Source of the DNA: Dimorphilus gyrociliatus
Lineage: Eukaryota; Animalia; Annelida
Length of the DNA stretch: 64,000 bases
Direction of reading: 5' to 3'
Assembly: GCA_904063045.1 (NCBI GenBank)
Contig: CAJFCJ010000003.1
Location: 930,001 to 994,000 of the forward strand
The position numbers and the translations under genes are program-made. Of this stretch, positions 1-64,000 are shown in pieces. The notes beneath the pieces were generated by a model, which saw only the letters and a list, made by a program, of their open reading frames with translations, searched no databases and was not told where the DNA came from. Position 1 is the stretch's first letter, and each line of letters starts with the position of its first letter.

Positions 1-837
1 AATGGTCAAAATAAGGCAATGATAATAAAAGATGAAAAGGAATAATGAAAAAGTAAAAGAAAATGATAGTAAATTCAACTTTTGTAAGCTAGTTTACGTA
101 CAAAAAAAAAGAACAAACCGAAAATTAATAGGCTGCAAACTATTACATTAAGTACACGTTAAATTTTATTAATAATACCCATAAAGGTATCGATAAAAGA
201 GCAATATCCTTTAAAATGACTTTAAAGCTGTTATGTATAAGAATTGGTTTTACAATTGGATAGGTATGATGTGTTGTAAGGATTTAAATGGAGTACGGAA
301 GGGAGAAACTTCCGGAAGTTGGTTTCCGTTTTGCGTTCTGTTATTTACCAATTGGGAATTTATTCTTAAAATTGATAGGGGGACTTTTTCTATCTATCGT
401 TCTCTGGATCTATTCTTTCTATAATCCCTTCAAAGCTAATCTTATGAGACAAAAAATAGCTGATACAATAATCCTTATTTATATTCTCACTTTAATGCAT
501 AATTATTTTGGGTTAGTCTAAATACATAAAGTACAAACTCAAATTTCGCCTTGCAGCTAATCAAATTTCCTATACAACAAGGAAATAATAATGCTCCTAT
601 ACTAATTGAATATAGTAAATGAAAGAGCACAAATATAGAGGTTGTTACTATTAAAATACTATAAGAAACCAGTCTGACTCATAATTTGCAATATATTTAT
701 GCTCCTTTAATTAATTTAACCATTTCTATTATTTTGTTACTTTTGATGATATGTTTAGTAGTTAAATATATGATTAGATAAATTATTTAAATAAATTTAA
801 CTGGTATATTGGCACGACGCGCTCCCGTGAACTCAAC

Positions 838-845
838 ATGCAAAT
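838..845 (+). promoter_or_regulatory. Octamer motif upstream of U1 snRNA
   Basis: Perfect ATGCAAAT about 70 nt upstream of the U1 5' end. Octamer sites are established enhancer elements of snRNA genes; function here is inferred. Confidence 0.4.
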
Positions 846-907
846 GAGGCACAAGAGTGTCTTTCCTATTTTTTGCTATACATGTTTACCGGCAACCCAT
901 ATTAAGC

Positions 908-1072
908 ATACTTACCTGGCAGGGGGAATCGCCGCGATCAAGAAGGCGGCTTCCTCAGACTGAGGCCTTTCCATTGCACTCCGGATTGGTTGACGTCTGC
1001 GATCATCTCACATTGAGATGACTCGACTGTACAATTTTTGTTAGTGGGAGATCAGCGTTCGCGCGGTCTCCT
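908..1072 (+). ncRNA. RNU1: U1 spliceosomal snRNA (165 nt)
   Basis: 5' ATACTTACCTGG splice-site-pairing end; SL1 loop GATCAAGAAG (U1-70K site); SL2 loop ATTGCACTCC (U1A site); SL3 TCATCTC/GAGATGA; Sm site AATTTTTG; SL4 GGAGATC..GCG-TTCG-CGC..GGTCTCC. Confidence 0.98.
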
Positions 1073-2841
1073 TATTTTCTAAAGAAAAATATTTATGTCT
1101 ACTATGCGTTATTAGTGTGTAGAATAAATTAGGACAATGTTATTGTAACCATGTATGCCATGATTATTAACAGAAGGGACTCTCGGTGATTTAGTCTGTC
1201 TCTTGTATTTTTTACAAAAGATGTTGCATCATTAGGAGACTTTAGAAAAGTGACAAACGTGACGAGAAAACTCTTTTATACTTAAAAGGTTGTATGGTCT
1301 ATAATTTTTCCTCACAAAAAGCTAGTCTTTGTATATCTATTTTGGAGAGCGTTTGCTTGTAAAAAGAGACGCCTCGATATATACATGTCCAAAAAACGTA
1401 CTCTTTTATAATATTGCACAAACAGACAGAAAAAGAAATTTTACATCTAAGACAGACTTGTCGTATTGCTTTTAAAAGTGCAATACGAATTCGCGGAATC
1501 TAGGATAATTATTCTTCAATTTCGAGGTTTCTTCCTCAGTTTAAGCTCTAATAATCGTTCCTTTAGTCAATCTAGTATGTCAACTGGAAAAAAATTGCAG
1601 TAGGGTATAATTTAAATCAAGGTTGGCGAAGTCCATTTCGTAGTAAATTACAAATAAGTAAAAGGACAGAAATGTAAACAATATCAATACCTTTTATTAC
1701 TATATTCGTTTATAGAAAAGAATTTATTCCAGCCAAGCGTACGACATCTTGCGGATCTCGTAAATAAGAAACCCCACCCTAGACTTCTTAAATAATATCT
1801 CCTTGCAAGAAAAAAATCTAAGAAAAAGAGAAAACCTGCCTAGCGTATGCCTATTAAAAGGAAAAAAATGAGTTCCATTAGTAAGCTCTATTCGCCGATC
1901 ACAAGATTCGATAATTTATTATGAATATTTAAAGTAGCATTCTTATATTAAATCACTTTCACTATTAGTGAAATGAGGTTTTTGTTAAATGCGGCAGAAG
2001 TATATGAAGATGATTCCTAGTAAGATAGAAATGCAGAAATTGACAAACTAGTAGAGCTAATCGATTTGTACGTCCTGTGTTAGTAATGCTGGGGAAAATG
2101 ACCGAGAAATTAAAGAGAAAATCAATGACAGCTGTCGGACGGAGAATCATGGAGTTTCTTTGAAATTTTAGTGATATGGTCAACGACCACGATTTATCTT
2201 TAAATTTATATATTCCAATTCAATCTAAGGAACACACTTTCGAATAAGGAGAACGTTGAGACTTGCAGTCGTCAAAGTCATATTGAAGGTCAAATGGTGA
2301 AATAGAAGAGCAGCTCAGTTCTCGGCGGACTCTTTATGGTACTTGTCGACACTAATTTTATCTGGTAAAACGTTAACGTTTTTAATATCTCTGGAGAGAT
2401 TCTCATCCTGTAAAGATCCCCCTCTCTCTCTCTCGCTCTCTCTTCATTTATTGAGAAACTACTCTAAATCAATTTTAAATTTTAAATATAGAAATAAAAA
2501 AGTTTAAATAAAATGAATACAAAATACCAGAGGGAATAAAAAATTGGAAATGAAAGGAGTAACGAGCTTTATACCCTTAAACAAAATATGATATTCAATC
2601 CAACTGCAAAGGTCAAGTCAAATGACATTGCGAAAAAAAAAGTCATCAGCGTTAATTTATAGGAATATCTATCGGGCAGGAAGATAAGTTGGACTTGTCG
2701 TTAATATGGGAAACAAATTGGATTTAATAAAATTGAATTATATTCTATTGTGAAACTGTAACATCTATTGAAAACAGAACAACTGATATTAATCCTTTAC
2801 AAGCTTTGCAATCGTGATTTTTCTCTCGTTATGTTTTTTTC

Positions 2842-3000
2842 ACTTATGTTAACGTCTTAAATGATAAGAACGTATGTTCCCGCCAATTTGTAACTTTTTC
2901 AGCGAACTTGGGTTTAGCTAACGTCAGCGATCATCTAGCAAAGAGTTGACACCACGGTGGATTTTTTGCTTTTGGGAGATCAACGTCCTCGCAATCTCCT
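2842..3000 (+). pseudogene. Diverged U1-like copy (pseudogene or variant U1)
   Basis: The 3' 87 nt align without gaps to the U1 at 986-1072 with about 23 mismatches by hand (about 74% identity), keeping an Sm-like ATTTTTTG and the GGAGAT/ATCTCC stem. The 5' half keeps only anchors (ACTTA, GAT-AAGAA, TTCC). Overall length is similar to U1. Confidence 0.8.
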
Positions 3001-3899
3001 CAATAATTAATGAGAAAGTCAACGTAGGATGAAGGACACAGTATGACCATAATAAGGCCACATCGCTCAGCATTGAAATATCAAAATCATATTGAAAACT
3101 ATTTCTTGGAAAGTGTTCCCTTGTGACTTAATCACCTTGACAAAAATCTAAATTAATTGAATATCCATATATCAAAAGAGACAGAGAGAGAGTTGTACAC
3201 ATCCGGTTTATTGTCGGTTTTTAGCATTCCTTATCCAGTCTTTTTCTTAGTACTACTCTGAAATATTTATTCGCATTAGCTTAGCTAAATTTACTACAGC
3301 GAAATTGAAAAGGTCACACTTGATAATCAATCAATTACAGTTGAATTAAATTACTTATATCTTCTAAATGAGCTTTCCACGAATTTCGTCAATAGCAAAA
3401 AGGAGAGAATAGAATTGAGTTGATACAGAAGCAGCTAGAGAGAAAGAAATAGTTAGAGTAGGCATTGAATAGGAAAGAGACAGGCAAAGGAAGAGAGAAG
3501 AGAGGGAACGGCATTTATAGGAAAATAGAAGTATTCCTTTCTTCTAATTGATTTCTGTTGTTTTTCTAATTCCCATGGACCCAATTAATGATAGAATATT
3601 GAACAAGACAGAATCACAGAGAGGGAGAAAGTTATTATTATAATAATTGCAATTAATATACGATTAATAATCTAAATATAAACGCCGCTAAACTAAATTA
3701 CAGAATAAATCAGATTAAGCACACGTGTATAAGAGATAAATTGGCATCTATAAACTGTCGTTGATTAACTGTGTACAGCTTTGATTAAAGTCACTGTTAA
3801 TAGTATTACGAACAAAAAATAACGAACAGAATGGCATTGAAAAGAAGAATGAAGAAGAGAGAATGAATAGAGAAGGACAAGACGGGAGCTCGAATGAGA

Positions 3900-3910
3900 G
3901 ATAGATATAG

Positions 3911-3964
<54 letters not shown>
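3900..3964. repeat. Compound (GATA)n-(GA)n microsatellite
   Basis: Directly visible simple repeat. Confidence 0.95.
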
Positions 3965-3968
<4 letters not shown>

Positions 3969-4706
3969 AGAAAAAAATCTAATTAAATGATTATGTTGTT
4001 CTTATTTTTAGACTCTATTTAAGTGATCTCACTATTTATAACAACCAATGCTCTTTGGAAAAAAAACTATGTTTATCTGTAAAAATGTTCTTTGTTTATT
4101 TATTTATTTTAAATGAAGAATAACAAAAATACTTGTAAGTTAGTCATTCGAGTAATAATTCTTTAGTATATCCCTTTACTTCCTCTGTTTTCAATGAAGA
4201 TAATCATTATGATATTTATACATTATGTTTATAATAAGAAAAGGTTGAGTTATTTCTAATATTTCTCTTCAAAAGAAATAATGTATGTATTCTCTCTATT
4301 CAGTTAGTAATTTTTTTATTTCTTGCTTTATAGTTCACATTTAAAAAAAACATCTACTTCGTAGCAAATAGACTTAAAATATTCATACAAAAGTATTAAC
4401 ATTTCACTACAAGATACTATGTACATTTATGAATACAGGTAATGTATATATTTAAGTATATAGTTTATATTGTATATAGACAGATTGCTATTTGTAATAG
4501 CAATTAACATATCTTTTTGTTTTACACTAGATTGTTTCTCAAGTATGAATCATTGTTCAAGTACACAAAAGAAGTAAAAGTTCAACATTTCTTAACAAGT
4601 TAAAACAGTATAAGAACAACAAATAACAACAAATAACATCCTGTCCTCCCACGCAAAATACTTTATATCCTTCCCATGTTTCCCGCCCACGGACATGTAT
4701 TCACTT

Positions 4707-6610
4707 TCAAAATGAACTCCTTCTTTCGTTGGAATTTCTTATTTCGTCCTGAAAAGGAGCCGAAATTTCGAGGTAGGGTATTGGTTCGTCGTCTTCCGAT
4801 CTCATTCTCACTTTGACTTTTTCCAAGTCAACCATTTGTGGTAGGTGTTGCGAAAAGGAGAATACTTTTTCAATATTCATCCATTCCTTTTCAACAACTG
4901 AACTTGCCATGATATTTACAGTACGATTTTTTCGATCAACATCGACCTTAACCTGTTTGTATATATGTATAAGTATTCAATTAAGTAGATAAATTAATAA
5001 GTAAAGTTAACAAGAGGAGGGAGAGAGAGGGCGGTTGAATAACAAAAATTAGCTGAGTAACCTAACCAAAAGATTGTAGCCGGTACAACAGTTTACTTAA
5101 AAGTAGTTCATTCATAACCGCATAAGCAAAAAAAAAATAACAATACCTATATATCTAAGAGACGGACTATTAAAAATATTCTTATTATATAACGACTCTT
5201 ATGTCATTGAGACACATATTTCATACCTTAAAAAAAATACCTAAAAATAGAACTTATCCTCAATTTCTTATGTTGCGTTATGTACAACTTTTCTTGCAAT
5301 GTCATTACAAAGTTTCTCACGTAAGCCGGTTTTTCTCTTTTACTTTATAACATTTGGAAGTCTTCTTTATGGAAGCTTTTCTTTTTTTTTCTAATATTTC
5401 TCTAATAATTTTTTTATATGCCCACGTGACCTATAGATTAAAGACTTTATATTTGAGTATTAATTAAATATATTCTATATGTTGTATGCTGTCTATGATG
5501 TATATACATTACATACTAATATATATATATATATATACGTTTATATTTATTATAATTCTTTATTTAAACATTTACTTTCTATATTAAAATATTTTACTTA
5601 TTCTTGAGATTTTTCTCTTCAATGATAAATTTTGTTAAGTATTGTAAGGATATTCATATAATATCCTTTCGGATTATTAGTTATGTGGTTGAATTTCCTG
5701 GTTAACTTATGTAATCTCTATTTATTGACACTAGGTCATTCTTAGTAAATTCTTTGCATTTTGCGTGGGGGTAAACTCTGTTTTCTCTTTTCTTTGTCTT
5801 TTCTTTCCCTCTGATGGTACTTAAGGAGATAAAATACTATAGACTACAGAATGGATCGATGTCCATTTATCTATTAACCCTTATAACCTTGCCGTCTGTG
5901 AAGATTTCTAATTTGCGATCAAAAAGATGTATATGAAAAGTATAGGTATTACTTTCTTTTGTCTATTTCTTTCTCTCTTCCAATACCGTTTTCTGCTCAA
6001 CTCTTGTTTTAATTTTGGGTCGGTTAAAAGGAAAAATTTGACTAACCTGTTCAGGTATGGAACCGTGTCTGATTGGTATGAGAAATTGTAGCATTCTGTC
6101 GCCATTTTCATCGCAATATACACGTTTTCTAGAATCTCCACTCCACTTTCTTGATCTACTTGAACCGGATTTAAGTATAAAATAACCTTTTTTTACTTTA
6201 CAAGATAAAGTTGACAAATCAAGATCTGGGTAAGCGTCCAAATTAACCTTATTAATCAATTGTTCTTGCAGTCCGACAGCCAATTGGCTACCTTCCAAAT
6301 GCAATTTAACCGTTGGAGACTGCTCCAACTCTCCAACAGGATGCTCTACTAGAACGGAATAGGCTTTCCTCTTCCTATTTACTCTTTTCCTGTCTTCCGT
6401 AAACGATTCAGAAAAGTTCGAGGCCTTAACAGTTTCCGACCATTTTTCACCGGTCCATTCGGCCTTGGAATTCCAATCGTTCGTTATATCTCTCTCGGAA
6501 TGAGCACAATAACGAAACATCCTCAAAGGATCCGAGAATTCTCTCTTCGTAGTAAATTCCTTCTCATCTTCTTCATCACTAAAAAGACTTACGCAAAAAT
6601 CAACAGCCAT
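4707..6610 (-). CDS. Small heat-shock protein-like, two tandem alpha-crystallin-type domains (269 aa, 2 exons)
   Basis: Exons 6610-6047 and 4952-4707 joined in phase 0 (CAG|GTTAGT ... AAACAG|GTT). Domain 1 is YSVLVEHP..TVKLHLEGSQLAV..LDAYPDLDLSTLSCKVKKGYFILK. Domain 2 is LQFLIPIRHGSIPEQVKVDV..FSFSQHLPQMVDLEKVKVRM..YLEISAP, matching the ACD pattern LPxxVDxxxV...LxIxAP. Confidence 0.75.
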
Positions 6611-9039
6611 ATTTGTTACTTTACTATTAATCGTAGAGTAGGAACGTACTGAAAAGCATTTCGAAACCGTTTGAAACCTTATGTATACGAAGGCTGACTC
6701 AGAAAGAGGGCAACAGCGCCACCTGTATCGATTTTCTCGTTCCGCTTATCGATTTGAGCTATTTTCGGCTTGTTTTCGACTCAAGTCTAAATTTGGTTCA
6801 AATTTCTACGATATTATCAAAGGATTTCTTATAATTAATGAATTAGTTTAATCATTTAGAATATTTCCAGCTAAGATAATAAGATTTCTAAAAATAAACA
6901 AACCTGAATTGATACTCATTAAAAAAAAAATCTTCATGCATCTGTTTCACTAGAAGGATTTAAAAATTGATTTATGAAATTTCTAGTGAAATTGAATAAA
7001 ATGACCTTGAAATGTACTGTAACCTGTAACAAATACAAACACAAGGAACTTTGCAATAATTGCTTACAAGTACAAGAGGGGATTGCGTGCTAAATAAAAA
7101 GGTGATCTGATTGGTATCGTTAATATACACGAAGAAAAAATGAAAAAGAGGAAGAGCAGGACACTCAAACTATGTAACAAACACTAATCCTTCTCTCTGC
7201 ATCTCTTCTATTTTGTCCTGTATTTTTCTTTTTGTATACAAATATAAAATTACTAACCTTTTTGTTTTTCTATAAAAAAAAAAGAAAATCTACACAGACG
7301 ATTATTAAAAAGAAACCTATTGTTTATACATATCTATAAGTACACAAACACATAATATGTCTATATTATAAACATTTTTACTGTTTTTCTAGGTACAGAA
7401 TACGCTTATAAATGTTATATTTTTTATATAAAAGAGTAAAATATATTAAGATGGGGTTTCCTTCTTTTATTTCATATTTCTTTCTTTTGCGACGATTATT
7501 CCCCAGGATTGATAATCTAATTAAATGATTCTTTTATCTCTATTTCATATTCTTTACGTTGGCTATTATTCTCTGTTGTATTTGAAATTCAATCGATAAA
7601 TAGTTTTTCCAAGAAAAACTTCAGAACGAGGCCTACAACGTGACATAATCGCTAGGGGATTTATCTGTCACTTGGGCAATTTTCCCTTCCCTCCCCCCCC
7701 TTCATCCTAAACATATTCATTAAGAACAAACTAAAGACACAACTAGAAGACGTGATTTGAGTTACGAATCTTTAACTTTTCTCCCCTTTTATTTGTATCA
7801 GAAATTTCTTTCTTTTACTTCTTTTATCGTCCACGAAGATATTTCGCAAGAAAGTAATTCATTTATTGCCTTAGGTTATAGTTTGTATTGGGTTAAACTA
7901 ACTGTAGTACAATAATTTGCAGTTTATTATCAATTCCCTTTCTTATTTTTTACGACAACAGAGTAAGAAGACTGTAAGGTAGTACAGTTTAAAACCTTTC
8001 ATGTCAAAAGGGAATACTATGCCATTGACGTTAGAAAATTATATCAGAAGTGTGTTTGTCACTTGCAGTTTATCCTTTCTTCATATTCTCTTTTCTATTT
8101 AAACTCTTTTCTTTTCCCGTTATCATTAATTCTTCGTTTTCTCTCTGTTCGCGTTCTCTGTAGGTTCTAATAAATTATCTCTATAAATTAAGTTGTACTG
8201 CAAACAAGGATAAATTCTAATCTCGACATCTGACCGATTTTCATACAAATACTTAAGAGCTGTATTTTGTATATAAATGTCTCTCTTTTTTCTCTCTGTT
8301 CATTGATCTTCAAACTAAAGCGTTTTTCTCTTAAAGTATATTTATCACCCAGCTTAAAATAGCGGCATATTTTTACTCTTTTCCTGCATTCTCTTTACTC
8401 TACGTCTATTTTTTTCCTATTTGGTTTTTTTTTATAAAGCTATTTAATTCATTACAACTCTGTATGAATGACTAATCAATTTTCTATATTTATTTCAAAG
8501 AGAAAAGGTCATCGATAAGCCAATCACCAAAGTTACGTAAGAATCGTACTACATGAGATAAAAAATCCTCTTATATTATTAATGATGCGTTCTAAAAACG
8601 TGACACTTAAAAAAAAGTTTGTATCTGTCTTTTATCTTTAACTGTAATTAATTCACAGGTTTGGCTTCCTTTGGACTCTATAACATATGCGAATTGTTAA
8701 TATTTTACTGCTAGTAAAATAATTATAATAAGATAAAATTTTTAAGGTAACAGTAGTTCTTTAGCACATTCATTTCAATACATTACATTGAAACCTGTCT
8801 TAATAATATTCTAATTAGGCCTAGGAGTAAAAAATGAGAAATTTCTATTCCATATTCCTCGTTTTTTCTCTCTCTAACTACGTAGATTCGTTAATCCTGT
8901 AAAAAAAATTCCAAGTATCTTACAGCTTAGTTACAAAAAACTAGTATTAGAAGTGTTGAATAAAACAATTTTTAACAATACATATAAATATAAGCTTGGT
9001 TATGCCATTCAACTTTTAAGCAAAATAAGCCTTTGCCTC

Positions 9040-9040
<1 letters not shown>

Positions 9041-9092
<52 letters not shown>

Positions 9093-9152
9093 TTCTCTCT
9101 TTCTCTCTTTCCCCCCTTCTCTCTCTCTCTCTTTCCCCCCTTCTCTCTCTCT
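9041..9152. repeat. (CTGT)n/(CT)n microsatellite with duplicated TTCCCCCCTTCTCTCTCTCT unit
   Basis: Directly visible; it explains the overlapping low-complexity ORFs at 8953-9242. Confidence 0.9.
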
Positions 9153-12100
9153 CACCACAAATACGCGAATTTCGAAGAAATCATAAATAAACCTGCGCAA
9201 TATGTTTACGAGTGCAAGCTTGATATTGTATTGTAAAAACAAGACATTAGGAGGGAGACAGCTGTAATTAGAATAATTATATTATTAAAATATCATCTAT
9301 GGCATAGTTCTGTACCATTTTTTTGAAGTTATATGCTATTTAATTTAAAAATTAGCGTTTTAGATAGATAAATATATCGTGTTCTGTAAAGAATAGCTAT
9401 TTGCTAGACGTATTTATAAAGTTATATTAATATTTAATATCGTTTTCTCAAGGTTATGCTAAGTAAAAGTATAAATGATTAAAATGAGGAAAATCTATGT
9501 TATTTCCCCTTTCCCTTGAATTTTCTTTTTATAGCATCTCATCATCTGTTGACCGCTAATTTAATACATCTAAATCAAAGACAATCTAGAAGGATAAGTT
9601 CTGTATTATAGGACTAAAAGCCAACTTAAAAAATTTCGACATAAAAAAAGGATAGCAAGAAAGAGAATGAGGAGCAGATAGAGTGCAAAGATAGAGATTT
9701 TTCTAGAACATTCTAGTATTCGTACGAATTCAAGATAACTACACAATTCTAGAAAAAAAGCGGTCAGCCAACAACCTAAATGAAAGACGTTAAAGTATTT
9801 ATCCTACTTTTAGGCCTATTGTGTAATATAATATCTCCTTACGAGGATGGCTTCATTTAGGCCCAGCAATAAAATACAACCTAAGTTTCCTATTTCACGG
9901 CATACAAACAATAATGTTTACTACTATGAATACTATTACAAAAACACTAGGTGTCGCTTCAACATTGGTAAGATAGTAAACAAACTATAGGTTTGTAACA
10001 AAAACTCCATCTATCGTATAAAGGAAATGACTTGGAAAAAAAATTAAAAAAAACAGCAATAATAAGAGAACAATAAGATTCGAATTACAGTTTCATTTAA
10101 AAGATCAAATAACATTTAATATACATAATAATATATATCTCACGAAAGTTTGAATATAGTCATATTATTCTCATGAATAAATTATATAATCATTTATTCT
10201 AAGAGCGTGAGTGATTATATTGTATATACAGTATACATTACCTATATTATAATTTATCTAAATCTGAACAAAAAGACTATCTAAAATAAGTATAAAACAA
10301 TTTATCATTTGTTAAGTTTTCTCCTTTGGAATAGACCTATAAAAATCAACTTTTAACAAATATCATTTTGTTCAATTAATACATTCTGAATCGAATTAGA
10401 GAGAGAGAGAGAGACAGAACAGTTCAATTCAATTAAATTAATTTTAATAGATAAAGGTTTATAATCAAAGTTTTCATTATTCCGATAATGCGTAATTTCG
10501 TTGAAAAGTATGATAGATAGAACTTCAAGAAACAGAGTGTTCTTTTAAATAAACTATACAATATACTCTCTTTCTTAATTAATGAAGCAAAAATAATTAT
10601 AGCGCTTCTTATTACTTCATTAATCCCTTTATGAAAATAAAATAGATATGTAGACAAAGTATAACTAATTTAATAAATTGTTAACCCTAAATATAAAGAA
10701 TAACGCGTAAATTATGTTGACATTTCATGACCATTCGATTATCTTTATGGAATATAATTTCTTAAAAGAAAAAAAATTACGTCATTACGTCATATTCGTT
10801 AATTATAGAACAATCGAATGTTTGTCTATACTATATATTTTGTTGAGGAAGGAAAAGAAGAAGGAAAGGAAAAGCTAAATAAAAATCCTTTTCTACTATT
10901 CTTAATATAAATCTTTGGAGGGAGACATATTAAAAAATTAACAAATTTTATGTTAATTAGAGGCCATAAGTATAATTGACTTTAACCAAGCTTTTCATCA
11001 TGTTTTTTCCCTTAAGAAAATAATAACACGGAAGATAAGGGAAGAGGAAGCAGATATACAGACTAAAAGAAAGGGAAAACATGTAAAGAGAGTAGGATAA
11101 GAGTATTAGTAGATATGTTTAATACGCCAATAAAAAAAGAGCCTCTAGACTAAGAAAAAGAAAAAGAAGACAGCCTCTTGTTAGTTTATTGGGAAATTTA
11201 AAACTATAACGCTTTAGTTTGATGAGGAAAAGCAGTTTTTTTCCCCTATCTAAACACAAACATAAACTGTTCTATATTGTTCTATATTAAAGAATTAGAA
11301 TTTTTTTTTCTTTAAATTATGAATTATTATTTAGCAGAAATCCTCTAAGCACAAACAATGTTACCTAATGCATTTATAAATAGTATATTTAATGATTTTG
11401 TTTCCCTATGTTAGTTATTTAGCAAACCTTTTCTCTTTTTTTGTCTAACATGACAACTATACTTTTACGTGGGAGGAAATAAAGAAAAGGCCTATAACCA
11501 TCTAAAGAGGTGTTACAGAAGTCCCTGGATTAGACTATTATCTCTGAAATTGTAACAATTAAATAATATACCACCTACCAATAGATGGTATATGTGTCTG
11601 AAATACGTTTTTTGTGGATGAGTTTGTGTTTTGCTTTGAATATATGTTTTAGTGCTTTTGTATTCATTCTTATTCCTTTCTGTTTAAAATGAATATAGAC
11701 TGTATAGTGCATACTTTTTATCATATATATTTACATATATACAGTCTACAGTATATATATTTATATAAGAGGAAGAAATAGCACTTAACAATTAAAAGAG
11801 GTAAAAAATGAAGAGAAAATAACAAAAAAATGATAAACTATTGTTTTCATTGTAAAATAGCGTCTCTTTATTGCTGTTAGCGTCTTTCGTTAAAACAACA
11901 CTAAATGTATCAATATAATGAGAAAATAAAATCTGCTTGCTGTAAAAAATGCAGAGAATAATCAAAGCATCGATTGGTTACCATAACAACGGCGTATAAT
12001 AAGATTTACGACAAGGAAAAGTAGGGTATAAATTCTATATTATTACCCTACTTTTATCTGCTTTCTTTTTTAAAAAAATACCCATATATTAATTACGCTA

Positions 12101-12299
12101 GCTGAATCATAAAATCTACTAGCTTTTATTTATCTATACATTCACATTCGTGACGTTTACTTAATTATGCAAAAGTTCGAGTCAGGATGCTGGATATCTA
12201 GGAAGAGACGCCTATCGGAAGAGGTTGGAACTGGGAACCACTCGTCTACTGCAGACAGTAGGGCGCCGCTAGAGCGGCAAGAAGGGCGATATTTTTTTG

Positions 12300-12406
12300 G
12301 CGTGGTGGCAGAACAGCTTCTCTTTTTTAAATCATTCCAACTGTTAAACAAAATAGTTTTGTTTAATTGAAACATTTCAATCATTATAATATCGAAAAAA
12401 TATAAG
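12300..12406 (+). other. Probable non-coding first exon of the granin-like gene (5' boundary uncertain)
   Basis: Strong donor AAG|GTAAGT at 12406/12407 and an acceptor TTTTAG at 13850, 10 nt before the ATG at 13861. Confidence 0.45.
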
Positions 12407-12419
12407 GTAAGTTTATTAA

Positions 12420-12427
12420 TGACGTCA
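12420..12427. promoter_or_regulatory. Perfect cAMP response element TGACGTCA
   Basis: Exact palindromic CRE 13 nt into the probable first intron of the granin-like gene. Confidence 0.5.
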
Positions 12428-13776
12428 TATTTTTTGCGTAGTTAGACGCCTCTTCTTTGCTTTTCTCTCTCTCTCTCCCTCTCTCTCTTATTTTCTCTCC
12501 ACTATTTGCTCATTTACTCCTCTATTTCTTAAATTTCTTTTTACTCCCACTTTTCCCTCCTTTACCCATTTTCTCAATTTACCTGTCCGCTCCAGATCGA
12601 TTCATGATAAAAATCTGAACTGGAATAGATTGATTTGAAATAAGAGGTCTACTTGACTTTTATCCCCATACCTTTTTCTGACGCCGGTTTTAGTTTTATC
12701 AATAATTTACCTCTTAACCTTGAATAAAAAAAAACGTTCTGTTTAGAGGCTGAAGTAACGCTACACTAATTATTATCGATAATAGTTTATTGCCATTAAA
12801 ATTGTTTACGTATGGTATTTTACTGGAATGAGCAGAGCAGGTCGACAAAGTCACGCTATTTTCTTTTTAGACTGTATAGCAAATACCATCCCTCTATCTC
12901 TTGTTCCTGTCTCAACTTCCTAAACAAATTGTTTGATATTTCTGCATTTAAAGTTCTATCCACGCCTTTTTAAATTCTATTATGATGGAAATGAAGCTGG
13001 AAGAAAAAGATAGATAGATAGATAGACAGAAATAGAGACAGATAGACGCATAGATAGATGGAGAGAGAGAGAGAGAGAATAGGGGGGGATGTAGAGAAGG
13101 GAGGAAGGAATGGCAATGCTATTCTAAAGCTAATACCATTAATGGATAAAATATAAAGTTAGGTCAAAGTATAGAGCACATACTTTATTTTGTCACTTTT
13201 TTTTATCGATAGATATTTTTAGTATCAATTAATTGATGAGGGCATTAAAAAAAGTTATAGAGAATACGACGTTTGTCACGTTATTTCTATAGATTAGTTA
13301 GTCAACTGTATTTAGAATCATTCTCTATTTATTATTTACTAAACAGAATATTCATTTAATCTATAAAAACCATAGAATTTATAGAAAACTATTTACATAA
13401 TATTGGCGAAAGGAAAAACAAAAAACAGCAGATATATAGCACTTGGTGTTTAAAGAAATATCTATATATACATATTGTACATAGAAGAAAAACATATACT
13501 TGTCTATTTTTTTTTTAAAAAAAAAAGGAAAAAAAAACCTGTGACAAACAGTTTTTTTTACTTTAGATCTTAACAAAAAAAGACAAGAAACTATAGGTTT
13601 TTATACTCTGTTCTAAGGACTTGAATAAAATAGATATTCATTTACGAAAACAAAAAATATATAATTTCATATTATGCTTATTATTACCGTTGTTTCGACT
13701 TAGTTCGAATGAATTATGTATACTTTTTTTTCCTCTCGCTCTCTCTTTTTCTCTCTCATTCTATTTTTTCTTAGAA

Positions 13777-13784
13777 TGACGTCA
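13777..13784. promoter_or_regulatory. Perfect cAMP response element TGACGTCA
   Basis: Second exact CRE, about 75 nt upstream of the ATG at 13861. Confidence 0.5.
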
Positions 13785-13860
13785 TAAAAGTATCATTTAA
13801 CGTGTCTAATAACAAAATAGTACATATTTCTTTTTCAATATTATTTTTAGATTCCGACGG

Positions 13861-16800
13861 ATGAGTCGGACAAAGCTCTTGATTTTGTGCGCTTGCGCAC
13901 TATTCGCTGATAGTTTTGTTTTAAAGAATGAGGAATTTTTAGACCCGGTTAATGATAATCAAAGAGAAGAAGTCAATAAAGAAGATGTTCAGAAATTGTT
14001 TGATAATGCCAAAGCAGAAGATGTTTCTAATGAAGAAATTGCCAAGGTTATGAAAGAATCTAACATAGATGGGAGTGAGCATAAAATAGAAGAGACTGTT
14101 GATAAGAACGGCCAAGAGGCTGTTGTTCATGTAAAGGAAACTGTACAAGACAATCCTGAAGACGAGGAGCGTGTCATTAATGAGGAGGTATTTAGTATCC
14201 CTGAGGAAGATGACACCGAAGTTAAGAGAAAGAGAAAAAGATCAATGAAGAGAGATGATAAACAGCAAGTAGAACTACTTAGTGATCTCTTAAAATTAGA
14301 AGAACAAGAGAATAATGACCTAGCCAACGCCCTAAGTCTTGCTACAATGAACCAAGTTAGCGGAGATGCAAATGAGCATCTTGAAGCGGAAATTAATTAC
14401 TTGAAGAAAGCGATCGCAGACGAAAACAGAATTTCTGAAATTAAAGAGAGACTTGGCCTTAGTATAAAAGACGAAGATGAAGAAGGAGAGGAAGAAGAAG
14501 AAGAAGAAGAAGAGCCACCGTTAAATATTCCTGTAAAAAAGGACATAGCCGATGAATTAATTTCTGAGAACAATGATATATATCAGGAGGAAGATAACGA
14601 TGAAGCAGACGATGAAACAGAAAGAGAAATGGAAAGTAATGAAGAAGAAAGACAAAGTCAAGTAGATGATATAGTTAGGAAACAATTACTAGAATATTTG
14701 TACGAAAATGAAAGAGCATCATCAGACTCTGGTTTGTATAGATAAACATAGAAAGAGTGTTCATGTATATACTGTATTAATATATTGATACACTGAATGC
14801 TTTTTCAATTGAATTTATAAAACTAATAAGTAAAATATTCAACATTTTTAGAAGTCTACCTAAATCCATTTTATCGCGAACTAATGGAAAAATACGGATT
14901 ACAAAATACAAATAAAAGAGGTAAAAATTCTGTTTGTCACTATATAAACATATTGCGTATTAAATCATGAAAATGTAAGCCAACTTATCAAATTAATTCT
15001 TTTTTTATATTTAAATGAGAAGTTTTATGATTACAATTCATGTATATCCGTTATATTTATAACGGAATATATATATGTTCAATACTATAAGTTTTATATT
15101 TCCCTTTTGTAGATGAATGCCCGGCAATTGCTGAATATTCTAGTCAATGCAGATTCGCCTTTGAAAGTTCTATTGAACTGGATGGAGAAGCTCTAGAAAT
15201 GTGTAATAAACACGAAATGTGCTACATTTGCGTAAGTTTTTTCTTCTCTTCCTTTATCAATTTTTATTCCATTCTTTTTATATCCTTTTCCTGTCTCTTT
15301 TACTTTTCCTCATATGTCTTTTATAGTTCCATTCAGCAATAGGCCTACGTGCCTTAAAAGCTATTTGACATTGAGTTTTTATAAGCGGAAAACCGATAAA
15401 GATTTTTTTTTCTTTTTTTTTTTTGCAAAAGAAAGAAAAAGGTGAAAATAGTCAATAGTCCTATTACGCATGAAAAGTTCTTTTACATAGAATTTTTACC
15501 TTTTTATTCATTATTCAACAAAACAAGAAAATTCTGTCTTTAAATCAGTAATTAAATAAATTAGTTAGCCATTCTAATCGGGAAGAATTACCTGATTAAT
15601 TAATTCCATTGGGTTTATGAAAAAATACTAAATATTTTATACTAGAAATATAATAATGATGATTTTGCCGTCTCGCATCAATCTGATAATGAGCTTCCCA
15701 CTATAGGGATTAGAAAGGACTAATCAAGTATATGATAAAATTATGAAAAAGTACAGATTATTTAATTTTTAATTGTTATTCTTTATTAAAGACAAAGGCT
15801 AGTTGAAAAAAAATTCATTATATTATAAGACAAGTTTTCTCTCAGCCTGTAATATTCCCAAAGTTAGGTTCTAAGTAGACTTAAACAATTCCAAGGACAG
15901 TAGTATCAGATAATTATGTAAGATAAACTTTTTTCCCCACGGTAATGTAATGTAACAACTTCTAGGTACTTGTAAATAAACCGGTCCGAATAATATTAAA
16001 TATATACCCATAAGCACATAGAATAAAACTAAAAATAGTATAGTAAATTACTCTGTTATCAGTCGTATCTATCTAATGATTTGTTCACCCGTTAAAACTT
16101 GCTATTTTTTTATTATACTTGGTAGAGTTTTCAAACAAAATGAAGCATTGAACTGATTAAATGTGAAAAAAATTGTCATCTATCAACTCATTCCATTTAG
16201 ATAGAATAAATCAAAGTCAAAGAGAGAGAGAGAGAGAGAGAGATATCAACGCTCTTTGGAAATATCAGAAATATGCAAGTTAAGCAAAAAATGAAAATTT
16301 CTACCATTCATTTCAATACCATACATTCATATATCTTTTCTTATTACTTTGGCCAATCTGTGAAATCTAAGTACAATCAATTCTTTAAATCTATGTATAT
16401 GGTATCATTAGATTTGTAAATGTCAATTCTAGAAATGTTATATTGTCATGCAAACACGACATACAAGTGCTTAATCATATCAACCAGTATGCGTATTTTT
16501 TTGTATTATATATATACAGTATATATCCTTTTCAATTTTTTAGTATTTTGGGAGTTGCCTTAAAATTCTAATTGAATTTTGTCCTTTGCATAGGATTTAA
16601 TTTGACTAAAATCGATTAATATGAACTTAATTCCTAAGCTTTTGAGAATTTAAATAAGAATGTTGGACTCTTTCTGGGATGCTTTTTGAGATGATAGAAA
16701 AGAAACAAATCACTTGTCTTTTGAAGGATAAAGCTGTAATTAGGATTTTATATAAGTATATATATATATAACTCATGCTACGTTTAGACTACACAGTGAA

Positions 16801-18319
16801 ACATTATTCTAGCATAATTCTAATAGAAATCTCTCTCTCTCTCTCTCTTTTGCTAGTATCTTTCTCTATCGGATTATCCCCTCACTTTTTAGTCTTATCA
16901 GCTATACGTAATGAAGAAACTGATAAAAAGGATTAAGGAATAAGTAATCTTAGTAAATCTCTTCAAGTCAAATTGGATAGATGTCTAGAATTGTATAAGG
17001 CTGAAGTTTGAGGAAGTGAAAAAAGAATTTTTTCCCTTCTATAATAGTAATATCGTCGACATTTTATGATTTATAAGGCTTTTCTCTTTCCTTGTATGTC
17101 TTATAAATTTACATTCTCTCCTGACCTAGATTTTGTTTTATTAAATGCTTTGGAAAAAAAAGACAGTATAGAAAATTTTAGCTCCTTCATTTGTATATAT
17201 CTTTAGTTTTTATCATATTTCTAATTAAACGTCTCTCATTGATTTTGTAAAGACAACTATACAGAGTATGAGAATACGGTTATATATACTGTATTCATTT
17301 GTAAATAAAGCATTAAATATGTATATACTCTTTTTTTATAATTGCTTAGCTGGTCGTTTTTGTCAAGGTAATTTAGCTCTTCACTTAGAAGAAAAGCTGA
17401 ATTATCATTCTAAAAGTTATATTTAGTTGAGTTAATATGAAGGAAGATGCTTCCTTCTTTTCTTTCTTTTGTCGTTCGCTTTGGCTTGTGATAGAGAGAA
17501 AGTGGAATTGAGAGAGAAGGAGGCGTTATGGAATCATATTTAGAGACGCTTAAGTAGAAAAATTATTTTCTCTCTGCTTGATAATTATTCTCCCTTCACT
17601 CAGTTCTTACATTAGCAGAATATGAAAATGTCATATACACATATATAACCTGGTCAATTTCTTTATATATATATATATATTATATAACGTTAATTATTGT
17701 AAAGCTATGCAAATAGACGTTTTATTTGGTGAATTAGGCCTTTTTCTCTCTTTATTAATTAAAAACTTTATCAAGATTTGACATACTGTAAAGGACGTTT
17801 ATCACTTTGAAAGATACATTTAGGTTGGAATTAAATAAAGTGGCAACTCTATTAGATGCAATAGCGAAATAATTTAACTGTAATCTACTCTTATTCTTTC
17901 CCCTTTACAACCAATCCTTCTTACTTTCTGTCGTTTTTCTCATCTATTTTTTCTCCTTTTATTCCTCTATTTACTCATATTTACCTATATGAAGAGTAAA
18001 CACCAACCTATAGGTTTATATATATATATATACATATACTAATATACATATCTAATAATGTATGGCTTTCACTTAAATCTTCTTCATTTTTTTCTTTTTT
18101 TTTATCTAGGGTTCAGCTTTAGGCCTATCAGCATCCCACTGCGACGTCAGCTATTTGCGTGAAGCATCAAAGGCCTGCAAACGTGAAGACTATAACAACT
18201 GTGGTAGGGAGGCTGCAGATCTTTTCTTCCTGATGCGTCAAAGGCAGCGTTACAAATCAAATTCGCCAGATATGTGCTACTCCCAATGCATAATCGATTA
18301 CTTAATCGGACAAAGTTAG
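13861..18319 (+). CDS. Acidic granin-like secretory precursor with C-terminal 10-Cys sPLA2-like module (422 aa, 4 coding exons)
   Basis: Exons 13861-14731, 14852-14920, 15113-15231 and 18110-18319, all GT-AG with consistent phases (1, 1, 0). Signal peptide MSRTKLLILCACALFADS; D/E-rich body; basic sites KRKRKRSMKR and TNKR|DEC; then CNKHEMCYICG...HCDVSYLREASKAC, resembling the CxxHDxCYxCG..CD motif of sPLA2 groups IX/XII. Confidence 0.85.
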
Positions 18320-20966
18320 GCTTTAACTGGTTCTTTATATTTCCCTCCGACATTTTATCAGCGAAAAGATCTGGCAAAGAAATATTCATATTCTAGACGG
18401 AATTGGTTGAAGAAGCCACCACCAGTCAAGCCGTAGTGGAAGAAGTTTTTTTGCTGGTTGTTTTGCTGTATCAAATAATGGAATGAGGGAAAATATTAGA
18501 CTGGTTTTCTTCTTTGTTCCAGAGAATTTTTTTTCTCGTTTGAAAAAAAAGTTTGTGTTGTAACGTCATGAAATAAATAAGTGTTGTAACGAGAGTTTAA
18601 CTGGAAGAAGCAGTGAACCTTGTTGACCTTAATTTCACTTTATTATTACTTTTTTTTCTATTTAATATGCATATTTAGTAATTTTCGCCATTTAAAAAAT
18701 ATCTTAGATAACAATAATACTAAGCTAAAAAGAAAGAAAGAAATAGTCAACTTTGTATCTCTATAAGCTTGTAGAAATAAATAGAGAAATAGAGAGGTTG
18801 AGAATTTCAAGGAGAAGATAAAAAAGACATAAAATTCAATTCTTTTCTTTAGGTCCATATTTCTATTGATTATTTCCAAGATACAGTTGCTAAAACACAA
18901 ACAAAACAAAGAATTATCTTAAACAATTATCGATTCTATATAAATTTCTATCATAATGTAAAAATATCGATTAAATATTAACAAGTTTTTATAATTTCGC
19001 TAAATATTCGATATGAGAATATTATACTATATATATAAAACATATGCATCGCCTCTCTCTCTCTCTCTCTCTCTGTAACAACCGATATATTACATATAGC
19101 TAACTCTACTCTATCAGCTATTTAGCAAACGTTGCTAAAAAAAAAGACCCCCATTGAACGAACATTTCAAAAACATTATGATGCACTGCCATGTACTTTT
19201 TACGGTGGTAAATTGATATATCATATCGATATGATTATTATTTCTATCAAAAGGCAAAAAAAACACGTTACTCTTATTAATTACATGGACTATTTAACTT
19301 GTTTACGTAGTTAACTTTCCAATTTCACAGTCTTGTATAAAAATTATTACGTAATGGCATAATTTTCCAATATTCTCTTATTAGCTAGTTTGTTTAAAAT
19401 CTATAAATTTTATAGGCGTTTCTTCACCAAGTGGTAAAAAAAATATATACAATATAAGCGTCTCTGTTTTCTCTTATGGAGTGTAATTTTATTTTATATT
19501 CCACTTATCTACCTTCAACAGAGCGATAGATATTTCAAAGAAAGCCGCTAGAGAGTCAGCTATTTAAATATAGAGAGTTATTAAACAAAGAGATATCCAA
19601 CTTATTAAATATACGTTTGTTTGTTTGCTTGTTTGAAAATTATCAATTAAAAAATGTAATTTTATTCAAAATATTACAATTTATCTTTGTGTTAGAAATT
19701 TAATACTAATTTATTATATTTTATTAATGAAATTCTATCGTATCGTTTTACTTTCATAATAGAAATAATAAAACGTTAAATAACTAAGGAAAGTTTATAT
19801 TTTTGTCGTTTAATTATAATCGTTTAATAAGATTTTATAGTAAATTAAATAATTTAAGAAGAAAGATGAAAATCTTAATTAGCAATTAATTTTCTATAAA
19901 ATATAACAGAGGAACATTCTATTTAATCTATAAAACATTAAAGTCCTATTACTATGAAGATTACTATCTAACCAACTGAATTGGATAGTACTATCGTTCG
20001 TTATATTAATAGATTATTGTACAAGGTATTTATTACTGAATGGATGACATTTCTTATTGGCGACCAATAGAACATCTGCACTTCTTTTATGTTTGTAAAA
20101 GATAGGCTATATTAAATTGGCTAATGGAAAAACAACAATGACGACAATGACGGGGAGAAGGGGAAAGCAGTTTTATATTCGTCTTTAGATATTGTATCGT
20201 TAATTATAAGTCAACTTGAAAAATCTCGGTTACTGATGAATTTCTCAAGAAACGTACATTTAACAAAATACCTCTTAAATTAATAATATAAAAACTACTA
20301 TATATCAGTATTTTGCTCTCAATATAAGACATTTAGCAATTTAATTACCATTGATCCTTTTCTTAGTCATTTTCCTGAAGGTCATTTTCCTAATAGACTC
20401 TTCCCGCGAATATACCTAATTGTTTCTTTTATAGGAAGTCTAACATTTTTTGCATTGAAAAAATAAACATTAATAACAAAACTAATGAACAAAAAAGATT
20501 TATTGCATAGATATTTAAGGTTGATGAATATAACAAAGTGCAGTTCAACTTGAAAAGAAACAAATCTAAATATGGAACATTGATAGGAACACTTACGTAT
20601 TTTCTACCCAAGTTTATATAAACATATCGATATTCAGTATTGAATATTTAAATATGGTAATAGTACAAGGTTTTTATCAATAAATGACAAGAGAATAATT
20701 TTCACCGTTCTCCAATTACTCTTTTTGAATTATTGGCTATTTTTCAATCAATATATCAGTCTATTTATCGCCAAACGAAAGAAATTTATATGAACTATGA
20801 TTCACAGTTCTAAAGTGGAACAATAGATAAATTATTATTGAAAGTATTCTGTTGCTAGCTTTCAGGCAAACTTTTCACTTTATACAGTATTTAAATAAAA
20901 CAATCAAAGGATGATAGAATAGAAAATCAGGCACTTGTTAAAAGTTGGACAACTTTATCCGTAGTT

Positions 20967-22533
20967 TTAGCCGTAATTTAGACGTTCAAAATAGTTATAA
21001 TCGATAAGAAAAGCAGCACCAATCATAATTGCTTTATTCATAACTGATACCGATTTGTCGTGAACTGTTTTATTATGAATAGAATTTTAATTCATTAATT
21101 AATTTTTATTTACTAATATAAATAATGTAACTAACTTAAAATCGTAAAATCATTGGCTTCGGCACAAACTTCTCTAAATCCTCCCCAGTGTTTCTGAATA
21201 TCGGCCACTTCGTAAGAATCCCTCAATACCTATAATTATAAAGCTAATCAATCCCTCATTTCTGAGTAAAATTATCTTTTTTTTCATCAAAATCTGAGGA
21301 ATAGGTAATAAAAACCAAACCCTAAAATGCACATCAGTATAACATTTACTGTGGCAACAGTCTCCTATTATAGTATATAAAAGGTTTCCATCTGTGTCAT
21401 GAATTTCGTATGTAGGTATACACATAGTCCACCTAGTTAAATAGAAAAATAACCTTATCAGCCATAACATGTATTATTTTTTATTTATGCGTTTAAAAAA
21501 GGAAGCGTCTAGAATTCCTACATCTCTTTAATAGTTGCTACTAATTGTCCAGGTGGGCAATAGATTTCCATCCTTTGAAGACAACATGGACAAAGAAAAC
21601 CTTGGCAATTAAGTGGTCTATTTAGTGCTATGACTGGTATTTCACCATTTGCACTGGATGTAGAGATTTCCATACGTAAAGATCGAAATATATTACAACA
21701 ATATCGCTGTAAACACTCAGATTCTGTAGCAAAAAACAAAAAAATCTTTCTCAAGATATTCATATTAATAAATAGTACAATTAATTATGTCTTTTTTTTA
21801 TATATATATTTTTATTAATTTTTTTTACCTTCCTTAGCATAAAATAATTGCTGTTCTGTATCATTGCAGATTTTATAACGATTACATTTTTCCAGTACAG
21901 TTAAAACTGTTAAAATATATAATAGAAAAATCTGTTACTAATTTTACGTTTTTGTTTTTGTTTTTCAATTCATAAAAATATAGATATAATAAAAAATATA
22001 TATAACGCAAATGTTATTCATTCGAAAGTGTTAAATGCAATTAATAACGATTACTTCCTTTTCGTATAATATAAAAAATATATTATTTTTTTCAGATTTA
22101 CATTCATGAAACTTCTATTCAATTGAACTTGTAATGCTCACACTGACATAAAAACACGATTTATCAGTATTTTAATGTATATACACTGTATATATATATA
22201 TATATATATATACAGTATAGTCATTAAAATACTAATAAATGGCATATCGTATATACTGTATATATTAGTATATAAAGTTAACACCCCCGTATTGGTTTAT
22301 TAGTTACCTTCCACTAGCTGAACTTCTTGATGAATGTGAAATTTATCTACATTAGCTATAAGATCCAATCCACTTGGATTCGAAGGTATAACTTCAGACG
22401 TAGGCTGAGTTTGTATCACATTGCAATCATCAGTTTCATCCTTTAAATCTAATCCTTGATTTGAATATTCTTCCGCTTCCAATGAATGTTTTTCATCGCT
22501 TATTGGCTCTTCAGTTATGACTTGTTCGCTCAT
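20967..22533 (-). CDS. PLSCR: Phospholipid scramblase, paralog A (269 aa, 6 exons)
   Basis: Exons 22533-22308, 21906-21829, 21723-21522, 21432-21321, 21229-21136 and 21064-20967, with phases closing correctly. Motifs: HQEVQLVE, NRYKI, ESECLQRYCC, RPLNCQGFLCPCCLQ, and C-terminal KAIMIGAAFLIDYNYFE. Confidence 0.95.
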
Positions 22534-22605
22534 TTTTCATAAAATAAAAATTTTGTATACATATGAAAACAAGCGTATTTTAGCTTGTTCCAGCACAAAC
22601 AACCA

Positions 22606-22613
22606 TCACGTGA
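22606..22613. promoter_or_regulatory. TCACGTGA E-box upstream of scramblase A
   Basis: Palindrome 73 nt upstream of the ATG at 22533; the position is matched in paralogs B and C. Confidence 0.6.
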
Positions 22614-23448
22614 TATCAATACTAAACAGTTGATTATAGGGGAAAAGCTCGGGAAAAGAATCAATAAGAAGTGCTAGGGTAGAATAGCTAGGTAGTGAAG
22701 AAGCTGTTTCTAGCTCATATTTGAAATAAGACCACTTACCCCTCCCTCCTCACACCCGACATGTAAAAAGGGTTCTTCCTCTACAATTTATACTTCCTCC
22801 GCTTATAAATAAATGTAGATGCATATACTGTATATATTAATATATAAAATATATACTATCTATAGCTTAAATTACATTTTCCTCCCTTTAGTATAAACAA
22901 TCAAGTTATTATATCTTAACTTGAAGATTAATGATTTATTAATTGTAATAAAGAAAAATATATTGAATCATATCACGTGTTCGGTGAAATTATTACATTA
23001 TCACCTATTTATGATTGTCTATGTTTGCTCTTTAATCCTTTTTACGTAACTGATGAATCGTTAAAAAGAAGTGTTAACATATATTGTGTATATTTATAAA
23101 AGTATATACATTTATCCATTTCCAATAGACAGAAAAACTATATTCTAATTATATATGACAATTAAAATGTCTTTTATTCAGTTGGCCGTGACATATTCTG
23201 TATGGAAAGTCATACAGATCTGAAAGAATTAAATGGAAAATCTGGATAATCGCTAGAATTAGCCCGATAATTTAGCTCTACTGAAAATATTTTCAAAAGG
23301 GAAAATTCTGTCACCAGTTCGCTTAAAGTGGAGACCTTATTAGCATCACTGCTCGAGCCCAACAGATGGAGCAATATACTTTCATTTGATTAAATTTATT
23401 TTGAATGAAATGAAAATTTATAGACTATTAGTTCCTTTTAATGCTATG

Positions 23449-23479
<31 letters not shown>

Positions 23480-25421
23480 AGAGAAAGAGAGAAAAGAGAG
23501 AGACAAAAAGAAAATTCCATTGGATAAATAGTCAATAAAAAATCAGTTATTCTACTTTTGAAGAATGTGTAAATTATTGGAAATAAAAACTAAAACTCTT
23601 TCAAGTACACTCACCATGTCATTAAAGATATGAGATTCTTTTTCCAGTTCTCTTCTAATTCTTGGAAAAATGTCGTAATAAAATCAATAAAATCTAATGC
23701 AGTAAAAAATACTCTGCTTATTTCCTTTCAATATTCTCTATTATTCCCTGTCCTACATTTAATTACTTCAACAAATACGATTTACTTAGAGAGGGGAGGA
23801 ACAAAAAAAAGGAAAGTTTAAAGATGCATTAAATTAGCTTTAATAAATAAGAAAAAGTAAATGAATTCATCAATCAATAAAATCCCATTTATCACATATT
23901 AAGGCCTAGTGGTACGAATTTCCAAATAAAAGCTAAAAAAATATTTGGAATATCTATTCTTTTAAATGTATTCTCTCTTTAATATTCAATACGATTTCTC
24001 ATTTCCATTGACAAGTCATAAAAGATGTTATGTAAAGAATAGAGCACTTGTTTACTTTGTAAATTGTTCTATGGAGGTGTAAAACCTAGTAAAAAGAAAA
24101 AAGAAGGAAAAAGTAAGCTTTTACTTTAACAGATAAATGACCTCTTCTTCTATTTTTTCATTACTAATATTGTTGATATAATTAATTAGGATTTTAAGTT
24201 TAACAGATAAAAAAAGAGACACAATGGTCTACTTATGAAATATTGTATTCTAATAATTCCTTATTATTTAATTTCAATGAAAACATAAATGATTTCATCT
24301 GCAAAACATAAAAAAAATTAATAAATCAGCTTTTTCTTTTGGGAATTTCTAGTCTTTGTTTTGAAAATTTCATCATTCTATCTATAAAGCTTTAAAAAGT
24401 CTCTTAAATATCGACGTAATTAGCCTTTCGTTTTGTACTTAATTAGAATATGAATATGATATAGTTTTTGATAGTTTGTTGTTATAGTTTTATAATGAAA
24501 TTTCTTTTCTATAACTATAAAGCAATGATATAAACCATTCGTTCTCTTTTGTCAATTTATCTATACAAATAAATCAAGACCTCTATTACATAGAATAAAC
24601 TGCCATCTACTGGTTTTAATATAACTCTTTTGTTAATCGACTACTCTCGTTACTTCACATGAAAAATAGAGAATGGATCTAATTGAGTAGAATAAAAAAA
24701 ATACGGAAGATAGTAAGATAGAACTGATTATTATATCTTCATTTCAAGGGGTAGAATATGAGTCATTTTTTCCCCTCGTAATTTAAATTAGGTCAACAGC
24801 TTTTAGAAAAGTTGACTTAATAAAAAAATATACCATAAATCAATAAAAAATGAATAAATCAAAAAAATTGAAGTCATATTTTTCGTCTTCTTCACATTCT
24901 TTTTCTGTTTGTTTATTGTAATAAAATGTAAACTCACATTTGATAGTTAATTATCACACTTAAATAGTTAATTAGCTTTCTTCCTTACCCGCTTCAATGT
25001 ACCGAAGAAGCTAGTAATCAAGTGCTTCTTGACAAACTCTAGTTGAGTATTCAAATATATTATTTTTGAAGTAGATATAAAAATTCTGTTCCTAACATCT
25101 TCGGTGCTCTAATCTTAGATACTTGAGGTTATATAAAATTCAATTTATTTTTATCACATTACACGATTATAGAAACATTTAGAAGTTTCAATTATTTAAA
25201 GTAAATATTAGTTGTATATATATACAATATATATATATTAATAACCATGGTCTTTTATCACAAGAAGCATCATAAAAAACAAACAACGAGCTGTATATTA
25301 TGTTAGGTAATACTGAGTCCTGAAAAATAACTTTCTTTGTGTTCCTTTCTTTAATAATATTCGGCATACGAAACTTTCATAAAATACTTTCGCCGAGATA
25401 AAACGCTTAGCACATTCCTAA

Positions 25422-26736
25422 TTAATCATTGTGCTCAAAGTAATTAAAATCTATTAGGAAGGTTGCTCCAAGTAGAATAGCTTTGTTTGTTACGGATTCC
25501 GATTTGTCGTTAACTGTATTTCATTAAATAATTAAGATAATCAACTCGGATATTAATTCTTGAAATTAACTACTTACAAATAATTGAAAAATCATTTGCT
25601 TTTCCGCATACTTCTCTAAATCCTCCCCAATGTTTTTGAATATCTCCGATTTCCATGTCTCCTTTCAGGATCTGTTCAATATTTGTATACGAAATTGTAA
25701 AATACATGGAAAGTGGTGTTTAGAGGATACATACTTTGAAATGAACATCTGTACAACACTTACACACGCAGCAATCTCCAACAATTTGAAATAGTAGGGA
25801 ACCATTTGCATCGTAAATCTCGTATTTTGGAATACAGCAAGTCCACCTGAACGCAAGATCCGAATTCATTATACTCAAACCAATTGAATGGTGAAATATA
25901 CAAATACTTACACTTCTTTAATCGTTGCCGCCAGTTTCCCAATTGGAAATTGTATTTCCATCACTTGTAGGCAACATGGGCAACAGCATCCTTGACAATT
26001 TCGTGGTCGATTCAAGAATATCAGAGGAACTTCTCCTGCAGTTGTTACAGTTGAAATGTTCATTGTCATCGCACGAATAGGACCACAGCATTGTCTCTCG
26101 CAACATTCAGATTCTTTAAATTAATAAATACTTATTGTAAAGTTTAACGAGTATTGAGGAGATTACCTTCTCTAGCATAGAGTATTTGCTGGTCTTCGTC
26201 ATTGCAGATTTGATAGCGATTCCGTCTTTCCCACGAAGTGAAGACTATATAGGTATAAGAAATTAGAGGCTTTCAGATTATCGAAATTCAATATATGATT
26301 CACTTTTTCCTAATGTCTCAATCAATCATAAATGTAATAAGGAAAAAGAAAAATGTTCTCCTGTTTTGAAAATATCTAGCTTAGGTGTCACTAACTTTAA
26401 TGGTACTTAGCTTCTTTATAAATACTTAATGACAGTTTCTTAAATAAACAATATCGAAGATCTAACTTAACAAGATATATGGATTTTTGCATTAACAGCG
26501 ATACCTTCAATTAGATGTACTTCTTGATGAACGTGTATCTTTTGTAAATTGGCCAACATTTCTGCTCCACTGGCCTGGGTAGGTTGGTAACTTCCTTGCA
26601 CAGGTTGCATCTGAACGGCATTTCCACCATATCCAGAATTATATTGAGTATTATAAGCTGAATTAGAATATCCTCCTGCTTGATAAGGTGGTGGAGGATT
26701 ATTAGAAGGTTGTTCAGTTATTGGAGATTTGCTCAT
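25422..26736 (-). CDS. PLSCR: Phospholipid scramblase, paralog B (269 aa, 6 exons)
   Basis: Exons 26736-26505, 26244-26167, 26113-25912, 25846-25735, 25671-25578 and 25513-25422. The ATG is at 26736; the ORF track start at 26751 is a TTG. Pro/Tyr-rich N-terminus with PPPPY; CQGCCCPCCLQ; KAILLGATFLIDFNYFE. Confidence 0.95.
25429..26245. repeat. Near-identical duplicated block, copy 1 (partner 29829-30645, offset 4400)
   Basis: Only three differences seen by eye over about 815 bp, introns included (25461/29861, 25736/30136, 26222/30622). Confidence 0.93.
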
Positions 26737-26813
26737 TTTCGAAAAATTCAAAAATAATGTATATAAGCAAAAGCCTTGTTTTTTTTACCATATGAGACAA
26801 CTCCTACCTTTAA

Positions 26814-26821
26814 TCACGTGA
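26814..26821. promoter_or_regulatory. TCACGTGA E-box upstream of scramblase B
   Basis: 78 nt upstream of the ATG at 26736. A nearby CCCCACCTATTGG (CCAAT on the minus strand) is shared with paralog C. Confidence 0.6.
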
Positions 26822-27734
26822 TTATTTCTTCCCCACCTATTGGTTAAGGCTCTCATAGCTTGGAAAATCAATTCTGTTTTATCAACGGTCTTGTTTGTTT
26901 ATAGAAAAGGTTGGAATCGTTGTTTAGCGTATTCAATACGTTTTTAAAATGAATATGCTTTTTTCGTATAAAACAATGAGAGTTCATAAGATTTCCTTAA
27001 GAGAAATGGTAGTATTATATAATAAGCAGGAGACAAATATAAGAGATAAAAACATCTGTTTCATCTGAGAATAGAATAGTGAAAAGTGGAAAATTTAATT
27101 TATTATTAAAAGAAGAGAAAAGATAAAACATTAAAGTAAAGGCTGAAAAAATTCTTTTGAAATGTTAAACATTCTTAATTAACATTATAATATCGAATGT
27201 AATGAAAGTCTATGTACCTGAGTTGATTACGTTGCTTATTACTTCAAAATGTAGTGTTTAAAAGTTTCTGACAGTAGTATTCTATAAATGAAATAGAAAT
27301 TGAAAATTTTCAGAAATATTTTCAAATTGGTTCACTAAATCATTAAGTAGATAATTAAAATATGAATTTATAAACTAAAGTTAAATGTATAAATCAATAA
27401 GATAACTATATTGGAATTATTATAATTTCTTCTCTATTTTTGGTTTCATGCTAATGAAAAGCTTTTACTATGTTATCACCACTGTTTAAATATTATATTT
27501 AACTTTCTAAGTTTTTGTTATTTGGACAGTTGAATCAGGAGTTACTTTATCAATATTCTCTTTTTTTCTGATAGTTTATTGATAATTAAACAGTTTTAAA
27601 CTTCAGTAGTTATCTATTAATTATAACAGTTCTCTATACAGCTGCTTCAATTAGCTATATTTAATCAGTTTCCTGTTTATACACTAGGAAATGCATAAAT
27701 AGCGGTCATATTGTACTTTTATCATTCTTTAAGC

Positions 27735-28848
27735 ATGAGGATCCTTTTGGCTCTCGCTGCAATTTTACAGTAAAATTTAGTAAAAATCTTTTATATACAA
27801 CTTTTACATCATACTTTATTTCAGTTTGGTTCTAGCTTTTCCACATAATGAACATCCGAATCAGAAAAAGAATACAGCAGTAGGAGATTCTGGAAATAAT
27901 TATCCTGATTTTTCCTCACATCATAATCATGCAGATACAAATGATTTGCATCCTTATGCAGAAGAGTGTCGACTCTACTTTCAAAATCACAATGCCTACT
28001 CAAATGGATACAATGAAGAGTTGAAGAAAAAATGTTCTTCTTTTATAGACGAGTCTAGTGAGATATTAGCATCCAAATCTGGTTCAGGGTCTGGTTCAGG
28101 CTCTGGTTATGGTTCAGGTTCCGGGTCTGGTTCAGGCTCCGGTTCAGGCTCTGGTTCTGGTTCAGGTTCCGGCTCTGGTTCAGGCTCCGGTTCAGGCTCT
28201 GGTTCTGGTTCTGGTTCAGGCTCTGGTTCAGGCTCCGGTTCAGGCTCTGGTTCTGGTTCTGGTTCAGGCTCCGGTTCAGGCTCTGGTTCTGGTTCTGGTT
28301 CCGGGTCTGGATCAGGCTCCGGCTCAGGCTCTGGGTCCGGTTCAGGTTCCGGCTCTGGTTCTGGCTCTGGTTCTGGCTCAGGATCTGGCTCTGGATCTGG
28401 TTCTGGATCAAGATCTGGTTCTGGCTCTGGTTCTGGTTCCGGGTCTGGATCTGGTTCTGGATCTGGATCAGGCTCTGGCTCCGGCTCTGGTTCTGGTTCC
28501 GGGTCTGGATCTGGTTCTGGGTCTGGTTCCGGGTCTGGATCAGGCTTCGGCTCAGGCTCTGGGTCCGGTTCAGGCTCTGGTTCTGGCTCCGGCTCTGGAT
28601 CTGGATCCGGCTCAGGTTCTGGGTCCGGTTCAGGCTCTGGATCTGGATCAGGCTCTGGATCCGGCTCTGGTTCAGGCTTAGATGTTAATCCTGAACCAAT
28701 TCCAGATTTGGGGTATGAAGTTGATCCTTGGATACTTAAAAGAAGATGCAGATTTAGATATAGATTCGGTAGAAAAAGATGGATTTGTCGCTTAAGAAAA
28801 AAATTTCGACCTAAGTCAAAGCTTACTTGGCGAAGAAATTACTGGTGA
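27735..28848 (+). CDS. Secreted Ser-Gly repeat protein with cationic aromatic C-terminus (352 aa, 2 exons)
   Basis: Exon 27735-27769, a 55-nt GT-AG intron and exon 27825-28848 give the signal peptide [18 protein letters not shown]. This is followed by a polar domain with 2 Cys, a 200-aa (SG)n tract, and the tail [36 protein letters not shown]. Confidence 0.88.
28078..28677 (+). repeat. Coding hexamer repeat (TCN GGN) x about 100
   Basis: 600 nt equals 200 codons, with three non-S/G codons (Y, R, F). Variation is almost all at third codon positions, which supports the SG reading frame. Confidence 0.97.
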
Positions 28849-29818
28849 AATATTTAATTGTGATGAAATTGATGTAATATTAGCAATTGAATGATATTGA
28901 AAATCTGTTGAATAATTATAAAAATAAATGAATGAAAAGCAATCGAAGAAAAATATTCGGTATAAAAATAGTGACACTGATAAACATTAGATAATCTTTG
29001 TAACTTGAATAGAAATAAGTAAAAAACATATTGAAAAAAAGCTTAGCGTATTAGAGAGTCCAGTTTGAGCATTATCATAAGACATTAAAAATATTAAGCG
29101 TATAGTAAAAGCCTCATTATAGTGATTCAAATTAGCGCCATTTTTATCTAGTATTTGTAAATTGAATTAGAGAACTATGAAAAATGTAAGAAGAAAGAGT
29201 ATCTTATATATTTGATTTTACATATAAATACAACAGTTTCTTAAGAACCCTAGATTTCTCTATTTACTTGACAGCCTCTTCTAATTGTTAATTACTCGAT
29301 GCAAATAGCTCTTCTCAACATCTCCTTCACCTTTGTTTTTACAAATAAAAATATAGTAATTAACAGCTCTTAATTAATTAATTCAATCTATATAAAACCT
29401 TCATAGATTGTCAAATATAGATATGACAGGTACACACGCAAACTTTTTAGTAATAATGTTAATATAAACCATTAGAAATAAAAAAAATTAAGCATTCAGT
29501 TTATGTTTATTTTATAATGAAAAGTAAAACTGCAGTTATTTATCTTTAATATCACTGAGGATTGAATATAAAATCGATAAAACTCTTCAAAAGAAGAAAA
29601 CGAAAATATTGCATATTACACAAATGCCTTCAATCTTTTCTTCTGTAAATATTAATTGGAAAAAATAATTAGCCAGATTAATTTATAATAAAAAGCATAA
29701 ATAAAAAATCTCATTTATACTCTACATAGAAGAACACACTTGTTTTTACAAGCTTAGACAGATGATGACAAGGTTTTCTTATCAAAACTGTAAATTTTAA
29801 TTATGTAATAACATATTA

Positions 29819-31180
29819 TTAGTTGTCGTTGTGCTCAAAGTAATTAAAATCTATTAGGAAAGTTGCTCCAAGTAGAATAGCTTTGTTTGTTACGGATTCC
29901 GATTTGTCGTTAACTGTATTTCATTAAATAATTAAGATAATCAACTCGGATATTAATTCTTGAAATTAACTACTTACAAATAATTGAAAAATCATTTGCT
30001 TTTCCGCATACTTCTCTAAATCCTCCCCAATGTTTTTGAATATCTCCGATTTCCATGTCTCCTTTCAGGATCTGTTCAATATTTGTATACGAAATTGTAA
30101 AATACATGGAAAGTGGTGTTTAGAGGATACATACTCTGAAATGAACATCTGTACAACACTTACACACGCAGCAATCTCCAACAATTTGAAATAGTAGGGA
30201 ACCATTTGCATCGTAAATCTCGTATTTTGGAATACAGCAAGTCCACCTGAACGCAAGATCCGAATTCATTATACTCAAACCAATTGAATGGTGAAATATA
30301 CAAATACTTACACTTCTTTAATCGTTGCCGCCAGTTTCCCAATTGGAAATTGTATTTCCATCACTTGTAGGCAACATGGGCAACAGCATCCTTGACAATT
30401 TCGTGGTCGATTCAAGAATATCAGAGGAACTTCTCCTGCAGTTGTTACAGTTGAAATGTTCATTGTCATCGCACGAATAGGACCACAGCATTGTCTCTCG
30501 CAACATTCAGATTCTTTAAATTAATAAATACTTATTGTAAAGTTTAACGAGTATTGAGGAGATTACCTTCTCTAGCATAGAGTATTTGCTGGTCTTCGTC
30601 ATTGCAGATTTGATAGCGATTTCGTCTTTCCCACGAAGTGAAGACTGTCAGTAAAAGAGGAATAATATAATTTACTTTTATATACAAATTATATTCATTT
30701 TAATGCAGAATTGTTGGGTCAAATAGCATTTGGCCTGTATTTAGAACACCCTTCACCTAAAATATCATAACAAGACAATATGTAGTAAAGAAGGCTTTTT
30801 AGTCTTTTTTAATATTTTGAAAGTAACGCATGCTAATTTTTTTTATGTTTATTTTATATAAAAATTTCAGTCAAAAGTGTTTCTTAAATAAACAATATCG
30901 AAGATCTAACTTAACAAGATATATAGATTTTTGCATTAACAGCGATACCTTCAATTAGATGTACTTCTTGATGAACGTGTATCTTTTGTAAATTGGCCAA
31001 CATCTCTGCTCCACTGGCCGGGGTAGGTTGGTAACTTCCTGTAGTAGGTTGCATCTGTATAGCATTTCCACTAAGTCCAGAACTGTATTGAGTGTTATAT
31101 GCTGAATTAGAGTATCCTTCTGCTTGATAAGGTGGTGGAGGATTATTAGAAGGTTGTTCAGTTATTGGAGATTTGCTCAT
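29819..31180 (-). CDS. PLSCR: Phospholipid scramblase, paralog C (270 aa, 6 exons)
   Basis: Exons 31180-30949, 30644-30567, 30513-30312, 30246-30135, 30071-29978 and 29913-29819. Nearly identical to paralog B outside exon 1. Confidence 0.95.
29829..30645. repeat. Near-identical duplicated block, copy 2 (partner 25429-26245)
   Basis: Same alignment as copy 1. Confidence 0.93.
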
Positions 31181-31255
31181 TTTCGAAAAATTCAAAAATA
31201 ATGTATATAAGCAAAAGCCTTGTTTTTTACCAAATGAATCGAGTGGTACAAATGA

Positions 31256-31263
31256 TCACGTGA
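31256..31263. promoter_or_regulatory. TCACGTGA E-box upstream of scramblase C
   Basis: 76 nt upstream of the ATG at 31180. Reads GTCACGTGAT on the minus strand, one base from the CLEAR consensus GTCACGTGAC. Confidence 0.6.
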
Positions 31264-31850
31264 CTATTTCCCCCACCTATTGGTATCAACGTGAATAACA
31301 AGAGAAATCAATTCTTTTTTATCAATACTATCTTCAATGTTGTACAACAGGTGGCGTTAATGTCTAATATAAAAAATATATAAAGTTCACTTTGTTAAAC
31401 TTTCAGAAGGTACTCTCAATGATGATGGCTTTAAAAAATCAGTTGATCTGTATTTCGTAGAAAGTGTTCATTAAGTGATTAATTCAGAATAAAATGATAT
31501 TAACCATTATTTATTTATTATATACAGTGTAAAAGTATTAAAAAGTAGTTATATTGTATATTAATATTCAAGATAATATTGTTTCGAGTGTGAATGATTC
31601 TATTAAAAGAGTTGAATGGAAAATTTGAATGTAAATAATAATTAATCAGATTAAATGATCTCTTTACATTATGTAATAAAAAGTGTATTTTTATCTGATA
31701 ATATAATTTTTAAATTGAATAAAGTAAGGAAACGAGAATAAATTAGTCATAAAAATAACTTTAGATATATATTTAAGTACAATAAAAATCAATAATAAGG
31801 ACAGATAATCCTTTATCAACTCCACTTTGTAATGGTAAAATTGTCTATTT

Positions 31851-33070
31851 TCAGCTATTATCCATATTAGAAAGAATTCTTACAAACTTCTTTCTTATTA
31901 TATTATTAGGTGAGAAAATCCGCAAAAATTGGACTAATTTTCCATAAAATCCCAAGTAGTAAACGCTTTTTGGGTACTTTCTGGAAACTGCTTTAAGATA
32001 GCAATTTGCAACGTCATCGCTAGAGAGTAGGAAAGATGGCATTGAAGTTTGAGAGAATTTCTTCAAATTTTCATATTCTATACAAAATATATAGAATTAG
32101 ACAACAGTATAAGTGTATAGATAATATATAATAACAGTATTTACTTTTATGAAAAAGCAGCTTTGATTCATAATCAGTTTTTGATATATGATCACTTTCA
32201 TTCCATGCCTTTTTCCATTTTTCATGCATATTGAATGTCATGTTTGTTCTTATATAACCGTGTTGAATGTCAATGCTGTGTATTCCAAAGTCGCCTAATT
32301 CAGGCCTAAAAAACATAGTTATTATAATAAATTATAAAAAGTGGTTTTCTAGGAAATGTTGAGGTTTTATTCTATGAACCTTGTCGACATAATCAAGCCT
32401 TCTAAAGCCATTTTACTCGTGCAATAAGGAGATAAGTGAGGAAGTGGAAGAGTAACCTCACTGGTCGTGTTTGTAATTATTCTTCCTTTGCTCTTTTTCA
32501 ATAATGGTAAAAAGGTGTGCAAAATATTTAAATGACCATAGAAATTTATATCTAATGATCTTATATAATCGTCTTTCTTTAGCCAATCAAACGGTCCAAT
32601 TTTGTCCATCGATCCTACGTTATTTATTATAGCCCACAAAGCTGATATAAAATGTATTATTAATTAACAGAAATAAACGTATATATTCTGTTAAGCTAAA
32701 TACCCGATTGATCATCAATGAGGCTGAGAACAACTCTCTTAGCATCTGTTATACTATTCATATCGTTAACATCTACTCTTATAACATGAAAATTATATCC
32801 AGAGAATTCTTCTTGTAATGTCTTTTCAGCATTTTCCGTTAAACAAGTTCCAATGACTTTAAAACCGGCGTTAGTTAATTTTTTCGCGGTAGTAAAGCCT
32901 ATTGAACTATCGCATCCAATAATTAATACATACTTTCCTTCCAAATTATCAATTTTTTTCATATACCGATAGTATTTACCATAAAGAACAGCTGTAGAAA
33001 GAATAAGCGAAGATGATAACGCAATTCGAAACTGCATTTCCTTTATGTATTGATGGCTGTCGAACGTCAT
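31851..33070 (-). CDS. Short-chain dehydrogenase/reductase, RDH / 17-beta-HSD (SDR9C)-like (338 aa, 4 exons)
   Basis: Exons 33070-32704, 32641-32380, 32305-32145 and 32077-31851, phases consistent. N-terminal hydrophobic anchor; IGCDSSIGF (compare TGCDSGFG); LWAIINNVG; LPLLKKSKGRII; catalytic YCTSK. Confidence 0.92.
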
Positions 33071-33557
33071 AAAACACTATGAGCTTATATGAAATCTCTT
33101 CTCTTAAGTCTAGTTAATAAGATTGCTAATTGGATAGTAGATTAAGTGTAGTGTCTGAGTAAGGCAATTCATAATTAGAAAATCCGATTAAAAGATAGCG
33201 AATGTTGGAAAAAAGGTTTGTAAGCAAAGGTTGTATTATATATAATGAAATAAATAATACTTCCTACTTTACCTAACGTTTTTTAAAGTGATATTAAAAT
33301 TTCTTAGGTAAAAAGTTAAACTATATTCAGACTACATTTAAAAAAGTTCAAATTTCGGTGCAATATAAGTATTTTAGGTGATTTAAAGAGACCATTCAAC
33401 CTATTTATTTGCGCTTGGCCTGTAAAAGTATATCGATCCTTTGTGATCATTTTTTTTCCTGCATGAAGCTGTTTTTGTTAAATAAAATCAGCATTAGAAG
33501 AGCAAGCGTATACATTCAAAAAGCTTCGTCATATGTGATAAACAATATACGGAAATC

Positions 33558-35160
33558 ATGAATATTATAGCTAATTATATTATTTTAGCATTAGCTATTT
33601 TTCAAAGTTTTCATATCCAAGTATTCTTCATTACAGAATTAACATTTTTTAAAATGTCCGTGTCTCAAGGTATGTTTTTATACTTAATATTTTATATTTT
33701 ATTCAAAATTAGCTATTAATATATTTTAGGCCTAAATTTGATTTAAATGTAGTTAATTAATAAACGAATGACCAAACTGTGACTTTTTAAATAGTTTTTC
33801 AACATTATCTTTACAAAAAGATGAATTCGTGTCTAAAGCATATTATCTTTACAATGCTGTACACAGTATATGCTATATTTAAATACGTACAGTTTTCTGT
33901 TTGCTATACATATATTGCAAGATTATGCTATACCTATTTTAGCAAAAATTTATTGAACAATGACGATTATTTCGTTATAAAACAATAAATTTAGCATTGT
34001 TTTCTAATTAAATATGTTATTTTTGATTGGAACAGAGAATAAAGGTGATACAGGTAAGAACACTTCAATTTAATTAAAAGTTGTAAGCTAGATAGACTTT
34101 TCTGTTTTATATTGCTTTTATTTAATATACATATCATTGTGTTTAGGAGATACTGGTAGATCGGGAGGAAAAGGTCTTCCTGGTTCACCCGGACAAAAAG
34201 GTATCAAGGGTGTTGCTGGTTTAATGGGTCCTCCTGGTTCCACTGGTTCTACTGGTGAAATTGGTCCCATTGGTCCACGGGGTTCTCCTGGTCCCACTGG
34301 TCCTACTGGTGTAACTGGTGAAATTGGTCCAACGGGTCCTCATGGTCCCACTGGTTTTACTGGTAAAATTGGTCCAATGGGTCCTCGTGGTCCCACTGGT
34401 TCTACCGGTTTCATTGGTCCCCCTGGTCCTATAGGCCATTATGGATATACTGGTGCAACTGGATTTCAAGGCCCAAGGGGACAAAAAGGAGACAGAGGCT
34501 CTAAAGGTGATAATGGTTCTCCTGGAGGTAGAGTATGTTTAACATTAAAACAAGAAGATGTAAAGAAAGATATATACGAATTTAGGAGCAACTGGACCAA
34601 GAGGAGAAACTGGTTTCACAGGGTCAATTGGCTTTACTGGAGAACGGGGAGTTCCAGGACTGCCTGGCCGAATTGGGCAGGAGGGAAAAGTCGGGCCTCC
34701 AGGACCTCCAGGACCTGAATCTTCAATCAATTCTGACAGTTCACAAAGTAAGAAGAAAAAGGTTCAGTTTCTCTAAGCAAACTAAATATTAATTTATTTC
34801 TCAAGATTCAACAAGAAATGTCATAATTGCGTGTTCAATAGGACTATTTTTAATAATTATTATACATATTGGTTTTACCGTGACGCTATATAGAACCGTA
34901 AGTAAACTTAGGCGGAATCAAGAAACTATTATTCCAACTAGAGTCAGTATGCCTTTATAACGGAATTTCAATAAATAAGCTGTGTTCTTGCTATCGTAAA
35001 AATAGGTATATGAAATGTTAAAGAGGGAATATTCCAAGTTACCTGAAAAATCTCATATCTACACAACTATTACAGAAGTTATAGAAGAAAAGAAGGAAGA
35101 AGATGGTACATCAACAGGACATTATATTCAGATATTGAGCTAGAAATGGAAAAAACTTGA
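33558..35160 (+). CDS. Collagen-like single-pass membrane protein (about 285 aa, about 57 Gly-X-Y triplets, C-terminal TM)
   Basis: Proposed exons 33558-33669, 34147-34527, 34586-34747, 34806-34897, 34980-35005 and 35076-35160. The Gly-X-Y exons and the TM exon ([24 protein letters not shown]) are well supported. The first exon, the donor at 34527 and the last two exons are less certain. Confidence 0.75.
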
Positions 35161-36112
35161 AATTGATGACTCGAAGAAGAAAAATCAATGAACGAACTGA
35201 AAGATAAGAAAATTAGCAACAATTTTATACAAATATTTGTCAGATGAGTTTGTATAAGAAGTATCATTGCTTCTTCTTTGTTTGCGATCTATTTTCGTCT
35301 TTAATCATTTAGTTAGCTTATTTAACCTAGAATTATTTTCATAGATATAGAACTAATTGAATAGGAGAAAATTATAGATCTTAATAATATAATGTATTTC
35401 TTCATACTGTATATATTGATAATATTTTCCATGAAACTTATACTTAATCATATGTACAATAGTAAATTTTGTCGATAGAGACAGCACAATAGCAATAAAA
35501 CGTTTTACATTTAGAGAAGAGAAAAAAGCAAAATAGGATTGGAGAATCAAAAAAAAAACACAAATATCTTGTAATTATTAGAAATATAAAGTAATTGTTA
35601 TCTTTTTCTTTATAGCTTTCCTTTTCTACTATATAAGTATCTTATCTACAATAATATAGTCTGTATTTATATAGTTTCTTTTATAGACAGCACCTTGCTA
35701 TAAAATCTCTCTTCGCCAATATTTGTTTCTATGATGCATATACATATTGTTTTTTTTTTTTTTGTTATATTAATTGTTTGTCTTCAAAATAAAATCATCA
35801 AGAAAAAGAAAGAAAAATCAATAGATCTTAATCAACAACAGAGATAAAATGATTCTACTATGATAATATTTTCATTTAATAAGTACAAAATAAAGATATC
35901 ATTAATGTTTTCATTCTTTTTTCTCTTTTCTTATTATAAAATATCTATATTTATTCAAATATATAGATATTTTAAAAGAATAACAAAGGAATATATAACT
36001 ATATGTATATTTATAATTTCCCATATATTTCAATGTCTTTCGAGTTTTTCATAAAAACCATATGAAAGAATCACTTCAATTTATGAAATAATTCCAAACC
36101 AATACATATACA

Positions 36113-36115
<3 letters not shown>

Positions 36116-36168
<53 letters not shown>

Positions 36169-36187
36169 TATATATATATATATATAT
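36116..36187. repeat. (TA)n microsatellite
   Basis: Directly visible, just past the glypican stop codon. Confidence 0.95.
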
Positions 36188-36218
36188 TAATAGTATAGAA
36201 ATATAAAGGAGAACTTAA

Positions 36219-39200
36219 CTATAAATTACGAATTATGTTTAATAAAAAGCAAATAAAGGTAAGACAAAGCGTAGCCTTTGAATGTAATAAACCATTCGAT
36301 CCATTTCCACCTAGTGAATAGAATTCATCACTTGAAGGTCTCTTAGATTCATTCTCACTATCTTTATGGTGAGGCTTGTGCTTGTCAAGATGATTATAGT
36401 TGGCATCTGTATAGGAATGGAAAAAAATGTTAAGTGCTATGTCGTTAAACTTTTCATTATTAAATATTTAATCTTCTCTCTTTAATGTTAATAATTTATT
36501 AAGGATATTTATTATCTGTTTTATCCTAATCGTATTTTGGTGCCATCTACTGTCTCTTTTAATATAAGTTCTTTTGATTTTTGGTTTTTATACACCTTTT
36601 TATACCTGTAGACAAACTAGTTTCGGATGTTAAAAATCCTTTTCTGTCAGTATCTGTTTTTCATTGATTAAGTATTTAAATTTTAATATAAAATTATACA
36701 TATTAAAAAAGAATGAATTGAAGCTAAACAAGTATAATCATTTAGTATGTTCAAACAGCATGAGCGAATTTATGGCTTGCAGTTATTCTTTATCTTTTTA
36801 ATACTACTTTGACTTTTTAAATTGATGAATTAAAACTAAATGCTTGGTTTCGTAAAAGGAATTGTCCATTATTTCATTATTTTTTATCTAAATTTATCAT
36901 TTTCTATTATTAATTAACTATTTTTTGTGATTAATTAAAAACTTGATTATTTTTAGTTTGTCAATTCTACTTCCATTAAATATTCACAATATATAGATAT
37001 CAGGAAGACGTTAATCTAAAATCGATAGTTCAAGATGGATTAAGGATATTGAAATAATAATTAAATACTCATTACTTTCTAGAAACACCACATATACTAT
37101 ATACAGTATATCTTTCAATATAAAGTATATAGTCAACAGTAGTAATAGACAATTGTATACTTTGCTTTATTTTCTACACAATTAAAAATTTAAGATTCCT
37201 ACTGTGCTGCCATCTAATAAGTCTTACCCATTGTTTATCTTAAGTTTCAAAGGAATACCGTATAAAATTTCTTACAAAGAATTCCTTTTTGTTATAAGAG
37301 CAAACATTTCGAAACTTCTTAATTAAGCAAGAATATGAGTTATACTATATATTTATACTTTATACAAGAGTAACATTTTAGTGGTGTTATGTTTTTCGTG
37401 TTACCTTCATAATAATCACTATTAATATTTGAATATCCACTTCCTGCTGTATCTGTTATCGTTTTAACATTATAATATAAAAATTATATCCTATTATGCT
37501 AAAGCGTAATATTATTTGTTAATAAAAATGCTTAAAATTGAACTGTTCAAGCGTATTTGAATATTCAGATAGTTAAAATACTATAATATATATTATATAT
37601 GCTAATTTGAATATATACAACATAAATGTGTATATATTTATATTTCGTATTACTTATATCTTTCGGTTTTAAGCAGCCTTTTTGTTCTATTTTTTTCATG
37701 TATAAAACATATTTACTGTATATACATACAGTATATGCATATCTATGTTTTATAGAGAGAAGAGAGATAGAGATAGAACAATACAAAAATAATTATAAAA
37801 TTATCAATAGCAAAAGAGAAGCTTTGACAATATTTATGCAAGTTTATATATACAGTATCATTTTTAAGAAGATACTATATAACTTTAAGGGAATTAATAC
37901 TGTATATATTTAAAAGACTTGACCAAAAATAAAGGCAAAAGCCATGCGTACCATGCTCTTTATAATAGTCGTTGCCATTCCTATTTTCGCGAAAAAATAA
38001 GTCATGCTGACTGTTATGATCGCCAGAATAGAATTGCTCATCTTCGTCGTCGCTATAATAGCCTCCAGAAAAGTCATAACCGCTTGAATCGAAATTGTTA
38101 CTCCTATAATCGTCTCTTTGATAAGATGTGGGAAGATTACCCAGATGTTGCATGGCCGACTGAAAAAGCAATAAAAAAATATATAGATATTTCTTCTATA
38201 TATATACAGTATATATATATTAGTTATTGTATTAAAGAGGATTTCCTTACTCTGATGATCTTATTGGTGATTCTTAATTTCTTATCAATCGTGAATTGTT
38301 CAAGATGATCTTCTCCATTTTGCAATTTCAAACCAATTCCATTTTTCCTTTTAAAGAGAATATATTAAATGAATATTGTTTAATGAATATAGTTTTATCA
38401 AGTATCATTGGAAGCCTATTCTTGCTTTTTTTTTTTACTGATTGCTAACGCCACCTATAAGAAATTTAAGTAGTTCTCTGTTTAAAACTAAAATAAAATA
38501 AGGGTACAGAGGCCAGGGTTAAGAGGATAAATAGAGTAGAAAGAATGGTGAATGACTGAAAATGACATATTGATAACAAAAACGAATTTTTATTCCATAT
38601 TTAGATATTAAAAGTTTAAAAGTTCAACTTAAAAAATAGAAATGACTAAGGAGCTGTAACGCTTCTGTAGTGGAAATTTCCAAGAAGATATTTCTATATA
38701 TAATTTTTAATAGTTTTATATTATAAGCAATTGTATAACGCTTTATATCTCAATAATACGACTAAAAAAAACAAGTACGATCCTACCAATTTTACATTTC
38801 ACAGAACTTTTTCCTTATTCTTTATTCGCATTTGTATCACTCGAAGTGTTTTCAATGTAACATTCGCTCTATTGAGCAGAAGAAAGAGTTAAGAAAAAGA
38901 AAATAGTGAAAAAAAAGACCTTTCAAAGTTAACAAGTTTTAATAGTGTTCAAACGAAAATGAGCTATAAATCGATAGCTTTCAAAGGAAAAGTTAATGAA
39001 AGAGAGAAAAATACATAGGTTAAAGTTTCGGATTAGGGAAAGGAAAAGCAAAAAAAGCCTGTTATTAATCAGAAAATTGTATTAAAAAAATGAGTAAAGA
39101 TTAGAAGCGAATTGGGCGAAACGTGATAAATCGATAGTCGTTTGTTTTTGATTGTCATTCAAAGCGACAACATCGTGACAACAAAGAGAGACGAGGAAAT

Positions 39201-42200
39201 CCAACGAACGTGCGTAGGATTAATACGCCAGTTTCGATATTTAGTTAAGGGATTTTCCACTGGATTAACTCGGCTCCGTTTGCATCGTTTAGCGTTGGAA
39301 CGTTCGACAAACAGAAAAGCGCCTCTGGTATTAATCTCAAACTCAAAATGATAAAGATAAACAAATTCTGTTGTACTATAAAATACACGGAAAATCTACA
39401 TAATGTGAGAAAATTTTGTAAAGGCTGGTAATTCTCTTCCGTGTACTTTGTTAGGAAGAAACGACAAAAAACACGGGATAACGAAATCTCTCACAATGGC
39501 ACTCGAATGTGCAATACGTAATACTCGAGCGAAAATTAGAAGGCTAGACGCGCCGCGGCGTCATTATGACAAACTGCCAAGAACAGGAATGAACGCTAAA
39601 CTCTCTCGAAACTTTGCGATTCTCTTTCTTTTCGTATGCTGTATGTACTGATGTCATTATCGGTATAGCTCATTGCTTTGAGATTACCTTTATCATCTCT
39701 CTAACAATACTATAAATAAAACAAATAAGCTAGGTAAAAGCGTCACATGACAAATCCTAATTAGGCCTAAAATCCGTCTCTAAATTTCTTATTTAATAAA
39801 TATATGCTTCATTTACAATAATTAAATATGTCACTTTCCTCTCCCTATTTTTCTGCAGGGCTTGAAGTTCGATCTTTAGAAACTTAATAAGAAACGGAAG
39901 GAAGACACGCGAACACGTACATTAACATATACGCATAAATACACACGGCGCGTTTACTCTCTCACACATTATATACAACTATCTCGCATTTCAATAGTAC
40001 ACTGCAAACAATAGGCCTTAAACAAACCATTAACTTTGTCTGCTTTAATCCTTACGACTCTTTGTTAATTGTAGCAGACGGTATGGTTTTCCCTATAGAA
40101 AGCAAAAGATGAAGTTGCTGTCTTTCTAATTAGTCACCTGAGATTTTTCTTTCTCGATTTCTTTTCTCATTATTTCTCTTCTTCAGTATCTATGCTCCTG
40201 TTTGCTTACTCATTCTTTTCCTTTACCCCTGTCTCACCCTTTTAGTCTTTCTATCTCTCTGTCTCTCTCTGTATCCCTAGCTCGCTCCCCGTCTCCTTCA
40301 AACGCAAAAACAGAGAGACTAAATTACCTTCTCTTTATCCATTAACAGACAATTTATTGCAGTAATTATATAACTAAGCACAATGGTGGAAAAGATAAAA
40401 GAATACTCCACAAACGTTTTTAATCAATTAAATGTAAACTACATAAAAGAAATATGAATTGTATGGCGATATACATAAATGGTTGGTATTCTTTAATAAA
40501 TAATAATAATATTCTCCATTAACGTTCCTTTTATATTGAATGAGTAAGAGAATTGGTACAATTTTCTGAGGCCCCAAAAGTGAGCTATTCATGATAAAGT
40601 GTGTGTTTACAGTAAATTTCATTGACGCCCACTCTAAGGCTTCATATATCAAGCGTCTAAAATTAGCAGAGAAAATGTGCCTTTCTCTATTTTTATACCA
40701 TTATCAGTGCCGTTTCGTTCATAAAAATAATATTTGCAAACAATTTCCGTCAAGTGTTTGCACTTTGACTCTTTTCCTTATCTTTTGACAGAATACTAAA
40801 AAAGCAAGAAATCTCCGCTGGAAAATTCCTTCCATTTCCTCTTTAGTCGTTTTTAACGAGATAACGGCACAAATCATTTGAAACACCTTTAAAATATCGG
40901 TCATTCGTGACGATTCGCGCATCTTCTATCTTCCTAAACTTTGAGATAAGGAAGCCCAAGAGGCCTATTATTCCAACTCGTCAAACTGCCAAAAGCAGGC
41001 ACGCAAAATAATTAGCCTCTTTATAATTAGTCATTCTTTCTGTACAAGTTTTGCCATGACAACGCGTCACCTGCGTGACATTTAGTTTTATCCGGCAAAA
41101 ATTTTAGCTTATAGTATGAAATTATGCCTTAAGCATCAATCATTTACTAGAAAAGTAAATAAGGAAAAATGATAGATCGTATACATAACAATTTTAAAAA
41201 GAAATGAGAATGGAACAGTAATAAGAAGAAAGGGGATAGCTAATTGGGCTCTAGATATTCATCCGGTTAAAAAGGTCAAGAAGAACTTCTTGGAGGAAAT
41301 TAGCAGGGAATTTTATCATAAATATATAGTGATAATCTTTGCTAATAAACATAATAAGAACTAGCACCCAAAGGTCGTGCTACTAGGTTACTCGAAGAAG
41401 TGTCTATTACCCCTACGACACGCATGCGTACAAATCCCCCAAAAAGATAATCTTTACCTTATACAGTATATATTGTACGGTTACTACACAAAGTATATGT
41501 CATTAGGGCTGTATAGCACTATTTTTAGCATTTACTATCTATTTATAAGTAAATTTAGTTACCAATGTAACAAACTCGAACTACAATAGTTCATTTTACT
41601 ATAATTTAGTCAAATTTAGCGGAAAATCTACTAAATAATTCAGGAGTGAGTCTCATTTTGGTATAAATGCTAAAAAAAGAAAGAAAAACTAACTTAGAGT
41701 GGCCAACTACGGAGTGAAATTATTTGTCTAAGCAGCGTGTTCTTGAATAAACAATAGATAAAAATCAGGCGGGAAAAGAACTTTATGTATATATAAAGTC
41801 ATAAGAAATCTAAGACTCTAAAAGGAAAAAGCAAAATCTTACATTCTTATTGAAAAATACCCTATTCCACAAGGATTACTCCCTTCCTTCATATATGTAA
41901 AAAAATTCTACAATTGATGAATAGTTTCAAAGAGAATTCCGGCTATTACGTAATAAGTAATTTACCCCAATTTCGGGCTTGGAATTGTCTTTTCTGTACC
42001 GAGTTTCTGTTGCGTAATCGCATGGGATAGAAATGATAGAAAGCAACAAAAGCCGTTTTTAATGACACTTCTGTATCTTTCTTACTGTCTATCTAACTTT
42101 TTCTTAGCCGTTCACTATTCATTATCCCTTATTATGAATTTCTTTTCAAACATCATTTTGCTATTCTATTTCTTATTCCTTATAATGTAAATCTTTTCTC

Positions 42201-45200
42201 TCATTTCTCTTCTATTACAAGATCGTAAACTGTATATTAATATATATATAGATATATAGCATAATTTTAAATTGCCATAAAACATATCTATATTTATATA
42301 CCTGAAAAACGTTGAAATTTGAGCAGGTGTACGTGAATTATTTACTATGTAAATCAATTTTCAAAGAGGAAACAAGAGGAAGGTGGATGAAGTGAACTTA
42401 CATTGAAGAAAAAAAAAAGAGAGAGGGGGTGTGGTAGACGTTAGAAGACGGCTTAAAATTAAAAGAACCTTCTCTGCGGGATAACAAAAAATTGAAGAAT
42501 AGAAAAAGTTAAAAATATATACAAATAAGTACTTTATAGACATTTTTTCTCTCATTTTTGTTTAGTTTAATCATAAGTAAATCTGTATATTCATCATTAC
42601 GTCTTTAACTAACGAGGAGGAAAATTTCGGCGGTGGGTATAAACTTTAGTTTTCTTATTAAAGAATAAAAAGAAATATTTGGAGGCCTAATACCCAGGTA
42701 AACAATAGACAGATGTAAAAATTCCTCTACTATCGACCTTCTTATAGTAGTTTATTTGCTAATTTCCCGCTTGTTCTTAGGTTTTTATTAGTTTTAGCGT
42801 TGGATTCTCTTCAAATAATTACCCGTAAAGACTTATGTAAATATTAAAAAAATATGTCTTTTTCCCTCTCTCTCTCTCTCTCTTTCTCTCCCTTTAATTT
42901 AACCGTACATTTACGCCACCTGTCGGTTAGGTCGTTCAGATTAAAATCTGCACCGATTTAGAATCGTTTATCACTATCGTTATTCCATCTCTGTTTTCAG
43001 GGTCATTATATTTTGTTCAGAAGGACTGAAATATTACCAAATGCTTAGAAGGGACAAAAGATCTATTTCACCAGTCAACAACCTAATTGATAATAAATTA
43101 GACCCGTATATTTCATAAAAAAGAGATTTCCTTTTTGTGTTGCACACCGATGTTATAGATAGCTAGAAGACGACACGTGACAAGATAAATATCTAAAACT
43201 ATCGCCTTACTGCCTCCCTTTTCTCCCTTTTTTCTTTTTAAAGTTAAGAATTTAACTAAATGTTTACAGTTTCCTCATTAACATACTGTATATAAAAGTA
43301 TGCTCTATTCATTGACGAAAAATGGAACTTTTGTAGTGTAAAACCCAGGGAATATTTTAGATGAAAACGGATATAAATATCTTTTATACTAATACTAGCT
43401 AGAAAATATTTTTAGAGGAAACATATAGTGACATAAGCAAAATAGCGAAATCGCTTTTATGCCATGTTCCCCCAGATACTCATTGCCTAAAGCAGTATTT
43501 TTCTCTCCTCTATCGCCATTTTCTTTTTCACCATTGCTTTCTTTCTCTTTCTATCTTACTCTTCCACCTTTCTTTTAACCCTTACTTCCAGTTCATATAC
43601 CTTCAAATCAATCTTACAATTTTATAATCAACCACCTAAAGAGAAATATCAAAAAGATTTTAAATCCCCAGGCACTTTTTCAGAACACGCGAAGTACTAA
43701 GAAAGCAAAATGTGCGAAGTAGGTGTAAGTAAAGGGGAGGGGAGGGGTGAAGGGGTGGGAAGAGTATGTGATAGATCATTAAGGATTTCGTAAGTTTTTA
43801 TGTTATCTATATATCATCTTCTCCACCTCCTATATCTTCTTTTACTTTTTTTAAAGATAAACAGAAGAGGGGCGTTGTGTTTGTTTAAGATTGCGCAATA
43901 TCCCCGTTATCTATTCAAAACAGGTGTTGACTGTTCGAACGTTGATAAAGTTAGAGGATGAAGACAAATAACCATGTTTCTTTCCGTCTTTTATATTGTA
44001 TCCGATAAACATCTATTTCCTAACTTTCTTATTATTTCCTTTATTCTTTAGAATCTTTACAGTTCTATAATTAAAACCGTATAGCGAAGAGTATCGTCTT
44101 CTCACCCACTCCAAATCGGAAACAGATTTTGCTATTTTGACAAAATATTCCCTACGAAACCACTTAGGGGCCACCAGACCATTGCATTCCTCATAGGTCG
44201 ACCGGCCTATTATTTTTCATACAGATGGTTACAAAGTGTGAAAGTAAAGATCAACTATTTCTCTTTTCTTCTCTTCATTAATTTTCAACTAAAATTTTCC
44301 AAGAATCATAATTGAATTAACTTTTATTTCTATTTCCTTTTCTTTTTAATTTAATAAATTAAAATGGTAAATATAGAAAATATATGTATACATATGCGGA
44401 CAGGATTTATTAATAGTCTTACATAATATTGATATTAGACCTACTGAGAGTATTTAATCGAGTTAGAGCCACTATTTAAAATAGATTTCAAGTGAATAGC
44501 TTTAATGGAAAATAATATTCGGTGTCTAAACAAACAGGTAATTAATATAATATTATATGAGCTAAAATAACGCTTATATTCTCCTATTTCTCACGATTTG
44601 ACCCCTATTTCTACTTTTCTCTTTCTGTTCCATAGAGAAAAGTAAATTTACTACCTAAATACAACTTACACAAAAGTGTCACGGTCCGTTCGAAAACGAC
44701 AAAAAGGTCAAGACTTTCGACTGCGTTCAATCTCTGTGGTAGATCGATTTTTCCTCTTTCCCCCTCTCTCTCTTCTCTTTCCCCTTTTCCACCACCTTTC
44801 CCCTATTCTTTTCCAAACAATAATAAAAAATAACTGTTCTCTTTATTCTCGCCTTTGACTTTTCACACCTAGTTTTACTCAAATACCACAGTTTCTTTTT
44901 TCTTACCTACGCCTACACCTTTCTATACTTCCATTCTACAACTCCTAACGATTAGTTCCTATTCAAGTGACGCATAGCGAAAAACTTGTGGGCGTCCAAC
45001 GAATTGTACGACGTTACCAAGACAACTGAAATGCAGACGCCACCGTCGACTTCCTTTAGTCGAAATTTGACACATTGCAGTTGGGCGTGTCTTTGCAGTC
45101 GCTTTTAGTGACTCATTGGAGGATTGAAAATGAGGGCGAGTGTTTGCATTTCTATATTTCGAGTGTAGTCAGTCAATTTAGTAGTATAAAAACCGTAAAT

Positions 45201-48200
45201 CGGCCTTTCTTCTCCTCCCTCCCGCAAAGTTAACAACCGAATTTATTTTTTCGGTGTTTTTAATTAGAGATAGCCAACTGGGACTCCATTAGGCGTATAA
45301 CCGCTTACTAAGAGTCATATTGAAATAGCTAACGCTAACATTTTCCTAATTGTTTTTTTTTCATATAAATAACTTAGTCGGCAAAAAATAAATAATACAA
45401 TAAATTGAAATAAAAGATGAATAAGTGTGAAAAACTCTTTCCTTATCTTATCGCCTGAAAAAAATTCCTATATCAAAGTGATTTAAAGATTATTCGTCAA
45501 ATAGAGAGAAGATAACACTTTTTCTATATTCTTTTTTTTTTTTCAGGTGCAAAAAACAAATAGCATGATTTTGATAATAAAAAATAAAACTCGAGTGAGA
45601 AGCTACATTATTATAAAATAAAAGGAAACTCTTGACCTCTAATACTATTACTAACGAAAAAAGATATAGGATGTAAAGAAATGTAGAATAGGAAAGTCAC
45701 GCTATAAAATACAAGACAAAGCTGGGGCTTGAAATAAAGGGATAGGGATTGGTAGAGAAGAGCTGGCCGACTCAATATAGTGAGAGACGAAGAGAAAAAC
45801 TAAAAGGTTAAGATAAGGCGACGGAAAGAGGTGAAGTATGAAGAAGGCGGGGCAGACGTATAGAAATATTAATGTAAAAGCAAGAAAGGAGAAACAAGGT
45901 AAGGTTATAAAAAGAAAGAGGAAAAGGTTGAGGATTTCATTAAAATACTTTTCTATACAGTATAATCTATTAGTAAACTATTAATATGTTAGTATATTAT
46001 ATATATACTGTATACAGCTTATTCTTCTATATCTCTTATTGTTTGAATAAAAAATGAAAAGTTTCATTTTTGTTAAATGAATAATAAAAGAAAGTATGTG
46101 CTATTTGTATATCGGCTTTATTCCCTACCGTACCGGAAATTTCTGGACAACTCTAACAGAAATAGTAGAAAATATACAACTATCATTCACAAACAATTGT
46201 TTAGTCATAAAAAGATAGTAAAAGGAGAATGAAAGGATAAAGGGATAGTAGTAGGATTTCGTACAAGTTTTGTTCTTATATTATTATACAATATTTACAA
46301 ATACTGTGCTGTTATTTGATAGATAGCGCCTTCTGAAGTTAAATTTTGAATAATACTTTGGTAGATATTAAGTAAATTTTTACTTTTCTTTTTAATGGAG
46401 TACGAGGACTCAAGTTGGGAGTATAAAACAAAATTTCGTCTATTGCCTAGTCGGCGACCTATAACCTCTCTTTTAAACTCAAAAGATGAAAGAGACGCTA
46501 AAGAATCCCATTTCCCGTACTCAGGTGTAACTATTGGCTTTCAGTACCATTATTCCCTCGTTCACCAAAATTGCACTCATTTATACCAAACGCATACTCA
46601 TTAAGATAATTGCGTAGCGGTAAGTTCAAAGCAAGAATTGGTCCGAGAAAAATCGATACATAATTAAATGATAAGAATTAAAATAGATATAAACCAACAA
46701 GCATGAAGTAAATAATTAACTTACTTTGATACTTTTCTTCCATCCCAGCAATGACCAGTAGAAACAGCATCGTAGCTCCTACAAATAGCTTCAGGAAGGT
46801 TGCTAGTTTTGTCTGAATCTGCTTTAATTCTGCGTAAAGCATCTTTGAAGAATATTTTTAATTGAGGTGCAGATCTAACAACAACATCAGTTTGGTTTAA
46901 ATCTGATTTAATCTTCGATTTTTCTTTTGCCTTTGACGCTCCACATTCTCTTTTGATCTGGTAAGCGAAAAAAATTAATGGCCCGTTAATTAATTAGTCG
47001 CTCAGTTAGCTACCCGGAATTTCTACATGGATTACGAAACGTTCTATGGCATTGATTTACCCCTAAAGCCTTTCATTGACTAGACAATATCTTTTTACCA
47101 TGTCTTCCCCTCCCCCCTGTCGCCCTTGCCCTCACCCTCATCTTACACTACGTCTAGCCCACTTTTAGAATAATAACCTAATTACTTATAAAAGAAGACA
47201 CCTTGTTAAATATGGTAAAATGGATATATACAAAGAAGAAATCCATATATTGTACTCGATAAGCTATTTCCGAAGGATAATTTAGGGTTCATAGGACGGG
47301 TAGGATATAATTAAACAGTTATATAATTAAGTCAGTTGGACGCCTCAATGAACAGGAAATGATCAGCTAGGTTCAAATTATACAATACTAAAAGAATTCA
47401 ATCTATTTTTTTTGTTCAAGATAACAGCTATTTATACTAAAACGGTTAGAAAGAATTTTGCATTAGCTTATCAAAGGGAATGGAAAATTGAATGTGTAAT
47501 TTACTTTAAACTTGATAAAAAGGAGAGGTTAATTAATTAAGTCTACATTGACTCTGACAAATTCTAATAGGCGTACAAAATTTTTAATCAAGATTAAGTA
47601 CCCTACTGGAAAAGTTAGTTGCTTTACAATTTGTAAATATTTAGGCAATCGAATACTGGTATCTCTAAAACCCAAGTCATAACAATTTTCGGCTATAAAT
47701 AATAGAAAAAGGAAAAGTAAAACAAGCTCTGTAAATAGGAAAGAATGAAATAGAGAAAATAATTTAGAGTATAACTATTTCACTAATAAAAATTCCTAGC
47801 TTCCAAAAAGGTGGGAAAATTGCATGTTGAAATTGACGTAAATGTCTCATAGTCGGGTAAGATCAAAGGGAGGAATGGGAAGGGACAAATGCTCGATTAT
47901 TGGCCCAATAACGTTGCAATCAGGCACCAATTTGCAAGCGTTGGATGCCCTAAGGGCGTGCCAGCGAGAGTTCTACATGATTATCCGATGGGTACGAGGA
48001 TTAAAGGCGCAGCAAATTGATGATTAATTAAGTGAATTTATATAGTTCTTTCCCCCAGGCCTGGTCGATATTCTATCCTTCCCTTCTAACGCCTAATTCC
48101 TGTCCATTATCTCAAAAAGTTTAAAGAGAGGGTATAAACTTATTTTAACCCAATAACAACCCCCCGCTCTCTCTCTCCCTTTGCCATTTTTTTTCTTTTA

Positions 48201-51200
48201 CGCTCTCATAAAAGGAATTCTCCTGCTCCTAATATGTTAATTTAAGCGTATAACAATGAACTACGTTATTACGACTTTGTTACAAGTCATAGAGTTTACG
48301 TAGGCTTAATATGTTTAAAATATTTCGGCTATGTAAAGGCCTAATAAAACATTTTTATTTAACTAAAGTTTAAATTTCTCCCATTTCATACAAGCTTATT
48401 TCTTCTAGGGATTGCATAAGTATACAATTTTTTTGCAAAATTCTCCCCCTTTTTTCTCCTAAATTGAAGGCCTATACATATAGTGTATATGTATTTCTTT
48501 TTACACAAAGTTGCCTATCGTATACTTTTTTATGTTAAAAAAACGAGCAAAAACTTTAATCTATCACTCTTCTTCGCTATCATTTAACGTCCGGTATATA
48601 TCATTTTATTATTATACATATGCTCTTGTCTATAATAATCTTATATAAATATATTTATTTATTTGAATAATCCCTTTTCTACTTACGGTTGTTATCTGTT
48701 GGTTATCTAGAAACTACTCGTTTCCTTATTAAATTAAGACTAAAAAGACTATATGTATATAGTATATTTCAAGTGGAAAATTAAGAAGATATACACAAGT
48801 AAAATGAAAGTACGTGGGAAAAATGAGAGGAGGAGTTGTAGACAGAGTATTATGATACAATTTAGGGGATTATCTAAATAATAATTACATAAATAGCGAA
48901 ACGGCTTAGTTTAAGCTCGTATAATATATCATTTAACGTAAAAATCTAATAATATTTCTATATGGGTAAAGTTAAGCCTTTTGTTGACATGAAATCAACC
49001 GGCTCTTATCCGGAATTAACCTCATTAGGAAAATTGTGTCTGATTAAGAAAGAAAAAAAATTCCAAGTTCCGGATTATCTAATGTATCTTAATTAAACAA
49101 TGTTTTTTTCCCTATATAGATTTGACATTGGAACTATTATATTTTCATCAATAATTCAGAATATATGGAAAACTTAATAAGGCGATGAACTATAAAGCAA
49201 TTATTATAGAATTTTATATATAATAAGTTGAATAAATAGAACTTGGACAATAAGAGAAAGAGAGAGTGAACGAAGAGGAATAAAGGGAGGGGGAGGGAGC
49301 AGTTTGCGAGGGGGAAAATCCATATAAGATTATCCTTATTGTTGATATGGCGGCTTTAGGGTCATTAACTAAATTACGTCTCTATAAATCGAATTCCCTG
49401 CTAAAAGTGCTTTTTAAGTAAATATTTTGGGACGTATGCATTATTTTTTTCGGGTTGACAGTTATAGGCCTAATTTTTTCACTTAACACAATATGCATTT
49501 TATGAATAATACATATATGTTGTGGTAAATTAACTTTTTTCCTTTTTCCCTTTGTTTATTAACCCTAAAAGGAGCTAGCAGCATTTATGAATTACCTATC
49601 TAGGTGATGGGGAAAAATGGTACTTACTGTCACGTACAACTTGCTAGAAGAGTCCATTACATTCAGTATAGCATCGCCAACTTTCTTATCAAATTCTACT
49701 ATGCTTGCTTGAATTAATCCTGCTTTAGTCGTGAAAAGTCGTAATGCTTCCAATCCTTTTGGATATACTTTTTTATACTTTTCGCTAGGATTTAAGCAGT
49801 TACGAGCCATAGTTAAACAAGCGTTTAGACAAGGTCTCTTTTCTATATCGTGGCATCTAGCGCAGTAGCGAACTTGAGTCATACCCTTCTTACAGTATTC
49901 AAGTTTTTCAGGAGCAGAGCGTAATAGATCATAATATTCATTTAACTTAGTCATAACTTTTCGAACACTTTGTAAAGTTGCCAAACTCCTGTGCATCGTT
50001 GACGAAGCTTCTTTATCTAACCGACCATAAGGGCGAAAAGGTTTACCCTGAACTGTTCTTATATTTCTTACGCAGTTGGAAAATTTGTGTTCAAATTTTT
50101 CCAAATTCATTACATTCTGCAGAACAAGAACAAACAGGTCGGAAAACAATTCTTCCGTGTTAACAGTAAATTTTGGTTTTGAATATTCATTAATATTCGA
50201 GTAGAACTTATTAACAACAGCATCCGACGATTTAGGAATGTTGAAAACCTTGTGTAAGCTCTTCTTTAAACGGTCTTTTGATTCTTCAAAAGTTGCAAGA
50301 ATAATGTCTGTAAGAAATATAAGAAATATATATATTTGGGCAAAAGAATAATTGTTTATAATATATAAAAAGGAGCGTTTTTTAAGCGTCTAATCAACAA
50401 TATTTCATATAACAACATGTTATTATCAAATAAGGCCTATTACATAGGTTTTTCTTTTTTTTACTATGTTTTTCAATTAGTTTCCAATCCAAATACTTGT
50501 TGGTGATAAGAAGTGGAATTTAGGGTAAGATAAATTACTTTATTGATAGACGAGCACAAATTTCATTTGGGTGTGTAGTAAAGTATTTACTGTAAGCTCT
50601 GATGATGGAGAAAAGTAACGTTTCCTCTAATTATAATTACTTCTATTTTATTGAGTACTAAATCAAGTTCAAACAAACATTTTTTTTAGTTTATTGAGTT
50701 CTTATTCTACGTCTGATACTAACTAGTTTAGTAAAATAAATAAAATTCCTATACTTTCTCTCTCTCTTCCTCTCTCTTCTTTCTTTTCTTAACTCTTTCT
50801 ATTTTTTCTCTTATTTATGTTTTTGGCCTATGGAGAATATTTTTACCTTATTTTGATTATAAATAACCCTAAAGTCGACCTTTTAATACAATTTCCTTCC
50901 TATTTTATACATATAGACAAAGAAACAGTTATATTTATACTGGCACGTTACAAAAGCCCTCTCTGCAAATATAAAGCGGATTTATAGAAAAAAGACGGAT
51001 TATTAATAATAAAAGGATCACTGTTTGTTAGGCGAAATCAACTGGAAACACGATAGAAAATGCTAAGGCCTATAAATCAAAAGCATCAGTCCGTTTTTGT
51101 TGGCAGACAAACTGGTAAAGTAAACCAATCATTTTACAATCTCTTCGTGGGAAATTTTCGAGGAAAGCCTAAAGATATTTCGTAATAAAAATAAAACAGG

Positions 51201-54200
51201 GTGGAAGAGAATTGACGACTCTACTCCCTTTTTTTATCCAACCTTAACGCTTCTAATAGACATGAAAATAAGTATAAATAATCCTATTATGACTAATAAA
51301 ACTATAGTGATGATTCACCAATAATTAACTTACTCTTATTTCTCATTGAGAATATGCAATATGCATTGTGAATAATCAAGAGTTGGGGTGATATCACTAC
51401 TGGGAATTAATAAAAGAATGTCTGTTAAAAAGGTTAATATGAATTACTCATACTTAAATTGCCTATTAGAAATATTAAAAATTATTACATATGATCTCCC
51501 ATCTGGGCGAAGAAGTAATGTAGAATAATAAAAAGTAAACCTTATAAACTAATAGCTACAACGTTTGTAATACAATTCACTGTACAGGAAAATGGATTAT
51601 ATACGGATGACTTATGTATCGGTTTTCAATATTCTCGAGTAAAAAAAAATTTTTCAGACTATATCTTTAGTTCTCTCTCTTCCCCCTACCTAAAGAAAAT
51701 TTAGGAGGAGAGAGAGAGGGAGATAAACAGACAGACTTCCTCTAGGCCTAGGCGTTAAAAAATAATTTATCAAAGGAAAAAAAAACCAGTTAATATATGT
51801 TAAAGACAAACAACTAAAAGCACTTAGGCTATAAAGTTTTTTTCTCTTATCATCTTTCTACATCCTTCATACTTTTCCATTTAAAAGCGTTGAAAAGTAT
51901 AATAATTAAGAAGAAAGGTCTATTTAGAATATTGAACACAAGGAAAGAACAAAGAAAGAAAGAAAGAAAAAGAATATCGCTTAAAGATTGTAAAGTAATA
52001 AGAAGCAAAGCCAATTCCATGAAAAGAAAACATGTTTTCTTTTACTGTTTGAAAGGTAAGCTAACATTCATAAACTTCCTGATTTAATTAACAGATAGGT
52101 AAAAGTTTTAAATCAAATAATATTGCATTTATAACATTGACGTATATATGTACTTTCTACTTATTAACATCTCTGTTTTCACAGTTTTTTATATAAAAAT
52201 GATAGAAATTCTATGTTCTACAAAAAGGGGAACCTTTGTAGAGTATATAAACTTTTATGGAAGGACGGAAAGAAGGAAATAGGAAGGGGGAAAAGAAGAG
52301 CTTTCTCCCTTGTAAATAACGTCATAATAATGCTGAAATAGGCCTTTATAGCCAACAGCAACAACTTTGTTTGCAGGCAAACACCTTAGGTAAACACATC
52401 ATAAGCGTTATCTAAAGCTGTTTGCCCTTTTTAAACTGGTATAACTAAAAACACTGGGAAACCGCCCAGAAATGGAAAGACATTAAAAAACAAGAAATCC
52501 TTTGTAAGAAATGTTTCTTATCTTATTTATGATTCGTATCGCATTTCTTTATTAAATCTTATTATTATTGTATTACGTAATACAAAACTTGATAATTTAT
52601 ATATATATATCTTATACATATCATGAATGAAAAATCTATATATACAGAAAAAAGAAGGGCTTTTGTCAAAAGAAACTGGCTAGAACCAATTCTATATGCT
52701 ATTTAAAATACAAGCAAAATAAAGTAAATACACTTAATCCTTATGCTATGCACTCTTTCTCTTTCAAATGCTTGAATTTTAACTAATAAATGAGTAGGGG
52801 AGTATGATCAAATCTATACATCCCGCTTTTTTAAAAAAAATGCAATTTAAAGACCCCTATAACATTAATTTCGGTTAAAAAGAGAAACATAAAAACCGCA
52901 AAATATAATTTATACGCTTTTTGTCATATAATTTCTATAAAAGGCTATAAAATGATAAATGATACTGCTTAAAATTGTTTCAAAGTCACAGACAAAGCCC
53001 GTATAATTCATTGTTATAGTAAGTCGTTGGTTTAGGGTAGTGTTATATGATAAACAACTTAATAAGACAATACCGTTTCTACCATTCAATTTATTCTTTT
53101 CAAATAGTAAAAGTATTATTTGTATAGGTAAAAAGAAAGAGATTACTAAGAAAAATTCTTCTTGTTATACGAAGAATAAGCTGATTGCTAATTTTAATTC
53201 ATGTTATAGAAAATGGTAAAATAATAATGACAACTGCTTAAACTGCATATAAACGAATGTCCTTGGCAAATGGATGATTTTCAACTTGCATATATACATA
53301 TATATACAGTATGATACCAACTTTCAAAGAAAATTTACAATGAAATATTAACCGTTTTTCTCTCCTTTTTAAAAGCAAATAAATAGTTTTTTCCTTCTTA
53401 AAAGGTAGTTTTTTTAATGTTAAAAAGGAGTATATTGCTGTACACTGTACACAAAGTAACCGCATTGATTGTAGGCAAACAACTAAAGCAAACGTGTTTA
53501 CTAAATCAAACTAATCGTTATACGGTCTTTTGTGAGAATACGAATAGACTCTGTACCCAATCGACTCCCTAAAGGCTATAATTTGCATATAAAATCCGCT
53601 TGACCGCCGCTAGAATCAGGGAGGACAAACAAGGGCGAGTGAGGGAAAATAATTTAATAAGTAGCTTCAAAAAGAACATTTTACACTGCATGCTTGAGAA
53701 ACAATCAAATTTTTTCGCACTTTTCACATCTGTTGGGTTAAAATTATTTTTCGTCATTTATACGCATGCACTTCCAGGGGGCGGTTTAGAGAGTGAGAAA
53801 AAGGGGCGAATCGAATGTAAAAAGGGCAGAGGGGGCAAGCGCAGCTGTTTCATCGTTCTGTACTTTCCATCGATTTTTGCAATTAGTAGAGACGGTTATG
53901 AATAATTGCGTAGTACGAGAACGAAGCAAGCATAATAAACAAGCCCCGCGGAAAATGGCTGTTGAAAGGTGTTACGTAATCCCTTAGATCTTTCCTCGTC
54001 CAATCTCCCTCCCTACACGTAAGTGCAATACGGAAAAGGGGTCATTCTCTTCAAACCACTTTATACACGGTTGTATTACGTACTTTCAACATAGATTACA
54101 CACCATTAAAGGGCATTCAAAAAATTGAACGCTTTAAAATCGTTTCTCGCAAAAATTCCCATAAAGCCCTACCTTGTCATTTTCTCAAAGGGAACTTTAC

Positions 54201-57200
54201 TTATCCTTTGCAAGAAAACAAACAAAATCTTGCGAACACCCCAATAACATTTAAAAATTACATCCATTAGAGCCGAATGTAGAGAATAAGTAGGGATAAG
54301 GTTAGTGTTCTCGAATACTTATTAATTATACGCTGGTCGGCCCCGTAGTTTCACGCTTCAGTAGCTCAAATCGACACGCGGTCACTGTAAATAACTTTGT
54401 TCGTTCAACGTCTAAATTTACTAGGCCTATAAGTCGGAAAGGGTGAATACAAATTGAATTACTAAGCCGAAGAAAATTAGTATAGATATCATCTAAAGTA
54501 ACAATATTAGGCTTGATGACAAATTTAGAGTAGCTGTATAAGGTTAAGATAAAATGGTAACGGTATACAATAGTAATTGAGGTAAAAAGGGCGAAGAAAA
54601 AGTAAAAATTGTAGATAAACGTGCCAGTATAGCGGGAGATCATAAAGAGTATAAAAGACTGGTATGATGGCAGATAAAAAAATAGGGTGGTAAAGAAAAA
54701 ATTGACGCTTTCAACAAAAAAATAATATGTTACCGGATATGATTTCCTATCTCTATGGGGTATTGTATAGAATACTATACACAGTTATTCTGCAGAAACC
54801 TATCAATTAGTATTATATGTCATTTACGCAATAGCAAAAAAAAAGTTTCCTAAGTTGATTAACTTTTTTTTTGGTATAATCTATAAATAGATTTATCAAA
54901 AATATTACAATCTAACCAAGAAAGTTGATGATATTATATCCCCTTTATTCTCTCTCTCTCTCTCTCTCTCTCTCCCTTTCCCCTCAACCAATAACAGTAT
55001 TGAATGGTGAGCTGAATATTTCTTAAAAATTTGAAATAAAGACTAAACAGGTACACTAAATGTAGGTCAAAACGATAAAATTTATGCATTCTTTTGAAGA
55101 TTATAAATAGTTGTATAGTCTCACATAAAATAAATATTGCTAGGGTAAAGTGAACGACAGTTGTAAAATGATCGATTACGTCATTTACACTTAATACTTT
55201 TTTTTACCCTTTATTTCTACATGTTAAAATGCATACAGTACATATATAAGTGTATATGCTTTTTTGTTATTGTATTTTAATAACAATCCATACAGGTATA
55301 ATAGAAAGAAGAGATAAAGATTTATCTTACGAAATAATTAAAAAGAAATAAAAACTAACAATTGATCACGAAGTAAATGAGGAGAGATAAAAATATAAAG
55401 ATATTGTTGATTTCTTTATAAAATTATCTTTAGGCCCCTAAAAACACTAAATAAAATCTAGTAAGACAGCGTTAATCTTATATAATAGAGATGGTAGGTA
55501 TTATATGCTATGAATCTTATTCTGTAAAGCTCTTCTATAATCAAAACAGCTGAGAAAACGTTAAATAATATTTTTCTACCAAAGGATAACCAACTACAGT
55601 ATTAAATTTTATAATATTGGCTCTGGTGTTGTTTTTATTCTTTTACCAATAGGTAACCATTAAATACTCTTGTTTAATATATATATATAGAAATTACATA
55701 TATTCGTCATAAATCTAATTTAATAGAATATATACTAAGATTAATTTTTATGTTGTATATACAAACCAATAAACGGCAATTTTTTATACAATTAGTTTAA
55801 ATAAGGTTAAAGATATTGTATATATATTTATATATATATTGGTATTGAATATCCTAATAAGTTAATTTATAATTGAAACAACTAACACGTGTGAGAATTG
55901 TTAATATAATTCGATATGAAGAAAGAAAAAAAGGAGAGTACTTATAAACACATACACACTTTTATGTAGACACACACACACACATATATATATATACACA
56001 CACACGCATACATACATTCATACATATGCACGTATATACATAGACAGACAGACAATCAGACAGACAGACAGACAGGCACAGCGTTGGGCTACGTATTCCA
56101 TCAGCTAAAGTGTAAAAGCGGACAAGGGCTAGAAATAGTAATCTGGAACCCAATTCTTAGCTAATGGAAAAAAATTGTGTATCGTAGTAAAAGCGTCTCT
56201 TGTCTCTATATCTGTCCTTTATCTCAATCTCTCTTTTACCCTCTCTCTCTCTACCAGTTTTATTTATTGTCTTAATATTTCTCACATATTATTAATCTCA
56301 TTTTTCCATCTTTTATTCTTATTAATGAACTCTTTTGAAAGTTTTTCTAAAAGTAAGAGAATTTCTGTAAAAAATATCTTCAAATTAGCTTAAATAGCAT
56401 AAAGATATAAGATCACTGGCGATGAAGAAGAATAAGACGAGAGAATAGAAGAGAATATCATTTTTTTTTCATTAAAAGCTTTGCCGGAAGGTATTTCTCT
56501 CCCAAGGTCGTTTCTTAATTACAAATTTACTCTAGGCTATGAATTTAGTAAGTAAGCAGCTGGCGAATAGGAAAATCATAAATCTTTTAAATTTGAAATA
56601 CTATAACTTTCTTTATTAAAATTAAACATTACTTGGAAAAGTAATGTGGATAAAAAAGGAAAAGTACACTTTTTATGGCTTTTAATATTAAATTTAGCTG
56701 TAAGGGCACTAGAATTATGAAATAAAATGAATTGCTAGCAGTTGACAGCTACTGTCAGAAAATGAGCCCGACGGTAGGGCGTCTTTTACGACTTTAGCAA
56801 ACGTCCTTTTTTAATTACCACATTCGACTACTTCCAATACAGAATTTCTCCTGGGACACGCACTCTAAAAGCGATTGAAGCAAGTCCAATTTTTCTACCC
56901 TTTTCTATAGAAAAGCAGCTTTTTTTATCCTTTTTTTCTCATACCTTTTATTTGTAAGGATTCCTATTCTATTCCATTTCCTGACACTAATCAAAGTTTG
57001 TCTTGTCTGTATCGTAAGAAGACTATCAGGCACGGAAAACTAAGCTTTACTACTCGACTGCGTTTTTTATATTTATTTCTAACGTGTTTTTCTCAGAGTA
57101 AACACATTAAACATTCAAGAAATTACACCCTAACCCGGAACAAAAGAGCTTAAAACGTCATTAATTTTAGTAGCGTAGAAATTCGCGGTACACACTAGAA

Positions 57201-60200
57201 TACACATGAATAGACTATGAAATCAAGCATAAACGCAATATACGTTGAATTCACAAAGGAATTAACTGAATTTTCCAATCTAGACCTAATCATCCGATAG
57301 AAGACACGCCGTGCAAGAACTAGAAACAATGGATAAGAATGTATTATTGATTTTTCTTCCTCTCACTTTTACCCTTTAAAACCCTTTTTTCGTTCATACC
57401 TATTTATCTTCTTTCTCAAGGGTTATCAAGTGATATTTCTATTAAGTAATTGAAAAATTCTTTCAAGTTTTCATCTACTTTTTCCCGATTAAAAAGCTCA
57501 AAAAGACAGCGAATAAGGTCCATTTCCGATTAGGGCCTTTCTTTTTTAAGGCTTACACTCTGAGTAGTATAGAATAGATTAATAGAGTGAATAAGGATGG
57601 AACAAAGAATAGGACAAAGAAAAAGAGCTTACACTTTCAGAATTGATGAATAATAATTTAAATTTTTCACAGCTGCCCAAGATACTCGTCACTATCAATT
57701 ATGTTAATTACCTAAGAAATTAAACATACCTCTTGACGCTTGTCAATTTAAGCACTTTCAAAGCATTTCTCTCTATGTTTTCATTTTAATAGAAAGTTTT
57801 TGAGAATCTCCGTAAACTATTATTAACTGTGGTAATGACAGTCAATTATTACTTAGTAACCTTTCACTTTTGACAAACACTTCCGGCTATATCGACATCC
57901 TTTACAAGCTGACAAAGGTTGTGATACACAATACATAAGTATCAATTTATATACTAGATACATGCATCGTATATACTTTTATAATAATTACAAATAATAA
58001 TAAAAGCTACATTTCCATTTGATTTATTATTAAGAATTGTACCATTCTTATTATAGAAAAAATAAATTGATGGTAAATGCTATAATTATTGTTATTATTT
58101 ATAAAATTAATGCATTAGGAATAAATTACATGAATTTAAGTAAAATAGAAAACAATTCGGGTGAAAACTTTTCATTTTTATCCTTTCTATACAATTTATA
58201 TGCATCAACGGCGATTTTCCTTTTTCAATTGAAAAATTAATTATTCATGAGGCAAGTAACACTTTGAAGGTGATGGTTAATTAGAAATAATACGACCTAT
58301 AAAATTATATATATGCAAATTAGATGTATATAGGAGATAGTGTAAAGTATATAAAGTATACAGATAATATAATTGTAGTGTATTGATATAGTATACCTAT
58401 TATTCTGTATTTAGTTCATTTTTTTATCACATTACAAATAATAAAACATAGTTTCTCATTAAAAAAGCTCTTCTAATGAGGTTTAAAGTAATTTATACTA
58501 CATTTCTATATATTTTATAATGTACATATCACACGTATTTATATGTCTATACTACGTATTGTAGTATTATTCTTTGTGTCAATTAATTATTAAAGGAACA
58601 AACTTTTCTTCTTTTGGCTAATATTCACTATTTTCTAATCAAATTCATCCTTTTTTCATATATATTTATATACCATATAATAGTATAATTGTTACGTAAC
58701 TCTTAGATATATACAGTATATGTATAATATGTACGCCAATTGCATATATTAATATTAATAAGGATCGTGTGACGCGTCCTTCCCTATTATACGGGTAACA
58801 ATTTAAATGAGAAAGGAAGGGAGAAACGCTCATTAAAAGTGTCATATATATCACTCGTACTCGTTCGAAAATCATTTATACAACGACCTTTATAAAGTGA
58901 TAAACACCTGCCATTGGATATTACGTAATCGATTTAAATCAACGCATAATTACGGTTTTTGAATAAAACAACAGAGGATAGAGAGAAGGAGAAAGCAAGA
59001 GAAATGAAGTAATGGAAAATGATGGTGGGGGGAAGGAGAAGTAAAAAAATAATGTAAATTGAAACTGGATTTTTACTGACTAATAACGAAAATCGACGGA
59101 AAAAAACGGACACTTGGAAGACGTTATCGATTCCGGTGGACGTCGGTCAATGGAGAAGGCACGTTCCATAAGCTTTTAGGAACAACACTTTTGTTTGTCA
59201 GCTGTGACGTGCGTTCGATTTTTCATATAAACGTAAAGACACAGGAAAGGTTGTAAAATAGTGAAACGGAAATTTACAATCTAATATTATCAGACATAAA
59301 AAAATACCCACGATTAACATCGAAACTAAAAACGCTAGACACCGTTAATCGAAATCGACGAAGGTCTATTAATATTATATGTATAGATTTTTCTTTGGGA
59401 TAAAAAGATTTTTAGACGCCTATTAGCAGACTAGAACGTCTTAATAATATACTCGTCTAGACGGACACTGATGAAAGAAATCTGGGCTAGTGCAAGATAT
59501 TTTTCAGAGTTTCTCCTGATTTCTAGTATCAATTGTATTATTCTTTAGTTTAATATTACAAATTAATCCGAGATCGTGATTGGTCCTTACTCTGATTTCT
59601 ACCTCCTTTTCTCCTATTTATGTCCCACTTTGTGATAATAAAAACCAAAGGCCTTATATAAAAAATGGTATTGTTGCAGTACACGTTCTATTAATATGCA
59701 TTTGCGAGGACTTATTGACTTTGTTCAGCTCATTTATTGATTTGTACGGCTGCACTAAACTTGTATAGGCTTAGTGTCTTTATTGTAAAAAATTTTAATC
59801 AACTAGTATAAACTTTCTATGTATAAATTGATAGTTAAAGAAGAATTTGAAAGGTTAACAGCGGAAAACGTAAAACTTTCCTAATAATTCATGTATAAGC
59901 TCATTGATAAGTTGTAGCCAATGCTTACAAACTGTATCATAATAGTAGAATATAGAAAAGTTCCTACTGATTATATTTTCATTGTAACATTATGAACACG
60001 TATTGAATTATTCAAGTAAGTATAAAAAGAAGATAGAAAGAAAAATGAAAACCACCTTTTTACTAATTATATAAATAATTATGAGTTATTGAAATAATTT
60101 AGAGAGAAAATGACTGTACTTTGTGTTAACATGTGCGTGTATATGTATGTGTAAGAAAGAACGAGAGAGAGAGAGCAGAGAAAGAAAGAGACAGAGGAAG

Positions 60201-63200
60201 AGATTTTACCGGGTTACATATCAAATTTGTTATCTATACTAAAGTAATTTGGTAAATTTTAAGTAATACGAAAATAATAGGATAAAAAAAAGAAAAATAT
60301 TAAAGATAAAGTGCAACTCAAGTAGCATTTTAATTCTCAATAAAATACAATTAAAAAATAATTAAATCTTATTGTTAACAATACTACTACTACAAACATT
60401 AATAATATTGCTATTTATACATTACTGTACTGTTTATTTCATTGCTAAAGCTTGTAAAATTTAAAACTATGCTATGAATAACTTAAATATATATCTTATC
60501 TGATAAGAGAAAGGTAAAATTTTGTAATAAAGTTATAAGAATAAAAAACTAAAGTCTTTCTTTCTTGTTATTTTTGATTGCTAATAATAATAAATCTCCT
60601 TATTTTATCGTTATTAGTCAATTAGTTAATAATCTTAATTTATGTTGATTTTCTAATACGGTAGCAAAACAGCAATAAAGATTGAGGTAATATGAATATT
60701 TATAAGTTAATTAAAACAAATTTATTTCCCCCTTTAATATTTGAAGTTTGTCTATCGTCTAATATTGTTTGAACAACAAATTACCGACAAACACCGGGGT
60801 AAACATAAATAATGTAGTACATTTGCATTAACATGATTATTTTAGTGTAGTTCAAAATATATTTGAAAAATCGGGAATTTTATAAAAGCAAAATAGTAAA
60901 AATTAAAAGAACAATAGACAGTAATTAATGAAAAGATAATAGAGATAGATGGGATATGGGAGAGAGGGAGAGAGAGAGAGAGAGAAGATAGGTATAAAAA
61001 ATATTAATCGATAATACTTAATTAGCATAATATTTTACATCAAATGTCTTTTGTTTAACAACATGTCTAGGTAATAAAAGGCTCAAGTACTTTGAAATAT
61101 TACGTGTTACACCCGAAATAATCAATACATGTAATATTAAAAGTTGACAAAATATAAACAAAAGATTATATTTTATCGATTCAAACAAAAAGGTTAAATT
61201 GAAAAGCGTTTCATTCTAGTATACCAGTATATATACTTGTATATATATTTAATGACAAATTACCTAATATTAATATCATAACCTTTAATAATTGTATGAT
61301 AATTGAATGAATAAGCACAAAAAAAACCTATACGGTCTAAAATAACTTACTGTACCCTATTTCGTTTATATTTCTTCATCTCCTTTTACTCAGTTTCTAT
61401 TAATACTTCTATTCTTTTCAATATTATTATGATATTAGCATATATATATTAATATATGTATATACAATACTTATTTATTTTCTGTTTTAACTTAAAATAA
61501 GGTATTTTTTTTCGTGGCTTATCGTTCGATAAATAAACTATATTAGCTTATATATGAAGTATAGCGGTTAGCATAGGCCTGAGGAATTTTTTAAATATGT
61601 TCACTCATAAACGAATAGCGGGGTCATAACAAAAGTCAATTGTTTGGTAGATAGAGAAATTCTGTCGCACGTTCCAACAACACGTATTGCTTTGCTAAAA
61701 CATTGAGAGGGAGAAAAATATCTGAGTATTTCCCATGGGGAAGCCCATATTTTTTTTTGTTTATATATATTTTACATACCTAGTATTAGGCTTGTAGATT
61801 GTATTTACAAGTATATATATAGAGAGATAAGTATAAATAAGGATACAGATTTGTGTATAAAGTAATCACTTGCATTCAGTAGGTAATGTTTTCCTTTGAA
61901 CTTAAAAAAAATACTATTCTTAAGCGTTTAAGAAGGAGGGAGAAAAAAAGAGAAAAAAAAACTTTTTCCTACTTCTATGACCTTCTTAACCTATTTTTTT
62001 TTTTATTTATTTCGGAAGTTATTAATGGTAGAAAGAGAAACGATTTTGGGCTTTTCTCTATATTTATTTAGTTATATTTATAAGGAAATCCGTAAGACTG
62101 TTCGTTATTAACCTTGCTAATCAAATATTAAGGGCGAAACGACACGCGATACCCCCATAGTGCTGGGGCTACAAAGCTCTTATTCTGTATTGTTGTAGTT
62201 GATGCAAAAGGTAAAGTCAATGAATGTTTATTATTAAAATGTCACTAGTTTCTTTCAAAGAACGCCCTAGGAACGGACGTAGTGCTCCCCTAGGCCTATA
62301 ATAAATCATGGTAAACTTATCCCTTCACTGAAATAGTAACGACCGAGTAAGCGTGATGTATGTCTCTAAGGACTTAGGCTAAGAATATAAAAAGAACTAA
62401 AGAAGGGGGGAGGGAGGAGGTTGAGTAAGAAAAGAATGGATATAATAGGTAGGCGGAATGAGCATATATAACTAAAAGAGAAAGGATATCAAGCAAAGAA
62501 AACATAAAAAAATATAAGAGATACACTTCACGTTTCAAAGGAGAAGTTAATTTTTTAAGAAGTAAAAGAGAACACATGAAAAAAAAAACCAGGGAAACGA
62601 AAAAAAAAATAAAGAGAATATATATAGTGTACACATTCCCTAAGGGTTCATGGGCTACACGATCCGAGATTTGAGATGACCTTCACCCTTTTACTCATTC
62701 GTTTTATCCCTTTCTTTTAGAAAATTGAATAAAAATTTATCTAACATATGGACACGGCATGAATTATGTTAAAAATAGTAAAAAACTTATTAATCTATGG
62801 TATTTTGTTAAAGTTTATGAATAATTAATAATTTTTTTTAAAAGAATACAAAGAAATATATTATTTTTTATAAAAAAACAGTAATTTTTAATGAAAATAA
62901 TGAGAATTATATTGAGATCTTTTTCGTATTTAACTCACTTTTTTTTAAATATCTTTAAAAAGAAAGATTTCTTTATTTTCTACTAAAATATAGGAAAGGA
63001 AAAGAAAAGTGGAAGAAGAGTGTTTCTAATAAAAATTTCTTTAAAATAGCCTTTAAATTTTTGAAAAAGGCATTCAAGCGATCGAAATAAGGTTGAAAAG
63101 CAATATTTGAAAACTCTACGCTCCCTTTTGTAAATCTTTTAATCACTCACCGTCAAATTGTTGAAGAGCCTTTTTAAACCAGCTCGAACTACTGTCCGTA

Positions 63201-63315
63201 TTATTTTTAATAATATCCTCCAGCGTTAATGCGGCATAGTTTTTATATTTTTCCTCCACCTGCTTATTACAACAAGACAATTGCCTTTTTTCACTGCAAA
63301 GCGTTGCTGTTCGAT
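36219..63315 (-). CDS. GPC: Glypican, 5'-partial (about 523 aa in window, 6 exons; signal-peptide exon not confirmed)
   Basis: Exons 63315-63151 (TLCSEKRQLSCCNKQVEEKY..QQFD), 50307-49628 (YCARCHDIEKRPCLNACLTMARNCL), 46957-46725 (REC..ICRS..HCWDG), 38347-38251, 38159-37952 (SG sites in acidic context) and 36406-36219 (small residues then a hydrophobic GPI-type tail). Phases close correctly and 13 of the 14 conserved glypican Cys are present. Confidence 0.93.
55966..56075. repeat. Compound (CA)n/(TA)n/(GACA)n microsatellite
   Basis: Directly visible; it explains ORF 55962-56153. Confidence 0.9.
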
Positions 63316-64000
63316 CTAGTTTTTTTCCAATAACAAAAGAAAAACAAGAATTAGCTTTTTTTTTTCATATACGTATATTTGCTGCTTAATTGATTAAGAA
63401 ATATTAATTAAATACCTTGAACTTTCGACCTCGGAACGTCGATAAAAGTTAAATCATTTCTGGTAAAATCCCTTTGAGTTAGAGAGCAATCCGAGGAAAA
63501 AGTTTGGGGGAGGAAGAGAAGAATAATGAAGGCACACAGCGTGTGCATAGTCATCCACCTTTGTTCATGAATTATCCGATTAGAACAAATTTATATTATT
63601 GTGTTTTTATTAAGGCCTAATCTCGCTTTGTTATATTTTTTTCCCTTGTCTTCTTTTTTATGTCTAACTATTGACGAAACCGACAAGATAAAGTCACATA
63701 GTTGTACGCGCGCGCGCTGGTTTCCTTTTGATTTCAGCTGTCCCTAGATGTCGCTCTAGTGTATGTGGTTGGGTTTTTTATCGAAATATATAACGAAAAA
63801 TACGTAAAAGAGTAAAAGAGTCGTTAAAATGAGCAGACCTTTTCTGTTATTTGTGTTGAATGACTTGGTGACTTTTTTATTCAATAGATAAACGAATGAA
63901 TGTCGGAAACTACTCACGAATAATATCCGGCTTACAATAAGTATAAACCATACATAACACAAGTTTCATAAAATCACAAGTACAAGTAAACAAGTGCTTA

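Follow-up and report, generated by a model that had tools for sequence, protein, structure and literature searches.

A lineage-restricted gene of Dimorphilus gyrociliatus encodes a predicted secreted protein with a 200-codon Ser-Gly tract and a putative cationic beta-hairpin

Within the window, the whole stretch of 64,000 nucleotides of Dimorphilus gyrociliatus DNA that was analysed, the forward strand carries a frame split between a short ATG exon and a long second exon (Table 1). The full product comprises 352 aa, or ~335 residues once the signal peptide is removed, and consists of a signal peptide, a head domain, a Ser-Gly tract, an acidic linker and a cationic tail. An earlier interpretation of this DNA made from the letters alone (the sequence-only reading) had listed the signal peptide, head, tract, linker, tail and intron, all of which are present at the positions it gave. 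Judged from its sequence, the locus is a real, lineage-restricted gene of D. gyrociliatus with a canonical two-exon anatomy.

Table 1. Features of the Ser-Gly gene and its flanks, numbered from the first letter of the window.
Feature	Position	Strand	Description
TATA-like box ATAAATA	27695..27701	+	29 nt 5' of the Inr A; candidate promoter element, read directly from the sequence as a consensus match only
Initiator-like element TCATTCT	27722..27728	+	leaves an 11-nt 5' UTR if transcription begins at the putative +1, 27724
Two-exon gene	27735-28848	+	ATG exon of 35 nt, intron of 55 nt, exon of 1024 nt
Exon 1	27735..27769	+	ATG; 11 full codons, then the opening 2 nt of a His codon divided by the intron
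Phase-2 intron	27770..27824	+	55 nt, GTAAAA...pyrimidine-rich...TTTCAG; splicing predicted from the sequence
Exon 2	27825..28848	+	open frame; TGA stop at 28846-28848
End of signal peptide (LVLA)	27826..27837	+	cleavage predicted after V-L-A by the -3/-1 rule applied to the sequence
Head domain	27838..28077	+	~80 aa, His/Asn-rich, mildly acidic, two Cys; defined by composition
(Ser-Gly) tract	28078..28677	+	98 SG dipeptides over 200 codons; Tyr, Arg and Phe interrupt it once each, all through a single-base change
Acidic Pro-rich linker	28678..28737	+	20 aa, net charge -5, ends W-I-L
Predicted beta-hairpin	28729..28806	+	26 residues, numbered 18-43 in the tail; net charge +13; the AlphaFold2 model pairs the Cys at 28747 with that at 28786 between the strands
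K-R-R tribasic motif	28738..28746	+	immediately precedes the first Cys of the tail; candidate site for putative cleavage by a proprotein convertase
Extreme C-terminus	28807..28845	+	13 aa, basic and aromatic; predicted unstructured
AATAAA polyadenylation signal	28923..28928	+	75 nt past the stop

The TATA-like box, the initiator-like element (consensus YYANWYY) and the AATAAA signal all lie at canonical positions. The exon 1 peptide supplies the n- and h-regions of the signal peptide, with a mean Kyte-Doolittle hydropathy of 2.45. Read-through from exon 1 without splicing runs into a TAA after codon 12, and no in-frame ATG occurs anywhere in exon 2, so that exon 2 could be translated only via a splice to exon 1. 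The predicted intron has exactly the length assigned to it by the sequence-only reading, extends from GT to TTTCAG in the correct phase, and is close in size to the median intron of D. gyrociliatus (66 bp; PMC7854359). The head, which occupies 84 aa of exon 2, has a pI of 5.7 and contains 7 His, 11 Asn and 2 Cys, in keeping with the His/Asn-rich domain with a Cys pair described previously; AlphaFold2 modelled it at low confidence (pLDDT 53) as two helices with one Cys on each.

The tract itself is composed of 98 Ser, 99 Gly, 1 Tyr, 1 Arg and 1 Phe, with Ser and Gly strictly alternating in 197 of its 200 residues, a long Gly-X alternation of the silk type; its earlier description as an almost pure 200-aa (SG)n run of about 100 dipeptides was thus accurate. 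Tandem Repeats Finder reported a repeat of period 12 present in 50 copies, matching at 79% and free of indels across the 600 nt. Some block duplications exist within the tract, including a 53-nt exact repeat at lag 48, and the repeat is open in all six frames. Departures from TCT-GGT are distributed over codon positions 1, 2 and 3 as 1, 2 and 104, an excess at the third position (104 of 107) with a binomial probability of 1e-45, or of 1e-8 if only 20 of the events are independent. This distribution shows that the tract has been maintained as protein and not as a neutral microsatellite, with its reading frame under strong protein-level purifying selection. Across the 77.9-Mb genome, a search for a five-unit TCN-GGN pattern found Ser-Gly elsewhere only as one (SG)16 tract on another contig, the gene of which gave a sub-threshold score of 17.9 bits against the Pfam Serglycin profile; matches to the pattern on contigs C6 and C24 were rejected as Ser-Gly because they encode Pro-Glu on the other strand.

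Homologs of the head and the tail, the non-repeat ends of the protein, were sought in several collections. At E<=10 the genome of D. gyrociliatus itself yielded none, paralogues included. Nor did 5.8 billion protein clusters, 1.84 billion representatives or JGI metagenome contigs, and neither end matched anything in Pfam, PDB sequences or the ESM Atlas. The head gave no relative either when searched alone or as a region of the 340-aa exon-2 query. As far as these searches reach, the protein is an orphan, as had been claimed for it. The sole HMMER match to the head among the 1.84 billion representatives, a C2H2 zinc-finger repeat protein, was discarded as spurious: its score was summed over four repeats, and BLASTP aligned only 6-10 identical residues per stretch. 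With the whole exon-2 product, 182 heterogeneous low-complexity matches of at most 72 bits were obtained, mostly to unnamed metagenomic, bacterial and phage-derived proteins, and were rejected as compositional. No self-match of the gene product, fragments of any length included, was detected in the public protein sets searched, although other genes of this genome reportedly match themselves there. The gene is thus apparently unannotated; repeat masking plausibly explains why annotation missed it. An origin inside a recent segmental duplication was also rejected. The 1.46-kb duplicates on either side (25426-26885 and 29826-31325) are part of a minus-strand gene family; the 2.9-kb spacer in which the gene sits is unique and lacks any trace of the SDR exons nearby.

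These searches bear on whether the locus is a working gene today, since an untranscribed or recently silenced frame around an expanded hexanucleotide repeat, with splice and promoter-like signals that are fortuitous, would also be expected to lack relatives and to be missing from every public protein collection searched, even as fragments, and such a repeat leaves all six frames open by its nature. We consider this decidedly unlikely, because, in one frame only, 104 of the 107 differences from the consensus unit leave the amino acid unchanged, because the repeat has stayed free of indels over its whole length, and because the signal-peptide exon stands in the right phase between a canonical TATA box and Inr and a canonical AATAAA.

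The strict alternation could alternatively be that of an unglycosylated structural protein, in which the tract would form silk-like beta-sheets or act as an entropic elastomeric spacer while the two ends serve as anchors in a cocoon wall, cuticle or adhesive threads, the His-rich head by metal coordination and the cationic tail by electrostatics. Silk-type sheets need strict Gly-X alternation; the GAGAGS blocks of Bombyx fibroin and the GS domain of Lustrin A alternate Gly with a small residue as the tract does, abalone Lustrin A places a basic domain after its Gly/Ser domain, and codon heterogeneity in long repeats is also found in silk genes. The likeness of the tract to these proteins is one of description only, and they differ from the product in being much larger, multi-domain and abundant. 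To our knowledge there is no fibre or nacre context for this worm. D. gyrociliatus does lay cocoons and has several gland types (PMC5101659), and consecutive Ser-Gly has been called "essentially a silk-like sequence" in a proteoglycan review (PMC4859157). On the other hand, a bulk structural product should be highly expressed and hence annotated, whereas this one is absent from the public protein sets searched; 200 residues are short for a fibre, and there are no paralogues or gene family, unlike in most structural protein sets. A structural role of this kind is in our view quite improbable.

The C-terminal 56 aa contain 18 Lys plus Arg and 2 Cys, and the 33 aa that follow K-R-R have a net charge of +15. 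The short acidic linker and very basic tail of the sequence-only reading correspond to the 20 aa at -5 and to these 33 aa. That reading overlooked that the basic tail, which has K-R-R before it, probably folds as a separate unit, namely an amphipathic and polycationic beta-hairpin stapled by a disulfide. In the AlphaFold2 model of the tail, built from the single sequence, strands span residues 18-29 and 32-43, pLDDT is 84-86 over residues 21-40 (mean 67), and the register of the predicted hairpin sets Cys24 opposite Cys37. One face carries Lys or Arg at 10 of 12 positions and the other an aromatic, hydrophobic or Cys residue at 9 of 12, a segregation that was matched or exceeded in 986 of 100,000 shuffles. 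The turn includes an internal G-R-K-R, a candidate cut site for the convertases that might act at K-R-R, which is a point against release of the hairpin intact. Comparison of the tail model with the PDB by Foldseek returned nothing below E=2, hence no structural analogue there.

A predicted hairpin placed after K-R-R opens the possibility of a host-defence peptide, either as a rival or as a complement to coacervation. Taken as a rival, the gene would encode a precursor without GAG, its head, tract and linker being a flexible, inert pro-region from which a convertase cut at K-R-R would free the stapled 33-residue hairpin to kill microbes by membrane damage, for example in epidermis, gut or cocoon. 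The same layout of signal peptide, pro-region, Lys/Arg-Arg and cationic C-terminal peptide is found within the phylum in the BRICHOS-related AMP precursors of polychaetes (arenicin, alvinellacin, capitellacin, abarenicin and the HfBRI peptides; PMC10745061, PMC13001179). The C-terminal parts of these precursors, which come after Lys/Arg-Arg, span 18-91 residues (PMC10745061), and K-R-R with its 33 aa at +15 conforms to that arrangement. Arenicins are single-disulfide beta-hairpins made from a precursor of ~200 aa (PMC13001179), and the tail as predicted, an amphipathic beta-hairpin with one disulfide, would resemble arenicin-1 and -2. An acidic linker (-5) ahead of the cationic peptide would also suit a defence precursor, as would the predicted cross-strand Cys pair on an amphipathic hairpin, and inducible expression could account for the missing annotation.

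Several points nevertheless weigh against a defence precursor without GAG. The BRICHOS domain (PF04089), hallmark of the annelid family, was matched at E<=10 by neither the head nor the complete product, and the genome's single BRICHOS gene lies elsewhere (C8:997814). Further differences from the polychaete precursors are a pro-region made of a Ser-Gly repeat and a predicted hairpin that, at 26 residues, exceeds theirs in length and carries far more positive charge; their sequences show no similarity to the tail, which has none to any solved AMP either. Typical beta-hairpin AMPs fall well short of a charge of +13 to +15, and an inert spacer would not require strict Ser-Gly in 197 of 200 residues. 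We therefore regard this possibility as unlikely, though one to be kept in view.

The reading that we consider best, and put forward tentatively, is that of a GAG carrier in the manner of serglycin, with a tail that would bind polyanions or serve in defence. Like serglycin (Pfam PF04360), the product is a small secretory-pathway protein with a central run of consecutive Ser-Gly and occasional aromatic interruptions; it starts with a signal peptide, and 98 SG occupy the 200 codons of the run. Serglycin's SG tract is several-fold shorter than this, and no cationic hairpin forms part of serglycin; here the candidate "cargo" is fused to the core protein, and glycanation is a prediction. The exon-2 product did not match the Pfam Serglycin profile even at E<=10 and, by this profile comparison, is not a member of the serglycin family. 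The consecutive Ser-Gly repeats of serglycin bear dense GAG chains, heparin or CS, and with these it packages and stores cationic granule proteins electrostatically (PMC4859157, PMC4013320). The CS-attachment domain of aggrecan also presents about 100 Ser-Gly sites in one large exon and carries more than 100 chains on ~120 SG sites (PMC4859157). The sites of the tract differ in being contiguous and in belonging to a 352-aa protein. Those of aggrecan are spaced in roughly 19-20-aa repeats with acidic residues, and aggrecan also has lectin and link domains, which are globular.

Ser-Gly is the attachment site for GAG, and chain assembly is stimulated by repetitive Ser-Gly, by acidic clusters nearby and by an adjacent Trp (PMC4598785). 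Acidic clusters adjoin the tract on both sides, with D-E-S-S-E directly before it and 5 Asp/Glu in the 20 aa after it, followed by a Trp, so that Ser-Gly acceptors with nearby acidic residues, the generic mark of a proteoglycan core (PMC4598785), occur at the tract flanks. The interior has no acidic residues, and most of the tract is far from any. Experimentally, Ser-Gly alone was insufficient for GAG: SULF2 needed an acidic cluster, and addition of SG repeats to it led to lower CS occupancy and stalling at mono-xylose (PMC13405426). As for the enzymes, profile searches of the genome identified one proteoglycan-type xylosyltransferase (Xylo_C 70.9 bits, 840-aa open frame), and the genome also holds 14 exon-level matches to the CHGN family at no fewer than 7 loci, as well as Fam20 kinase genes; genes for GAG-priming and GAG-polymerising enzymes are accordingly present in the host. 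A glypican exon, in the same window as the Ser-Gly gene, also fits the GAG reading. The proposal in the sequence-only reading of a hyper-glycanated proteoglycan or adhesive is partly supported. It holds for its anatomy and orphan status and gains from the acidic-flanked acceptors and the GAG enzymes of the genome, but is weakened by the absence of the gene from all public protein sets searched and by the insufficiency of SG alone (PMC13405426), and in its poly-phosphoserine form by the lack of S-x-E priming in the tract.

Under the serglycin-like reading, the Ser-Gly tract, bracketed by acidic clusters and with its downstream Trp, would be an array of xylosyltransferase acceptor sites in the style of serglycin, and would bear many chondroitin- or heparan-type chains to form a dense polyanionic brush. 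The cationic hairpin would bind polyanions. Inside a gland cell it could be neutralised by its own or neighbouring GAG chains, allowing compact packing into granules; after secretion, the tail would cross-link the brushes into a gel such as mucus, cocoon or adhesive matrix, or, alternatively or in addition, might be cut off at K-R-R and act as a membrane-active host-defence peptide. Such a polyanion-plus-polycation design is physically plausible.

The polyanion could also arise through phosphate, in a poly-phosphoserine adhesive or coacervate for which secretory-pathway kinases would modify the serines and the resulting polyanion would, in the manner of tube-worm cement, associate either with divalent cations or with the tail's positive charges. 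Fam20C has an established preference for S-x-pS, and the S-x-S-x-S spacing of the tract could permit hierarchical S-x-pS phosphorylation by products of the Fam20-family genes in the genome, although these matches may be of the xylose kinase type. The analogy with sandcastle-worm cement drawn by the sequence-only reading applies here: that cement, secreted by an annelid, combines a Ser-rich polyanion with polycations into a coacervate. It differs in having anion and cation on separate proteins and Ser runs that are not Ser-Gly. The product, moreover, has no priming motif for secretory kinases, with no S-x-E site inside the tract or at its C-terminal end, and Gly at +1 is atypical for known poly-phosphoserine cement proteins. 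Phosphorylation of this sort seems to us very improbable.

A more specific form of the serglycin-like reading joins the brush and the defence peptide in one chain. In this self-packaging fusion, a hyper-glycanated Ser-Gly brush would carry its own polycationic beta-hairpin, the GAG neutralising and condensing the toxic hairpin in the gland cell; once secreted, the protein would either cross-link itself into mucus or cocoon jelly, as a gel with antimicrobial action, or release the hairpin at K-R-R. We rate this combination as rather unlikely. If true, the system of serglycin plus cargo would have a convergent counterpart among invertebrates, with the longest contiguous GAG-acceptor array known.

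The locus indicates that the standard annotation of a well-studied, compact genome can miss repeat-rich secreted genes; if unexpressed, it would amount to a curious constrained repeat ORF and nothing more. With the predicted hairpin, annelids would have a new way of making beta-hairpin peptides that needs no BRICHOS, and the fusion of the hairpin to the tract offers a compact single-gene model for charge-driven packing, gelation or coacervation. The consecutive Ser-Gly repeats of serglycin have been described as "quite unique" (PMC4859157). Were the tract glycanated, serglycin would have an analogue that is neither vertebrate nor homologous, with about 100 contiguous acceptor sites, in which nature itself tests what xylosyltransferase does with sites without acidic neighbours.

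The two-exon gene with a 55-nt intron that a sequence-only reading had proposed for a secreted Ser-Gly protein is borne out as a predicted model, with GT and TTTCAG intron ends and a frame open through exon 2. The unspliced frame meets a TAA stop after codon 12 and exon 2 contains no in-frame ATG, and therefore its 340-codon frame would be translatable only via the predicted splice from exon 1. The codon split by the intron encodes His, after which exon 2 reads L-V-L-A-F-P; the resulting leader, in which a basic residue is followed by some 15 hydrophobic ones and by a V-L-A cleavage motif, was judged by the -3/-1 rule to be a signal peptide. As matches to consensus only, a perfect Inr-like TCATTCT has its A 11 nt before the ATG, an ATAAATA box lies 29 nt upstream of that A, and AATAAA follows 75 nt past the stop. 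The median intron of the published D. gyrociliatus genome is 66 bp (PMC7854359).

Features of the Ser-Gly gene, its product and related loci (window coordinates unless a contig is named)
Feature	Position or length	Strand	Description
Exon 1	27735-27769	+	ATG at 27735; 11 residues and two bases of a split codon
Intron	27770-27824	+	55 nt; GTAAAA start, pyrimidine-rich stretch and TTTCAG end
Exon 2	27825-28848	+	340-codon frame
Head	84 aa of exon 2	+	7 His, 11 Asn, 2 Cys; pI 5.7
Ser-Gly tract	28078-28677	+	200 codons: 98 Ser, 99 Gly, 1 Tyr, 1 Arg, 1 Phe; 98 SG dipeptides
Linker	20 aa	+	Pro-rich, net charge -5
K-R-R		+	immediately precedes first tail Cys
Tail after K-R-R	33 aa	+	net charge +15; two Cys 12 residues apart
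PPxY-gene paralogues	25426-26885 and 29826-31325	-	99.5% identical over 821 bp, 89% over next 454 bp
Older PPxY-gene copy	about 20986-22536	-	further tandem paralogue
Other Ser-Gly run	contig 5 4392000-4396000, ORFs 1551-1766 and 1803-2132	+	(SG)16 after Thr/Pro-rich mucin-like segment and Cys-rich exons

With a G+C content of about 30%, the window, part of contig 3 of the assembly, is AT-rich; it is eukaryotic and includes a collagen ORF as well as exons of glypican and short-chain dehydrogenase genes. The Ser-Gly gene occupies a 2.9-kb spacer of unique sequence, flanked on either side by one of two tandem paralogues of a gene on the minus strand. The near identity of these two paralogues, despite unrelated spacers separating the copies, suggests gene conversion. 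The first coding exon of this minus-strand gene is Pro/Gln/Tyr-rich with a PPPPY motif, and the exons tried had no Pfam match. Segmental duplication was rejected as the origin of the Ser-Gly gene, as no trace of neighbouring exons was found inside it. Next after the third PPxY-gene copy, in window order, comes the dehydrogenase gene (31851-33070, minus strand; adh_short N-terminal exon 32696-33070). The collagen triple-helix ORF (34137-34718, plus strand; Pfam Collagen, E=2.4e-20) contains internal repeats of 45/54 nt and is situated 5 kb downstream from the Ser-Gly gene.

All the expected protein parts were found (predicted signal peptide, His/Asn-rich domain with a Cys pair, near-pure Ser-Gly tract of about 200 aa, acidic linker and basic tail), with compositions and charges computed from the sequence. 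Tandem Repeats Finder reported a 12-nt period in the tract, with 79% matches and no indels. Departures from TCT-GGT over the 200 codons number 1 at first, 2 at second and 104 at third positions, whereas two thirds of neutral changes would fall at positions 1-2 (binomial tail 1e-45, or 1e-8 with only 20 independent events). Because the variable position is synonymous in the Ser-Gly frame only, the codon pattern indicates that the tract has been maintained as a Ser-Gly protein for a long time and is more than a microsatellite. Third positions are approximately random within each codon class, except where a few blocks have been duplicated, for example in an exact repeat of 53 nt at lag 48; replication slippage alone, which would have made them homogeneous, was rejected as the origin. 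Elsewhere in the window, the microsatellites at 9037-9153 and 36116-36187 are long dinucleotide repeats, (CT)n and (AT)n.

Across the 77,897,245-base assembly (349 contigs), the pattern (TCN-GGN)x5 gave 81 overlapping matches in the tract and one other true Ser-Gly run, on contig 5, which probably belongs to a small mucin or proteoglycan (Pfam Serglycin, 17.9 bits, below the cut-off of 30). Matches on contigs 6 and 24 were discarded, as their opposite strand reads Pro-Glu.

Homology searches used exon 2 and its parts, exon 1 being too short as a query. Within the worm's genome neither head nor tail had a paralogue at E<=10, and the head, within the 340-aa query and alone, matched none of 5.8 billion protein clusters in a word-index search; when 1.84 billion representatives were scanned exhaustively with HMMER, the single hit was a spurious zinc-finger repeat protein. 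The tail was covered in the worm's genome, PDB sequences, JGI contigs and the ESM Atlas, and in the large protein collections as part of the whole-product search. Parts of the product had no match in Pfam, PDB sequences, the ESM Atlas or JGI metagenome contigs, and the whole exon-2 product gave compositional matches only (<=72 bits). Within these searches the claimed orphan status held for both non-repeat termini; invertebrates commonly have secreted proteins of low complexity that are orphans. Since the public protein collections searched contained no self-match, the gene seems to be unannotated, which repeat masking could explain, as could narrow expression, e.g. in dwarf males, egg-laying females or after infection. 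These collections contained no transcript-derived fragment either, which weakens the case for an expressed gene. That the frame is a silent ORF we consider distinctly improbable.

Ser-Gly is the xylosyltransferase acceptor. Strict Ser-Gly alternation needs a cause, as Ala, Thr or Asn would be acceptable in a mere flexible spacer, and two known causes fit, enzyme recognition and Gly-X sheet packing. A silk-like or elastomeric structural protein we consider quite unlikely. Recognition is favoured because acidic clusters bracket the tract and a Trp follows it, features that, like repetitive Ser-Gly sequences, promote GAG chain assembly (PMC4598785), and because, among well-known natural proteins, consecutive Ser-Gly occurs in serglycin alone, whose storage of cationic cargo is electrostatic (PMC4859157). 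Further reasons are that the genome encodes xylosyltransferase, an enlarged CHGN family and Fam20 genes, and that a fused polycation makes functional sense next to a polyanion. On the other hand, Ser-Gly without an acidic cluster was unused in SULF2, where the addition of SG repeats led to stalling at xylose (PMC13405426). A phosphoserine adhesive, offering another role for the serines, appears very improbable. The CHGN (chondroitin GalNAc-transferase/synthase) family comprises seven or more loci, a large set for a 78 Mb genome, including an inverted pair with identical scores of 410.4 bits (C19:2065853-2067493, minus; C19:2080696-2082333, plus). The glypican exon, from a heparan-sulfate proteoglycan core gene, lies at 49592-50149 on the minus strand (Pfam Glypican, E=4e-10).

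AlphaFold2, run without an alignment, modelled the head as two helices with one Cys on each at low confidence (pLDDT 53), and the 56-aa C-terminus as a beta-hairpin (strands 18-29 and 32-43, two-residue F-G turn; pLDDT 84-86 over residues 21-40 and 67 overall). In the predicted register Cys24 faces Cys37, one face carrying Lys/Arg at 10/12 positions and the other aromatic, hydrophobic or Cys residues at 9/12, a segregation matched by about 1% of composition-preserving shuffles. Foldseek found no structural analogue of the tail model, which is unsurprising given the small size of the motif. The tail also contains three B-B-B clusters, which we take to resemble heparin-binding motifs.

A cationic, Cys-stapled C-terminal peptide after Lys/Arg-Arg is likewise found in annelid precursors (PMC10745061, PMC13001179), and the tail fits this placing. 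The likeness to BRICHOS-AMP precursors is in layout only, as Pfam detected no BRICHOS domain in the Ser-Gly protein. A plain antimicrobial peptide precursor we consider unlikely. The single BRICHOS locus found in the genome (C8:997814-997975, plus, 33.9 bits; region C8:996314-999475) has no obvious cationic C-terminal peptide in adjoining exons, and a classical annelid BRICHOS-AMP gene is not evident.

By analogy, we tentatively prefer a serglycin-like GAG carrier, a possible reading in which the tract would be a xylosyltransferase acceptor array carrying GAG and the cationic hairpin would bind polyanions, perhaps being released as a defence peptide. The resemblance to serglycin would be at best one of working and not of family membership, its Pfam profile giving no match. 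D. gyrociliatus deposits cocoons, and its glands are of several types (PMC5101659); plausible sites of use for such a protein therefore exist.
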